A stretch of 64,000 nucleotides of DNA from the human T2T-CHM13v2.0 reference genome, Homo sapiens, in assembly GCF_009914755.1 (NCBI RefSeq), contig NC_060926.1. One strand, given 5' to 3'. This document shows, piece by piece, positions 1 to 64,000 of the stretch. Within the stretch, counting starts at the first letter, position 1. The number at the start of each line of letters is the position of its first letter. The notes beneath the pieces were generated by a model. That model did not search any database and was not told the DNA's origin. It saw only the letters and a list, made by a program, of their open reading frames with translations. The position numbers and the translations under genes are program-made.

Positions 1-692
1 TGTGTCCAGACTATTTTTTTAATATATTGATGGATTTAATTAGTATTCTAAGGGACATTAGGCTACAGATTTTCTTTAATTGTAATGTCTGTCTGGCTTT
101 GGTATTAGAGTTTTGTTGGCCTAATAAGATGAAATAAGAACATTTTTCTCATCTATTTCCTGAAAAATAAGTTTATGTAGAATTTGTGGTTTTTCTTTCT
201 TAAAGGTTTCAGTTCACCATTAAATAATAGGGATTTATTTATAGGGGGTAATTATAAATTCAACTTTCTGAACAGATATAGGGCTAGTATGATTTTCTAT
301 TTCTTTTCGTGTCAGTGTTCTTAATTTGTATTTTTCTAGGAATGTGTCCATTTCATCTAAATTGACAAATCACATGAAATTATTCATATTTCCTTGTTAT
401 TTTTTACTATCTAAAAGATTCATATTCACACATCCTCATCTATTTCTAGTAATTATCAGTCTAGCTAAGGGTTTATCAATTTTATTGATTTGTTCAAATA
501 TTCAAATATTAGTTTTGTTTAATTTGATTTGAACAAATTTGATTTGTTCAAATGTTCAAATATTAGTTTTTCTCTATTTCTCCATTTTTCTGTTTTATTG
601 TTCTCTAGTATTACCTTTATTATTTCAATATTCTACATACTTTGGGTTAATTTGCTTTCATTTATTCTATATACTTTGGGTTAATTTGCTTT
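1..692 (-). mobile_element. Old L1 (L1M-type) ORF2 fragment
   Basis: Antisense L1 phrases such as 'gtctgtctggctttggtattagag', 'ttctaggaatgtgtccatttcatctaaattg' and 'gtctagctaagggtttatcaattttattgat'. Confidence 0.8.
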
Positions 693-694
693 GG

Positions 695-1290
695 GATGAG
701 GATTAATTGGCAAAGAGCAAGTTTATGAAAAGTTCTACATTTTGGTGGGCATGTGGATAAATGAATGTGTGAATTTGTCAAAACTCATCAAATTACATAC
801 TTAAGATTTTTGTATTCCACTGTATGTGAATTATCCCTTGACAGAACTGAAAACAAATATTAAACTCTCACTGGTAAGTTTAGGTTTTGCAGTTATTCAC
901 AATTCTAAAACTGCTTTCCATGTATTCTAGACCTGAGCAAATGAATATTTATATTAAAGATAATTTAAGCCAGGGTTTTTACCACTAGAGAAGAAAGTCA
1001 CAAATGTGGAAAACAGCAAAACCCTGTAGAGTTAGTTTGGAACTGGAAGTACAATGTCTTTAACTGACTTCCAAATGTTTCCAAAAATAATATACTCTGT
1101 GTGTGTGTGTGTGTATGTGTGTGTCTAGAGAAAGAGAGAGAGAAGGAGCAATAGAGACATAATAAAGAAAAATATAAACAACTGGTAAAGAATATACAAG
1201 AGCTCCTTAACCTATTCTTGCTCTTTTTCCTGAAATAAATTTTGATATCATATAAAACTTTAAAAGTTACCAAAAGTAAGTTCTGCTATA
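695..1290 (+). mobile_element. L1MC/L1ME-type 3' end, interrupted by (TG)n/(AG)n at about 1098-1145
   Basis: 'tttgtcaaaactcatcaaattacatacttaagatttttgtattccactgtatgtgaatta' followed by L1MC4-like 3' extension. Confidence 0.65.
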
Positions 1291-2723
1291 CAAGTGAATA
1301 TTGACCTATTTAATCATTTAACAGGGAGGTGCACTCTTAGCTGGAGACAGGATGAGGAGACTGGCACTGATTCCTGCCTTAGGTAGGCATGGCAGTTTTC
1401 TGGGATGAAAAGGTAAAGAACAGAAGCACAGGGAACATTCTCTGGAAAGAAAACTGTTACGATATGTTTGTTCTTGAGGGACTCAAAATAGAAAATCCCT
1501 TTTCCTTTAAGAACACTTGCTGGAGGGGGTTGGGGGAGAGATAAAATTAAACATTGGCACAATGGTGCTGGAAGCCACTTTAGGAATAACTTCTATAACC
1601 TTTTTAGTAATTTTCCATGCTCCGGACAAAAAATTTTCTGTAACGTTCAGTTCTAAAAACAAATTGTCCTTTTTCTAAGAACTATGCAACATGCTCATTT
1701 CCACCTTTTTCCTTTCCTAATTTTAGAACAAAGCAAGCTGTTATTAGGTTGTCTTTTTGTATTTATCATGTAAAAAACTGCTGAAGGCTTTCTTGAAAAC
1801 TGAAATAAAAGAAATGTGGTATATTGTTTTCTTTTTCATTTTCCTTTTTCTTTTTTTGGTATGTGCATGTAAAGGTAAACATTTCAAATTGCCACAATAT
1901 AATTTAATTCCTCTCAAAGTCTGACAACGCCTTAATAACAACACATTATTCAAGGGCCTGTTTAAGGTTCCTGCCTCCATTTAACTTTTCATCTAAGTAT
2001 TTATCTATTGTACTTTATCCCAGATCCTATGATAATAAAAAATACACATCACTTTGCTTCTGATCTGTTAGGAACATGCTTCTTTCTATAAAGCCAGGAA
2101 AAGAGATTTTCTATTTTCACCTCCAGTCTGACACTCAAGACTCCAGACCCTATTCGGTACGACTGTCACTTCTGGTAAAGTACACTTGAACAAAGATTTA
2201 AAGCCAAATACTTTTTTAAATTATGTAGATTTCTGTTGGAGGAATAGACTTCTTATTCCTAAAAAATATATAGAAAGCATGAATATTAATTCAGAGATGA
2301 GTATGTTCTATTTCTAATAGGGCATGTTTTTGGTACTACCAGATGTTAGCATATTCTTAATTCAAATCATCAGGTTCAGTTACATCACCAGGAAGGGCTG
2401 CTGTATTCTTCCTGTATTTGAGCTATTAATAAAATATGTTCTTAATTTTAAAAATTGCTTGGCTTGGGTGTGGGGCATTACTGTGGGGAGTTGAAAATAC
2501 AGGAAAGCAAAGCAACATATTTGGACCACTGAGGTTTTCTAAGAAACACACTAAAATAAATTTCATATAATGTTAGAGCCATTTTCCCTTTAAACTCTAT
2601 GTTGTCTGTGATACAATACTGATTTAAATCTACTCATTAATCCTGATAGTGGCATTTTAATTAAAGGTATATAACAGGTTAATAAACCCAACATCATTTT
2701 AAATCCCTGAAAGAAAAAGAGAA

Positions 2724-2777
2724 GTGTGTGTGTGTTCATGTGTGTGTGCACGCATGCATGTGTGCATGTGTGCACAA
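2724..2777. repeat. Degenerate (TG/CA)n alternating purine-pyrimidine tract
   Basis: gtgtgtgtgtgttcatgtgtgtgtgcacgcatgcatgtgtgcatgtgtgcaca. Confidence 0.9.
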
Positions 2778-3303
2778 TATGAAAACTGTCAAATTATTTT
2801 CTGCAATCCAAAGCCTCTCTATTCATGACTTGAAATGAAGGGAATGCACCCTATGGGAAGCATTCACCCAACCTGTGCACAAATGTTTTGGCTGTGAAGT
2901 AGTGGAGACATATGGAAATCATTTTCCTTACATAAAACATGGCTGAGATAAAACATGGCTGAGATAAGTCACACCTAAACAAAGGTTTCCAGGATCTTCA
3001 AGAGTCAGAGTAGTTCAGAGTAAAGGTATAGCCCTACTACTCTACTTCTTCAATGTCAGTGATCCAAAGAAAATGAGAAACTTATTTTTTCACTCTTAAA
3101 AATCAACTTATTATGAAAGATTATTATTTACTTAAGTTATTTTTAATTATGCATACTATTGCTATATGGTACCATTTTATTTTACTGATTTTAAATAGAG
3201 GTAAAGGTTATATTTCACATTAAGGATACTAGAAGCCAATTTTACCTAAGTTATAGCCGAGAAGAAATATATTTTTTAAATTACATGGAAAAAACCTCTA
3301 AGG

Positions 3304-3499
3304 CAGAGAGGGCAAATAGGTTTCATGCTGAAAGCCACTTTTAATCAATTGGTAGTGAATACATGAAACATGGATTGAAAAGGAATCTAAAGTGGTGACC
3401 AGCCTTCAAGGGAATGAGAACCATTATTGATTAATGATGTCTGCCTTGGGCACTAGACTGGAAAGTTGCAGCACTTCTCTTGTGTATTTACCAAACCTA
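3304..3499. mobile_element. hAT-Charlie MITE (Charlie15a-like)
   Basis: Termini 'cagagagggcaaataggtttcat' and 'gtatttaccaaacct'; internal 'aatcaattggtagtg' and 'tgattaatgatgtctgcc' match recalled consensus. Confidence 0.6.
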
Positions 3500-3574
3500 A
3501 GCATGGTGAAATGTTGTCAGCTTTTAAGTACATATTCAAAAATTATGACTTAAAAGAAATAGTTACATGCTTAT

Positions 3575-4210
3575 AGACTATTGGTGAGAATATTAATTAG
3601 GTCAGCTACTGTGGGAAGCAGTTTGGAGATTTCTCAAAGAACTCAGAACTACCTTTCAACACAGCAATCCCATTACTGGATATATATCCAAAAGAAAATA
3701 AATTGTTCTGCCAAAAAGACGCACGCACTTGTATGTTCATCACAACACTACTCACAATAGCAAAGACATGAAATCAACCTAGGTGCCCATCAAAGGCAGA
3801 TTTGATAAATAAAATATGGTGTATGTACACATGGAATACTACACAGACATAAAAAAGAACAAAATCATGTCCTTTGTAGCAACATGTATGCAGCTGGAAG
3901 CCATTACTGAGTGAGTTAATGCAGAAACAGAAAACCAAATTTCTCATATTCTCACTTATAAATGGGAAGCTAAACATTGAGTACCCATGGGCATAAAGAT
4001 AGCAACAACAGACACTGAGGACTATTAGAGGGGAGGAAGAGAAAGGAGCAAGGGTTGAAAAACTAACTCTTGGGTACTATGCTCACTATCTGGGTGACAG
4101 GATCATTCATATCCCAAACCTCAGCATCATGCAGTATACCCACGTAACAAAGCTGCATATGTACCCCTGGAATCTAAAATAAAAGTTGAAATTATGAAAA
4201 ATAAAAAAAA
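3575..4210 (+). mobile_element. L1PB/L1PA16-like 3' fragment with poly-A
   Basis: 'cagcaatcccattactggatatatatccaaaagaaaataaattgttc' through 'gtacccctggaatctaaaataaaagttgaaatt' plus A-tail. Confidence 0.92.
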
Positions 4211-5197
4211 GTTACAGATATTCTAATAAAGAAATATGAATTTATAAAAATAAAATAAAATAAGCATGAGATCAAAATGAGACAAGTACATAGGCGAAAC
4301 CATACAACTGATGTGTGTGCTATGGAAGCATCACAGACTTAGCCCTTGATTTTTTATCTGCCAACTGAAGGGAAAATCTAGGGTACATAATTCATTGCAT
4401 CCCTAAGATAAAAAAGAATCATTTTCCAGGTGGCTTACACACATTCTTGATATGAAGATTGTCCAAGGATTTTACTCTAATAAATCATAAAGATAAAAGA
4501 ATGCCACATAGTCAAGAATACCCTTAACAAAAATGTAACAATGAACTTAATAGGCCTGTTTTGATCATGACTTTTCATATAACTTGATAGCATGCCACTA
4601 AAATAGAATTTAAGAACAGCAATTTTGCAAGAGACCAACCAAATGTGCTTTCTACTGATCTGGTTAAGTTATAATTTTAATATCTAAATCCAGAAATCTT
4701 TGAATATTGATTTAGTATGTAGGTAACTACTGAGTGGCTACAAGCTTAAGACTATTCACTAGCAAGTATTTGGAATGCATTACTTTCTGTTGCCAGGCAT
4801 AGATAAATCTGCATGCGTTGACAGTCAACCTGATTAAAATAAGGGTGAATTTCAGTCTGGCTTTTGAAGCCCATGGCTGCAGCTAAGAGGCCAGCATTCT
4901 TCCTTCCCACTAGCAGGGCTACGACATTCAACTTCTACCTTCTCTGTAAAACACGAAGTGTATGACATGTCCCAGTTTTTCTTTTGTTTTATTTTCAATT
5001 CACTCCTACATCCAATGGAACTTTACTTTTCAAAACAACAGAATATAATAATTTGACATTACGGAAATGTATTATTAAGAAGTTTAGTTGCATCAGGAGA
5101 GTCACCCAATCAAGGAAGTTAACAAAAGCATTTGTGAATCCAGGTCGCTTCTCTCTCTAGCCTAGAGCTTTTGAGTTTGGGTTTATGAATCCTCATA

Positions 5198-5448
5198 GGC
5201 CAATTAGCTTAGCTGGTTAGAGCCTGGTGCTAATGATGCTAAGGTCAGAGAGTTGGTCCTCTGGGAGTCAGTGCACTTTGAGTAGAAAAAAATAGCACAA
5301 AATCATTTCCACAGCCATACCTTGGACCTTTAACCAAAGTCATCCATCTCTCAAAGCCTCATTCTTAATCCCAACTGAGACTAGATAGGAGCGCGTGGCT
5401 GGCTCAAGGCCACTTTTCACTAATATCTGATTTTCTGATGGTGGGCTA
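5198..5448 (+). mobile_element. MamSINE1-like tRNA-derived SINE with tRNA-Ile(AAT)-like head (5198-5270)
   Basis: 'ggccaattagcttagctggttagagcctggtgctaatgatgctaaggtc' resembles tRNA-Ile-AAT; T-arm/B-box decayed; body 'ccacagcca', 'gagcgcgtggctggctca', 'ctgatggtggg' fits MamSINE1. Confidence 0.75.
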
Positions 5449-5589
5449 CTTCTAAAAAGAAGAAATTTTATGACTTCTGCCTTTTAGTCAAATTAGATAT
5501 GCTGTTTCCATGCCAAATATACATTGATTTTTCCAAGTTAATTTCTACTCAATTCAACAGAGATAATGAAATCCGGATGTAAGAAGGCA

Positions 5590-5960
5590 AATACTAACAT
5601 TTATTGAACATCTATTCTGTCAGGCACTTTTGGATACCTTATATACATGAAATTATTTAATACTCACATCAACCCTTCTGGAGAATGGACATACATGTGC
5701 ATATAAATAATTATGTAAATAAATATAAATAACTCTAAAACTGGGTTTCGTGTATTGGAATCAGACAGACTTGAATTTAGTTCCCAATCCCTTAATAACT
5801 ATAGTGTTAGGTAACCTTATGTGAGGTTTTTTTTTTTTTTTGGTAGGTAAATGGGGGATATTAATAATACCTATCTCACATCATAAAGATAATGTTAAAA
5901 TTAAATGGAAGGATATACACTAAATTTTTAGCATAGTACCTAGGATACAGAAGTATTCAA
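5590..5960. mobile_element. MIR fragments (minus about 5590-5680, plus about 5750-5960)
   Basis: 'taacatttattgaacatctattctgtcaggcac'; 'tggaatcagacagacttgaattt...taaatgggggatattaataatacctatctca'. Confidence 0.7.
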
Positions 5961-5961
5961 G

Positions 5962-6042
5962 AGAGAAGGGAAGAGACAAGAAGAGAGGGGAGGGGAGGGG
6001 AGGGGAGGGAAGAGGAGGGGAGGGAAGGGAAGGGAAGGGAAG
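5962..6042. repeat. Polypurine (GGGGA)n/(GGGAA)n tract
   Basis: Directly visible. Confidence 0.95.
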
Positions 6043-6114
6043 ACTCAAGTAACTGAGTTTTTCCATGTTCTTGTACCTTGAGAGTGAGACAACAATATTT
6101 TAATAAATATTAAC

Positions 6115-6319
6115 AAATCAATAGATTTGTTTTTTTCTGTAAAGGGTAAGATAGCAAATATTTCTGACACCCGCATCCCCAACCCCAACAACTACTCAAG
6201 TCCACCAAGAAGCAGCTGTAGACAAACAAATGGGCATGGCTGTGCTCCAATAAAACCTTACCAAAAGCAGCAGAAAGCCAGATTTGTCCCACAGGCCATA
6301 GTTTGCCAGCCAACCCTTG
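6115..6319. mobile_element. MER58A (hAT-Charlie)
   Basis: 'ttttctgtaaagggtaagatagcaaatatt', 'aatgggcatggctgtgctccaataaaac', 'ggccatagtttgcc'. Confidence 0.85.
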
Positions 6320-6797
6320 GTCTAAAACTGTTTTATGCTCTTTGGTTACAAATTAATAAACTACTAAATTTAACTTTGCAAAGTGAGACTTTTCAATTCT
6401 GAATGAGCTTTAATGTTGCATTACTGTTAATTTTCTATTGCTATCTTTCAAAGCTTCTTTGTTCAGCTAAATTTGACCATAATTACAATGTTGTTAGAAA
6501 TGAACAAAGAAGTAGGGAACAAGATAAGTTTAAAAGAATTTACCAGGAAGAAGAAATCTCAGCATACATCATTTCTTATATATCAGATTATTTAAAATTA
6601 ATAAATCAACACAAAGGATTTGGATTTTGAAATTAGGTACTTCAGAGTACATAGTTCATCTTATTTCTAGAAAAAATCATTGCTTGTATAGGGGTTATGG
6701 AAATCTCTGGATTTTTCCTGCCACCTAAACATTCTGAGGCCCAAGCGCTAGTATCTGTCCTCTGCAGGAGAATATTCTCAGCCTCATTGGCAAGATT

Positions 6798-7180
6798 GTA
6801 GTTCTGAGTCTGACATTCAAGTCTTTAATCCATTTTGAGCTGATGTTTGTATAAGAAGGGTCTAACTTTATTCTTCTGCAAATGGATATTCAGTTTTCCC
6901 CAAGTCATTTGCTGGAGAAACTGTCTTTTCCCCAGTGTATGTTCTTGGCACCTTTATCCAAAATCTGTTGGCTGTAAATATATGGGTTTATTTCTGGGTT
7001 CTCTATCCTGTTCTTTTAGCCTATGTGTCTGTTTTTATGCCAGTACCAGACTGTTTGGGTTACTATAGCTTTATAGTATATTTTGAAGTCAGGTAGTGTG
7101 ATGCCTTAAGATTTGTTCTTTTCACTCACGCTTGCTATGGCTATTCAAGGTTTTTGTGGTTCCATGTGAATTTCAGAATG
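6798..7180 (-). mobile_element. L1M/L1MA ORF2 fragment
   Basis: 'aagtctttaatccattttgag', 'tttgaagtcaggtagtgtgatgcct', 'gtggttccatgtgaattt'. Confidence 0.9.
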
Positions 7181-10084
7181 CACATAAATATTCTGAGGTA
7201 TTATCTTAACTGATTTATAACTTATTTACAAAAGGACATAATTTTTAATACTCTTTTCTGGTCTTGATACAAAGAGTTTCCACTAAAGATAAGAAGTGGT
7301 CATTCATTAAATAAAATGTTTCAAAGTCCAATAAATCCTAACATCATTTAACTTAGCATGTGTAAGCCACGTTTGCATCAGTTAGAAAAATGGTGGATGC
7401 TTTACACAAAGAGGGAAAGCTTGCAAAGAAAGAAGAGGAAAATGCCAGGGCCTTTGTCAATATTTTGATAAAACACATAAAAATAGAATAATTTTATTTT
7501 GTTTCATCTGTTTCCGTTTGGTCTGCCTCTTATATCAAATACATTTTGCACCTCCGAGCTCAGTGACTACTCAGTGATTTTTATTTTGTTATTATTTTCT
7601 TTTTCTACTTAAGTCTGGAATATTTTGAAAGAAGAATGTTGGCTACTTCCTAACTTAGACTACCCTAATAGGGCCACAAGATTCATACAAGAAAAGATTT
7701 TGCCATTTCTTTCTATAAATCTCTGACATCACCCCAAAACTCAGGTGAAGATTTCATTGTGCGCTATCTGCTAAGAATGACACCATATTTGTATCACTGT
7801 GATTTCTGTTCCCTGGTTCAACTGATTAGAAATAGGTGAGAATGAGTCTATCCTCTCCCCACTGTCTCACAGCTATGTGGTGAAGAACATCTGCTTTCTT
7901 CTCCCTCTCACATGTGTTTAGGCAATGCTAGAATATTTCTCCTTACTTGTGACAACTTCAGTTTCTTAGCATCCAGGAGAAACATTATTTTAAAATAATA
8001 AAATACCAGTTTTAGAGAAGAATGGCTAAAAAATTAAACACTTAAGATGGGAGTAATTTCTGGCAAGTCCATTCATTCATTCATTGCATCTGAATATACA
8101 TATTCTGTCTCCCCAAACTCAAGACCTCACTGAGAACGTTCCATTTAGCAAACTCTATATAATGACATCTAAGAGGAGTCCCACTAATCAGTTTCCAGTT
8201 CCAAAGGGTCAGCACAATCCAATTATTCTGAAAATCTGGTAAGTGCAACACATAAGAAACTTTTTACCATTTCATGTGCATCATATGGCACTGCCAAAAT
8301 GCTTTGGCAAATTTGCTTATGGATTATTTAAAAAATCAAATTTGTTTGGCATTATTAATATCTAACAAAGAAATACCATTGTTCAAAGGAATGGAACAGC
8401 ATGTCTCTTCACCTTCAACTCAAAAACAGAAATATGACTTGGGTCAGTGGACATTTACAGGAAGGTAACAAACCTGGTTGAGAGAAACATGCTATATTTT
8501 TCCAAAATGTCAGCCATGTGGATGGCAAGTGAAATAGGCCTAAGACTTGAAAGAACTTTGACTTCATCCAATGGAGATTAGACTCCAGGACAGTAAGATT
8601 TAAGATTAATGCTTATACTTCTTTGAAGCCATTACATGTAGTTGCTTTGGCTAAGATATTAATATAAGTTAGGAGGATTATTAGAAACCAGTATAATTAT
8701 ATAATGTGCCTAGGCCCATAGGGCCATACAATTTTTTTATGATAAACATAGTGGTTGACATTTAAATTGTTTTCTTTTCAAAGCCAACCTTATATTTAAT
8801 ATCTTATTTAGTCTACTTGAACTTTGGGAAGCTGGTAGGTTGAACCTTAGTATTTCTACTTAATATATAAGAAAACTATTACCCAAGATGGTTCATACTA
8901 CCTCTGTTCAGAGAAGTGGATAGTAACAGGATTCACATTTCAACCATTAAATCTTCCAAATTTAATTTTTTTTTCCAATAGCAAAAGTTGTGCCTTTTTA
9001 AACTAATGCTTAGAGGTGAGTCCTAATATTTTGCTGGTGATTCTTCTTCAAATAGTTTTTAATATTCACCTGACATTATCATTGTATAGGCAAAAACAAT
9101 ATACACAAGCACAAAGACCATGTCAAAGTCCAATACGCTACAAGAAGAAAGTGATTTCTTCATATTTTGAATTTTTCTTTGTCACTTTAAACTCTACAGC
9201 CACTGTGATTCTATGGAAACACACAAACAAGGGAAACCAAACAGGAAGCGCTCTATTTTCTTATTATCAGCAGGAAATTTAGCTCAGGAAGTACAATAAA
9301 ACCTTGGCCATTCAGAATCCTTAGGGAATAGATCCTTCCAGAAAACCAAGCTTTGCAAATCTCTGAGGGCAAATCCCCTTAAGTCTTGAAAACAGGTTAT
9401 TTAATTGTTTTGAATTGAAACATTTTGAAATGTACTAGGCATTCCCTGCATGTTTAACTGAATTAGTTATTTCTTGGTCAAAGATCTTTTAACGCAAATC
9501 ATTTACTATATACTACCTAAATGCCCTTAGATTCAACCGCGGAATGTAAGAAGACTTCAACGATCAATTAAATCACCCAAGTTTGCATGTGTGTATATGT
9601 GTATGCATGCTAATTGTGTTTGCTTTTGGAAGATTTTCTGTCACTTTCCTTGCAATCAACTCTTGTTCATTCTTTAATAAGTAAACCCTCTTTCCCCTTT
9701 TAATTCGCAAAATTGAGTATAGATAACCAAGCCTGTTAAAATTGAGAATAGGCTACAGGTGGAAACCTGAGGTCTTCTATGTACAGCTAGAATATGGCTT
9801 TATCTCATGGACTCTGTGATACCTCAGTAAAATGAAAATCAAATAAGTATTCTTTATTTTGCAGTCTGGATCCAATTAGTGTTCTTAACTGTGTAGACAC
9901 AGTCTAAGACAGAATGGTGTTAACAAATTTAAACATAATGGTTTATAATAATGGTACAATAGACATGCATGTGAATTCAATGATAGTTTGGGTCCTTGGG
10001 TTTAAGAAAATAAGCTCATATTCAAATTTTTCTTGGAATCAAAACTATCATAACTTGTAATTTTAAAACTACCAAGTTAAATTT

Positions 10085-10705
10085 CAGCAATTAATGCATT
10101 AATTCAGAAATATCTACTAAATGGTAATTATGTGCAGGCACTGCCTTGTGTTCAATGTACCAATAAATTGAGCCACATTGACATGTGTATTCTTAGCCAA
10201 TTTTATTAGTTTGGCCATTATTTATAAACAATTTATTAATTTCATTAATTTAAGCTGTTATTTATTTAGTTATTCATGCAAGTGTCTTCTATTTGCAGAG
10301 ATTATGCCAGATCTTGAGGAATTAATGGGAAACCAAAATAGATATGCCCCCAGCTTCTTATGCAGCCAGTGTATTCTTGGGGGAGTGAGACAATAAAATC
10401 ATCAGCAAATATGTAAAAACACACTATGGTCAGGACAATGTACAGGAGGTAGAGAGGCTCATGAGAGCACATTCCTGAGCACTTGAGTGGGATGTCAGCG
10501 AGTCTCCTGCCAGATAGTCAAAGTTTAAGGTAAAAGTGAATGAGTTAACCAGGTAAAAGCAAAGACTCTGGGGCAGGGCTGGGATACATGTAGGGTACCC
10601 ACAGAGGACTGCATGACTGAAGCTCAGAAACTGAGCAAGAGAATGGAGAAATGTGGAGACTTGAGGGGCTGGCCAGATGATAAAGAGCCTTATAAACCTT
10701 GTAGA
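10085..10705 (-). mobile_element. L2 3' fragments
   Basis: 'cattaattcagaaatatctactaaatggtaattatgtgcaggcactg' and downstream antisense L2 body ending 'gccagatgataaagagccttataaacc'. Confidence 0.6.
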
Positions 10706-11199
10706 ATAGATTCTCTCAGAGATATTATTTTTAACCTACCTATGGGAACTTACTGAAGTAGTAACTTGTTTTCAAAGTGCAATAGAATAATTTCATATTA
10801 AAATATGAATGAATTTTACATTTTACATGAAATATAAAAGTAGAGAAACATGTATTGAAATGCCCTCCATGATCTCTTTAACCATTCCTGCATCCTACAT
10901 GGATGTACCTTGATATGAACTCCTATACCTACTTCATTCAATACCATGCAACTTCAATTTCTGCTTTATGCTTTTCTGTGTTGCTTCCCATCTAGAAAAG
11001 TAATATAAGATGATCTCCAAAATACACTCAGTATCAAGTCAAGAGAGGGCTCATCTAGATAGAGCAGGAAGAGATCAAGAGCACCCCATCCTGACTGAAG
11101 GGGAAAGATACCAAAAGGACATGCCAAATTAAAGAATGATATGGAAATCTCTACAATGAGGGATTTCAGAAGAAAATGGAGCCATGGATTATGAGCTCA

Positions 11200-11720
11200 A
11201 TTAAACTCTTGGAAAATATTATAGGTAAACATTTAATATATGTGTCAGAACACTTGGGGAAAAATTGTAGTGAGTACATAGAAAACTAAGAAAACATTTT
11301 AAAGATAATAATTCCCTTCAGGAAAAAGTAAAGAATTGTATAAAAAAAGGAAACAAAGTTGTAGTGTACCTCTTTGTTCAGGAGAGGCCACTTCATGTAA
11401 ATATGTACAACTGGACACAAGAAGAGACTGAAAGTAGGGTGTGTGTACATGTGTGTGGTATAAGATAATTAAATCTTCATAAGCAGCTTATATATTCAAT
11501 AGCTTATATATTGATAAAAATCACTATTAAATATTATTTCAGAATATAGATTTAACTTATATTATATTATTATAATACTTAATGTAATTAACCCAAAGAA
11601 GTGAAACTAGTAAGTATAGAAGGGAGAAGAGAGCTACTATTTTTGTTTATAAATTTTATAGGACAATTTGACATTTTAAGACATACGGATATGATGTTTT
11701 CATAAATATTAACTTTAAAA
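11200..11720 (+). mobile_element. Old L1MC/L1ME 3' fragment
   Basis: 'tagtgagtacatagaaaactaag', 'ctactattttgtttataaattttataggacaatttgacatttt'. Confidence 0.45.
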
Positions 11721-12698
11721 ACAGGCATATGCATATATTTCTCAAATTATTTGAATTTATCTGATCAGTGGAAACTAGAATTTGGACTAGCATTTAGACA
11801 AAATTGAAAACAAGATAAGTCATTTTGGAAAGAGGGTACTGATATTTTCAAAGCTCTGCTCTTTCCGCATTTATTCTCGTATAATTGTCTTTTTTTTTTT
11901 CTACAGCAGTTCAGGAATTGCTAATACTACTCTTGAGGTCATTTTTCGAGGTGTGAGTTTAAATGGAAAATATCTGTCTTGAAAATCTGCCAACAGATGA
12001 CAAGTAAGGAAAGGGATAACTTGCAGCTCCATTATTCTGAAATAGATTTATAAAGACAAAATGTGGTTCATTGAGGTCAGCTTCAGGATTCAACCTGAAA
12101 TAGTCACAAAACTACCAGCTCCCTTTGAGCTTAGGAAACATACTTTCAGCACCTGAATGACATGACCTTCTTTGTACTTTAGAAATTATTAACATCTCTG
12201 GCTTACAGATGTTTAAAGACCAGAAAATTAAATGGAAAATATCAGAGAAATAATACTAATTATTCCTAATTAGTCTTAGAAGATCTATAAAAGCACAGAG
12301 TTATTTGAAAGGCTGTTTCATCTGAGATACTTATTCAAATTCATGAATACTCTGGAGTAAAGGTCAGTGGTCAAACCCTCATGACTTGTGGCTCCATGAT
12401 GAAACTGTTTTTCCAAGAGTAGAGACAAAATGTTCAATAAGCAGTTACTTTAAATCCATTTTTTCTAATCATTTAAAAAAAATTTTATCAACCAGAAATG
12501 ATTGGGCAATTTTGATAATAAAATAAGAATTCCAAAGATAAATTGTACTCAATGTCTTCAGTGCAAATTATGTACCTAATTTCCTTTTGTTCCCTACATA
12601 ATGTTGTACTTTTCCACTAGTCCAAAAATTTTTATAGAAAAAAATTAATATCTACACAATAATCTTCTTAAGTCTGAAGGAGTAAGGATGAACCTTGT

Positions 12699-13270
12699 TG
12701 TGTTAGTCAGCAGTCTAGCTGCAAAACCCAGTATCCACTCCGCCTGGTTTAAGCAGAAAAAGAATTTATTGAAGGTTATTAGGTGTTCACAAAGTCTACC
12801 TGAAGCCAGATAACCAGGTTTCTGTGCTGTGCAGGAGAACCTTTGCTGGAAGTTTTGGCTACAAGAGCCAATACAACGTGATTAGAAAAACCTCATCACA
12901 TTTTGGAGCTTCTTCAGAGAAAGCACTGTTGCAACCTCCTTAGGGCCCCTGCGTGGCATGAGTGGATACTGTGTCGGATTAGACAACAAAAGCTCTGCCA
13001 CCTCTGTTCCCTAAAAATCAGATAATTTCTTTCAGAAGATGATTCCTGCACACACAACACCTCACTGTGCTCACTTCTGAACTGAGGTCCTGCCTGGATC
13101 ATTGTATGGCCGAAGGTGACATCACGTTACACACCTGGACCCTGTGTGGGATGTAAAACTCTCATTAGTACATGCAGGACATAGTCTTCATAACACAAGA
13201 ATGTCTCCAAACTTGAAAAGACAGACAAAAAGGTTCTGGGCAACCATGGCACATGGCAAATGTCCACTCT
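12699..13270 (-). mobile_element. Old MaLR LTR (MLT1L/M/N-like)
   Basis: Starts 'tgtgttagtcag', contains 'tttaagcagaaaaagaatttattgaagg', ends 'caaatgtccact'. Confidence 0.7.
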
Positions 13271-13539
13271 TCAAATGCCACAATAAATACAATTGGTTCA
13301 ATCCCTAGTTAGTGACAATCAATGCTAAGGAGTTATAAGTAAATCACATTATAAATTATAAATTGCTTTATAAAGCAAGTTTCATAGTGGGAAATTCAGG
13401 CCTGCATTTAACCGAGACGAGACTGTGGTAATCAGATGGCCCAGAGCAATGGTATCTCATGGGATACCACGTGGGTTCTACAGTGAGTGATTTTCCATAG
13501 AGTTATCATGGAATAATGATGATGATAATGCTGATGGTG

Positions 13540-13950
13540 ATAATAATGATAACTAACGTTTACTAAATGTTTCCTATCTCCTGAGCACAGTGCTGAGTGT
13601 TTTAAATAAATGAACAACTCATTTTATGTAACAAACACATTAGGTTGGCATCATAATTTTCCCTTTTCACTGATGAGGAAACCAGGGCTTAAAGAAGTCA
13701 AGGAATTTACCAAGAGGTAGGTGGAGCTGGAATTTGTACAAAGGCAAATCTAAAGAGCACCGGAATTCTGTAGCTCAAAAGCCTGAAAGTTCACTCCCAG
13801 CTCTATCACTAACATAAAATTTTGTCCTCCGAGTCTTGGTTTCTTTCTGTGGAAAATGAGAATTGAAACTCCTATCCTCCCTCTTCTACATGGCTATTTT
13901 GAACATCAAATATGCTAAGTAAACTCCAAGTTGTTATTAATATGTAAGGT
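13540..13950. mobile_element. Two MIR fragments (minus 13540-13745, plus about 13780-13950)
   Basis: 'cactgatgaggaaaccagggcttaaagaagtcaagga'; 'cccagctctatcacta...tctgtggaaaatgag'. Confidence 0.75.
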
Positions 13951-14010
13951 GTTTTTATAACCAGTCATTCAGAAATGCTTTCCCAGATCTTGGTTACTAT
14001 TATTTAATAT

Positions 14011-14620
14011 TGTGTTATAAGCATTTGCTTGTTTGTTCTCTAGTTTCCATATCCCCTCCTTCAGGTAACAATTTCTCTTTGGAGGAATCTCATTCTACCC
14101 ATTTCCTGCCATAGAGTATGGATGGAACTCTTCTCCCCCTCAGCTTGGGGAACATTTCCTAATTGGCTTCAGTCAGTATTCATGTCTGATTCCACTGACC
14201 TCAGTGATTGGCTCAGAGGGGAGCATGCCATCCAATGAGAACTAACATGATTACACAAGACGTTTGCAGGTTTCTGGAAATGAAGGTGTCTGCCCACTTT
14301 TACAAAAGCTACCAGAAGAGATCTTTCTCTTTCTTTAAGTAGCATAAAATGAAACTTCAAGGTGTGGAGCGTTTTGTTTTCATGAGAAGAGAGCTGGAGC
14401 TGGCAGGCAGCCACCCTGTAGAGCCTAAGGAAAGGACCAGTCAAAGGACAGCAGGACGTAGAGGGGAAAATTGGGACCCAGGCAATATCACCTGAGTCAT
14501 GAATCCAGCATAGCTTGAATGCATATCTTCCACTGGACATTTTGGTTACATGGACCAGTACATTTCTTTGTTGTCTTGGCTAGCTTAAATTAGATTTTAT
14601 GTAACTTTTACAACATAATA
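14011..14620 (+). mobile_element. MaLR LTR (MLT1J/K/L-like)
   Basis: 'gtgattggctcagaggggagcatg', 'gaatccagcatagcttgaa...cactggacattttggttacatg'. Confidence 0.75.
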
Positions 14621-14844
14621 TTGCATAGGCTTTTCAAAATAGTATTTTGTTCTATCAAAAAATAGCAATTATCCTTCAACCCCTGTTTACATTTTCCCAT
14701 TTGAAAGATCCCATTTAAGTAAATATCTAAACAACTCAACGGTAACAATTACCTAAATAGTGATCAAGATCCTTCACAATCTTATGATTCCATGTATAAA
14801 CAATGCATTTCCCATCTTCTTCTACTACATTCAAATCAAAATAG

Positions 14845-14980
14845 TGAAGCTGGAAGGAATCATTTAGCCCGAATCCCTCATTATACAAATAGAGAAGCTA
14901 AGATTCATAGTGAAGTGACTTGCCTGAACTCAGCTAATTATTTCCAAAGCTAGGGCTAGAATCCAGGTATTCTGATCTTT
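14845..14980 (-). mobile_element. MIR3/MIR fragment
   Basis: 'gctggaaggaatcatttagcccgaatccctcattatacaaatagagaagctaag...gtgacttgcc'. Confidence 0.7.
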
Positions 14981-15054
14981 TTTTTCCTTTATATTTCTGG
15001 CTTATTAATTCATAACAAAGAGACTGCTGGATCCTCTTTAAGTTGCCTTCAGAT

Positions 15055-15335
15055 TAGAGCCAATGGCATAAACTTTTGAATCCCTTCGGTATTAAGAAAT
15101 ATCTATCCTTTGAAGATGAATTCAATTTTGGGGAGCAATCAAAAGTCATTTAGAGCCAAGTTCAGTAAAGAAGGTAGGTAATCATACCAAGTAATTCAAG
15201 TATTGGTCCAAAAATGGTGTAACATTGAAGTAATGAGGCTGATTTTTTTTTCCTTGTAGCTTATAAACCAGCTTTTATGTCATTATATTAAAATGGAAAT
15301 TCCTTTGACATTCAAAATTCATTTTGGAGTGATAT
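15055..15335. mobile_element. MARNA (mariner-derived)
   Basis: 'caaaagtcatttagagccaagttcagtaaagaaggtagg', 'ttggtccaaaaatggtgt', 'gtaatgaggctgatttt...cttataaacc'. Confidence 0.75.
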
Positions 15336-15622
15336 TATTCACAATTTGATTCTGTCATGTTTCTTGGATTTTAAGGGAGCCCTATTAATATTACTAGTTA
15401 AGATAACAGCAACAATATGGAATTTTTCTTGCTTAAGTAGATATAACTGAGAAAGAAAGCAAATAATGCAATTTAATTTAACTGTAATTTGTTTGATGCT
15501 TATATACCAAGCACTGAAGCAGACCTTGATATAAAGAAAAGAAATACATGACACTGAATATTTAGTCTTAATTTCCTATTTTAATGATGAGAAGTTGAGA
15601 CTCAGAAAGGTTCAGTAAACTT

Positions 15623-15867
15623 ACTCATAGATGGGAACTGAACAATGAGAACACTTGGACACAGGAAGAGGAACATAACATACTGGGGCCTGTTGTGTGG
15701 TGGGGGAGGGGGGAGGGATAGCATTAGGAGATATACCCAATGTAAATGACGAGTTAATGGGTGCAGCACACCAACATGGCACATGTATACATATGTAACA
15801 AACCTGCACATTGTGCACGTCTACCCTAGAACTTAAAGTATAATAAAAAAAAAAAAAAAAAAAAAAA
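15623..15867 (+). mobile_element. L1PA (L1PA3-5-like) 3' UTR fragment with long poly-A
   Basis: 'gggatagcattaggagatatacc...taccctagaacttaaagtataat' plus A-tail. Confidence 0.97.
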
Positions 15868-17313
15868 GATTCTTGATTCCCAGGCCAGCAATCTTGGTAA
15901 AGAACCAACCTATATTAACATTCCACCCCTGATATAATTAAATTAAAAATAAAAGCAGTCTTTAGCCAACATAAATAGTGGATTGGCCCCCAAAATTAAC
16001 AATGCACACTTACAAGCATGACCCAGAATGTATAAAGTTATAGTTCTATTTAATTTCAGAAAACAAAATAGAAATGTTAATATAGAACGTGGAAGAGGGG
16101 AGAAATGATATTACCTGGAAATCATGAAGATAATGGAAATTAGAAAATCTACAAAAAGGAATATGGAAACTTGAAAAGTTGAGTGGAAGAAAAGATCACT
16201 GTTATTTATTAGTTGGGCAAAGCAATGAAGGAGAAGACTGTATAAACAGGGTACCAAGAAAGCGAGAAAGGTTTTCCAAAAAGCTCTGGGGAAAAAATAG
16301 CCAGTAATTCTGAGCCCTTATTTATGACTTCACATTCACTATGCAATTTAGATATTCATTTGGTTTCATAATAGGTTTCCACTATAAAATCTCTGAGGGT
16401 GGTCTTCCAGGCACCAGTTGTACAATGATAACTCCTCCTATTGTAAAACTTTTCTGGATCCTGCCAGAGACCCAGTGCCTTAGGCTTGTGAGACTGGTTT
16501 CCTAGGGAGCAGCCCTGCTGTAGATTGAGGAATTGGCATCCTATCCTGGCATAAGCATACCTGTGGGGTTGATATTCATGTTCAGTTGAATAGTAGACCT
16601 GGGTGTCCAGACCTAGGGACAGAAGTGAGCTTTGTTAAAGTGCTTTTAACAAAGCAGGGCATGTTAAATTCTCCCAAATCATTGTGGACAAAACTATCTT
16701 AAGCTAAAATTGTAATCTTAGTGTACAATGACAAGCTTAGGTTGCTTCTCTTGGCGTTGGACATTTTACAAGAAAGGTAGAAATGAGTACTCCAGAAAAG
16801 AGAAGGAAAGGGTGGCTTCCACGTATATGGAATATGGAAATGTACACGGTAGGTGATATTAACAAACACACCCCTATGATACATCAAGGATGACCAATGT
16901 TTGATGGTCAGAGAGCTGTGTATTCCCCCTTACTTTTCTTTTTACCTTCCTCCCAGTATATGTAAGAAAACTCACAAATGTGCAGTGACCGGAAAAACCA
17001 CATGAACTATTAAATAAGCCAGACCCTTCATGCATATCTTATGGGAGGAAGCGATGAGATTAAAGATATGCAAGATTGATATTCAGTAGTTGTGCACAAG
17101 TGTGGATCTACTGAGACAAAGAGGTGATTAGCTATTTTAACACTACCCCTGGGTATGTGCATACTGTGAACAGTTCCCTAAAGTGATTCTGATATGCTCC
17201 TTTACCTTAGGAGAGACTCCTAGAAGACAGGACTCTGACTTAGTACAGAAATAAAATAGTCAATAGGTAGTGTGGCACCTATTGTTGCAGCATGATATTT
17301 AAAGTCAGCCATG

Positions 17314-17580
17314 TTGGGAGGCAGGAGGATCACTTGAGGCCAGGAGTTGGAGAGCAGCCTGGCCAACATGGTAAAACCCCGTCTCTACTAAAAATACAAA
17401 AATTAGCCAGGCTTGGTGGTGGGCACCTGTAATCTCAGCTACTCAGGAGGCCAAGGCAGGAGAATCACTTGAACCTGGGAGGTGGAGGTTGCAGTGAGCC
17501 AAGACTGGGCCACTGTACTCCAAACTGGGTGACAAACCGAGACTCCGTCTTAAAAAAAAAAAAAAAAAAAGAAAAGAAAA
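17314..17580 (+). mobile_element. AluS (Sz/Sx-like), 5' truncated
   Basis: Dimeric Alu with 'ctactaaaaatacaaaaattagcc' linker and A-tail. Confidence 0.95.
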
Positions 17581-17609
17581 GTTAAATTCAGGTACGTTGG
17601 TTTTAAAAT

Positions 17610-17765
17610 ATAAACTAGACACTATGAATTTGGGGTAATAATCACTGTGAAACTCAGTTTTCTCATCTGTCAAATGGTTATAATAATTCATATAACAGAG
17701 GATTTTGTGACTATTAAATGAGACTGTACGTAAAAGGACCAAAATACGACTATTTAATAAATGTT
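17610..17765 (+). mobile_element. MIR
   Basis: 'ctcagttttctcatctgtcaaatgg...attaaatgag'. Confidence 0.75.
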
Positions 17766-17785
17766 AAAGAAAAAAAATTATTCTT

Positions 17786-18129
<344 letters not shown>

Positions 18130-18888
18130 TCAATAGGAATTTTTGGAGGTGTAGATACCAGAGTTGGGATAAAATTGAGTTCTCATCGTAAGAATACAAT
18201 TTTCCCATTTACACATTTAACTATCAATATCTAAAAATTCCATCAGACAGGTTTTGTTTCTCATGTGTACCATGCTTAGAATAACAAAGCTTAAAATGTC
18301 TCAATTACTTCCTTTATTTAAGTGTGAGAAACGGGGGAGTAGGAATGCAGGGTGGAGTTATGTAAAGTCATCTTCCACTGACTCAATTAAAAGTATCCTT
18401 GCATAACAACAACAGCAAGTTTATAACACTTTGCAGGTACATGAGCATCTTTTGTGTCAAAGTCTACCTCTGAGGTATCTGTAAAGTCTTCCTCCTGCTT
18501 TTAGCGATAGTCTAGAACAAGGATTGAAATCAAATAATACCATTAGTTTAATTCATATACTTAAAATGTACTAATTATATTATTTTGTTCAGATAAACAA
18601 ACCTTCCTCTCTAAGAAAAATGGTTACGGGATTTTCAGACACATGGGAGTAAATTTAACCTCAGTTGTCTTTTAAAATGTAATCTGAGAAAACAATATAA
18701 CACAACTTTTATTTACCTTTAAACGTAATTTTCTTAGTTTCTCTGCCACCATAAAAGATTTTCAATACCAATCTCTATCTTATACAATGTGTGTCTAAGA
18801 AAAGAAAAACTGATAATTACCAATTCTGTTTTATGAGGTTATACCATAAAGCCAAATGGGACAAGAAGAATATGTTAACATAACTTTG

Positions 18889-19170
18889 GGCCAGTGCAGT
18901 AGCTCATGCCTGTAATCCCAGCACTTTAGGGGGCCGAGGCTGGAGGATCGCCTGAGCCCAGAAATTCAAGACCAGCCTGAGCAACATAGGGAAACCCTGT
19001 CTCTCCAAAAAATACAAAAATTAGGTAGGTGTGGTGGGGCATGCCTGTAGCCTCAGCTACTCCAAAGGCTGAGGTGGGAGGATTGCTTGAGGCTGGGAGG
19101 TTGAGACTACATGAGCCATGAACATGCCACTGCTCTCCAGCCTGGGCAACAGAGCAAGACCCTGTCTCAA
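18889..19170 (+). mobile_element. AluJ
   Basis: 'ggaggatcgcctgagccc', 'gaggtgggaggattgcttgag', 'gaccctgtctc'; followed by a T-run instead of an A-tail. Confidence 0.95.
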
Positions 19171-19236
19171 TTTTTTTTTTTTAAATCTATAAACACATTT
19201 ATTTTTTAAAAATCCACAAACATACCTTTGGAGGTT

Positions 19237-19935
<699 letters not shown>

Positions 19936-19945
19936 AGAAAATGTA

Positions 19946-20329
<384 letters not shown>

Positions 20330-21769
20330 TTATGAACATGCAAAAACTCTCAATATAATATGTGTAATTAATCTAGCAATATATTTTAAAACATCATAAT
20401 CAAGTCACTTGATTAAGGAGTGCTACAGTTATTCCACATCAAAAAACCAGTAAATTTAATTTAAAAACAGTAACAGTAAAAAATCTATACATGCAGAAAA
20501 GTCATTTGATAAAATTCCTGACAAACTAAGAATAAAAAGGAATGTTCTTAACCCAATGAAGAGCACCAGCTAAGCCTAGAACAAGCATAATAAATTATTA
20601 ATGATGTAATTTTCAAAGATTTCCCATTCAATCTGGAATGTTATAAAGATGTCCTCTATTTCCCATTTATTCAGCATTATAAAACAGACTCTAATCACTT
20701 TTTTAAGAAAATAAATAAGCATATGATTTTAAAAGGAAGAAGTGTTATAATTTACAGATGTCTTACATTTTTTACAGAAAAACCTAGAGATTCTACAGAT
20801 AAACCATTAAAACGGGTTAGAAAGTTCAGCGCATTTACATAATATAGATAAAGATAAAAATTTAATAGCTCTCTTATACACTAGCAATAACTGACTGAAA
20901 AACAGAACTGTCAAAAGAGAAATTCATAATAGCCATGAAAATGTAAAATATCTAGAAGTTAGTTATCAAAATTATACAAGTATTTTAGGCAGAGAATTTT
21001 AAAAGTTGCCGTAAAATGAGACCTCAGTAAATGTTTGTGTATTCCATTTTCATGGAAGGAAAAATTCAATAAGTTGTCAATTCCCCACCAAAAACAATGC
21101 AACTCAAAAAAAACATAATGAATATGATTCTTCATCAGATTAACAAAGAGATTCTAAAATTTACATGAAGATAGACATGAACAAGAACACACAAGACTAT
21201 TTAGAAGAAGATGGGGAAAACTTGTCCTATAAGATACCAATGCTTACTATGCTTTAGTAATTAAAACTACACAGTACTGGCACAGCGATAGTCAAATATG
21301 TAAGTGGGACAAAATAGATGGTCCCCAAATAAGTAGTAAATGCTATTATATATAATAGGGAAGAAATTACTAAATTGGGAAAATGAAATGGACTAGTCAA
21401 TAAATGTTGTTAGGACAACTGGCTTTCCATATGGAAGGAAATATAATTATATACCGACTTCACACCATGCATGAAATTAAACTCCAGATGGATTAAAAAA
21501 CAAACAATGAAAAAGAAGAATTTAAGTTATTAAAAGAAACTGCAGAATAATATACAAAATTTTTACAGCTTGAGCATACTGGATTTCCCTAGCTCACTTC
21601 ACTTAGGTATCTGCTGAAATGCCCAACTCCTTGGTCAAGTTTTCATGAAGAATTTATCTGTGGCTATGCACCCCTGTCATCTGATTTCATCTCATTGTAT
21701 TCTATAAATTATATTTAAATGCTTATGCAGTGCTTACTATGTGCTAGGCAGTTTATATACTATATATAC

Positions 21770-21772
<3 letters not shown>

Positions 21773-21819
<47 letters not shown>

Positions 21820-21830
21820 CATATACATAT
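21773..21830. repeat. (TG)n(TA)n compound microsatellite
   Basis: Directly visible. Confidence 0.97.
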
Positions 21831-21879
21831 AGTCATTTAATTCTTCCAAATTATTGAAAACATTTCATATCTAGTCAAG

Positions 21880-22244
21880 TGTGTTAGTCTGTTCTTATGC
21901 TGCTAATAAAGACATATCCAAAACTGGGTAATTTATAAAGAAAAAGAGGTTTAATTGACTCACAATTCCATGTAGCTGAGGAGGTATCATAATCATGATG
22001 GAAGGCAAGGAGGAGCAAGGCACATCTTACATGGTGGCTGGCAAGAAAGAGCATGTGCAGGGGAACTCCCCTTTATAAAACCATCAGATCTCCTGAGACT
22101 TATTCACTATCACAAGAACAGCTTGGGAAAGACCTGCCTCCGTGGTTCAATTACCTCCCACCAAATCCTTCCCACAATAAATGGGAATTATAGGAGCTAC
22201 AATTCAAGATGAGATTTGGGTAGGAACACAGCCAAACAATATCA
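21880..22244 (-). mobile_element. THE1B/C solo LTR (MaLR)
   Basis: 'tgtgttagtctgttcttatgctgctaataaagacat' to 'gagatttgggtaggaacacagccaaacaatatca'. Confidence 0.95.
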
Positions 22245-22450
22245 TTGACATTATTAAGATTTCTACTTTATAAGTGAGGAAACTGAGGCACAGAGCAGAT
22301 AATGAGTAACTGCCCTCAGCTATTAAGTGGCAGAGCCAGGATGCAAACCCAGGCGATCCAGCTGCAAATGCTGTGCCCTTAATTTTGTTGCTATGTTGTC
22401 CTTTCTGTTTTATTTTTTCTCTATAGTAGTTATCAATACCTGAGATTAAG

Positions 22451-22520
22451 TTTGCAATGAGTATGGTTATCTGTATCTTGCCTAAATTTGCAATGAGTAT
22501 GGTTATCTGCATCTTGCCTA
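22451..22520. repeat. 36-bp-period tandem duplication
   Basis: tttgcaatgagtatggttatctg(t/c)atcttgccta at 22451-22484 and 22487-22520. Confidence 0.95.
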
Positions 22521-23389
22521 TCTTTCCCATTACGTTTTAACCACTATAATCTTAAGTGCCTGGAAGAATGCCTGTAGCATAACAGATGTTCAAAAACTAT
22601 TTTTGAATGAATCGTGTAAAAAAAGAGAAAGAGATTTCTTAAAGAAATTATCAAAACTAGAAACCATACAGTAAAATGTGATAAACTTGACTCCATCAAA
22701 ATATAAAATTTCATTATTAGAAACTATAGCATGAATAAAGTTAAAAAGTAAGCAACAAAATGAAAGAAGGTATTTGCAATGCAGGTGATTAGAAATCAGG
22801 AAATATATGAAGCGTTTCTACAAATCAATAAGAAAAAAACCGTTTAATAGAAGAATGGAAGAAAACAAACTATGAATACACAACTCACAGGAGAGGTGGA
22901 AAAGAGTCAATAAACATGAAAATTTGCTTGACCTCTCTAGTAATTAGGGAATTGAAAATAAAAACAGTAACCAGATAATATTCCCCACATTAGAACACTA
23001 AAAAAACTTAAATAACTGAGAATATCAAATTAGAATGTGGAGACGGGGGAAGTTGCAAAACTGCTGATGGAAGTACAATTGCTTCAAACATGTTAAAGAA
23101 TAATTTAGGAATATCTAGTAAAGTTGAAGATGTGTATACCTTATGACCCAAAATTTCTATTTCTTGGTGCATACTCACCAATACAAATACAGAAAGACAT
23201 AGGTGTAACTGAAATTTACTGTACATTTTTTGTATAGTTAAAAATTTTAGAAAAAGAAAACTAAAGGTCTCTCAGTAGATGAACAAATAAATAAGAATAT
23301 GGACAGTCCATAGGAATACTGTACAACAGTTAAAATGAAAAAGTAAGCACATGGATGAGTATGTGCCTAACGAACTGATCCATAAATGA

Positions 23390-25075
23390 CAGCCATCAGC
23401 TCAAGATAAAATACAAAGACAACTACTGGAGGACTCTGGAGATTTATCGAAAGCGAGGAGACTTAAGAGGAGTCAAAACTTGAAGAAGATGATGAGCATA
23501 AAATGAGGCCCCTGTGTTTTGGAGGCTGTGTCCTGAAAGCAGTCAGTCATGGTGGCAACTGCCGTGGTGTGGGCAGCTAAATTTCTGGATGAAGCAAGCA
23601 TGAAAGGAGCTGCCAGAGAGCAAGAAGGACCCCAGCAATGAAAGAGCAACAGAAGAGGAACCCCTGACCATGCATAAACTCATCCTACTTCTGGCTGATC
23701 CCTGAACCAAGCAGGCACCGGACAAACTGAACATACTAGGAACCAAGGTTTATACACTGTTGGTGGAAGTGTAAATTCAGCCATTGTGGAAAGCTGTGTG
23801 GTGATTCCTCAAAGAACAAAGATAGAATTACCATTCAACCTAGCAATCCTATTATTGGGTATATACCCCAAGGAATATAAATTGTCCCATCATAAAAACA
23901 CATGCACATGTATGTTCATTGCAGCACTATTCACAATAGCAAAAACATGGAATCCACCTGTTTCCAGGTTGATGGACTCAACCATGCCCATCAATAGTAG
24001 ACTGGATAAAGAAAATGCAATACATATACACCATGGAATAGTATGCAGTCATTAAAAAGAACAAGATCATGTCCTTTGCAGCAACATGGATGGAGATGGT
24101 GAACATTATCTTAAGCAAACTAACACAGGAACAAAAAACCAAATACCTCATGTTTTCACTTATACGTGAGAGCTGAATAATGAAAACACATAGACACTAT
24201 GAGGGAAACAACAGATACTAGGGCCTACTTGAGGGTGGAGGACAGGAGAGAGAGGATCAGAAAAAAATATCTATTGGGTACTATGCGTAGAACCCAGGTG
24301 ATGAAATTATCGTACACCAAACCACCGTGATACAAGTTTACCTATATAAAAAACCTGCACATGTACCCCTGATCCTAAAATAAAAGTTAAAAGAAAAATG
24401 AGAGAAAAAATCCTTAACTGAGCTGAGGCATGATATCTGAAAATGTGTGTCTACCCAAATTTATTCTCTCCTAAAAAGAGACACCAATACTTTGGGTAGA
24501 ACAATGTAATTGAATTGAGTTAACACAACACATTTTCAAGGTCCTGGATAATATCCCAAAATAAGATTTTTAAAAAGCCAAGAAAATGTGAACTATTCTC
24601 AAGGAAAAAGATAAGTAATAGATGCCAACACCAAGATGATCCAGATTCTGAAACTATCAGACAAAGTCTTTAATGCAATACCTATAATGATGGTCAGTAA
24701 GGTAAAGACAAATAAACTTAAAATGAACAAAAATACAGTAAAATTTCAGCAAAGAAATAGAACATATGAAAAAGTCCTAAAATAGATCCAGTGTTAATCG
24801 TATTAACTTTATTACATATAAAATACAACTTTTTAATATATTTTAATAATATTTACTAAATGGTCCTATAGAAAAATGATTAATCTATTAATCAACTTGA
24901 AATAGATTAATGAAAAGCATGCAACTTGAATACAGAAGAAAAAAAGAAAAATAATAAAGGGTTTCAGAGAATCGTGAAACAAATTCAGAAAGCTTAATAT
25001 GCAGGTAAACAGAGTCACAGTAGGAGAAGAGACAATGATACAGAGAAAATAACTTGGGAAATTTTTTAAAAATTA
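23390..25075 (+). mobile_element. L1ME-type 5' UTR/ORF1 fragment, interrupted by L1PA
   Basis: 'caagaaaatgtgaactattctcaaggaaaaagataagtaatagatgccaacaccaagatgatccagattctgaaactatcagacaaag' is typical of an old L1 ORF1 start. Confidence 0.7.
23750..24395 (+). mobile_element. L1PA15/16-like 3' fragment
   Basis: 'tatacactgttggtggaagtgtaaatt' to 'gtacccctgatcctaaaataaaagtt'. Confidence 0.92.
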
Positions 25076-25079
25076 AAGG

Positions 25080-26170
25080 TATATCTACCATATGATCCTT
25101 GGCATTTTCTCAAGAGAAAATGAAAACATGTCAACACAATGACATGTGCATGAATGTTCATAACAGCTAAGTTCAAGGTGGTCAAAAACTGCAAACAGCC
25201 CAGTGTCCATTAACAGGTGAGTGGATACACAAAATGCGGTCATCCATGCATTGGAATACCACTCCTCAATAAAAAGGGAAAACATACTGAAACATACAAT
25301 ATCAATGAATCTCATAATCAGTTTGATTAAGGGAGGAAGGTAGACACAAGGAAATGCATATAATATGATATAATATATATAGAATTCAAACTAATATATA
25401 GTGACCAACAGCAATTCAGTAGTTGCCTTGAGTGAGGGGCAAAAGGGAAAGGAATGAGGAATGTTTTGGATGTGATGGAATGTTTTATAATTTGATTTTG
25501 CTGGTGGATTTATGAATGTGTACAACGTATTCAATTGTACACTTTAAATAGAGATCATTTGCATACGTTAGTGCTAAATAAAATTGGTAGGAAAAATAAA
25601 ATGGATGTATGAGATATACATATGTGAATATATTCAGTAAATATAGAATCTAGTTCTTAATATTAAATAAAAAGCTACTTATAGAAGTTGATCCATAGCT
25701 ACAGTATGATACCACTTGTATACAGTTGTAAGGTGCACAAAAATACCATGACATATATATCATATATTTTATATATAATAATACATAGTATATGTCATAT
25801 ATTATATGTAACTATGTGTTATATATGGGTTACGGATAAATTTTTATTTGTTCAGCAAATATGTGAGAACCTATTCTACTAAGGTTACCAAAGATAAAGC
25901 AGTGGTCAAAATCTCTGCCCTCCAGAAGCTTCTGTGCTAGTACATTGAAAGTTTACATAATAAACTTAATGATAGTGGCTGTTTCTGTGGAGGGAGGGAA
26001 GAAAGGAGAGAGAGCTAAGACTGGGAAAAGCTACATAAGGGATGTGAACTTTAAAATAATAATTCTTATTCTGAAGCATTTTCAAAAAGGTCAATATTTG
26101 TGCATTTCAAGTGGTGAAAACATGAGTATGTTATATTTGGTCCTTTGCAATGTTCTATATTTGTTTTAAC
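25080..26170 (+). mobile_element. L1ME/L1MD 3' end fragments
   Basis: 'ctaccatatgatcc...agagaaaatgaaaacatg...gaatgttcataacagc', 'aattgtacactttaaa'. Confidence 0.75.
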
Positions 26171-26462
26171 ATACAGTCAAATGTGATGAAAATGTGGTAA
26201 ATCTAACAACCTGAGGAATTAAATTATGGATCTAGATTTAGCATTGATTGACAGATAAATAAAACTAAATACACACCTTCATTCAAGCTTCATTATTTCC
26301 TTGACTTTTATAGAGAAGGAAAAGCTACATAATCTGAGAAATAGTAGAGAAAATGTGTCTTCTGTTATTTGAAAAGGGCATAAATGTGGGTGAGGGGAAT
26401 TTTTGAAGAACAGATGCCAAAATATTAAGAAGTTATTTCTGTCTATTGCAATTCAGGGAATT

Positions 26463-26776
26463 TTCTTAGTTTGTTTTTGCTACTATAAGGAAATATACCT
26501 GAGACTGGGTGATTTAGAATAAACAGATATTTATTGTCTCCCAGTTCTGGTGACTGGGAAGTTCAAGATCAAAAGGCCAGTCTCTGGCAAGGGCCTCCTT
26601 GTTGCATCATCTCATGGCAGAAGGCAGAAAGTCAAGAGAGGGCAAGAGAGAGGCTGAACTTGACCTTTTATAACAGGACTTATCACCTCTTAAAGGTCCC
26701 ACCTCTTAGTACTGTTACCATGGCAATTAAATTTCAACAAATGTTTTAGAAAAGACAAACATTTAAATCTGAGCAG
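26463..26776 (-). mobile_element. MST (MSTC/D-like) MaLR LTR
   Basis: 'tacctgagactgggtgattta', 'cacctcttaaaggtcccacctcttagtactgttaccatggcaattaaatttcaac'. Confidence 0.85.
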
Positions 26777-27059
26777 GGATTCTAATTTTCTTTTTTATTA
26801 ATTTGTTTCTGTGTATTTTCTAATTCTTTAAGTTGTGTGAACATCTATTTCTTAAAAGAAAAAAATGTTTATAGTACTAATAATATTAGTTTAAGAATAT
26901 TGTGATTAGCTACTACCTGAAGAGTCTTATTATATTTATATATTGTGTGTAAATAATCATAGCCATCTAATTACTATAAAAACACAAAAGCTGGCATCAA
27001 ACAATAGAAGGCAAATAAATAATCATTGTAGATCCAAAATATATACAAGTGTGAGAAAT

Positions 27060-27440
27060 TTTTATTATACATATGTATACATATATAGACCATTTTTGTA
27101 CCTATGTTCTTCAGATATTTACACTAAATAACTGGCTAGAGAATCTTTGGTTCAAAGAGTTGCCAAATCTTTACTATTTACACATTTCCAAAATGGGCAT
27201 CATTATGCACAAATCATTTTGCTTTGTTTGTATTATCTAGTTTAGATTTTTCAAGGAGAATCACTAGGTTAAAAGATACAACTTTTTTTAAATGTATCTA
27301 TCTATTTGGACATTTTCTTTATTGCCAAATTCTCTTTCCAGACTAAGGTACCAATTTACACTGTTATGAGTAGTGTATGAAGCTGCCCAGTTATATGCCT
27401 TGGATAACTGAGCATATTTTCAAGCTTTTTTTACTTTGAT
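27060..27440 (-). mobile_element. L1ME fragment
   Basis: 'tattgccaaattctctttccaga...gtaccaatttacact...agtagtgtatgaag'. Confidence 0.5.
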
Positions 27441-28194
27441 AAGAGAACCAGGATCTCTTGCTCTGAAATGATTCGGGTTAAGGTTGTGCCATAGTCAGCC
27501 CAAGCCAATTACTTCCCTAGATTTCTCCAGTTCAGAGCCAGTCACTCTGCGTGCTCCTGCATCACTTCATCTAACTGAGATCAGGTTACACTGGGGAGCT
27601 TCAAGGTCACTGGAGTTCAGCCTTTGGAGTATGTGCAGATGCAGGGAGGGGCATTTCCACTTCAGGTCCTCAGTGGCTTATATTGCCTTAAGGCTTGCCC
27701 GTCACACTGTGGTATTGAGAGCAGTTGAGAGAGAGACGTCAGCACCTCTCCTACTTACCCCTCCCACTGTCTTCCTGAGCTATTGCTCAGTGTTATATGT
27801 GGGATCCTCAAAACCAAGGGGTCAGAATTCTCTTTTTACCCTAGCAATGGTTAAAACTATAAATGTCTTTACTGTTTAATTCCTTTTCTACCTGGGTTAG
27901 AAACACTACATCCTCTTTCCCATGCCCTGCCTTTCTTATTTCTAGCCTCTTTCACTAATAGAAAATACAGATAGTCTTCATTTAGATGCTGGAATGTGTT
28001 TCTAGAGTTGGGAACATCTACTGATCAATATGGGGGAAAGTCCTTCACAGCAGAGTTCCTATTACATTTCCAACAACATTTAGTACTTATTGATATGCAA
28101 TTAACGTAGAATTAAGGGTTTGTTAAGTCATGTCTTCTATCTTCCTCTCATCTAAAAAAAACTGCTCTAATAGTGGATTTTGATTGAAACAAGG

Positions 28195-28875
28195 CAGTGG
28201 TTCTTAATGGAGGTACTATTGCCACCAGAGAACCATTTAGATATGTAGAGGGATGACTTAGAATCATAATGATGGAATGACACTACTGACATGTATGGAG
28301 GTATGCACCAGGGTTGCTAGGTGGGCAACAGTGAACAGGAGAGTCTCAAATAAGTAATAGTCTGCTTGCAATTAACTGGGCTTGGATGCTCACTCTCCTT
28401 GATATATAGACACAGAGTATTATTTGCATGTTCCTAACACACAATGAATATTTCAGAAATGGAATTGATGAGGTGAAAGGAAAATCGGACTTTGTTTTAC
28501 TTAGAATATTAGTAAGTGTTGTTCACCATTTAAGAACACCACAGCACTCATGTTAACACCAAAGCAACCCACTGTCAGCATTCCCATGGATCCATGCATA
28601 GGCACAAGCATCTGTCAGATTCTGTTTTCTATCGTGATTGTGACCTAGCAGATATCTATTGAAATATAAAAATTGAACATATGTATATATACGATTTTTA
28701 TTATAAAATACATATCCTTTATTTCTTTATAATATTATACTTAGAGTATTATATTGATTTATGAAATTATATATATGGAAAATGGCTTATAGATTTTATT
28801 TCAGGATAATCTCAGGGGCATCACAAAATATTATAAAAGAACATCTTTGGGTGAGATAAGGCTAAAAACCCTTTG
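28195..28875. mobile_element. MER20B (hAT-Charlie)
   Basis: 'cagtggttcttaa' start; 'actttgttttacttagaatattagtaagtgttgttcaccattt', 'tttcaggataatctcaggggcatcacaaaatatt'. Confidence 0.85.
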
Positions 28876-29119
28876 TCTAGAGAATAATCCTTAGCCGCCC
28901 AACCAGCTCCTCAGCCTAATGAGTAGTTAAGTGTGCACCTTGACCTCCAGCTGGGTTCTTGAACTGGAAAAATAATCCAACATTTGTTCATCCTTTGGAA
29001 AACGAACTATTTGCCAAGAATCAGAAAACCATCACCAGAAAAAGGATAGTAATAGTGTATTCTCTCTTTTCTCTCTCTAGCTCCCTCTCTCTCTCTCTGT
29101 ATCACTGTCCCCTCCACAC

Positions 29120-29435
29120 TCACCCCGCCCCCACACATGCATCCCTCTCTCTGGCAAACAAAGAAACTGCAAACAAAGGAATAACTTGGCAAGTGCTGCT
29201 CTGTTTGAGAAAAACGAAGGGAGAGTTGCCCAGGCTAACTGAGTTCTCTCCACACCAACCAATCTTTTTGTTTTTCTCTCTCCATAAGATGTCTTTACGC
29301 TTTTCCACATTGGCTTAACCTCTACTTGTTGTCTGTGATTTTGCCCAAGTCCTGCGCTCACTATAAAGCCCTTCTTGGAAAGCAGGAGCCATGGACAATT
29401 ATGCTCCTTTGAACTTCTCAGTTCCTTTGAACTCG
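29120..29435 (+). promoter_or_regulatory. Candidate promoter/enhancer motif cluster
   Basis: GC box 29123-29131, GCAAACA x2, CCAAT 29259, MRE-like TGCGCTC 29353, TATAAAG 29362, STAT site TTCTTGGAA 29372, CCTTTGAAC x2 (29406, 29424); motif evidence only. Confidence 0.35.
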
Positions 29436-30259
29436 TCTCTCCCTCTCCCCTTAGAGCTTATCTTCTCAGCTCGATTCTAAGCTGTTTAAAGCAAGGAATG
29501 TGTTTATGTTCCGTTATAGCTTTTAAAATGTCTACCACGTAGTGGCATTTAGGAATTATTTGCTTTGTATTGTATTTTGAAGTCAACTAGTGTGATGCCT
29601 CCAGCTTTGTTCTTTTTGCTCAATATAGCTTTGGCTATTCCAGGTCTTTTGTGGTACCATACAAATTTTAGGATTTTTGAACATATATTTCCATGAAGAA
29701 TGTCATTGGTATTTTGATAGGGATGGTATTAAATCTGTAGATTGTTTTTGGGTAGTATGGACATTTTAATGATTTAATTCTTTCAATCCATGAACACAGA
29801 AAACCTTTTCACTGATTTATGTCTTCTTTAATTTCTTTCATCAATGTTTTATGGTTTTTGTTGTAGAGACCTTTTATCTCCTTGGTAAAGTTTATTCCTA
29901 ATTTTTTTGTAGCTATTGTAAATAAGACTTTTAAAATTTCTTTTTCAGAGAGTTTCCTCTTGATGTGTAAAAACATTTCTAAGTTTTGTATGCTGATTTG
30001 GTATCCTGAAACTTTATTGAGTTTATTATCTTGATCAAAAGAATAAAGCTGAAGGCATCACACTTCCTGACTTCAAAATATACTACAAAGCTATAGTAAC
30101 CAAAACAGTATGATGCTGGCATAAAAACAGACACGTAGACTAAAGGATCAATAGAAAGCCCATAAATAAACTCATGCATCTACATCCAAATCATTTTTGA
30201 CAAAGGTGCCAAGAATACACAATGAAGAAAGGACAGTCTCTTTAATAAATGGTTGTGAG

Positions 30260-30955
30260 CCAGTTAGAATGGTGATCATTAAAAAGTCAGGAAACAACAG
30301 GTGCTGGAGAGGATGTGGAGAAATAGGAACACTTTGACACTGTTGGTGGGACTGTAAACTAGTTCAACCATTGTGGAAGTCAGTGTAGCAATTCTTCAAG
30401 GATCTTGAACTAGAAATACCATTTGACCCAGCCATCCCATTAGTGGGTATATACCCAAAGGATTATAAATCATGCTGCTATAAAGACACATGTACACGTA
30501 TGTTTATTGTGGCACTATTCACAATAGCAAAGACTTGGAACCAACCCAAATGTCCATCAATGATAGACTGGATTAAGAAAATGTGGCTCATATACACCAT
30601 GGAATACCATGAAGCCATAAAAAAGGATGAGTTCATGTCCTCTGTAGGGACATGGATGAAGCTGGAAACCATCATTCTCAGCAAACTAACGCAAGGACAG
30701 AAAACCAAACACCACATGTTCTTATTCATAACTGGGAATTGAACAATGAGAATACTTGGACACAGGAAGGGGAACATCACACACCGGGGCCTATTGTGGG
30801 GTGGGGGAGGGGGGAGGGATAGCATTAGGAGATATACCTAATGTAAATGAGGAGTTAATGGGTGGAGCACACCAACATGGCACATATATACATATGTAAC
30901 AAACCTGCACATTGTGCACATGTACCCTAAAACTTAAAGTATAATTAAAAATATA
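30260..30955 (+). mobile_element. L1PA3-5-like 3' fragment with 16-bp TSD; carries ORF2p C-terminus (ORF 30443-30742)
   Basis: TSD aataaatggttgtgag at 30244-30259 and 30956-30971; translation 'YPKDYKSCCYKDTCTRMFIVALFTIAKTWNQPKCPS'. Confidence 0.97.
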
Positions 30956-31614
30956 AATAAATGGTTGTGAGAAAACTGGACATCATATGCAGAAGAATGA
31001 AATTAGACCCTTGTCTCACACCATATACAAAAGTTAACTTAGAATGGATTAAAGACTTAAATTTAAGAGCCAAAACTATAAACTTCTAGAATAAAACCTG
31101 TGAATATGGGCAACAACTTTGTGGATAAGACCTTAAAATCATAGGCAACAAAAGTGAAAATAAACAAACAGAATTACATCAAACTGAAAAAAAAAAAGTA
31201 TGCACAGCAAAAAAAAAAAAAATCAGTAGAGTGAAGAGACAACCTACAGAATGAGAGAAAATACATACATACATACATACCTCATAAAATACAAATTGCA
31301 TACATCAGATAAGGGGCTATTATCCAAAATATACAAAGAACCAAAACTACTCTATAACAAGGAAACAAATAACTCTATTAAAAAATAGGCAGAGAACTTG
31401 AAGAGACAGTTCTCAAAAGACATACAAATGGCCAACAGATATATGAAAAAGTGATCAACATTTCTAAGCATCAGAGAAATGAAAATAAAAATCATAATGA
31501 GATATCATTTTACCACTGTTAGAATGGCTATTATCAAAATGATGAAAGATAACAAGTAAAGATGTGGCTAAAAGGAAACCCGTATACACTGTTATTATTA
31601 GTGTAAATTAGTTA

Positions 31615-31793
<179 letters not shown>

Positions 31794-31962
31794 GAATTAT
31801 TACGTAATCCAGCAATGCCACTACTAGTTGTATACCCAAATGAATTGATATCAGTATGTTGAAAAGATATCTACTCTCCCATGTTCATTTCAGTCCTATT
31901 TACAATATCCAAGACATGGAAACAACCTAAGTATCCAACAATGGATGATTAGATTTTAAAAT

Positions 31963-31965
<3 letters not shown>

Positions 31966-32002
<37 letters not shown>

Positions 32003-32060
32003 TGTGTATAGATAGATACATAGAGAGAGAGAGATAGATAGACAGATAGATAGATAGAGA
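31966..32060. repeat. (TG)n followed by (GATA)n/(GA)n
   Basis: Directly visible. Confidence 0.95.
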
Positions 32061-32873
32061 GTATTCAGCCATTAAAAACAAAAACAGGAAATTCTTTCAT
32101 TTGCAACAACATGGATGAACCAAGAGGAGACTATGTTAAGTGAAATAGTGTCACAGAGAGACAGGGACAAAGAGACAAATAATGTATGATCTCAGTCATA
32201 CTTGATATCTGGAAGAGTTGACCTTATACAAGTAGAGAATAGAATGGTGGTTACTAGAGTCTGAGTGAGGTGTGGGGGAGGGTGACTGGGGAAAGAAGAG
32301 CTGTTGGTTTGTGAGTACAAAGTTACAATTGGGAGAAATAAGTTTTGAAGATCTTTTTGCACATTAGAGGGAATATAGTGATTAATAACATACTGTATAT
32401 TTTAAAATAGCTAAAAGAAAGGATTCTAAATGTTCTCACCACAAAGAAATGATAAATGTTTGAGATGCCAAATATGTTAATTATCCTGATTTGATTATTA
32501 AAAAAGTGTATCTGCATTGAAATGCATTGTACCCCATAAGTATATACAATTATTTGTCAATTAAAAATAAATTCTTAAAAAGTTATCTGCTGATAAAGAA
32601 GTTGCAGTTCTAACATTTACCCCAATCAACACTTTTCTTATAAACAGATTCCCAATTCCTATTCCCAGATGTGCCTAGCAGTGTTTCTGATATCTGTTAC
32701 TCTTAGGAGCACTGACCAGCTTCAGAGAAGGCAACTGCCTCTGTGGACCCAGGGAAGGAACAAGGGACTTGGAATGATTAAGAGCGGTAAGCTGTATGTT
32801 TCACACTGAGACAGAACATCAACACATAGCATCCCTAGGTTCTGAAATAGCCCTCACATACTCAGGTGTCTAT

Positions 32874-33278
32874 AGGGCGATAATATATTCCAATTTGTCT
32901 GGAACTGTCCCGGTTTTTCTCTTTTGTCTCAACGTGATTAGTTACAAAGACTTTCATGCTCAACATTGTCAGGTGTGGACATGACACATTGCTCCTGATG
33001 GAGGGGCTCCAGGCAGGCACCCCACATGGGTGAGGCTGGCAGGTGAGGGCTGTGGAGCTCTGGAGAGAGCATGGCAGGTCCAAAGAGGTTCCTGTCTATG
33101 ATTGCTACATGCAATTGTTGGGCCCGATGTTGTGAGATCTTTTTATGTTTTCAGAGAAGTCAAAAATTACACCTTCAAGTGTTGGGAACTAATTCTGTTA
33201 AAAGACTATTGTTTTGATTAAAAAAATTAAAAACTGTGAGGATCAGCTTTGGCTTAAAGGTGCTGGTTTAAAACTGTT
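32874..33278. mobile_element. hAT fragments: MER94/Blackjack-like end (about 32874-32920) and MER102-like (about 33000-33278)
   Basis: 'agggcgataatatattccaatttgtctggaactgtcccggtttt'; 'gggcccgatgttgtgagatctt...tcagagaagtc...gtgttgggaactaattc'. Confidence 0.6.
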
Positions 33279-33284
33279 CAGTAG

Positions 33285-33505
33285 AAAAATGAGATGACTA
33301 TACTTGACAATAATTGATTGTATTATTTTGAAATAGCTAGAAGACTTGGAATGTTCCCAGCACAAAAAAAAATGATAAATGTTTGAGGTGGTGAATATCC
33401 CAATTACCTAGCTTTGATCATTACACATTGTATGCTTTTATGAAAATGTCATATGCACCCCACAAATGTATACAATGATTAAATCCATATAAATTAAAAA
33501 TAAAT
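33285..33505 (+). mobile_element. L1MA5/6-like 3' terminus
   Basis: 'aaatgataaatgtttgaggtggtgaatatcccaattacc...gatcattacacattgtatgc'. Confidence 0.88.
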
Positions 33506-34749
33506 TTCAAAAATACCTTTTAAAAAGGTATTCTCTGTAAGGGACTACCTGGATCCTGGTCCTTCTACCCCTGAAGATGTCTCTCTATGAGCTTGGTTCA
33601 TTTTATTAAGGAAAAAATTAGGATTGGGGGTGGGTAAGAGGGTCTAAATCTTGGCTTTATTACTCACTAGCAGTGTAACCTCAGAAAAACAGTCACAAAC
33701 TTATGCTGTCTCATCTATAAAATAATAAACATGGGCTAGATGCCACCTAGATGCCTCTAAGCTCTAAGAGTCTGTAATTCTTTCATTCTGACCTTAACTC
33801 TTGCTTTTGTTTTGTCTAACACATTCATCATCCACGCTGAGAATCCTAAAAGGGTGTTAGTTATATTTTCTGTTCCTTAAAAATGAAATTTGTTCTCCTA
33901 TTCATTTCTCAGGTGTCTGGCTCCTAATAGATGTACTACTAATACTGATTACCAATAATTTTAGTACTGAGTAGTACTAAAATATCACCCTAAAGCAGAA
34001 TATATAACTCTATTAATTTTTAACCCAATAATTGAATGTCCTTCCCTTTGTATGTATTATTACTATTATTACAAATTACACATAGGCGAAAATTTGAAGA
34101 AAACATAACAACTTTTTACTGGATTTGTGTTAGCTAGTGAGATTATGGACTTTTCTTTCTACTTATCTGTTTTTCTAGTTTTTGGATTTTTTTTAATGTG
34201 ATTACATTGCTTTAATAGTAAAATTATTAAAATACTATTTTTAATAATAAAAATAATATATAAATGATCATCACAGATAAGTAAATAGAAAAAGTACCAT
34301 AAAGGACATGCAGCAAACTACAAATTCTAGTTACCTTGTTTGAGAGAAATGAGATTTAGGAGGGAGATATGAGCATGATAATTTAGTTCCCTACATACTT
34401 TTGTATTATTTGAAATTTTTATACAGAACATTTATTCATGCATTATTTATGAACTTAAAATGAATTAATCAAATTTTAAAATGAATTATTTACCTTGCGT
34501 TTAGAGGAACTGAGTCTTTCTTGATTGTAGATTGCTTTGTCAGTTTCCTGCCAAACAGAACCTTATGTGTCGGCCCCAGTTTCTACATCCTATGAAAGAC
34601 AGGCTGGGGAGGGTATGTGACTTGTCCAAGTAGTAAAGAATGTTGGAAACTGTGTCTGGGCTAAAATCCGGTACTTGCCTAAACTGAGTCTGCAGCATTT
34701 TTATTTGGCTTTTTAAAACATCTTTCTGAATTAGCATGCATTTGTGTTT

Positions 34750-35280
34750 TTAAAATCTTTGATTCCTTTCTGTCCTGAAGTCTACAAATCTTCCTCTAAT
34801 GTGACTGTAAGAGATAAGGGGAAAACATCAATTTCCTAACACTTTTGTTTAGAAAAGAACATACATGATTAAATAGATAATTATTATTATTTTTCCTTTT
34901 GGGGGGAAGGTACAGGGAATATAGATAACAGTTGGATTATTCTTTGAATATACATCATAATTTACTTCCTTACATAAATTCAACAGATCCATGTCTGTGT
35001 GAAGCAAAATACATAGGAAGTTTGTTGCTTGCCATTTGTCTCTCTTCAAGTCCAAAAGAGCCTAGCTGGAATTGCTCCTCCCAAAAGCAAACAGCGTTTT
35101 TTTTTTTCCGAAGCAGTCTGTTTCTTGCACAAATCTTTCCAAAAAGAGTCATCTATTGTTTCTTCCCTTGAAAGTTACAAAAGCATCTTTCTTAACCGCC
35201 ATATTTTTACCTTCAATGTAGAGCCAAAGATAAATCTTATTTGGAATATAATTTTTTCTTTGAAGACTATGCACTGCATT
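34750..35280 (-). mobile_element. Decayed LINE ORF2 N-terminus (APE endonuclease remnant)
   Basis: Collinear motifs WLYIEGKNMAVKK (35226-35188), FVQET (35133-35119, same frame), WEEQFQLGSF/WT, FLCILLHTDMD, NPTVIYIP. Confidence 0.6.
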
Positions 35281-35299
35281 TAGTCTGGGGAACTTGGAC

Positions 35300-36861
35300 A
35301 CTACCACGACTAAATCATAACTAGAAAGATTTGAAGAGTAGCAAAGATTTCTGGTTTTTTTTTCCTTAAAACAATAATCATGCTTGCATTTCTTTAACTT
35401 TCATCCTCAACATCAGGGCTTTTGGATCTTCAGTTTCTGTGAAACCTGTTGCTCCTCTGTCTACAAATGCAGTTTGGGCTTTGGCTTTTGCCTAGGTGAA
35501 ACTACTGATAAATATGTATCTAGTATTTGTTCATGGGAAGTTTCAATCTGCCCCTTGATTTATTTCCCTTGAAAACATCCTTCATCCTTCCCCTTATGCA
35601 ATCAGCCTTCACTAACACAATCCCACCTGGGCCTCCCAGAGACGTGGGACCCACATGTTTGACGGGTGAAGGCCTCTCCTGCCAATTTCCTGTGGCTACT
35701 TCTCTCCTTCCTCTCATTGTTCCTTTCTTCTCTTCCTTGTTCCTCCTCCTCCAGCTTCTACATCGAATCATCTCCAACGCTGCCTTCTTTTCTCATGTAC
35801 TTTCATGGGACTGCTTCATTATCTGGAACTGAATTCTCTGCCTGCTCTGTTTAAACTTGTTTTGAGTCTGGGACAGGTGAGGATGCCTCCAGCTCCTTAT
35901 CCTCTTCTTCTTGTCTCCAGCCCCAGGGCAAATGCTTCTCTTCTTTGCAAAGGTTGCACCATCCCCTCTGCCCACAATTGCTACCTTTGTGTTCAGAATC
36001 CAAGCACCTGAAACATCAGAGCAGGCTGCATGCCATGCTAATTTTGCCTGTGTGGATTAAGACATTATAATGATCCTGCGGCCGTGCCCTGTGACCTCCA
36101 CAGCCAAGGTTCTGCTCTGAAGCCATGGTCCAGTGGCATCAGAATAGCCCTACTTAAGAATAGGACACCAAAGGCATTTATAAACCCCCTTTCTGGACTC
36201 TACAATCTCTGATTCACATCTGAATTCTTCAGGGAGGAACACATAGCTATCCCTTAAATGTATACACAAAGCACGCTGATAATTAGAGTTTTCACTCTGT
36301 AATTTCAGTATAGGCTAGCGTCAGCTCATTTTGGATCCAATTGTTAAATTTGAAGGAATTTTATGAATCAGTTCATATAATGTTGGTAGCTTGAAATTGG
36401 CCATGGGGGGAGTGTTTACACTATTGAAGTTGGCAATTCCACTAACTAAGCCATTTTTTTTTTTTTTCTCCTGGAGAGACAATTATTAAACATTTACCAG
36501 TAGGCCAACGGCAGGGCTCTGATGAAAACTTGAGTGAAAAAAGAAACAAAGCAAAACAAAAATCACATAAAATGTGACAATTCAACTTTGTGAACATTTT
36601 CTGAGTCTTCTATCCAAACATCTTCAGGGACCTTACGAGACCCTGCTCTTTGGATGGGTTTTTCTTGATTTCTCTTTCTTCCTAATATCTGGTCTCTTCT
36701 GCTTCTAACATTTTAGCAAGAACAAGCACACAACCAAAAATAAAGTTACTAGCGATAGGTATGGAATATTGCCTTCTTTTTTCCATAGTTTATTTTCTAT
36801 TTTGCTTCTTCATCTTAGGGCTTCCATTACAGACAGTGGCTGAGGTTGACTGGGCTGCCAT
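35300..36861 (-). pseudogene. Decayed ZCCHC3-like / Tx1-clade ORF1p with CCHC zinc knuckles and acidic tail, interrupted by MER63A
   Basis: ATG in strong context at 36861 (MAAQST); SNFIFGCVLVLAKMLEAEETRY (36750-36685); DSYVFLPEEFRCESEIVESRKGV (36251-36183); CFRCLDSEHKGSNC-GQRGW-CNLCKEEKHLPWGW (36015-35917); multiple stops and frameshifts. Confidence 0.75.
36306..36510. mobile_element. MER63A (hAT-Blackjack)
   Basis: 'aattgttaaatttgaaggaatttt', 'gttggtagcttgaaattggccatgggggagtgtttacac', 'ttaaacatttaccag'. Confidence 0.88.
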
Positions 36862-37239
36862 AGTGTATCAGGAAAAATGATGTCATTGTCTGTAACTTGC
36901 CTATGACCCTGATTCTGCAGCTTGTCACCTCTCCCTTCAGATCTTCCAGTGTCTAGATGACAGATCTTTTCCCTGGCCATTTTCCAGAATTTCCACAGAA
37001 GCCTCTTCATTGCAATTTCATCACTCATACAGGTCATTTTGGGAGGCCTGGATTGAGCGAGAAATAATTCAAGGTGCTTTGACACCAAGAGATCGTGTCC
37101 TCAAAGAACCTTAATCAGTGGCACAACCAGGACTAGAACCCAGGTCTCCTGAAACCTGAACCTAGTATTCTCACTGACATACAGGCCTGCTTATTTTAAT
37201 GCTGACATACCTGTAATTCATTCTGCTTTAGTTTTCTTA

Positions 37240-37602
37240 AACTTAAACCAGGTGGTGATTAAAACCTTACTCAAAAAGTTCACACAAGAGAAAAGGAAAT
37301 GAGAATTTATTGGTTCACACCTGGACAGTCTTGATTCAAATTCTGAAGTAGCATTATCACAAATCTTTCTCTCCATCCCAAAATCTGCTTTCTTTCCTCC
37401 GCGTGTCCCTTCCTTTCTAACCAGGCTCCTCCTGTGTGATGGTAAACCTAGGAGCATCCAGCTCACATCCTACAGGTTGAGAAAGTCCAATAAAAACAAG
37501 CAAAAGGCTCTGGAAGGGTCTGCTTAGTCTGAAATATTAGGGTGCTGCAATCAAAGGCTGGAAAAGAAATAATGAACCGGCAAACACAACAGATGTCTGA
37601 TA
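37240..37602 (-). mobile_element. MLT1J/I-like MaLR LTR (MIR fragment just left, about 37085-37180)
   Basis: 'gaatttattggttcac', 'accaggctcctcctgtgtgatggtaa...ccagctcacatcc', 'caacagatgtc'. Confidence 0.55.
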
Positions 37603-38417
37603 GAGCCCCTAATGGGGAAGAAAGAAAAGTTACATCTGCCATTTACACTGTCTGTGATTGTGCATGGAGATGGCACTCAACGTGAGGAGTCCCACCATGT
37701 CTTCCAGCTTCCTGGAGCATGGGAAGCCAGACTGATAATTTCAGAGGTGACTCAATCAGCATAGTGAAAGCATTAATGTTGGCAGACAGAAAACTCATAT
37801 TCTCCCAGTTTCCTTGTGTCAGAGAAATCAAAAACAAATGGTAGCTTTCTTAACTCTTGACATTTTAGTTGAAAAATATTTCCTTCCAACTATCCTTTCT
37901 TTTCTTTTAATATCCCATTACCTCATTTTTTAACAATAATTTTGGTGGGAATGGACAAAACACCTGAGAGTGGCTCTAGGCCGACAGGATGATGAAAGAA
38001 ATGACACTGTGGGTCTCTCCTATTCCTAATTTCCATAACTTTTAAGAGCACAGGCTGCTGACACAAAATGATACAAGTAGGAAAGTTGCTTGGAGCACAA
38101 AAGTTCAATGCAACCAAAGACCTGATAGACTACCCCTGGCTCAGCCTGTCCCAAATCAGTATGTTTTCCATAATGTGATCTTTCATTTGGCTTCTTTTCT
38201 CAGTACTGAACTGCTTTCTCCTGTGTAATTTAAGCATCAAATATGTATCATGACCCACCCTGAAGCACTGTCTCCTTGGATGACAAAATAATTTAAAAAT
38301 AAATTGCATTGTAAAGAAAAAATATTGTTAAATAATGGGGTACCCTTGAATAATAGGATACCAAAATGTGGTGTGTACATGTGGAAATGTTATGTCTTAC
38401 TCAACGTGTGTAGAGCA

Positions 38418-38635
38418 CTAGTTTTCCTGAAAAGACTCCAGAATACACTAAATCAGGAACTCTGAGGGTGAAACCCAACACTGTGTGTTTTAACAAGACC
38501 TCTAGCTGATGCAAGCTAAGGTTCCAGACCCACTGGGTTTTATTTTTAACTTTCCTAAGCTTCAATGTCATTGTCTATAACATGTGAGTAGCACCTAATT
38601 TTCAGGGTTTTCATAAAGATTAAATTTGACCAAAA
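38418..38635. mobile_element. MER5A fragment plus MIR fragment
   Basis: 'aactctgagggtgaaacccaacactgtgtgttttaacaag'; 'cttcaatgtcattgtctataa...aagattaaat'. Confidence 0.65.
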
Positions 38636-39602
38636 TCATTATTGTTATTATTAATATTAATAACAAAATAAGAATGCATGTGAACATTTTTTAGATATAC
38701 ATATGATGGCATAAAATGCAATATCTTTCCTTTTTCCATAAAAGAGGCAGTTGCAGGAATTCAACATTGAGTGACAGCATATAATAATCAAATGCTCAAT
38801 GAAAGATGGCCATAAAGTTATCAGTCCAGTCCCTACTCCCTTGGCAACTGTACCTGCTACTACTACTCTTACTAAATTCATTTACTAAATTTACATTTTA
38901 ACAGAGTTAGGTAAAGTAAAATCTTATATTTTAGTTCCAGAAATACTTTTCCCAGAACAAGATAGAGCTTGAATTAAGTACAGCATTATTCTGCTCAGAG
39001 GAAGGATAATGAACAAAAATATTTCATGAATACCTTTTCCCAAATAGACATAATCACATTTCCATTCACTCTTAGGATTCTTTGAATCTAGGAATTAGTT
39101 TCCAATTATCTGTTATCTCCCAATAGAATCCTATAAAATAGATGAAATTCTTCTTGCCACGATTAACTTTCATTTCATCTCAAAATGTAATGGAGAAACT
39201 TTCATTCTAAATTCTTGCTAAATTTATTTTGAGATTTATAGCCCGGGATAAAAGGAATGTGAGAGCCATGGCTCCAGAACGGGGATTGGATCCACATTAG
39301 GTTCCAATTAGACACCTGAAAATTCATCTTTCAGAGATGAAGCATCCTCAGACACCAGCTATTCAGGAGGGAAACCCATTCTTATTTCCCCCCCCTCAGG
39401 AAAGAAATAGAATTTTTAGTTGCTTAGTGATTTGTGAACTCCTGAAAAATTGTAGTGACACCTGAAGAGGACTCAGCTCAGTTCAAGTGACCTCAGCACA
39501 AGGAGCAATGAATTGGGATTTATGCTTTCCTATTCCTTTCATCTCAGACAATTGTGTTTACCTGAAGTACCAAATACCAAACAGTGGAAGCAGAGGGCAG
39601 AG

Positions 39603-40330
39603 CAATGGTTTTCCAGTCAGCTGAGATTCCAGTTTAGCAGGCATAGGGACCTAGTCATCTGCATTTTACCAAGCACCCTCTCTTCCCTAGTGGTTCTAAC
39701 CCAGGTCTGCACATCTCATTTTCAGAAACACTGCTAGAAGGAAAAGACAACAGACTTTTGAATTAGAAAAACCAGAATTGGAAGTTCAGCTCTGCCATTT
39801 GCTAACTGGTAGATTTGGATGGCTTGCTTAGTATCTGAGGTTGTTTCCAGGTCTATAAAATAGAATTAGCATTAACAATGACTTTAGTTGTTGTTCTGAC
39901 AAACATATGAGATAATACATGCCATGTGCCTAGCATATATAATATGTACTCAATAAATACTTGTCTCATTTCAAGAGGCTTTTAGGAATATAAGTTATAG
40001 GAAGTGATGTCAGGAAGACATGAACACACACACACACACACATACCACCTTTCTGTGATTTTTCCAAATTTATAATAAAAATAGATATTCATAACATACT
40101 GCTGCTTACTCTTACTCTTTTACTATTTGTACTATTGTCTTGCATTATTGTGTAATGTTTAAACAATAATGTGTTTATGTGTCTGTGGGCACTGTGAGTC
40201 TTTTCTACACAACCAGCTTGCAAACTTTCAGGTAGCAAGGGCCGTTTGTTGCATTGTCAGAAATATCTGACACACAGTGACAGTTTCCATCACAGCACTA
40301 TGCATGTCAAAGATGTTCAATAAGTATATA
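39603..40330. mobile_element. MER5/MER117-like MITE (39603-39735), MIR (39745-39970, plus), L2 3' end (about 40130-40330, plus)
   Basis: 'catctgcattttaccaagcaccc'; 'cagctctgccatttgctaactg...gtgcctagcatatataatatgtactcaataaat'; 'agatgttcaataagtat'. Confidence 0.65.
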
Positions 40331-42282
40331 CTCAGTCAATGCATTTGTTGCAATGAATAATGCCAAATTGTTCGAGAATTGGGCAACACTCCTGTCAACT
40401 CCAACTGGATCAAATAATCTTGCCTTAGTTGAAGCGTGGTCTGAGGTGAATTTAAAGATTTTACAATGCTTCTTATTTTTGAAAACAGAATAAGAAGAAT
40501 GATAAAGAATTAATAATGCCTTGTGTTTCATATAGTTCTTAACATTTTCAACTGTCCTTCAGAACTATCTTATGTTCACCATCTAAAGGATCAGTTACCT
40601 GGTAAGTTGATGAAATCATAATATTATAAAATGTTGGGGTGTTCGTTTTAAAAATCCTTGGATTGATACAAGCAACCCCTGAAACAGGGAAACATACCCT
40701 GACATATTCCAAAGAAATCAAGCAAAGGGAAATGTATATATTTTTTAACTGCAGTGGTATTGCCTTTTTTGTGGGTTATAAAAAAAGCAAATAAACATTG
40801 CAAATTATCTGCAGCAGCAACTTCATCCTGATTCTCTGCAATCTGGGCTGCATGTACACCCCATCATCGTTATGCTGTATCCTTAACACAGAAATAGCCA
40901 AAAGCCCTTTCGGCGTCTCTGTTCAGACCTCTAAGACCGTTCTACCCGCCTGGGTCAGAAGTTGAAATATATGAACAATCTTTCTGTGCTTGAACTTGAG
41001 AGAAAAATCAGTCATCTGTACATGATCTGTGTTAGAGTAAAATGTAATTTTTCCCTCTGACAATGTGTTTATGGTTGTTAACTTATCTTGATTGCCAAGA
41101 GAAATCTGTTTTGTGTGGCAGGCTTTTCTGACTTAAAATGTCAGATGCCACCCCTACCCCCCACCCCATATCCAGCCACCCTTTCAACTAATTCACAAAT
41201 TGACTTGACTCTCAGCTAGGTTAAAAAAATAATTTCCTGAAAATTAAAAGTCTGGCACAATACTGTACTAAAAGTCCATTTATCTTGTCTATTTTTATAA
41301 AGCTTCATTGCAGCATCTGGCAAAATGCCCACTTCTAGTAACAAAGGTCCCCAAGGACATTTGGCAAGAGCGACTTTTCTTCTAAGACCCTGAAAATGAT
41401 CCTGGACTTCCTAACGTATGATTTTAAAAGCTTGCAATTAGGATTTGTAAGAGGATCCTGTGTATGATTTGTTAAAGGTGAAGATTGAGTGAAAATGCTG
41501 TGGAGATAAAGTGACTAAAATACTTTGGATGTGTCTTTGTCATCTCTGTTAGGAGTGCCACCTCTTCGTTGATCACATAAGTCAGGGACTGAATGAAAGC
41601 TCAGGATTTTGATATTATTATGAAAGATAATGGCTAAAGATTATCTAGACGAGGCAGCACAATGATTCACTCTTGTTTAATCAACTACAACTTCTACTAA
41701 GCGCTCAATATAAACCAGACTAATCTTTCCACCTTCCTGCAGGAAACTGCAATGGCACCTGTTTATTCAGCTCCCCTGGTATTGAGTAAATCCTTCCTTT
41801 TCTTCCCTCCTTCTCCCACCAATCAGTTGAGGGAAACGTTTTCAGCATTTCCAATCTAAGACTGATTGGGCTTTCCTGTTGATGTCAAGTTGAAGCATTC
41901 CATTGGGAAAGCAACCTCAAGACTGCTGACTTTTTTGTGGCCCTGAGCTAACCAAATGATTGCAGCAAATGCACCCCTCTTTCAGGCTATGAAAGACAAA
42001 TGGCTTGTGAATTGCTTGTTTGGAATGTTTCGTGAAGAAATGACCATTTGTGTTGAAGAAACTGCAGACGTATTTCACCCAATTTGATACAAGGTTTCCT
42101 CTTTTTTTGACAATAGCTCCACTTACCAGATTCTTCTTTAAGCAAGATTTAGTCTAATGCAAAGCCACTTTGTCAGTTCGGTGACACCCGAATCAATAGC
42201 CATTTTGCCTCAATGATTTACCCTCAATGTCATTTCATTAACGAATTCTTACACTGAAACCATTGATACCAAATTCCAAAGA

Positions 42283-43764
42283 GATTGCAGAATGAGGTTT
42301 TTCCTTTTTTTCTTTTAATTACATTTGGAATATTGAAAGTGTGTTTCCTTTATTAAATTAAGTACTTTAGAAGAGTTTGAAACTCTTCTGAGGCATGACC
42401 AAAGACACAATTCCATCTGTTTTGTTTTTCTTATTTATGACATAGATGATTTTATTTTAAACAGTGCATGCGTTTCACGTTAATTCTTCTTCATATCTGT
42501 CAGAGCACATCATCTGTGATGTGTGCATAGTTAACTGGAGCATTTTGCGAGAAGATTTAGGCGGAAAGTAAAAGCAGCTTTGAAAAAATCAGCTAAAATT
42601 GGAAACCAAATGCTTATGGGGTTGCTGGATGTCTGTTCTGTACTGAGCAACAATTTTAAGGATAACTTATTGATACCTGAAACATGTTGGAAGTTGTTCT
42701 CACCCAATTAGTGAATGTTAAGCCCTTTCTCCTGGACAGGTGTTGAATGTCCCAATGACTGCATGCAATCTCGTGTTAGTATTTTGTGGCTGGGATAGAA
42801 GCCAGGGACAGAGGAGCTATGTAAATGCAGTCCTCCTCCGGGTACGCTCTTTGGTTTCCCCTCATTAGAACTGAGTTGTACCAGTGCAGAAGCTTCCACC
42901 TCTGAAGGCTTTGGTCTGCCCTGTTCACCATGTTCCTTAAACTGGGACACTCACACAACTATCTCCACCGCCACAGACGGTGGAGTGGAGTCCTAGTGTC
43001 TACTCTATCCATAGGGTATTTCTTCCTAGAACATCAGTTTTGCTCTATGGTAAGAAATTTAAAATAAATTTTATACCAAAGCAAGCATAATATATCATGG
43101 AGTAAAATGTTTAATTCCCAAGATTTCAATAACAGAGGCTTTAAGGAAACCTCACCATAGTTGTAGGCAATTTGGACTACCCCTGAGGACACATACTGAC
43201 TCTTCCTCCCCCTGCTAGGTTGGGAAAGGTTCAGGAAGTTCTGTTGAATGCTCTAAATAATCTTTCAGAACAGCATATTCTATTATATTTTCAGGCATTG
43301 AGCTCTTGAAAACTAACAGTAGTGAGATCGGCATCACCAAGATGCCACATAGCTGAATTGCATATTCGGTTATTTTGGTTATAACCCCAGGAATTTCTAG
43401 CCATTAAATTTCTTTCATGTAGTTCTGAAGCCTCCACCCCAATAAAAAGCAATCTTGTGGAAACTGTTTCCAACCATTATGGGTTCAAGTTCACATGAGA
43501 TGTATCTGCAGGTTATAATATTTACTCAATACACGTCTTACCAAACACAAATTATATATCTTAGAAATAGTTTGGGGTTAGTTTTATAATCTTGTGCCTG
43601 GTAAAATTCACCAACCTCAAACTTTTTTTAAAAATATGATTACAGAATTAGAGGATATTTTTATTTATTGCATTTGGAAATTGAAAGTACTTTTTCTTTA
43701 TTAAAATAAGTACTTTAGACCAGTTTGAAACACTTCTGAGTCATGACCAAAGACACAATTCCAT
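42283..43764 (+). repeat. Dispersed direct repeat of about 130 bp (42283-42416 and 43638-43764)
   Basis: Both copies share 'catttggaa..ttgaaagt...tttattaaa.taagtactttaga..agtttgaaac.cttctgag.catgaccaaagacacaattccat'. Confidence 0.92.
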
Positions 43765-43800
43765 TTAATTTGTTCGCGTAAGGTATGTGTGCAGATTTAT

Positions 43801-43877
43801 TACTTATTTAGTACTCATTTATAGATTTAGTATTTATTTAATATTCATTTATAGATTTAGTATTTATTTAGTATTCA
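43801..43877. repeat. 30-bp minisatellite, about 2.5 copies
   Basis: Unit tatttatttaatattcatttatagatttag. Confidence 0.92.
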
Positions 43878-45169
43878 CCTTATAATACACAAATGATGGA
43901 TCCTGGGAACAGTCTATGGTCAGTTTCATGATGTTTTATCCACTAAAGTTCACAAGCATTTTGAAAAAACAAACAAACAACAAAAAAAAACAAACTTGGT
44001 TCCCAGTTACTCATTACATCATGACTCAATACGGCAATATATGCTTCAAGAATGTTCATGTCCCTTCTCTTTCAATGCAATTATTCTTTTTCCATTTCTA
44101 CTTCCAAAATGAGATGCTCATGGGACTAAAAAGCTCAACTGCTTTTCGTGGTCAGGCAGGACACACAAAAGAATAAAGCTGCTGGCTAAGATATTAGGCA
44201 TTACACTAGTTATGTTTTGATCAATCATATTATTTCCCTAGTTACATAAACTTTCTGCAGGCCAAATCAAACACACACTCTAGCCAAATTTACCCTGTCA
44301 GCCTCCAGCATGCAGCTTCCACCTGGAATACCTTCCTCTTTCCTCTTAATGGTGGTTCCCTCTTCTTTCTAATGCTGCCTTCAAAATCCACTACCTTCGC
44401 ATCACAATTACTTGTACCAGTACCTGTCCTAGTGTCCAAGGCAGGCTCCCACCCAAGGCTGGGTAAACAGTAACTGGCAGGAGTGTCAGCTGACCTAACA
44501 GGAGACACAACTACTCCGAAACAAGCCATGTATGGCATTCTTCTGTGTGACTCTGCCTACCTAGTTTACTCCCCCTGACACCTGAATCATGACTGCAATT
44601 ATCATGTGGAATTCTTTGAGTACAAGTATCTTCCATATCAAGTCTTGGAGGTCTTCTTCATCTCAGGTCACAAAAATAATAAAAAGCTTCATTGAGAATA
44701 AAAACCCACATGATAGGCATGCACTGCAATCAGTTTAGTAATTGGTAACTGGAAGAATAGTCATCGGTATCTATCAAACAAATCATAAATGAAAAACATA
44801 TCTACTTCAGGTATCTACCTCTCATTTATTCCCACCCGCTGCCCCACTCCCCCAACCCCTGCCATGCACACACAGAATTGCTGGGACCTTTAGCTGCATA
44901 GTTAAAGGAAATGATTTGTTCTTAGTCTTCTTTTTTGTGGCCCTTTGACATTTTTTGCGTGTCTTTCACCATCTTCCTTGGGATTCCTAAATTAGAGACT
45001 TCAAATCAAATTGCAGATAATTCTTTGTCTTTCTGCTTAACGATTCTTTAAAATTCATACCTTCAGGACAACATTCAAACTTCAGGCACTCTGACAAGGC
45101 GACCAATAGGCTATAAACAAGGCAGGCTCCGGACCATAGCCAGAAAGCTTGCTGAGCAGAACACTGGCT

Positions 45170-45234
45170 GACCCTGCTTAGGTTAGAGCACTTGTGCAGT
45201 GCACAAACTGCCCAACCACACATGCCAGCCCTGT
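45170..45234. mobile_element. MER91-like hAT-Tip100 MITE fragment
   Basis: 'ttgtgcagtgcacaaactgcccaaccacacatgccagccctg'. Confidence 0.55.
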
Positions 45235-47564
45235 ACCTTGGATTTTACTTTAACTGTTTTATAGTTTCTTTTACATTTCATATTTATTTTTCTTTGATGT
45301 GTTTTACCTTCTTTTTGATTTATAATATTTAATTGATTTCATATCAAAACACTATGGCTTGAGGTAACTAGCAACACAATGAGGAAAGTAGACTTGCTCC
45401 CTGACAATACATGAAAGTAAGGGTCTGTTAGAACACATAATGAGTTGGGCTGAATGTAGAGGAAGTCAACTTTAAGGTACTGAAATGACCCAGTGCACAA
45501 TGCTATGCTTTCCCTTGATTCCTGAACAACAGTGTGATTAGTCATAAGGGGCCTGGTCTTAAGGGCCTGTGGCATCCCAGAATCAGACTGGAAGCTCTGT
45601 AGTGGCAGGGACAAAGGTTCTGTCCTCTTCTTTGGCTGCTGATCTTTCCAGGCTTTGGTGGAAAGGGCAACCCAAACTATCGGCAGAGGATAGGTGTGGA
45701 GGATTCATCAGCTTGACGCTCCCTCCCCATATTCCAATATATGCACAGAAGTTTGTGTCTGTTTTGCATTCATTGTTTTCCCTCATATGTCTGTGATGTA
45801 TTTTATTCAAAGAAACATAAATTCAAAAACCTAGAAAGTCAATATATAGTCTTTACCTTAAAATACAAAAAAGTATTATTTTTTCTCTAAAGAGAAAGTG
45901 AATTTCCTTATTCCACAATTTTATGCATCTCATCTATCCAATTTTTTTATGTCCCCGTCATCTCAGTTTGACTTTTCAAGATATTCTTATGCCTTACAAT
46001 ACCCTAAACAGTATCACATCTCATTAAGGAGATGGAAGCCTTTTGCCAACACAGCATTTTCATCTGTTCCCAACATGAGTAGGTCATGTACACCACTGTT
46101 GCGTCAAAGCCTTTCAAGGTAATAAATTAATTGAATTAATGTTTTGTGGTGAATGAAGAACAGCAGAAGCCTCACTGCCACGGTTGCTCCTTTCAAGTAA
46201 ATACTTAAATTTCCTGGGCATGGAAAGGAATTCCCCATAAACTAGACAAATGATCCATCTCTGTGTGATACATCTATTTTTATTATACCTGCAGGTAGAC
46301 ATTAATGTACCCATTCTTTTTACCCTAAAGCAGAAACATTAATGAACAATATGAAGTTATAGCTCTCAAAATGGGGTGATTTCTTACCTGAATGACTGTC
46401 ACAATCTATGCCAAGTTGAGGAAAGAGTAGAAGGAAACAGAGAAGTGGCACAGACAGATTCCAGAAAGCTCTTTTGAAAGCCCTGATTTCTTTTGCTCCC
46501 AGAAATCTTCTGACCTAAACTCTCTGGCTTTTGGTTTAACACAGTAAAATAATTGCTGTAAATTCTTTTCTTCCTTTAAAGAAAACTTGAGAACTATCCT
46601 GAATTTTCCACTTCGTTTATAGCTGAGCTATTGTAATTTCAGCAGGATTTTGACACTTAGAAAAAAGTGGAGAAATCATCACAACATGAAATAATGAACA
46701 CTTTTTAATAAAAAGAAAAAGCAGTGTGGCTCTGACAAGGATACGTCTAGTCTGACCAGGGCGATATCCTTGTGGGAGTTCTGGTCAACCAAAGGAAGCC
46801 AGCGATATAATCAATCTTAAGTTTTAGCAGGGTCTTTGATTCTGCCCCACACAACACACACATCAATTAAGTGGAAAAACAAGGTCTGAACTACTCAGTC
46901 ATGAGGTGAGTGGAAAACCAGCTGGAAAGTCAGACCTAAAGAGAGGTTATCAATGGATCAGTGTCAACCTAGGGACACACAACAAATGGTGCCACAGTTC
47001 CTCCAGGGTCAGCTCTGAATCTGAGGTGGTTTAACATTTCTATCAGTGACCTAGAGGATTCAACAGAGAGAAGGTTCTTATTAAGCTCTGAAGGGCAAAG
47101 GGGGAAGGCCAGATTCCTGGGACTAGGGCAATAAAATCCAAAGCAATAGAGTAAATTGCCAAACCAATCAGCTGCAACTAAAGTAAGGTTTAATGGGGAT
47201 AACAGTGTCATACTGAAGAACAGATTTTGCCTGATGGAGACAGGGAAAAGTTAAGTATATGTAACTCTGGCAGTAAAAGACATTTAGGATTTCTGCCACA
47301 GATTCAGTTATAGTCCAAGCCCTTTTCTTGTCTATTGATGCATGCCATAGACTTCGATTTCCGAAATCTTTGGGAAAAGAAGGTAAAAGATTGTGAGGAG
47401 ACCAGTATCAGGTTGCTTTGTATTTTTTTTTAAGATTTGTGTTGTTCTTGATTATCTAAAACCAAAAAGTCTCATCTCAAAGAAAAAGAATTAGCTGCAC
47501 TCCAAAGGTCTAATACGCATTTTGTACAATATTTGTAAAACATTTATTTGCTATACTCAACTTC

Positions 47565-47572
47565 CACATATG

Positions 47573-47611
<39 letters not shown>
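47565..47611. repeat. (CA)n with (GC)n head
   Basis: cacatatgtgcgcgcacacaca... Confidence 0.97.
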
Positions 47612-47616
<5 letters not shown>

Positions 47617-47767
47617 CACACCACTTTAATGTACCACACGAAGCCCTCTGCCAATAACTTGCTCCTGAAAAAGGCCATGCCCAATAGTCAATTCCCCGGA
47701 CTACAGGAAGAGAGTCAATCAAGAAAACAAAAAAGGCCTGAAACAATTAAAAAAAAAAAAAAGTATA

Positions 47768-47981
47768 CAGCCTGGGCAACATAGCAAGACACTGTCTCTA
47801 CAAAATAAAAAAATTAGCTAGGTGTGGTGGCACATGCCTGTGGTCCCAGCTACTCAGGAGGCTGAGGTGGGAGGATCACTTGAGCCCAGGAGGTTGAGGC
47901 TGTTGTGAGCTGAGACTGAGCCACTGCACTCCAAGTTGGGTGACAGAGCAAGATCCTGTCTCAAAAACAAACAAACAAAAA
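47768..47981 (+). mobile_element. AluJo, 5' truncated
   Basis: 'cagcctgggcaacatagcaagac...gtgggaggatcacttgagcccaggaggttgaggctg'. Confidence 0.93.
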
Positions 47982-48337
47982 CCGAAATAAGTACAACATA
48001 AAGACACAAAAAGTAAAAACCATAACATCAAATCTTCCCTCTAGTATTGAACTACTTGGGAAAACTGAGAAAAATTTATCTTGGAGCCATAAAAATAGAG
48101 AGTTAAATATAAAAAAGCTAAAGGTTTCCAGATTATCCACATAGAACAAAGCCTACAGGAAGATTTAATGTCAAAGCTGAGAAAATGCTTGTAAAGAAAT
48201 ATTATAATTACTTGTTCTTTAACTTCACTAAGGATGTAGTGATGGGAGGAGGAATGGGCCTCAACTCTGAAATGGAAAGATACAAATAACATCTTCTAAA
48301 ATGTGGATGGATGGATAGATAGATAGACAGATAGACT

Positions 48338-48560
48338 CTAATGTACAGTGAGTTAGGCACTTGCCTTAGGCACATATTTAAAAAGGCACCAAAAATCTCA
48401 GTAATCAAGATAAATAGTGTTTTAGTACAATATCTTTAAAAAATCAAAATTAATGCAAAAATTCCGTAATAAATGACATATAAACATTTCACATAAAGAC
48501 AGGATCAGGATTACTGACATTTCTCTTTTACCTCAGGCTCCAATATGGCTTGGCAACAAT
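48338..48560. mobile_element. ORSL-like hAT-Tip100 element
   Basis: 'ctcagtaatcaagataaata', 'aaatcaaaattaatgcaaaaa', 'taaagacaggatc', 'cctcaggctccaatatggct'. Confidence 0.8.
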
Positions 48561-49328
48561 ATGGCTGAGCTAACTGCTCAAGTTACTACCCACAGGAGTT
48601 TGAAAAATCTGTAAACAACATAGATTTTCATCCAAGTATTTGACTACTGTGAGGTATTCTTCCAAAGAGGCAGATTATTTAAAGCAAAGGCATATTATTA
48701 GTTTCCTAGATAGACTTTGAGGTTGCCTTTATCTTTTCCAGGAAATTTAGCTAAATGTCATGCCTACTAATTAAAATGTTCCTAAGACAAGGATGACAAA
48801 ACATGGATCATCATATGTTCTTCTAATTTACTGCTGAACACACAAAAAAGAAAGAAAATGCTATCTCTATTCCAAAATTACCTTTTATAGCAAAGTCTTA
48901 TTCTTTTCTTTTTTTTTTTTCACTTAATGTTCAGGTCCATATTTTTGTTCGTATTATTTAATCTCATAAATGCCAGCTTCTTCACGTTATTACCAAGAAG
49001 GGGAGGTGAGTTTCTTTACAGGTTTCTGTTCTATTATTCCTTCCTGCAATGCTATAAATAAGTGAATATTCCCTGGAATCACTCTTGTCAAAAGTAGTAA
49101 GTAAAGCAAGATCTCAGACAAATACGAAAATCATGTCTTCCATGAAATATGATAGTATTGCTGTAGATATCTGTCTCTTAGACTTCTGATAATTCATAAA
49201 ACATCAAACGATCCACCTTTGATATGAAATCTGAAGCAATTCCAGCATGTAAACTTGTTTAACTGCCATAAATTGAAGAGTTTTAATGGGGCTTTTACAA
49301 GTGTTAATAAATTTCAGTTTCAACCCAG

Positions 49329-49330
49329 TT

Positions 49331-49364
<34 letters not shown>

Positions 49365-49391
49365 ACTCTCTCTTCCTTTCTCTCTCTCTTT
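49329..49391. repeat. (CT)n tract
   Basis: Directly visible. Confidence 0.95.
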
Positions 49392-50559
49392 CAATTTAGG
49401 CTTTAACCTTCACATTAAACATATTTTTTCATGATAAGAATCACTTATACTTTCTTGATTCAAACATTCTTTGGCAGTGGAATAATTACATATCCTGTTT
49501 CTTTTATTCCTTTTTTCTTTGACTATTAAGTAATCCTTGGTGGCAATAAAAACATCATACTGTGGATGACACAAAAATGAGAACAGTGAGATATATTTCA
49601 ATGTACTTGAAAGTAAATGATTGTTCAAATATGCTTCATAGAATTTTCATGAACGTAGAAGATATTCAATTATAAGTGGCCAAGAAAAATATTGAACCCA
49701 TAATTAGGGAGGAATAGCTAAAGCACAGTTTTTCCATTATATAGCTTTTTTATACATCCATGCATGCATTTATCCTAGAAAGTTTTCACACAAATAAATA
49801 TCTATGCTTGTGCCTATATACTGTTGAAATAGATAGGTCTGGGAAGGGTGTGATTAATTATAAAGACATTTGCTTATTCGTGATGTCAAATCAAGTCATT
49901 CTGGCACAGAGATTTTATTTATTTGAGTTTTGCAGGGTGAGTGTGCTAAATCATCAGGGCTGACCAGAAGAACCACTTAAATTCTCAGGATAATATACAA
50001 CCATTATTTCTCATGGACGTATGAAATAAAATCTAAAGTCAACTTAAGTCTGAATGTATTATCTTTTCCAGAATTCAAATTTAGGTGGAACCTAAGACAT
50101 CTTGATTCAAATTGGGAGTGGGCCGAAGGAGTGACCAAAGTGTCTGTAATTCTCATTCTTATCCTATCATCTGGGTTTCAAGTTCAAAAGAATTGAATTA
50201 AAATCCTTCCTTCCTCTTGTGGTCTAGAAAATTGCCTTTTCCATTCTCAAGAACGCCCAGATGACAATATAGTATATCTCTTTTCTTAGTAACAGAAAAT
50301 CCAAAGGCTTTATGGAACAAAGGTTTGGGGGAACAAATAATATGAATACACAAGTACAGACTGGAAGGAGAGGAAACTAACGAGATCATTATTAGTGAAT
50401 GATAGGCCATGTCTGGTCCCTTGAGTTGAATTAATGGTGGTCTGGTTTCTAGATAAAGGAGGTGATGGTCCTTATCAATGCTGTTATTCTCTAACCACTC
50501 CTGAAAAAAATGGTCTTCATTCAGTCCACAGCAATTAACCAAAAAGGACTCTGAGGGCA

Positions 50560-50770
50560 GTAATTAGCCACGACACATATAAGGGTCAGTTAAATAAATG
50601 ACGGCTGATAAGCCTGGAGAGAAGATATAGTTACAGTGTTCAAATACCTGCATGACTATCACAAGGAAGAAAGAACAGATCTGTTCTGTGTGATTCTACA
50701 AATGGTCAACTGAATCTCATCACTAAATTAACTTTCAAGCTTCTTTCCATTTCTAGGATCCTAAGACTAT
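50560..50770 (+). mobile_element. L3 (CR1) 3' fragment
   Basis: 'agcctggagagaaga...gtgttcaaatacctgcatgactatcacaaggaagaaagaacagatctgttctgtgtg'. Confidence 0.7.
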
Positions 50771-50961
50771 TTCTGGAATTTTATGACTGTAATTAATCAG
50801 ATCTTTTGTCTTCAAACCAGGGAATAATTAATCTCTTTAGACATGCAAGAATCTCTTTTGCTTTAAAGGTCCTCATCTTTTGCTTAGGTGGAGGAAAACT
50901 CTGGGCTGCTCTTTAAGGAAGATCAGAGTACACTGACGTTTGGTATTTGAGGTAAGAGCCA

Positions 50962-50962
<1 letters not shown>

Positions 50963-51001
<39 letters not shown>

Positions 51002-51333
51002 CCCTCATAAATAGAGGTAATGGCCAAGCGTAGTGGCTCAAGCCTGTAATCCCAGCACTTTGGGAGGCCGAGGCAGGCAGATTGCCTGAGATCAGGAGGT
51101 TGTGACCAGCCTGGCCAACACGGTGAAACCCCATCTCTACCCAAAATACAAAAATTAGCCAGGTATGGTGGCGAGCACCTGTAATCCCAGCTACTCAGGA
51201 GGCTGAGGCAGGAGAATGGCTTGAATCTGGGGAGGTGGAGGTCGCAGTGAGCCAAGATTGTGCCACTGTACTCCAGTCTGGGTGACAGAGCAAGACTCCC
51301 TCTCAAAAAAATAAAATAAAATAAATAAATAAA
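50963..51333 (+). mobile_element. (CA)n (50963-50997) followed by AluSx (51022-51333)
   Basis: Full Alu dimer with (TAAA)n tail. Confidence 0.95.
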
Positions 51334-52194
51334 TATATGTAAAGTTTTTTTAATATTGGAAAAAATAGTGGAAATTATTTTTAAACAGTAGACTTCATTA
51401 GCTTTAAAGAAACTGGAAACTCCAAAGAGAGAATTATGAGAAGAAAGAAGAAAGAAAACTTCTGTAAAAATTTTACAAAAAAAATAGGGGTGCATTGCAT
51501 GTTAAAATAAGTTCTAGTATAGCAAGTAGCCTATGCCACATGATGATTCCACGCAGGATAAATTATGTCCTCCAAAAAAAAGGGCAAATCATAAATATAA
51601 TCCAGGATACAGGTGACAGTTTTGCCCCACAATTAAAAGGGTTGTTTAAAAAGTCTTTATATTTTTAATAGATAAATTTAAAAAGTGGATCTCAAACGTT
51701 TACTTTTAAATATAACCTGCTAATGTGGAAGGAGTTGTCTGTTGTTTGACTAGAGCTTTTGAAGGCATGAGACCAAACTCAGTCCTTACTTCCGCCAGTA
51801 GCAAAAATGTAAAAATACACCATGTATCCATATTCCATTGACCAGATTGCTTCTTTAGGGATATATCACCTCTGTAGGTTTATTTGAGAAGTAAAATGTA
51901 TCAAGGCAGTGTCCACATTTAAAATACTGTCAGAATTGGGAATCAAAAGACATGCATTTGAATCTAGACTGTCTCTTGTCAAGTATGTGGGATGGTAAAA
52001 AGGGTTTCATCTTAGAATCAGATGTGTTTTTCAAACCCAGCAACAGAATGTTTCTGAAGACCTATTTGTTCAAAAATTAAATGCAGAAAATAAAACCATG
52101 TTTTGAATAACGAAAAATAGGTCATATATATACATGTGTGTAAGTGTGTTCAGAAAATCTTCTATAAAAGTATCCACCACTTGATAATTTCCTT

Positions 52195-53740
52195 TCCTTC
52201 CACTAACTAGTGGAATGATCATGAGAAAGTCACTTAACTTCAGTGATCCTCACTTTTCTAACTGAAAAATAAAGTAGTTACACTCTGCGATGTCTAATAG
52301 TTTCCGATTAGTGTGGGAGATAGAATTCTCCAAAAGCAAAGTTTGTGAAAGCGCACAAAATTTCTGCACACGGGATTAAAGATGTATCTGTTATTTTTTT
52401 TAACTTCAGAAGATGGTGACCTTCTTCTAATCTCTGTTCATCTGGAATCCTATCTATCCCCACTCTTTTAAGATTAATTTACAATCAAGACCAGATGGTT
52501 CAAGGCTACCCATTTTCATATCCAGGGCCAATCATTTAATTATCAAATCTTCAACAAAAACATCTTGATTGGGCATGCAAATGCTTGCAGAAAGCATGAT
52601 AATGTACATGAAATACTAAGAACATATGTAAATATTTATGTATGAGTTTAGGGCATACTTATTAAAAGTGAGCATTTATATTTAAATGTCAACAGATAAT
52701 GTTGGCTATGGGACACTATAACAAGATGCTGTCTGGAATAACAATACATTAGGCTTATCCTAGCTTTGTCACTTGATCTCTTTGACCTTGTTCAAATGGC
52801 TTGACCTCTTAGAGTCTTCATTTCCTCATCTCTACATGGAAATCTTGAATTAAATGAGCTCCAATGTTATATCTAGCTCTAAATGTTATTCAGTTATAAA
52901 CGTCGATTGTGAAGACCACAAAATCACACTGAAAAATAGAAAAACCTGCTCTGTAACTTTCAGTCAGTTAAGAGTCATTATAAAATGTCCAGTTGTGTAA
53001 AGTCGTAGAGTCTGTAAGGTCTACTTTCAATGAAATTGAATTTTGCAGTTACCTCTGAACCATAGGTGCTGGTTTGGAGATCACTACAATAAATTTTCAG
53101 TATCTGATGCCTGGTCACTCTCTACCAGACTTGATATTAAGAAGAATATTTCTCTTTTCCTTTGTCTTATCTCTTCCTTCTCTTTGTCACTTAAAGAATA
53201 TACGGAAAGAGTTTAGTTGCCAATTAGGAATAGTATTTGCATTGGAAGCCATTACTCTAAAGACGACAAGGAATGAATGTGAGCTAACACTGATAAATCT
53301 TACTATATGCCAGGCACAGTTTGTACAGTATGGCATTTGATTGTGACATATTATTACAAATTATTATGAATTATTAATCATTACAACTCTATAGGGAAAC
53401 TATTATTAATCCCCCATTATCCAGAAAAGGAAATGACTACTGAAAGTTCAAAACTTTTAAAAGTCCACATGGCTAGTATTAGAAAAAGAATGTGAATCAT
53501 GCCTGTCCAGTTCTTTCCACAACACCCTTCTGTCACAGAAACAAAGATATTAGAATCCTCATAAATTAAATTTATATTACAAAAATAAGAGCCATGGGCA
53601 TTTTGTTCAATCACTTGGCATTAAAGGAAATGCTTGTTTTGTTCCGGTCACTGTGCTAGGCATGACAAATATAGCGTGGAAAAAAGCAGAAACTGACCTT
53701 ATTCTTATGCTCCATAAAATGGACTAGTTTGTCATATCTG
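52195..53740. mobile_element. Scattered MIR3 (about 52195-52290 and 52750-52890, plus), MIR (53283-53510, minus) and L2 (about 53620-53740, minus) fragments
   Basis: 'tgaccttgttcaaatggcttgacctcttagagtcttcatttcctcatct'; 'cttactatatgccaggcac...tattattaatcccccatt'. Confidence 0.6.
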
Positions 53741-55139
53741 AGTGACAGAAATAGAAGTATTTTTACTTGCTTTTTTTTGCATTTTTCCCATTTTCTAAAT
53801 AATCTATAACTTTCATAATCAGAAAAAATATTTGAAAGTAACCTTTTATCTTTCACAGTTGTATATACGATAGATATTGACCATATTCTTCCTTTTTTGG
53901 GTTGGGTTACAGTTAGTAGAAGCTATGCAATTTTTTAAGTGAGTTATTTTGGAGAATATCATATTGTAACGTTGCATAGATCTGTGTTTATTTTGATGTG
54001 GTGAACAAAAATAACAGAAAACATATATTAAAAAATTAAATTGAAATATTTTAAATGCTTGAGAAGAGAAAAATTCTCAGTTATGCTTTCTGTATATTGT
54101 ATCTAAGTAAGTTCAATATCCACTAACTCCCCAACCCGGTGATTCACCCCAATCCTTACGTTACATCCCGTAAGTCTCATTTTTATGTTCTCATTTGATT
54201 GAAGTAAATTCATAGAGCTAGTCACCCTCACACATATTCCCAACCTTTTCTCAAAATACTTAATGATCATTCAACCCATCATTTGCCCTTAGTAGAGTGC
54301 TCCCTGTTTTCTGTTGCTACTTTCACTCTTGACAGAGTGCACTTTAAAGAATCTTTTATGTACTGGACTCTTTTTTCGGATTCTGAGATTCTTAAGCGTA
54401 GGGTTTAGTCATTTTTTAATTATATATTTTCTATTTTTTAGCACATACATACACAACTGCATATTTTTAAAAGTCAGGTAGTACTACATGGATTATAAGG
54501 AAAAACAGCCATCTCCAGCTCTGATTCTTCTCTGGTCCTTTTGTTACTTTGATCTCTGCCTTTTGTGTTAGAAGTTTTTCTTAAAAGCTGTTAGGGCACT
54601 GAGTACAAACTTTGAGAACAGGAAGGGTTTCCAAACATCAGGGGTCTTGAATATTTCATCACGAGATTCCCAAATGTTAGTATCCATTTTTTTCCCCTCC
54701 AGAGCTATCACAGTTTCTTCAGAAAAATATGCCTGGTTTCTTAAACTGAGTGGAAGGAGGTTATAGGTCTTACCAGTTAGTGTGTTTTTTAGAACACAGT
54801 CCTGTGAGAATCTCTATAAAGCAAACAGATTCTTTGTTTAATGGTCAATAAAGAGAAAGTGCATGTAGGAGATAAGGCATTCCAGGATCTTCCTCCTAGA
54901 GCATCACTGTGTGTGCTACTCTACAAAAGGCTGCCTGCCTTTCTCTAATTTAGTGTATTCAAAAGTCTTCTGACCAAAGTTCCTTTTATCCTTTTTTTCC
55001 CTTTTTCTTGTTGAACAGAGTGGGAGAAGAAGTATATATGAGATTGTATACCTTGCCAATGGGTATACAATTTACAATTGTATTTACCTAGTGTCATCTC
55101 ATGACCATGGGACGCACTTTAAAAAATAATTATCTAAGA

Positions 55140-55461
55140 CAGAACTGCTCAATAGAAATATAACGCTGACTGCAAATGTGAGCCAGAGAAGTAATTTAAA
55201 GTTTCTTATTAGCTGCACCTTAAAAAGTAACAAGAAGTGGGTAAAATTAATGTTCATATTTATATTTTATTAATCCAAATACAGCAAAAATATCATTTCT
55301 TCCTGTTATCAGTATGAAAAATATTGAGATATTAATTTTGTTTTTGGACTCAGTTTTGAAATGCAATGTATATTTCACACATAATCATATTTTAATTTAG
55401 ATTAGCCACATTCCAAGTACTCAGTAGCCACACGGTATTAATGGCTACCATATTAGACAGC
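55140..55461. mobile_element. MER33 (hAT-Charlie)
   Basis: 'caatagaaatataa...gtaatttaaagtttc' and 'tagccacattccaagtactcagtagccacacggtattaatggctaccatattagacagc'. Confidence 0.9.
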
Positions 55462-55784
55462 TAATATAATCAAAGATCTTGACCTGGAGGCTTAGTATGT
55501 CTGTAAGATGTTCTTTGTTTGGAGGGTTAATTTCGCTTTTATAGAGAAAATAATTTTAAAATAGGGGACTAAACATGAGCCATTCCAGACTTCTAAATGT
55601 TCTTGAAAATTGGGAGGCTTTGGCCATATTGGGCCATTTGGCAACATTCTTCATTTGGTGACTCATAATCACCTGAGCCCAGTAATGACTGCACCTGCCC
55701 CCTTGGCCATACTCATTTGCAGATCATTTCACATATACACGTCACCTGCCCGGTTCTCACAGGGAGCTGAATTTGCAACTCCAA

Positions 55785-55900
55785 ATCTAGGCCAACCTTC
55801 CTTTCTTACAGATAAGAAAACTGAGTCCCAGAGAAGTGAATTCACTTGTCATTCAAGCTACAGATGGTAACAGAGCTAAAACTAAAAGCTGCGTCCATGA
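55785..55900 (-). mobile_element. MIR
   Basis: 'ttacagataagaaaactgagtcccagagaagtga'. Confidence 0.75.
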
Positions 55901-56334
55901 TAATGCTTTCTAGGGACATCAGGCTATTTTCTTAGGCCCAAACCTAAATCTTTCCCAGTTTAATTAGCCTATTTCTCCTTTTTTCCTCCACAGACTTTGA
56001 ACAATTGCTTGGAATCTTTCCTCTAAAAGCAACTCACATATAGAACTCATAGTTATGCAGTTTCTAGCTAATTATAGCTCCTCTTAACGTGATAAAAGCA
56101 ACTCTGACTTTCCAACAATCAAATAAATGCATTGTTTTCAAACTCTTAAAATGTCTGTGGCTCTTTTCTAGTCTTGGTGTGGTTTATTTAGAATAAAACT
56201 TCTTAAAAAATTAAGTACATACCACATTACAGAATTATTTAATAGCACCATAACTAATACTAAACATGGAGAAATTATTCTGCTTGCCATTCTGCTTAAT
56301 TAAATCAAATTAGCATTAAAACTATGAATAATTT

Positions 56335-56630
56335 TAAATATGAATCCAGACACAAAACAGCACATATGTAATTCAACTTATAGGAATTTCACGAATATGT
56401 GAAACTAACTGATGAAAATAGAAGTAGGAATAGTTGCTACCCCAAAAAGAGGGAGAGGTGTATTAATCTGGAAAAGTCATAAGGAAACCTCAGGACTGCA
56501 GGAGATGTTATATATTTTGATGTGAATGGGATTATACAGGTATATAGATATACATGTAAAAATTTATCCCTTGAGATTACTGCAGCTTCATACTTTATTA
56601 TATTTATTTTGATCTCAATTTTTAAAAGAA
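56335..56630 (+). mobile_element. L1MC/L1ME 3' end
   Basis: 'ccagacacaaaacagcacatatgtaattcaacttata...tagaagtaggaatagttgctacc...atacatgtaaaaattt'. Confidence 0.75.
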
Positions 56631-57636
56631 GAATATTGCATTTTTTATTGATTTGTTGCTGTGTTTTAACTTTCAGCTAAGATGTATAGAGCTTTACATA
56701 CCAGGATAGAGTCAAGTAAGTGAAATACAGTAAGCAATAGGGCTCAGAGGGTCCAAGGACACCAAAAGATAGAACAAAGGCATAAATACATACTTAGGGT
56801 TGCTTGCATAGTAATATCAGTTGCTCCACACACAAAAAAGTGATACTCGATAATCAGACCTTATATATGCTAAAATATACAATTGTCTAGTTTGGGATTT
56901 TTTTCAAATCAGATTTTACATCTGCCTGTGCCCTAGGACATTCAGACAGTGACTGATGCCAGTAAGCCTAATGTGTGACCAATATAGGCAAATTGCATTT
57001 TTTCTGGTTCATTTATTTTTTTAAGTTGTGTTAACTAGTTAAATAGTTTAAACATGCTCAAAGCCAAACAAAAGTAAAAATATTGCAAAGGAAAAGAGAA
57101 AATGTGTTTGCCTTTATTCTTAAACTAGTGGTTTACTGCATGGAATTTAGCGTGATTGACCATTGTAATTGCTTTTTCTGGAATGAGCAAGAACCATATT
57201 CTCATTCCTCTGCCACCACAAATACTAAGCAGTCACTGGAATGTCTCTTGTGGTATATTTGTGCGTTTATATCATGTCACTTCTACTAGAATTGTAATCA
57301 TTAATTGCTTAAGAGTTCATTCAGTTTAAAATATTTTCCATCAAAAGCCACTCTCAAATAAATACTCGGAATAAAATGGGAAGTAGTGAGGGGTTTTTAG
57401 AATATAGCTTTTAAAAAGCAGAAGTTAACTGTTTCATACTTTATAAATTGTGCCGACTTCAAATGCAACTTGCACAGTGAATTGTTTTTTATTTATGCAT
57501 ACAGAATTTCTTGGTTTCATACCATTTCATTGTGGTTTATAGTACTTCAAACAACTCTTTAAAAGACATTAAACTAGAAATCTCTCATAGTTCTTAGTAG
57601 CTAATCCAGATGCTTCCTTAAAATAAACCTGCAGGG

Positions 57637-57751
57637 ACCCCATTTTCCATGACGTGATTATTACATATTGCATGCCTGTATCAAAACATCTCATGTACCC
57701 ATAAATTTATACACCTATGTACCCACAAAAATTAAAAATTATAAAAAAAAA
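57637..57751 (+). mobile_element. L1MA1-3 extreme 3' end
   Basis: 'ccatgacgtgattattacatattgcatgcctgtatcaaaacatctcatgtaccc...gtacccacaaaaattaaaaat'. Confidence 0.92.
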
Positions 57752-59327
57752 TTTTTTCTTATGCATTTTCAAACAAAAAAATCCTGCAGGGGATAGATTC
57801 CAGTAGGAAATTCCTTTCAAGCAATAATTTTTTTTCCCAATGATATTTCAACAATGTCAACCAGTTTTTCAAGTTATATAAGGAGCAAAAAAAGTAACAT
57901 TTTTAGATAAATTTTACTCTTTACACCCAAATCTTTAAATATTAAAATTGTATTTTCTTTTCCCTTGGAGGAAGAAATAATTTATTATCTTAAGAAATAA
58001 TTGAGAAAATCTAGCTCTCCAATTTCTTAGTAATTGATCTCCTAGTATTCAGAAGCTGCATATATAAATGGGGTATTTGCTTTTTAAGCTTTATTTACAG
58101 CTTTTGCCAGATGAGGATGTACTCTGCATACTATAACTACGGATTTCCAGCTGTTACCAGAAATCTTGGTATGCACAGCTTTGGAACTCAAAGCATGTTT
58201 AAAGATCAGCCACTGGTAAGCCTAAAATAATATCAAGTATTAATGATTGGTAAACCTATTCAACAAAGGCTGCTGATTCATGAAGACCATAAAATTATAG
58301 GGATGAATATGCTCTTAATAAACCCTCTCTTTCTTTTGTCCACTTCAGGCTTGAGTCGACTACACTTAAATGAGCCTAAATAGAGGAGACATTCTGTATT
58401 TTAAAGACCAACTATTCCAGTAATTCGACAACTTCCTTTAGGGACCTGCTATGATGTTTCACCACCCTTCTTTTCAGAATATTCTTTTCCTTATTTGTCA
58501 TCAAAAGCCCTCTGGCTGCAGTTGAAATTTGAGCTGAGCCTGTGATTTTTCTACTTTTTGAGGAAGTATTTTCTGGTTTTTCATGGCCTGGAAATGCAAC
58601 CCCTAAAACAGAGTTAGAAGGGGCAGTGCTGAATCCTCCACACTTTGTCACCAACTCCCTTCTCTCTCCCCTGAACAACACACAAACACACAGTCACTTT
58701 GTTTCTCCATCTTTTTCTTGGCACACTTATACAATTTTATTCCCAACACGTAATTGAATGATCTCTCCCTGATTCCTGGTTTAGGGGAGAAAGATGAGTA
58801 AAAGTTAAAGTAAAATTATCTGGGCAGTTGATAATGCAGTCTCTGACCTTCTACCTAAACAATAATCAGCTGGTAAAGTCCCAGGGCCAGAAACCAAGTT
58901 AGGAGCCCAGTAATAAGGACAGGGGACAAAGAGCACTGGGGTAGACTGAGTTTTCCAAACTGGGACTGAGAGCAGTCTGGATTTAGTCTGAGAGCAAGAT
59001 GGATTTAGTCTGGAATCTAAGGCTGCAACACAAGAGTTGTTTAAATGATGTCTCTTGCTTCAGGTCAGGGTTGCACCATTCAGAATAAATGGTACAGTAA
59101 TCTCGTTGGTAAGAATGCTATAGTTATCATATGAAAAGGGAGGGGAGAACCAAGTCTAGAAACCAAGCCGTATCTGAAAAAAACTGTCTCCATTTGCAAA
59201 GTAACAAAACATTAAATAGCCAACAGAATTGTTATATAAACAATGGCAACTCAGTGGAATATCATGCAGTCATTCAAAATTATGACTATGACTATATAGG
59301 AGCATGAAAACATATTATAATATGAAG

Positions 59328-59723
59328 TGTTTTAGTTTGCTAAGTTTGTGATAACAAAATACTGCAAACTGGGTGGCTTAAACAACAGACTTTTATTTTC
59401 TCACATTCTGGAGGCTGGACGTCCAAGATCAAGCTGTTGGCAGGATTGGTATCTTTTCAGCTTGTAGATGGCCATCTTCTCCTCTTAGTGTCTTCACGTT
59501 GCCTTTTCTCTCTGTAAATGCATCCCCAGTGTCTCTTTGTGTGTCCAAATTTCCTCTTCTTACAAAGACACCAATCACATTGGAACTCACCCTAATGTCC
59601 TAATTTTAACTTAATTACCTCTTTAAAAGCCCTATCTGCAAATACAGTCACATTCTGAAGTGCTAGGGCTTAGGTGTTCAACATATGCATGGGGGGAGAA
59701 GACACAAAATCCAGCCCATAATA
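59328..59723 (-). mobile_element. MLT1B/C MaLR LTR
   Basis: 'aaactgggtggcttaaacaacaga', 'ttctggaggctgg', 'aatacagtcacattctga', 'cagcccataa'. Confidence 0.92.
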
Positions 59724-60425
59724 TGAGCAATAAGAAAAAAATGTTAGGATGATGTGAATTCCAGCAGCCACCACTCAGTAAGGCTTACTATATATTAGTT
59801 CCTTCAAATCTCACAAGAACACAAGCCACCATTTAAAAGGAAGAAACAGATACTCAAAGAATAAAACAATTTGCCAAAGTGCCCACAGTTATTACATATG
59901 GAAACTGGAATTTAAGGCCAGGTATGTATAACTTGAAGATTCATATTTTCACCATGCTAGGTTTACTCTCATGTCAGTGGGCTTATGATAAGTTAAAATA
60001 TAGCTATCTGATTTTTAAAAAGTACACATTATTATAGCATATTTTATGCAAATAAAAGAGAAATAAATATAGTTGAGAATTAAATATGCAGCAAGTTACT
60101 TTGCAAGGTGTCATATGGTCAGTGGATGGATAAGAAAGACGCAGTTCTTGCTTTTAGGAAGAGGGAAAATTTGCATGTATAAATGCATAAAACAGCTACA
60201 GGTAAGAAAAACAGATGTGATAACCACAAAACAGATTAATTATGAAGAAATTAATTGTCTTAATCATATTATGCTTACAACTAAGTTTTGGTAAATCCAT
60301 TTAAAATTTTGGTATTGTATATCAGTATGCATTAATTCATTAATTCATTCCATTATATTTATTGAGACTCTACCACATTTTAGACATGAATATATAGGCA
60401 TGAATAAAACAAAAATGGTTGCTTG

Positions 60426-60875
60426 AAGACATGGAATCAACCTAAATGCCCATCGATGACAGACTGAATAAAGAAAATGCAGTACATATACACCATGGAA
60501 CACTATGCAGCCATAAAAAAGAATGAGATCATGTCTTTTGTGGAAACATGGATGAAGCTAGAGGCTATTATCCTTAGCAAACGAATGCAGGAACAGAAAA
60601 CCAAATACCACATGTTCTAACTTATAAATGGGAGCTAAATGAGGAGAACTCATGAACGCAAAGAAGGCAATAACAAACACTGGAGTCTACTTGAGGGTGG
60701 AGGGTGGGAGGAGGGAGTGGTGCAGAAAAGATAACTACTGGGTGCTGGGCATAATACCTGGTGATTAAATGATCTGTATGACAAACCCCCGTGACATGAG
60801 TTTTCCTATGTACAAACCTTCACATGCACCCCTGAACCTAAAATAAAAGTTCAAAAAAAATAAAAATATAAAAAG
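60426..60875 (+). mobile_element. L1PA11-13-like 3' fragment inserted beside an antisense L2 tail (about 60330-60425)
   Basis: 'aagacatggaatcaacctaaatgcccatc' to 'cccctgaacctaaaataaaagtt'. Confidence 0.93.
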
Positions 60876-61134
60876 ATAGTCTAGGAGCCATAAATTATCT
60901 TGCCCTTTGCCCCTATGCAATAAGCCCCAAACACAAATAGATCGCAATCTTCACTAGCTAAGGGCTTCTTAGAGATCTCCCTTTTTGAGCAACGTATGAT
61001 TTAGCCTAACAATCCTAGCTCATCCTAAAGGAGTCCTTTCTGGCCATTAAAATCTCTCTTGCCACAAAAAAAAAAAAATAAAAATAAAAATAAAAAAAAA
61101 GTTGCTTGTAGCTTCCAGAGAGAATTTTCAAAAA

Positions 61135-61810
61135 TGGGGTCTTGAGACTATATGCATACAAACTATTTGAAATACTTTTTTTAAAAACAGATTCCTGGAC
61201 CTTTTCCAGAACTATTCGATCAGAATCTCTGAAGCTGGAAATGTTTATTTTCAAGAGTTCACCATCTAAAGTTTGTGATTTACTGGTCTACAGGGAAAGT
61301 CAATAAATGTGATGGGTGATATAATAATTATTTATTGTGTGATAAATTATCTCAAAACTTAGTATAACAGCAAATATTTATTATCTCACAGTTCTGTGGG
61401 TCAGGAATCTAGGTGCTTCTGCCTCAAAGCCTCTCCCAAGCTACTGGGACTGAAATCTCACCCAAAGGATGAACAGAAGGCCCAGCTTCCAAGCTTACTC
61501 ACAGAATTGTTAGAGGCTTCCCTTCCTCATAACCTGGAGGACTGAAGGCCTTGGTTCCTTGCTGGCTGTTGTCCAGAGGTCTTTCTTTGTCTTTTGTCAT
61601 ATTGGCCTCTTCATAGGGAAGCTCATGACATAGAAACTGTGAACAAACAAGAGAGCAAAACAAGACAAAAGCCAGGGCCTTTATGTAACCTCCTGTTAGA
61701 AGCATCATCAAATTCCATTAATCTGAAGCAGGTCTCTAGATCCAGCTTAAACTCAAGGTGAGGGAGGCGCAAGGGCAAGAATGCCAAGTCATCTCAGTGG
61801 TGTCCACCAC
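61135..61810 (-). mobile_element. MER5A/B fragment (61135-61290) and MLT1F-like LTR (61320-61810)
   Basis: 'acagattcctggacc...atcagaatctctg'; 'tttattatctcacagttctgtgggtcaggaatctagg', 'cttgctggctgttg'. Confidence 0.8.
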
Positions 61811-62705
61811 TTGTCCCTCACCCGGACTTGGAGGGTCAGCAAAGAGCCTCTAAGCTCAGACCTGAAGAATGAGTAGCCAACATGGCGGGGGAATGGAGGG
61901 GCCAAGGACTATTCCAGAGGGTGAGGAAAGCACCACAAACTCAGGGGATAGAGAGAGATCAGTGCATCCAGGGAAACCCTATTTGTCTGTCTTGTAGATT
62001 TCTCAGTCGTTATCAAAAGCACATTATTTGTGCTTGTTTCTGGGGACTTTAGAAGAAGTTCTTATCTCTACACTATCAGGATCAAGGGGAATTTTTCTTC
62101 AAGCAAATGAGATTCCAGAGATACTAAAATCTTTTATGAACCTTAAACCTGCTCTGTGTGGGTTTTTGTTATTAACAACAACAACAAACTAAAACTCACA
62201 CATGAAAATATAAAAATATATACGTTTAGTAGAAATAAGCTGGTTTGTTTTCTTTTAGTCCGTCTTTGTTGTGGCAGAAGTCTTTCACTAACAATAAATC
62301 CTTCTTTGCCCCATTTTAGCTTTAATTCTTCTTCATGCAAACGTGGTCCAGGTGTGGGCCACACATTAAAAAAAAAAGAAAAAAGAAAAAAGAAAATAAA
62401 ACTTACTGGGTATTTAAACTCTGTTCCTGACCGAAGGAAAAAAAAAAAAAACCCTCTCAACAGAAGCTGTTAATCTGAGTGGCAATGTGGATTGGAATAA
62501 ATTTATTTGAATTTTTTAGTCTGTATCATATAACCCAAATTCAAAGTGGGGAATTGTGGTATCATAGAGAAGGCTCTGACCTCAGCATCTGGGAGAATAG
62601 GGTTTTGCTGGTTTTGTTTGGGCCCCTAACTGATGAGTAAGCATGGGTAATTCAATTATCTTTGCAAGGCTTCTTGCCTAATCTGGTAAATAGTTTGAGA
62701 GAGAC

Positions 62706-62893
62706 CAGTGTGTTCTCAGTGTGGTGTCCAGATCAGTGCTTCAGAATCACCCAGAAGGAAACTTGTTAGAAATGCAAATTTGGGGCCCCACTTCAGACCA
62801 CTGAATCGGGAACTCCTGAGTGGAGTGCAAGACTAGCCATTTGAATAAGTGATTCAGTGCGTTCTGAGACATGCACGCATTTGAGAACCACTG
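62706..62893. mobile_element. MER5A
   Basis: 'cttgttagaaatgcaaatttggggcccca', terminal 'tttgagaaccactg'. Confidence 0.9.
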
Positions 62894-63039
62894 AGCAAGA
62901 AAATCTCAGATCTTTCCAATCTAAAATCTAGAGGATTCTGGAACTTTACGGGGGTAGCAAAAAATAATAGAAATGGTAAAGTTTTCCAATTAAAAAATTA
63001 AGATTGTTTTTGGACAAATAAAGGACATGCTAGCACATA

Positions 63040-63215
63040 ATTCTCCATCACATAACCATTAGGAGAGATAGATCAGTGTAGATTATTATTTAAGCCCCTA
63101 TATTGTAGAGACAAGTAAAACCAGGTATGGGCAGATTAAGCAAATACACCCAAGGTCACAAAGCAAATAATGGCAAAGTCAGAACTCATATCCAGAATCC
63201 TGACTCCTGGTTTAA
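63040..63215 (-). mobile_element. MIR
   Basis: 'cccaaggtcacaaagcaaataatggcaaagtcagaactc'. Confidence 0.75.
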
Positions 63216-63428
63216 TATGTCTCCCTCTCCACAGCTATTACTACCTCTGTTTCAATAGGCTTGGGTACTGTATTTTGCCCACATACATTCTCTAGACACA
63301 GAAGCCAAGCATTATCTATCTGTAAATGTTTTGACTCAAATTTTACCTCTGATATCAATGGTTTTTCTTAAAGCACAAATCACGATAGAACACAAATACA
63401 TGAGTATCTTGAGAAATAAAGCATATAA

Positions 63429-63805
<377 letters not shown>

Positions 63806-64000
63806 CTACAACTAAAGTTTCCTAAAGTTTTCATTCAAACTTTCATCTTTAAAATTGATAGTGCCATTAAAATAAAGGGACAAAGACATTAACTGTTCAG
63901 TAATTACTATTAGATCTCTCATGGTACTTGAAAAACATCATCCTCTTAAAAGATATAACAGGTAGTAATGGTTAATGGCCTAATTTGCTTCTAATTTTTA

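What the first reader, a model, noticed from the sequence alone, without database searches (positions are those of the whole stretch)
34750..35280. Collinear APE-endonuclease motifs downstream of the zinc-knuckle ORF
Seen on the minus strand. One frame gives WLYIEGKNMAVKKDAFVTFKGRNNR*LFLERFVQETDCF, comparable to L1 TLNVNGLNSPIKR...CIQETHL; the Tyr codon TAC is one change from the catalytic Asn. After a slipped A11 run come WEEQFQLGSF/WT (cf. Tx1 W..W..G.SFWS), FLCILLHTDMD (cf. GVAIL....DF) and NPTVIYIP (cf. TIxNIYAP). A weak VTLEEDL near 34790 may be a decayed xILGGDFN. Each motif alone is weak; their order, approximate spacing and position after ORF1 are the evidence.
Basis: partly seen in the sequence, partly recalled or inferred. 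Interest (0 to 1): 0.7.

Follow-up and report, generated by a model that had tools for sequence, protein, structure and literature searches.

The report
Decayed ZCCHC3-like retrotransposon fossil
This stretch of human chromosome 2 holds a broken, very old copy of a sequence related to the anti-retrotransposon gene ZCCHC3, one of about twenty such copies scattered through the genome; the DNA behind it is possibly (about even odds) the remnant of a retrotransposon's DNA-cutting enzyme, which would mean ZCCHC3 itself likely came from an extinct jumping gene.

Summary
The endonuclease (EN) reading is only marginally above chance. Best-path frameshift scoring against L1 and Tx1-type EN profiles did not beat shuffles (35-286 of 400-500). 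Summed-path and motif-chain scores gave p about 0.005-0.06 against real genomic tiles, and simulated decayed ENs put the likelihood ratio at only about 3-5. The test is underpowered at this age, so EN is neither shown nor refuted.

The upstream element is real. It has a double zinc knuckle with ZCCHC3's exact spacing. An RNA-binding-domain remnant scores 0 of 500 shuffles and 0 of 848 tiles against a profile built without the window. A 500-base purine-rich tail follows.

A ZCCHC3 search found 21 further decayed, dispersed copies. All are closer to their own majority sequence than to ZCCHC3, and about eight have a similar tail. One chrX copy has EN-like motifs at the same place; the family as a whole shows no EN or RT signal.

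Verdict: a dead ORF1-type retroelement fossil, EN remnant about 50%. The more interesting result is the family and its bearing on ZCCHC3's origin.

The parts
36313..36507 (.). Multi-copy repeat, younger insertion at the 5' edge of the relic; family not identified
   Evidence: 39 other genomic matches listed (40 of 296 candidates scored), 70-90% identity, all to this part of the query
36035..36322 (-). Decayed, internally shortened ZCCHC3-like RNA-binding-domain region (ORF1-type); best blocks start at 36322 and 36181
   Evidence: profile from 21 other relics, knuckle columns excluded, 13.4 bits, 0 of 500 shuffles, 0 of 848 tiles; block scores 17.3 and 16.8 bits
35932..36015 (-). Double zinc knuckle, C-x2-C-x4-H-x4-C-x5-C-x2-C-x4-H, same spacing as ZCCHC3
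   Evidence: E=2e-4, 13 of 37 identical, no gaps; only match in the window, none in its reversal, about 0.3 expected per genome for this exact spacing
35415..35915 (-). Purine-rich tail (0.65), likely the decayed acidic/basic C-terminus of ORF1
   Evidence: 5 of 508 window tiles reach 0.62; similar tails in about 8 of 21 other relics; coding origin is inference
35054..35229 (-). Candidate endonuclease N-terminal motifs I-III (blocks at 35229, 35139, 35083), frameshift at the A11 run; possible, not shown
   Evidence: p=0.005 against 656 tiles, best of four variants; 2 of 100 true decayed ENs score this well
34782..35022 (-). Weaker candidate endonuclease motifs IV-VI (blocks at 35022, 34938, 34805); spacing off by -10 and +12 codons
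   Evidence: (six-block chain p=0.061)

Best explanation
The locus is a broken, decayed copy of a ZCCHC3-related sequence (RNA-binding region, two zinc knuckles, purine-rich tail) that likely came from an extinct L1/Tx1-clade retrotransposon, and the stretch at 34750-35280 is possibly the remnant of the first half of that element's endonuclease. Shown: the relic, its stops and frameshifts, and 21 dispersed sister copies. Inferred: the source was a LINE with a type I ORF1 (RNA-binding domains plus CCHC knuckles) followed by ORF2; it inserted by target-primed reverse transcription very early in mammalian history or before (sister copies are 30-47% diverged from their majority); it has since decayed, lost internal pieces and been interrupted by younger repeats. 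It is predicted to encode nothing today.
For: Knuckle spacing identical to ZCCHC3. Knuckle-free family profile hits the predicted place, 0 of 500 shuffles and 0 of 848 tiles. Summed-path score top of 636 tiles with 3 of 4 profiles. 21 of 22 loci examined are decayed ZCCHC3-like copies, leave-one-out 96-289 bits, each closer to the family majority (0.53-0.70) than to ZCCHC3 (0.43-0.55). RRM plus CCHC is the type I ORF1 layout seen in Tx1-clade elements (PMC5203782, passages).
Against: 22 of 636 real tiles match the summed-path excess. No family-wide EN signal: mean excess 4.6 sense against 4.3 reversed; Fisher p 0.03-0.47 over 16 relics. L064-window DNA alignment is not significant (77 of 500), and adding two more relics to the L064 model weakens the window's score to p=0.062. 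No cognate RT found behind the window or in 14 downstream stretches, though power was low. The one Tx1-type ORF1 in hand did not match ZCCHC3 profiles, so the ZCCHC3-Tx1 link is not shown here. The window relic is weak: absent from the genome searches, z>5 with 0 of 21 relics pairwise, not above background with strict best-path gaps.
Confidence: 0.5

Rival explanations
1. The relic comes from a non-autonomous, ORF1-only retroelement (like HAL1, half-L1), or this copy lost everything after the tail; the EN-like motifs are chance matches in AT-rich flanking DNA.
For: Best-path EN scores at chance; no EN or RT signal across the family; downstream sequences of 231 relic pairs align no better than reversed controls apart from younger repeats; ORF1-only derivatives arose several times in mammals (PMC5753468, passages).
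Against: Chain and summed-path scores at p 0.005-0.06; EN-like motifs at the same position in L064; the negative tests had weak power (57 of 96 at 37% mismatch, 16 of 96 at 45%; RT 14 of 30 and 0 of 30).
Confidence: 0.33
2. The relic and its sisters are processed pseudogenes of an ancestral ZCCHC3 mRNA; the downstream DNA is decayed 3' UTR or flank, with no endonuclease.
For: ZCCHC3 is the only intact relative found; ZCCHC3 matches the family majority at 143 and 163 of 200 first and second codon positions; many copies look like neutral decay from one source.
Against: No close (young) copy appeared: best hits are 23-57% identical. ZCCHC3's 3' region is purine-poor (0.26-0.46) where about eight relics and the window are purine-rich. 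Several copies show a third-position deficit, which suggests more than one constrained source.
Confidence: 0.12
3. Both the knuckles and the EN motifs are chance patterns in ordinary intergenic DNA.
For: No Pfam hit; not found by genome searches; strict best-path family score not above background tiles; unsoftened family profile ranks it 4th of 636 tiles.
Against: Exact knuckle spacing expected about 0.3 times per genome, plus an independent RNA-binding-domain hit at 0 of 848 tiles and a purine tail at 5 of 508 tiles.
Confidence: 0.05

Closest known systems
ZCCHC3 (human chr20; Pfam PF23057, PF23058, PF00098)
   Same: RNA-binding region followed by CCHC knuckles with identical spacing of the last two
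   Different: Broken by stops and frameshifts, about 400 bases where ZCCHC3 needs about 640, AT-rich, and followed by a purine-rich tail instead of a stop and a purine-poor 3' region
L1/Tx1-clade LINEs with type I ORF1 (RRM + CCHC) and APE endonuclease
   Same: Layout of ORF1-like region, low-complexity tail and candidate EN start; the Tx1-type element L035 has a similar tail before ORF2 (PMC5203782 passages)
   Different: EN only marginal, no RT found, no poly(A) end or target-site duplication identified; L035's ORF1 did not match ZCCHC3 profiles
Known human Tx1 traces: MARE6 and the L1-Tx1 protein fossils of Frith 2022
   Same: Very old, fragmentary Tx1-class sequence in the human genome (PMC5753468; PMC9004415)
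   Different: Those shown in the passages read are pol matches at other places; whether MARE6 or the online fossil list covers this locus or family could not be checked
HAL1 (half-L1) and L1TD1
   Same: HAL1 encodes ORF1 only; L1TD1 is a host gene derived from L1 ORF1 (PMC12129022 passages)
   Different: Both derive from mammalian L1, whose ORF1 is type II without knuckles; this family is ZCCHC3-like with knuckles

Membership tests
L1/Tx1-clade LINE | ORF1 with RNA-binding domain(s) and CCHC knuckles (type I) | tested here: met
   met as a decayed ZCCHC3-like region
L1/Tx1-clade LINE | ORF1 homologous to Tx1 ORF1 proteins | tested here: inconclusive
   only one invertebrate Tx1-type ORF1 available; no PF23057/PF23058 match and hhalign E=0.73; no vertebrate Tx1 ORF1 retrieved
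L1/Tx1-clade LINE | APE endonuclease at the start of ORF2 | tested here: inconclusive
   chance level by best path, p 0.005-0.06 by chain and summed path; low power
L1/Tx1-clade LINE | Reverse transcriptase downstream of EN | tested here: inconclusive
   25.8 bits sense against 23.0 reversed in 30900-34700; power 14 of 30 at d=0.55, 0 of 30 at d=0.75
L1/Tx1-clade LINE | Dispersed multicopy family | tested here: met
   21 of 22 loci examined on 14 chromosomes
L1/Tx1-clade LINE | 3' tail and target-site duplication | tested here: inconclusive
   no flanking repeat stood out among short chance-like pairs; element ends unknown
L1/Tx1-clade LINE | RT-based phylogenetic placement in Tx1 | not testable with these tools
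   no RT sequence recovered
ZCCHC3 processed pseudogene | Closer to ZCCHC3 than to other copies | tested here: not met
   sister copies: 21 of 21 closer to the family majority; an ancestral ZCCHC3 source is not excluded; window copy too decayed to place
ZCCHC3 processed pseudogene | ZCCHC3 3' UTR sequence after the stop | tested here: inconclusive
   no alignment to ZCCHC3's 3' region (best z=4.1), but relics do not align to each other there either; base composition differs
HAL1-like ORF1-only element | No ORF2 in any copy | tested here: inconclusive
   no family-wide signal but L064 and the window are marginal positives

The most novel reading that the evidence does not exclude
ZCCHC3, a restriction factor against L1, is a domesticated ORF1 of an extinct Tx1-like LINE family that was active in early mammals; at least 22 fossil copies of that family survive in the human genome, and this locus and the chrX copy still carry the start of its endonuclease.
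Probability: 0.4. Interest if true: 0.72.

Novelty: new member of a known kind. Interest (0 to 1): 0.45.

Why it matters
One more dead LINE fragment matters little: Tx1-class fossils are already known in the human genome. What could matter is the family. ZCCHC3 suppresses L1 retrotransposition and is described as gag-like or Air1/2-like (PMC10351740, passages), and the 2025 paper's passages on domesticated LINE genes name L1TD1 and BCNTP97 and never mention ZCCHC (PMC12129022). An endonuclease remnant attached to a ZCCHC3-like ORF1 would be direct genomic evidence that ZCCHC3 came from a LINE, a second case beside L1TD1 of an ORF1 turned host gene. The 21 loci make that testable with existing mammalian alignments.

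Tried and rejected
Library searches of the raw frames: Pfam 0 families for 6 frames, PDB 0, homolog search 0 of 1227 candidates, Rfam 0 in 30000-42000. Getting vertebrate Tx1 proteins failed: ZCCHC3 against longer proteins 0 of 539; the L1 EN searches listed only close L1 relatives, 46-97% identical to the human query; viral contigs gave nothing; phages gave one exonuclease III. The EN profile therefore rests on five Tx1-type loci, plus one further L1-type locus and human L1 in the mixed version, from eukaryotic contaminant contigs. A 40-bit EN-profile hit ending at 35671 was rejected as purine composition (136 of 300 shuffles). The top genomic hit of a Tx1-type EN query (chr3) is an ordinary L1. 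The ORF2 hit behind the chr8 relic and the one near window 29250-29900 read as mammalian L1. A DNA HMM from a plain alignment of the relic cores did not find the window copy (E=0.25). Locus L078 was dropped (22.5 bits against 21.5 reversed). L062, L069, L026-L030 and the hits without loci were not tested as relics. An iterated post-tail model did not converge. 36313-36507 was excluded from the ORF1 because it is a separate repeat. No structure was predicted: the frames are too broken to give a meaningful model.

Full report
Observation. The window is human chr2. The stretch 34700-36300 has no other DNA-level match in the genome. Translations with stops read as X matched nothing in Pfam, PDB or the protein database, and BLASTP against human L1 EN gave E=0.8.

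Method. I wrote a frameshift-aware DNA-to-profile aligner with a neutral-decay codon model. EN profiles came from 150 L1-like fragments and from L1/Tx1-type elements on eukaryotic contaminant contigs found with a three-motif pattern (13 loci, 7 distinct); 'Tx1-type' is my label from their layout, not a database name. No vertebrate Tx1 could be obtained, which is the main limit of the test.

Endonuclease test. Best-path scores were at chance: 161-286 of 500 shuffles with the L1 profile, 35-51 and 75-133 of 400 with the Tx1-type and mixed profiles. Summed-path scores did better, 1-5 of 300 shuffles over eight settings for 34700-35300 and 4-19 of 300 for a wider window. Real DNA is a harder control: 22 of 636 tiles showed the same excess, 10 of them reversed sequence, although only 3 reached the same absolute score; no single motif carries the signal. 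Searching the whole 350-1450 bases after the knuckles, its four variants gave p=0.005, 0.061, 0.061 and 0.043 against 656 tiles. Power is poor. Held-out ENs decayed to 27, 37, 45 and 52% mismatch were detected 94, 57, 16 and 5 times of 96 by best path. They scored as well as the window in 2 of 100 (blocks I-III) and 29 or 15 of 100 cases (six blocks, 37 or 45% mismatch). That is a likelihood ratio of about 3-5: a nudge, not a demonstration.

Upstream element. At 35932-36015 two knuckles have ZCCHC3's spacing. The pattern occurs once in the window, never in its reversal, and about 0.3 times per genome by residue frequencies, more if other spacings are allowed. ZCCHC3's C-terminal half found 30 matches among 38 candidates, 12 besides ZCCHC3 at E<0.003. 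Of 22 loci examined, 21 are decayed copies with leave-one-out scores of 96-289 bits. A profile from these, with no window sequence and no knuckle columns, scores 36035-36335 at 13.4 bits, 0 of 500 shuffles and 0 of 848 tiles; a wider window gave 0 of 500 and 1 of 424. Against this: the window copy was not among the genome-search hits, reaches z>5 with 0 of 21 relics pairwise, is not above background with strict gap costs (4-9 and 33-43 of 500), and ranks 4th of 636 tiles with the unsoftened profile but 1st with three others. It is a weak, internally shortened member. 36313-36507 is a separate multicopy repeat.

The family. All 21 copies are closer to their leave-one-out majority (0.53-0.70) than to ZCCHC3 (0.43-0.55); ZCCHC3 matches the majority at 143, 163 and 67 of 200 codon positions. 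Pairwise identity by codon position is 0.53, 0.53, 0.47, against 0.40, 0.43, 0.39 in a single-source simulation aligned more crudely; some copies have a marked third-position deficit and others none. The window and about eight copies (my reading of the table) have purine-rich sequence after the knuckles; ZCCHC3 has 0.26-0.46 there. Downstream sequences do not align between copies except through younger repeats. No EN enrichment was seen over 21 relics plus the window and ZCCHC3 (mean 4.6 sense, 4.3 reversed), nor in 16 relics by chain score (Fisher p 0.033, 0.29, 0.47, 0.35). RT scans of 14 downstream stretches and the window found one strong hit that reads as mammalian L1 and one unexamined weak one (L088, 34.9 against 25.9), with power of 14 of 30 and 0 of 30. 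One copy, L064 on chrX, has an EN-start match right after its tail (23 bits, 0 of 60, best of 20 relics; L044 also 0 of 60) and later motifs in order (p=0.020 in one of four variants, 0.08-0.43 in the others). Its DNA aligns to window 35265-34923 in motif register but not significantly (77 of 500). A model from L064 plus EN motifs scored the window at p=0.011, L058 at 0.011 and L044 at 0.023 among 18 segments; DNA alone gave 0.16, motifs alone 0.32, the reciprocal test 0.064. I chose those anchors after seeing both sequences, and adding L058 and L044 lowered the window to p=0.062.

Mechanism. Shown: a broken ZCCHC3-like sequence with dispersed sisters. Inferred: a LINE source with type I ORF1, insertion by target-primed reverse transcription (established for L1-clade elements), then neutral decay. 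That ZCCHC3-like proteins are ORF1s of vertebrate Tx1 elements is recalled, not tested; the one invertebrate ORF1 in hand did not match. With a prior near 0.25 that this copy keeps EN and a likelihood ratio of 3-5, I put the EN remnant at about 0.5. Rivals: ORF1-only element or lost ORF2 (0.33), retrocopy of ancestral ZCCHC3 (0.12), chance (0.05).

What is known. Tx1 traces in human are known: MARE6 (PMC5753468, passages) and 12 further pre-amniote L1-Tx1 fossils (PMC9004415, passages; its supplement had no hit for Tx1, ZCCHC3, EPHA4 or PAX3; its online list and Dfam could not be seen and may already cover this locus). Type I ORF1 is RRM plus CCHC and fits Tx1-clade elements in non-mammalian animals (PMC5203782, passages). 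ZCCHC3 restricts L1 and is called gag-like and Air1/2-like, with no mention of Tx1 or domestication (PMC10351740, passages; PMC9580041, listing and start of abstract only). PMC12129022 (passages) names L1TD1 and BCNTP97 as domesticated LINE genes and has no 'ZCCHC'. PMC4340606 lists 'Zcchc3/Mart3' once (passage); I recall that Mart3 is Zcchc5, so this is likely a slip. Searches for ZCCHC3 with Tx1 (0 papers), domesticated, non-LTR/RRM, pseudogene, origin, exapt and co-opt (listings only) showed no title or abstract start describing this family or a LINE origin; the library lacks most subscription papers.

Verdict. Observation partly confirmed, interpretation partly supported. New member of a known kind; interest 0.45, carried by the relic family and its bearing on ZCCHC3's origin rather than by the EN motifs.

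Noticed in passing
L044-L046, L050-L071, L082 (21 loci on chr2, 3, 4, 5, 7, 8, 9, 10, 11, 12, 13, 14, 18, X): A dispersed family of decayed ZCCHC3-like copies, 30-47% diverged from their majority and closer to it than to ZCCHC3; a lower bound, since only 38 candidates were scored.
   Followed up: partly
L064, G000:C23 about 146,599,900-146,600,500 (- strand): Sister copy with endonuclease-like motifs in order directly after its purine-rich tail; the best candidate in the family for an attached ORF2 start, marginal statistics.
   Followed up: partly
window 36313-36507: Multi-copy repeat (70-90% identity to many genomic sites) not covered by the listed masked stretches; family not identified.
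   Followed up: no
window about 29250-29900 (- strand) and 30389-30742 (+ strand): Ordinary mammalian L1 ORF2 C-terminal fragments.
   Followed up: partly
L031, L035, L037, L038, L040, L042, L043 (contig CBDAPN010000007.1): A contig filed in a bacterial MAG holds seven near-identical two-ORF non-LTR elements 8-20 kb apart; likely mis-binned eukaryotic DNA with a repeat-targeting Tx1-type element. Six other MAG contigs (L032-L034, L036, L039, L041) also carry eukaryotic LINEs.
   Followed up: no
L088 (G000:C4:116577800-116581000, - strand): Weak RT-profile score (34.9 bits against 25.9 reversed) about 2-4 kb behind the chr4 relic; alignment not inspected.
   Followed up: no

What the first reader, a model, noticed from the sequence alone, without database searches (positions are those of the whole stretch)
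34750..36861. Fossil Tx1-clade LINE (zinc-knuckle ORF1 followed by APE ORF2) in a primate genome
Seen: about 2.1 kb on the minus strand with no match to common repeats apart from one MER63A. It reads as a two-ORF element: ATG in strong context (actATGG, 36861), a stop-riddled ORF1 of roughly 450 codons ending in CCHC knuckles and an acidic tail, then directly downstream the ordered N-terminal motifs of an APE endonuclease. Established: mammalian L1 ORF1p (coiled coil-RRM-CTD) has no CCHC knuckles, whereas Tx1-clade LINEs of fish, amphibians and reptiles do. Inference: this is the 5' portion of an ancient Tx1-like retrotransposon, a clade not known to be active in placental mammals. 5' ends of such old LINEs are rarely preserved. 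The ORF track misses it because of stops and frameshifts.
Basis: partly seen in the sequence, partly recalled or inferred. Interest (0 to 1): 0.92.

Follow-up and report, generated by a model that had tools for sequence, protein, structure and literature searches.

The report
Decayed ZCCHC3-like zinc-knuckle gene relic
This stretch of human chromosome 2 holds the broken tail end of an ancient zinc-knuckle RNA-binding gene related to ZCCHC3, but the claimed endonuclease and the Tx1 LINE identity could not be shown.

Summary
The zinc knuckles are real. On the minus strand, 36015-35974 is a perfect CX2CX4HX4C. Five residues later comes a second knuckle with its last Cys changed to Trp, then an acidic tail and a TAA stop. 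Such a tandem arose in 0 of 300 simulated windows.

The pair matches knuckles 2-3 of human ZCCHC3 with identical spacing. The frameshift-aware score was 74 against a null of 33.5 +/- 4.6, with 0 of 216 chunks reaching it. ZCCHC3 also beat 30 strong zf-CCHC loci of the genome.

- **APE domain:** Pfam, PDB, the protein databases and a frameshift-aware L1 endonuclease profile found nothing (score 32; 41% of null chunks score as high).
- **Reverse transcriptase:** none was found.
- **ORF1 upstream of 36300, including the ATG at 36861:** it adds nothing to the ZCCHC3 alignment.

The missing first RNA-binding domain lies 34 kb away, at 1553-1785 on the plus strand. One ancient inversion would explain this, but that is unproven.

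The genome holds at least 16 similar dispersed relics. Tx1 traces in the human genome are already published. The result is a real but ordinary fossil. The clade is unassigned, and an origin from a LINE ORF1 versus ZCCHC3 retrocopies remains open.

The parts
35917..36042 (-). Knuckle block. It holds the last Cys of a decayed knuckle 1, a TGA where ZCCHC3 has Arg, the perfect knuckle CFRCLDSEHKGSNC, the spacer GQRGW, and the knuckle CNLCKEEKHLPWGW (last Cys changed to Trp).
   Evidence: tblastn E=0.015, the best hit of ZCCHC3 in the whole window; score 63 against a null maximum of 42, n=216; ZCCHC3 66, next best CNBP 48; tandem in 0 of 300 simulations.
35851..35916 (-). Acidic C-terminal tail (RQEEEDKELEASSPVPDSKQV) and TAA stop, 22 residues after the last knuckle. 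ZCCHC3 ends at a similar distance.
36183..36272 (-). Possible end of the second RNA-binding domain: ALCIHLRDSYVFLPEEFRCESEIVESRKGV against ZCCHC3 281-310. It is colinear with the knuckles but not significant alone.
   Evidence: E=7.9; score 40; 11 of 216 null chunks reach it; no PF23058 hit.
36313..36512 (.). It is not part of the relic.
1553..1785 (+). Relic of the ZCCHC3-type first RNA-binding domain and the start of the second (ZCCHC3 residues 185-265). It lies outside the finding and is the complementary half of the same kind of ORF.
   Evidence: score 60; PF23057 is the top Pfam family, E=0.015, 15.9 bits, below the cut-off of 27; 58 against relic L008 and 47 against ZCCHC3; clean null 26.4 +/- 3.7, maximum 44, n=198.
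34750..35850 (-). No support was found, and its nature is unknown (purine-rich, then AT-rich DNA).
36513..36861 (-). The stretch read as the N-terminal part of ORF1, with its ATG. No support was found.
   Evidence: score stays 74 with the repeat removed; best upstream score 36, equal to the 90th percentile of the null; 0 Pfam families.

Best explanation
Window 36300-35851 (minus strand) is the decayed C-terminal half of an ORF of the ZCCHC3 family. It holds a faint end of the second RNA-binding domain, the remains of three CCHC knuckles, an acidic tail and a stop.

When intact, such a protein would bind and chaperone RNA through two RNA-binding domains and the knuckles, as ZCCHC3 and type-I LINE ORF1 proteins do. 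This is inferred from the domain architecture. Today it is dead DNA.

It is one of at least 16 similarly decayed, dispersed relics in the human genome. That pattern points to copying through RNA. The source could be an extinct non-LTR element whose ORF1 was of this type, or very old retrocopies of ZCCHC3 itself. My evidence does not decide between these two.

The locus does not demonstrably carry an endonuclease, a reverse transcriptase or the N-terminal half of the ORF. The matching N-terminal half lies at 1553-1785 on the plus strand. The simplest account is one inversion of about 34.5 kb, with breakpoints near 1.8 kb and 36.3 kb. This last step is inferred, not shown.
For: - **Knuckle tandem is not chance:**
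- **ZCCHC3 residues 281-380 align colinearly across two frameshifts:** score 74 against a null of 33.5 +/- 4.6, maximum 60, 0 of 216 chunks, Gumbel p about 7e-6 per chunk.
- **Same spacing and shared non-ligand residues:** the knuckle-5 aa-knuckle spacing is identical, and CFRC and CNLC are shared.
- **ZCCHC3 is the best match among the loci compared:** of 40 loci tested (ZCCHC3, 9 relics, 30 top zf-CCHC loci), ZCCHC3 scores 66 and the next best 48. A knuckle-bearing relic on chromosome 4 fetched later scores 67 and shares 'CF.CL[DE]' and the TGA at the Arg position.
- **A dispersed family exists:** 13 PF23057 matches; 29 places match ZCCHC3 160-403, 16 of them at E<0.05 besides the gene, nearly all with stops.
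- **The half at 1553-1785 is real:**
- **The two halves fit together:** rejoined in silico they align to ZCCHC3 185-380 without overlap or large loss, score 115.
Against: - Pfam's zf-CCHC, PF23057 and PF23058 models do not reach E<=10 on the 36-kb piece. The only hit is Znf_SCAND3 at E=0.037.
- Genome-wide scans with PF23057, PF23058 and ZCCHC3 did not list either piece of this window. Their first look scores few candidates.
- The RBD2 piece alone is not significant (11 of 216 null chunks reach its score).
- The piece at 1553-1785 scores 60, which as the maximum of 216 chunks has p of about 0.08. Its Pfam score is below the curated cut-off.
- No repeat or other mark was found at the proposed breakpoints, and no outgroup genome was available.
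Confidence: 0.55

Rival explanations
1. One reading: the 5' portion of a Tx1-clade LINE, with a type-I ORF1 (36861-35851) directly followed by the APE domain of ORF2 (35850-34750).
For: - The CCHC ORF end is real and ZCCHC3-like.
- Type-I ORF1p (RRM plus CCHC) is described for Tx1-like L1 elements of fish and amphibians (PMC5203782, passages).
- L1-Tx1 protein fossils do exist in human DNA (PMC9004415).
- The ESM Atlas neighbours of ZCCHC3's RNA-binding part include arthropod clusters with RRM_1, zf-CCHC, PRE_C2HC and DUF4780 (scores 0.84-0.92, a lead only). My memory that such domains sit in insect non-LTR ORF1 proteins is recall, not a test.
- By eye, frame f1 of 35792-35523 can be read as SW..R / WQE / GGIVLVK / IHIY.
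Against: - No Exo_endo_phos, Exo_endo_phos_2 or RVT hit in whole frames, 19 ORF pieces or 104 sliding windows covering 29000-37100.
- No PDB hit at E<=10, although L1 endonuclease structures are, from my recall, in the PDB.
- 85 database candidates, none at E<=10.
- No paralogue in the genome.
- L1 endonuclease profile with frameshifts: score 32, reached by 41% of 176 null chunks.
- The upstream ORF1 part is unsupported.
- Seven other ZCCHC3-like relics show no APE or RT within 1.5 kb.
- No fused ZCCHC3-like plus APE/RT protein was found among longer proteins.
- A CCHC ORF1 is not specific to Tx1.
Confidence: 0.15
2. A very old processed pseudogene, or a DNA-level paralogue, of the host gene ZCCHC3 rather than a transposon ORF.
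For: - ZCCHC3 appears intronless here: a single 478-codon open frame holds the whole CDS.
- The relics are dispersed and riddled with stops, like retrocopies.
- No ORF2 was found next to any relic examined.
- The tail after the last knuckle has the same length as in ZCCHC3.
Against: - Identity to ZCCHC3 is only about 29-35% here. Two relic-to-relic comparisons score as high as or higher than relic-to-gene: 58 against 47 for the RBD1 piece, and 67 against 66 for the knuckles. Independent decayed copies of a conserved gene would not be expected to do this. The margin is small.
- No poly(A) tail or target-site duplication was looked for.
Confidence: 0.25
3. An LTR-retrotransposon or retroviral Gag nucleocapsid relic.
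For: Two CCHC knuckles near the end of an ORF are typical of nucleocapsid proteins. The ZCCHC3 profile itself hits retroviral NC chains in the PDB through the knuckles.
Against: - No protease, RT, RNase H or integrase hit downstream.
- Gag-type loci among the 30 best zf-CCHC loci score 45 or less against the fossil, compared with 66 for ZCCHC3.
- Their inter-knuckle spacing differs (alignments).
Confidence: 0.03
4. A chance pattern in purine-rich DNA.
For: The surrounding DNA is GA-rich and poor in stops on both strands: ORFs of 90-113 codons occur on both strands. A single perfect knuckle occurs in 11% of simulated windows.
Against: The tandem occurred in 0 of 300 simulations. The ZCCHC3 score lies far outside the null.
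Confidence: 0.02

Closest known systems
Human ZCCHC3 (PF23057 RBD_ZCCHC3_1st, PF23058 RBD_ZCCHC3_2nd, three zf-CCHC knuckles). [quoted passage not shown]
   Same: The order of parts is the same. The knuckle-5 residues-knuckle spacing is identical, and the CFRC and CNLC cores are shared. The ORF ends about 22 residues after the last knuckle. An RBD1-like piece is present in the window.
   Different: Identity is only about 29-35%. The relic has stops and frameshifts, and knuckle 1 is almost erased. RBD2 is barely visible. The two halves lie 34 kb apart on opposite strands. It is not a functional gene.
The other decayed ZCCHC3-like relics of the human genome, for example G000 C8:21653438, C11:10422975, C4:116582288 and C7:146713108.
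   Same: The same domains, the same kind of decay, and a dispersed distribution. The chromosome 4 relic shares CF.CL[DE] and the TGA at the Arg codon before knuckle 2.
   Different: Those relics are closer to ZCCHC3 (27-58% identity, E down to 8e-13) and were found by genome-wide scans. This one was not.
L1-Tx1 fossils of the human genome: MARE6 (PMC5753468) and 12 pre-amniote pol fossils (PMC9004415).
   Same: Ancient, single-copy-like protein fossils in gene-poor regions.
   Different: The published fossils are pol (ORF2) matches. Here no ORF2 part can be shown, so membership is untested.
HAL1, an ORF1-only derivative of L1 (PMC5753468, passage read).
   Same: It would explain relics that carry an ORF1-like gene but no ORF2.
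   Different: HAL1 encodes the mammalian type-II ORF1p (coiled coil, RRM, CTD) and has no knuckles. This is an analogy only.

Membership tests
Tx1-clade (L1-Tx1) non-LTR retrotransposon | A reverse transcriptase that groups with Tx1 in an RT phylogeny. | tested here: not met
   No RVT family in 104 sliding windows of all three minus frames across 29000-37100, nor in whole frames of 33500-37500. With no RT there can be no phylogeny.
Tx1-clade (L1-Tx1) non-LTR retrotransposon | An APE-type endonuclease at the N-terminus of ORF2, downstream of ORF1. | tested here: not met
   Pfam, PDB, protein database, own genome and a frameshift-aware L1 endonuclease profile at chance level. The profile was built from L1 only, so its power against a Tx1 endonuclease is limited.
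Tx1-clade (L1-Tx1) non-LTR retrotransposon | A type-I ORF1 (RNA-binding domain plus CCHC knuckles). | tested here: inconclusive
   The knuckles are met. The RNA-binding domain at the locus is not significant. The feature is shared with other clades.
Tx1-clade (L1-Tx1) non-LTR retrotransposon | Sequence similarity to Tx1 ORF1 or ORF2 peptides (Repbase/RepeatPeps). | not testable with these tools
   No Tx1 peptide or Dfam model was reachable. The searches returned none.
ZCCHC3 family | Three C-terminal CCHC knuckles with ZCCHC3 spacing. | tested here: met
   Knuckles 2 and 3 have identical spacing and shared cores. Only the last Cys of knuckle 1 is left, at the right distance.
ZCCHC3 family | RBD_ZCCHC3_2nd (PF23058) before the knuckles. 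| tested here: inconclusive
   A colinear 30-residue match scores 40, reached by 11 of 216 null chunks. No Pfam hit.
ZCCHC3 family | RBD_ZCCHC3_1st (PF23057) upstream in the same ORF. | tested here: not met
   Nothing upstream at 36513-37600. A PF23057-like relic exists at 1553-1785 on the plus strand, 34 kb away.
Pfam zf-CCHC (PF00098) | A match to the family model over its cut-off. | tested here: not met
   No PF00098 hit at E<=10, although the CX2CX4HX4C pattern is perfect. It works like a knuckle, but the model does not call it.
LTR-retroelement Gag nucleocapsid | pol domains or LTRs next to the knuckles. | tested here: not met
   No such Pfam families. Knuckle similarity is lower than to ZCCHC3. 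LTRs were not searched for.

The most novel reading that the evidence does not exclude
The 1.5-kb (+) and 36-kb (-) pieces are the two halves of one ORF, torn apart by an ancient inversion of about 34.5 kb. This ORF, together with the 16 or more dispersed relics, is the remains of an extinct retroelement family with a type-I ORF1, from which the LINE-1 restriction factor ZCCHC3 was itself domesticated. The host would then be fighting L1 with a captured LINE ORF1.
Probability: 0.25. Interest if true: 0.6.

Novelty: new member of a known kind. Interest (0 to 1): 0.3.

Why it matters
As claimed, a Tx1 LINE with a preserved 5' end in a primate would have been a rare find. The evidence supports only a zinc-knuckle ORF relic, and Tx1 traces in human DNA are already published.

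Two things remain of modest value. First, the human genome carries a small dispersed family of decayed ZCCHC3-like ORFs. This bears on where ZCCHC3, an antiviral and anti-L1 factor, came from. In four literature searches I found no paper that discusses a LINE ORF1 origin of ZCCHC3 or these relics. Second, two complementary halves on opposite strands may mark an old inversion in a gene desert.

Tried and rejected
- **Rfam on 33000-38500:** nothing.
- **DNA copies of 35500-36300 in the genome:** only itself.
- **Fossil knuckle peptide against the genome:** only itself below E=0.3.
- **PDB with frame f1 of 36314-35854:** nothing. This was the wrong frame for the knuckles.
- **ESM Atlas on the 90-codon open frame:** no usable hit.
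- **PF03372 over the genome:** 150 of 16,496 candidates scored. By their uniform ~660-bp matches they look like L1 copies (not checked). The window was not among them.
- **Representative search with the L1 endonuclease:** 41,382 hits, but the 150 returned were all close matches to the L1 endonuclease (46-98% identity), mostly fragments. No Tx1-type profile could be built from them.
- **ZCCHC3 against longer proteins:** only one Medicago LTR polyprotein, through its knuckles.
- **ZCCHC3 against proteins of near length:** 66 hits, of which 65 are mammalian orthologues.
- **Downstream 6 kb of seven relics:**
It was not repeated.
  - tblastx among them showed only hits at inconsistent positions that I took for common repeats.
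- **Repeats at the proposed breakpoints:** none found, and the repeat at 36313-36512 has no second part near 1.8 kb.
- **Weak ZCCHC3 174-201 look-alike at 37116-37027 (minus):** score 36, equal to the 90th percentile of the null, and no Pfam hit.
- **ZCCHC3 profile against the PDB:** only knuckle proteins.
  - Structure prediction of the ZCCHC3 RNA-binding part was not available.
They may list all human protein fossils, so I could not check whether this locus is already listed there.

Full report
**What is there**

On the minus strand the frame starting at 36015 reads CFRCLDSEHKGSNC, a perfect CX2CX4HX4C knuckle. It continues with GQRGW and then CNLCKEEKHLPWGW, a second knuckle whose last ligand is TGG instead of TGY. 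After that comes RQEEEDKELEASSPVPDSKQV and a TAA stop at 35853-35851.

This is the only perfect knuckle in the six frames of the 64-kb window. First-order Markov copies of the window carry 0.113 on average. None of 300 copies carried a knuckle followed by a second CX2CX4H. So the core observation is real and is not chance.

**What it resembles**

Pfam does not call it:
- Three whole frames gave nothing.
- 19 stop-to-stop pieces gave only Znf_SCAND3 at E=0.037 and IBR at 0.15 on the knuckle piece.
- 104 sliding 150-residue windows over 29000-37100 gave only scattered unrelated sub-threshold matches.

The Pfam family RBD_ZCCHC3_1st led me to the ZCCHC3 gene of the same genome. A tblastn of its 403-residue protein against the window puts its best hit exactly on the knuckles, at E=0.015. 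MSGSCTQDRCFRCGEEGHLSPYCRKGIVCNLCGKRGH aligns with ISMACSLL*CFRCLDSEHKGSNCGQRGWCNLCKEEKH, with the same spacing. A weaker colinear hit lies upstream: EYKCEIELRQGEGGV against EFRCESEIVESRKGV.

I then wrote a frameshift-aware local aligner. Scores against 216 control chunks of 1100 nt of human DNA were:

| Query | Score on the fossil | Null |
|---|---|---|
| ZCCHC3 160-403 | 74 | 33.5 +/- 4.6, maximum 60, none reaching 74 |
| Knuckles alone | 63 | maximum 42 |
| RNA-binding part alone | 40 | reached by 11 of 216 |

The fossil's knuckle peptide scores 66 on ZCCHC3. It scores 48 on CNBP and 45 or less on the other 29 strongest zf-CCHC loci of the genome, including gag-like ones. The relic is therefore specifically ZCCHC3-like, not just any knuckle protein.

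**The endonuclease**

By eye I could also read APE-like motifs in the 90-codon open frame 35792-35523. The motif names come from my memory. No test supports them:
- No Exo_endo_phos family at E<=10.
- No PDB chain at E<=10.
- 85 word-sharing candidates in 5.8 billion proteins, none at E<=10.
- No usable ESM Atlas hit.
- No paralogue in the genome.

I also built a 224-position L1 endonuclease profile from an intact human L1 and 150 database fragments. Aligned with frameshifts to 35850-34750, it scores 32. Control chunks average 31.1 +/- 4.3, and 41% reach 32.

Its best local match (IKGQIETSHEQILDTY) uses a different frame over the same bases that I had read by eye as GRLKL..IHIYQ. This shows how easily such motifs are read into the DNA. 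The profile is L1-only, so a very decayed Tx1 endonuclease cannot be excluded. No reverse transcriptase was seen down to 29000.

**The upstream part**

36313-36512 is indeed an interspersed repeat. The 1100 nt upstream score 36, which equals the 90th percentile of the null, and have no Pfam family. The ATG at 36861 has a good context, but its frame closes after 25 codons. From 36861 to the stop is 337 codons, not about 450.

**An unexpected second piece**

The highest-scoring 'control' chunk turned out to be window 1553-1785 on the plus strand. It aligns with ZCCHC3 185-265, the first RNA-binding domain (score 60).
- PF23057 is its top Pfam family, at E=0.015 and 15.9 bits. This is below the curated cut-off of 27.
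- Its peptide scores 58 on an independent relic (L008), 47 on ZCCHC3, 43 on L009 and 41 on L015. The clean null is 26.4 +/- 3.7, maximum 44, n=198.

This piece covers family positions 185-265, and the 36-kb piece covers 281-380. The two lie on opposite strands, with the geometry expected if the segment between about 1.8 kb and 36.3 kb had been inverted. Rejoined in a script, they align colinearly with a score of 115.

With roughly 20 detectable relics in 3.1 Gb, two unrelated ones within 35 kb would be very unlikely. Either one ORF was split by an inversion, or there was a local pair. I found no breakpoint mark and had no outgroup genome, so this remains a hypothesis.

**The family**

ZCCHC3 160-403 finds 29 places in the genome. 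Sixteen of them, besides the gene, have E<0.05. They lie on many chromosomes and almost all contain stops.
- Seven relics examined show only PF23057 and no APE or RT within 1.5 kb.
- No longer protein combining this ORF with APE/RT was found.
- The near-length search returned only mammalian orthologues plus one distant protein.
- ESM Atlas neighbours of the RNA-binding part are arthropod clusters, some carrying RRM_1, zf-CCHC, PRE_C2HC or DUF4780. This is only a lead toward non-LTR ORF1 proteins.

Whether the relics come from an extinct retroelement or from old ZCCHC3 retrocopies is open. Two relic-to-relic scores equal or exceed the relic-to-gene scores (58 against 47, and 67 against 66). This leans slightly toward a separate source.

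**Literature**

- Kojima 2018 (PMC5753468, passages read) lists Tx1 (MARE6) among the ten LINE clades with traces in the human genome.
- Frith 2022 (PMC9004415, passages read) reports 12 pre-amniote L1-Tx1 protein fossils in human that RepeatMasker missed. Its supplements were closed, so I could not see whether this locus is listed.
- Ivancevic 2016 (PMC5203782, passages read) describes type-I ORF1p, and cites work showing that CR1 and L2 carry every ORF1 type.
- None of the papers listed in four searches combines ZCCHC3 with Tx1 or a LINE ORF1 origin.
- The one listed paper with 'Zcchc3/Mart3' gives an accession that I recall belongs to another gene.

**Verdict**

This is a real, very old, dead relic of a ZCCHC3-type zinc-knuckle ORF. 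The Tx1 LINE reading, the APE domain and the 5' end are not supported, and the novelty claim does not hold. Interest is modest.

Noticed in passing
window 1553-1785 (+): A relic of the ZCCHC3-type first RNA-binding domain. It is complementary to the knuckle relic at 36 kb and lies on the other strand. One ORF may have been split by an inversion of about 34.5 kb.
   Followed up: yes
G000 C8:21653438, C11:10422975, C12:79314723, C3:120780750, C7:146713108, C4:116582288, C12:67673827 and others: The human genome holds at least 16 dispersed, stop-riddled ZCCHC3-like relics, 23-57% identical to the gene. Whether they come from a transposon or from retrocopies is unknown.
   Followed up: partly
window about 29400-30150 (-): The translation shows a decayed piece that I recognise from memory as L1 ORF2 (for example GINFTKEIKGLYNKNHKTLMKEIKEDINQ). 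It is unrelated to the finding. The weak Pfam hits there (PTRF_SDPR, DUF592) look like chance.
   Followed up: no
window 35500-36100, both strands: Purine-rich on the minus strand. Stop-free frames of 90-113 codons occur on both strands, so long open frames here carry no weight.
   Followed up: partly
window 37116-37027 (-): IISRSIQASQNDLY resembles the ZCCHC3-family motif LILRSIGMDPSDIY, but its score is at the 90th percentile of the null and there is no Pfam hit.
   Followed up: yes
window 35853-36042 and L088 (C4:116582100-116582900): Both relics have TGA where ZCCHC3 has the Arg codon just before knuckle 2. This would fit parallel CGA-to-TGA decay at a CpG, but I did not read the gene's codon.
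   Followed up: no

What the first reader, a model, noticed from the sequence alone, without database searches (positions are those of the whole stretch)
35860..36861. ORF1 remnant aligns block by block with ZCCHC3
Seen, compared with human ZCCHC3 as I recall it: SNFIFGCVLVLAKMLEAEETRY vs RDFVVGALILRSIGMDPSDIY (36750-36685); DSYVFLPEEFRCESEIVESRKGV vs DRFGIWTGEYKCEIELRQGEGGV, ungapped (36251-36183); *GYS vs RGYS (36152-36141); C-SLL*-CFRCLDSEHKGSNC-GQRGW-CNLCKEEKHLPWGW vs C-TQDR-CFRCGEEGHLSPYC-RKGIV-CNLCGKRGHAFAQC (36030-35917) with identical linker lengths. The TGA before CFRC fits CGA(Arg) CpG decay, and the last Cys is TGG (one change). Established: ZCCHC3 is a single-exon nucleic-acid co-sensor for cGAS/RIG-I and a LINE-1 restriction cofactor. 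Inference: this locus is a relative of the element from which ZCCHC3 was domesticated, or a lost paralogue. The long acidic tail and downstream ORF2 motifs argue against a simple ZCCHC3 retrocopy.
Basis: partly seen in the sequence, partly recalled or inferred. Interest (0 to 1): 0.85.

Follow-up and report, generated by a model that had tools for sequence, protein, structure and literature searches.

The report
Decayed ZCCHC3-type zinc-knuckle fossil
A short dead remnant of two zinc-knuckle motifs of the kind found in ZCCHC3 and related jumping-gene proteins sits here, but the rest of the proposed ZCCHC3 alignment is not clearly better than chance, and better-preserved fossils of the same family lie elsewhere in the human genome.

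Summary
Partly confirmed.

Only the zinc-knuckle block (36054-35929, minus strand) is statistically real. A family profile gives it 28.1 bits, E 4.8e-7 over 6378 pieces of the window. Its spacing and residues fit the ZCCHC3/LINE-ORF1 family rather than other CCHC proteins.

The upstream blocks are weak:
- Gapped, frameshift-aware tests put them at chance.
- A banded test is suggestive with one profile (P 0.0015-0.019) and not with another.

Other claims fail or cannot be tested:
- No ORF2 is found downstream.
- The 'acidic tail' is a purine-rich tract.
- The CGA-to-TGA idea finds no support in human ZCCHC3, where that codon is AGG.

DNA identity to ZCCHC3 is 45%, so this is not a recent ZCCHC3 retrocopy.

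Best reading: a very old, non-functional fossil of a ZCCHC3-family coding sequence. The human genome holds at least 15 better-preserved relics. Interest is low.

The parts
35929..36054 (-). Fossil of tandem CCHC zinc knuckles. It aligns without gaps to family-profile columns 173-214, that is the end of knuckle 1, knuckle 2, and knuckle 3 as far as its His.
   Evidence: Frameshift-aware alignment, score 47.6. HMMER 28.1 bits, E 4.8e-7 in the window. 121 of 377 tblastn HSPs from family proteins fall in the 35500-35999 bin.
35974..36015 (-). Knuckle 2, CFRCLDSEHKGSNC. All four Zn ligands are present (C-X2-C-X4-H-X4-C).
   Evidence: read directly.
35917..35958 (-). Knuckle 3, CNLCKEEKHLPWGW. The last ligand is Trp (TGG at 35919-35917) where Cys is expected. 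CNLC matches the commonest residues of the family profile at those columns.
   Evidence: (profile emissions N 0.27, L 0.37).
36016..36018 (-). In-frame TGA in the 4-residue linker before knuckle 2.
   Evidence: Human ZCCHC3 has AGG here and the relic L021 has TAA.
36028..36030 (-). A Cys at the position of the last Cys of knuckle 1. The rest of knuckle 1 is not recognisable.
   Evidence: A Cys at a given position has a chance of about 0.034.
36057..36314 (-). It may be a remnant of the second RNA-binding domain, but the register is ambiguous and the support is weak.
   Evidence: Searches are suggestive. Searches show no support.
36340..36507 (.). It is not part of the fossil.
   Evidence: 39 other genomic matches at 70-90% identity. 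Boundaries come from 7 copies.
36685..36750 (-). No support as a remnant of the first RNA-binding domain.

Best explanation
The stretch 36054-35929 (minus strand) is a very old, dead fossil of the C-terminal zinc-knuckle region of a protein of the ZCCHC3 family. That family has two RBD_ZCCHC3 domains followed by three CCHC knuckles.

The same module occurs in more than 1700 representative proteins. A few of these are fused to LINE ORF2 pieces, which fits an ORF1-type retrotransposon protein.

In a living protein each knuckle binds one zinc ion through Cys-Cys-His-Cys and grips single-stranded nucleic acid (established knowledge, not tested here).

Here nothing works:
- a stop codon sits in the linker;
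- the last zinc ligand is Trp;
- knuckle 1 and both RNA-binding domains are eroded or deleted;
- there is no start codon and no downstream ORF2.

Shown: the knuckle pattern, its statistical weight and its preference for this family. Inferred: that it came from a retrotransposon ORF1 copy, or from a very old ZCCHC3-like retrocopy, and decayed neutrally.
For: 1. Statistical weight. HMMER family profile: 28.1 bits, E 4.8e-7 over 6378 window pieces. Scaling the number of pieces to the genome size reported gives about 0.02 per genome (my arithmetic). Frameshift-aware score 47.6 against null maxima of 25.5 (220 tiles) and 33.4 (8000 simulated tiles).

2. Spacing. The alignment over profile columns 173-214 has no gaps. 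Over columns 181-214, 117 of 181 family domains also have no indel. All 30 decoy zf-CCHC loci either needed gaps or aligned over one knuckle only.

3. Family preference. 105 of 211 family proteins match, against 0 of 177,635 PDB sequences and 2 of 30 decoy loci at 10.7 bits or less. ZCCHC3 scores 15.0 bits and the relic L021 17.7 bits in the same format.

4. Family context. 1772 representative proteins match at E <= 0.001. Of 36 scanned, 1 carries Exo_endo_phos and 2 carry zf-RVT beside the module.

5. Bona fide decayed relatives exist in the same genome. 10 loci match ZCCHC3 at E < 0.001. 15 of 21 loci score >= 45.

6. Weak colinear signal upstream with the general profile: P 0.0015-0.019 for the summed blocks.
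Against: - Pfam finds neither RBD_ZCCHC3 domain nor zf-CCHC here.
- The genome-wide searches with ZCCHC3 (27 matches at E <= 10) and with PF23057 and PF23058 do not list this locus.
- The reciprocal search with the 95-residue translation finds nothing significant in the genome.
- Most of the score comes from 6 Cys and 2 His (my estimate from the background frequencies, not separately computed), so residues that mark the family add little.
- Upstream homology fails the gapped tests and the banded test with the ZCCHC3-plus-relic profile (summed-blocks P 0.19-0.45).
- The frameshift-aware extrapolation allows about 0.8 chance hits per genome.
- No ORF2, no other DNA copies and no element ends were found.
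Confidence: 0.65

Rival explanations
1. It is a fossil of some other CCHC-knuckle coding sequence, such as an ancient LTR-retrotransposon or retroviral Gag nucleocapsid, or a retrocopy of another host CCHC gene. The ZCCHC3-like spacing would then be a coincidence.
For: CCHC knuckles are very common in the genome: 2709 first-look candidates for PF00098, of which the 150 scored all passed the cut-off. Most of the block's score is Cys and His. A multi-knuckle host gene locus on chr3 (CNBP from memory) scores 73 on the knuckle columns of my profile, so that score alone does not mark the family.
Against: - 0 of 177,635 PDB sequences reach E <= 10.
- 28 of 30 decoy loci give nothing, and the other 2 give 10.7 bits or less, against 15-21.6 bits for family members.
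- All decoys need gaps or align over one knuckle only.
- No gag or pol domain flanks the block.
- No human gene or repeat is significantly similar to the 95-residue translation.
Confidence: 0.17
2. It is an ordinary processed pseudogene of ZCCHC3 itself, made after the gene existed in mammals.
For: ZCCHC3 is read here as one uninterrupted 403-codon frame. The genome holds many decayed ZCCHC3-like copies that group only with mammalian ZCCHC3.
Against: - Nucleotide identity to the ZCCHC3 knuckles is 57 of 126 (45%), and 36% outside the shared Cys/His codons.
- blastn finds no similarity to the ZCCHC3 locus over the block or its flanks.
- The best protein matches are family members other than the mammalian ZCCHC3 clusters.
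- The ZCCHC3-plus-relic profile scores lower than the general profile, 43.0 against 47.6.
Confidence: 0.08
3. It is a chance pattern in non-coding DNA.
For: The frameshift-aware tail extrapolation gives about 0.8 expected hits per genome. The composition estimate for five Cys and two His is 0.3 per genome. The finding came from a scan of very many windows.
Against: - Within this window the expectation is 1.6e-5 or 2e-7 to 6e-6.
- The HMMER E-value is 4.8e-7 in the window.
- The non-ligand residues also fit, including CNLC.
- The best position in the whole window for family-profile columns 121-143 lies 70 nt from where the anchor predicts it, rank 1 of 127,864.
- Real relics are far more numerous in the genome than the chance expectation.
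Confidence: 0.07

Closest known systems
Human ZCCHC3 (chr20; read here as L009:1012-2220, 403 aa)
   Same: Same knuckle spacing: Cys, 4 residues, CCHC, 5 residues, CCH(C). CFRC and CNLC are identical. 13 of 37 residues match.
   Different: ZCCHC3 is an intact, highly conserved gene: 86-100% identity across eutherian clusters and 71% in opossum. This locus is broken, lacks recognisable RNA-binding domains and knuckle 1, and is only 45% identical in DNA.
ZCCHC3-like proteins of the RBD_ZCCHC3_1st / RBD_ZCCHC3_2nd / zf-CCHC architecture, some next to LINE ORF2 domains (Pfam PF23057, PF23058, PF00098). From memory, these correspond to the 'type I' ORF1p of Tx1, I and Jockey-type LINEs of Khazina & Weichenrieder 2009; I did not see that paper.
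   Same: They are the best matches to the knuckle block (P0159 21.6 bits, P0152, P0076), with the same ungapped spacing in 63 of the 126 domains other than mammalian ZCCHC3.
   Different: Those proteins are intact, and all 36 that I scanned carry at least one RBD_ZCCHC3 domain. Here no RNA-binding domain is detectable. The Tx1 label is not tested: the library carries no names or taxa for these proteins.
Decayed ZCCHC3-like relics elsewhere in the human genome, for example chr4:116582288-116582668 (L021), chr7:146713108 (L016) and chr8:21653429 (L020)
   Same: They are broken by stops and frameshifts. L021 has a stop at the same linker column and is the best relic match to this block (tblastx E 3e-4; 17.7 bits).
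   Different: Those relics keep 100-220 profile columns and score 45-116. This locus keeps 42 secure columns.
Retroviral or ERV Gag nucleocapsid knuckles, and CNBP
   Same: CCHC zinc knuckles in tandem.
   Different: Different linkers and knuckle lengths, so gaps are needed. Their similarity to this block is at or below the threshold.

Membership tests
ZCCHC3 / RBD_ZCCHC3-CCHC family | First RNA-binding domain (PF23057) | tested here: not met
No Pfam hit. This locus is not among the 5 genome matches of PF23057.
ZCCHC3 / RBD_ZCCHC3-CCHC family | Second RNA-binding domain (PF23058) | tested here: inconclusive
   No Pfam hit, and the gapped tests are at chance. The banded test for columns 98-166 gives P 0.0055-0.010 with the general profile and 0.15-0.17 with the ZCCHC3-plus-relic profile. 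Two competing registers exist.
ZCCHC3 / RBD_ZCCHC3-CCHC family | Knuckles 2 and 3 with a 5-residue linker, preceded by a Cys 4 residues upstream | tested here: met
   Ungapped alignment to profile columns 173-214. 117 of 181 family domains have no indel over columns 181-214. The last ligand of knuckle 3 is Trp.
ZCCHC3 / RBD_ZCCHC3-CCHC family | Knuckle 1 (C-X2-C-X4-H-X4-C) | tested here: not met
   Only its last Cys is in register.
ZCCHC3 / RBD_ZCCHC3-CCHC family | Closer to family members than to other CCHC proteins | tested here: met
   105 of 211 family proteins against 0 of 177,635 PDB sequences at the same Z and threshold. 2 of 30 decoy loci match, at 10.7 bits or less.
Non-LTR retrotransposon (LINE) copy | ORF2 (endonuclease or reverse transcriptase) downstream on the same strand | tested here: not met
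   No family at E <= 1 in 28000-40000 or at E <= 10 in 32800-35930, minus frames.
Non-LTR retrotransposon (LINE) copy | Other copies in the genome recognisable at DNA level | tested here: not met
   Only the unrelated repeat at about 36313-36512 has copies. The protein-level search finds none.
Non-LTR retrotransposon (LINE) copy | 3' tail and target-site duplications | not tested
   The element ends are unknown. At this level of decay they cannot be recognised.
Processed pseudogene of ZCCHC3 | DNA similarity to the ZCCHC3 coding sequence and UTRs | tested here: not met
   45% identity over the knuckles. No blastn hit to the ZCCHC3 locus over the block.
Retroviral / LTR-element Gag nucleocapsid | Gag- or Pol-like flanks and nucleocapsid-type knuckle spacing | tested here: not met
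   No Pfam domains in the flanks. ERV-type decoys need gaps and do not match the block.

The most novel reading that the evidence does not exclude
The block is the last trace of an ancient ZCCHC3-family retrotransposon lineage, or of a lost ZCCHC3 paralogue, distinct from the lineage that left the better-preserved human relics. Together with those relics, which group only with mammalian ZCCHC3, it would record a once-active ORF1-bearing element in the ancestors of mammals from which the innate-immune co-sensor ZCCHC3 was domesticated.
Probability: 0.12. Interest if true: 0.5.

Novelty: new member of a known kind. Interest (0 to 1): 0.2.

Why it matters
On its own this locus matters little. It is 42 recognisable codons of a dead zinc-knuckle region in a gene-free stretch of chr2, too short and too decayed for a tree or a dN/dS estimate.

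It is better addressed with other material found along the way:
- at least 15 longer decayed ZCCHC3-like relics in the human genome, which form an exclusive group with mammalian ZCCHC3 (support 0.70);
- a large family of intact relatives, a few of them next to LINE ORF2 domains.

I found no paper stating a LINE-ORF1 origin of ZCCHC3. The library is incomplete and Repbase/Dfam records were not available, so I do not claim the idea is unpublished.

Tried and rejected
- Pfam scans of long read-through frames and of single ORFs gave nothing relevant.
- Pfam scans downstream of three good relics (L021, L016, L023) found no endonuclease or reverse transcriptase, so I could not show that those relics are LINE copies rather than old retrocopies.
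- Reciprocal genome search with the 95-residue translation: only itself is significant.
- Word-indexed protein search with the 46-residue block, longer proteins: no candidate. An earlier try with too high an E-value limit was an input error.
- blastn and tblastx against the relic loci: only the knuckle block matches, to L021 and ZCCHC3.
- A profile sharpened with human relics plus human and opossum ZCCHC3 did not improve detection upstream.
- The spacing argument. Removing the 168-bp repeat makes the distance from block 1 to block 2 about 266 bp, against 261 bp in ZCCHC3 (and my arithmetic). I set this aside because block 1 itself is at chance.
- A count of the exact knuckle spacing across the whole genome, and the earlier notes of this scan, were not available. 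I used composition estimates and decoy loci instead.

Full report
WHAT WAS CHECKED

The window is human chr2:221712001-221776000 and the assembly is held. I read 35600-37200 on the minus strand and listed the stop-to-stop frames.

Blocks 1 and 4 lie in one frame. Block 2 and '*GYS' lie in another.

To avoid relying on recalled sequence, I located the real ZCCHC3 gene with the Pfam models PF23057 and PF23058. I then read its 403-codon frame from locus L009.

THE ZINC-KNUCKLE BLOCK IS REAL

- tblastn with human ZCCHC3 gives only one notable hit in the window, the knuckle block: E 0.014, 35% identity over 37 residues. Block 2 has E 4.3. Block 1 is not reported at its place.
- An exhaustive HMMER search with ZCCHC3 residues 160-403 found 1772 representative proteins at E <= 0.001.
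- From the 181 domains of at least 170 residues among the 150 listed proteins plus the orthologues, I built a 226-column family profile.
- On 86-residue pieces of all six frames, the knuckle-bearing pieces score 25.5-28.1 bits, best E 4.8e-7 for 6378 pieces. The next unrelated piece scores 12.3 bits.
- My own frameshift-aware profile aligner gives 47.6 for an ungapped alignment of 36054-35929 to columns 173-214.
- For that aligner, 220 other tiles of the window have mean 16.7, SD 2.6 and maximum 25.5. 8000 simulated tiles have a maximum of 33.4. The fitted tail gives 1.6e-5 expected hits per window and about 0.8 per genome.
- From the Cys and His frequencies of the window, the fixed ligand pattern is expected 6e-6 times per window and 0.3 per genome. 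With the preceding Cys the figures are 2e-7 and 0.01.

I conclude that this is a true knuckle fossil, not noise. A small chance probability remains at the scale of the whole genome.

WHICH FAMILY

CCHC knuckles are common in the genome: 2709 first-look candidates for PF00098. The raw profile score therefore does not mark the family. A multi-knuckle gene locus on chr3, which I take from memory to be CNBP, scores 73 on the knuckle columns. Three things favour the ZCCHC3 family.

1. The alignment is ungapped. The linkers of 4 and 5 residues are those of ZCCHC3, and 117 of 181 family domains have no indel over columns 181-214. All 30 decoy loci needed gaps or aligned over one knuckle only.

2. phmmer with the 46-residue block, at one fixed database size (Z 177,635) and E <= 10, gives:
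- 105 of 211 family proteins, best E 0.0018;
- 0 of 177,635 distinct PDB sequences;
- 2 of 30 decoy loci cut into 120-residue pieces, both from that chr3 locus, at 10.7 bits or less;
- in the same format, ZCCHC3 at 15.0 bits and the relic L021 at 17.7 bits.
A first version of the decoy test with whole 1000-residue frames was uninformative, because ZCCHC3 itself failed it.

3. CNLC matches the commonest residues of the profile at those columns.

THE UPSTREAM BLOCKS ARE NOT SECURE

- Pfam finds no RBD_ZCCHC3 domain in any frame.
- Local frameshift-aware alignment of profile columns 1-172 against 36055-36900 scores 14.1-19.5. Of 290 null tiles, 82-188 equal or beat it. Its best path lies inside an unrelated repeat.
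- A profile sharpened with 15 human relics plus human and opossum ZCCHC3 does no better: 44-101 of 290 null tiles equal or beat the target.
- In an anchored test I placed random genomic tiles in front of the true knuckle block. The true upstream sequence was never in the upper tail in any of 12 parameter and profile combinations. At best, 91 of 362 null constructs equalled or beat it.

Results for the single blocks:
- Block 1 is matched or beaten by 808 of 127,876 positions. '*GYS' is matched or beaten by 94% of positions.
- Block 2 ranks 24th of 127,864 positions with the general profile and 4th with the sharpened one. The best position in the whole window for the same columns is at 36140, a different register.

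A banded test sums the best ungapped score of seven fixed blocks near the diagonal set by the knuckle anchor, and compares it with all other anchors in the window.
- With the general profile it gives P 0.019 on the raw sequence and 0.0015-0.0027 with the repeat excised.
- With the sharpened profile it gives P 0.19-0.45.

The block maxima behind the general-profile result suggest another colinear reading in the frame of block 2:
- columns 75-97 at 36308;
- columns 98-120 at 36260;
- columns 121-143 at 36140.

My summary: some remnant of the second RNA-binding domain may be present.

- The TGA before CFRC is real (36018-36016). Human ZCCHC3 has AGG at that residue, and L021 has TAA at the same column. 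A CGA ancestor therefore finds no support in the two sequences available.
- The last expected Cys of knuckle 3 is TGG, one change from TGY.
- The 'acidic tail' runs into a purine-rich low-complexity tract at about 35690-35760. Such a tract encodes Glu, Lys, Arg and Gly in any frame.
- No ORF2 domain is found downstream.
- I saw ORF2-like translations at 29.5-31 kb. I name them L1 from memory. The piece at 30188-30967 lies on the plus strand and has thousands of copies, with 39 scored matches at 93-94% identity. It is a young insertion unrelated to the fossil.
- The stretch 36340-36507 is an old interspersed repeat of unknown family.

RELATION TO ZCCHC3 ITSELF

- Nucleotide identity over the 126-nt block is 57 of 126 (45%). 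It is 36% outside the shared Cys/His codons.
- blastn finds nothing between the block or its flanks and the ZCCHC3 locus.
- Neither the genome-wide protein search with ZCCHC3 (27 matches at E <= 10) nor the reciprocal search links the two.
- The block fits the general family profile (47.6) at least as well as the ZCCHC3-plus-relic profile (43.0).
- Its best matches are family members other than the mammalian ZCCHC3 clusters.

So this is neither a recent processed pseudogene of ZCCHC3 nor demonstrably close to ZCCHC3's source.

CONTEXT FOUND ALONG THE WAY

- The ZCCHC3 search found 10 degraded loci at E < 0.001 and 13 at E < 0.01, all with stops or short frames.
- 15 of 21 loci score 45-116 on my aligner, covering up to all 225 columns.
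- In a FastTree tree of 146 sequences, these 15 relics and five mammalian ZCCHC3 clusters form an exclusive clade (support 0.70). The relics fall outside the five-member mammalian group.
- Caveats on that tree: the relics were found with ZCCHC3 as bait, decayed sequences attract each other, and I left out 6 weaker loci and most of the mammalian clusters.
- Of 36 family proteins scanned with Pfam, one has an Exo_endo_phos domain after the module and two have zf-RVT beside it. This fits an ORF1-type retrotransposon protein.
- Three good relics show no ORF2 domain downstream.

LITERATURE

- Goodier et al. 2023 (PMC10351740; passages only) call ZCCHC3 'gag-like' and relate it to yeast Air1/Air2. 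The passages I saw say nothing about a LINE origin.
- Kojima 2018 (PMC5753468; passages only) lists Tx1 among the ten non-LTR clades with traces in the human genome, with MARE6 as its one entry.
- PMC12802575 (passages only) concerns ZCCHC3 binding to L1 RNA, not its origin.
- The searches for ZCCHC3 with ORF1 and retrotransposon, domesticated and non-LTR, Tx1, and paralog with 'transposable element-derived' found no paper on the origin. The ZCCHC3 plus Tx1 search returned 0 papers.
- I read no supplementary files.

VERDICT

This is a real but ordinary fossil: two decayed ZCCHC3-family zinc knuckles, non-functional. The claimed block-by-block alignment is only partly true. This locus gives no leverage on the origin of ZCCHC3.

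Noticed in passing
Elsewhere in the genome: L021 = chr4:116582288-116582668(-); L016 = chr7:146713108-146713413(+); L020 = chr8:21653429-21653566(-); L017 = chr11:10422972-10423232(+); L018 = chr12:67673827-67674252(-); L024 = chr12:79314633-79315064(-); L065 = chr12:21729111-21729536(-); L063 = chr14:22686707-22686916(+); and others: The human genome holds many decayed ZCCHC3-like copies: 10 at E < 0.001, and 15 of 21 loci scoring 45-116 on my aligner. In a tree they form an exclusive clade with mammalian ZCCHC3, support 0.70. They could be copies of ZCCHC3's source element or very old retrocopies. No ORF2 was found downstream of the three I tested.
   Followed up: partly
window 1553-1690 (+), possibly to 1761: A stretch resembling the first ZCCHC3 RNA-binding domain. 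HMMER gives 12.3 bits, E 0.031 over the window pieces. Two colinear tblastn HSPs each have E 0.63. It was the top 'null' tile at 25.5. This is borderline and may be chance. It lies 34 kb from the knuckle fossil, on the other strand.
   Followed up: partly
window 36340-36507: An old interspersed repeat of unknown family, with 39 other genomic matches at 70-90% identity and boundaries taken from 7 copies.
   Followed up: partly
window 30188-30967 (+) and about 29500-29800 (-): Translations that look like L1 ORF2 (named from memory). The plus-strand piece has 9435 first-look candidates and 39 scored matches at 93-94% identity, so it is a young insertion.
   Followed up: partly
window 35690-35760 (-): A purine-rich low-complexity tract that reads as Glu, Lys, Arg and Gly in every frame. 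It explains the 'acidic tail'.
   Followed up: no
window about 37100-37200 (-): A stretch that looks to me like a MIR fragment. This is from memory and no tool was run on it.
   Followed up: no
Protein library (P0119, P0152, P0168): Three of 36 scanned ZCCHC3-like proteins carry LINE ORF2 pieces beside the module (Exo_endo_phos or zf-RVT). Many others have extensions of 400-1200 residues before the module with no significant Pfam domain in most of them.
   Followed up: no
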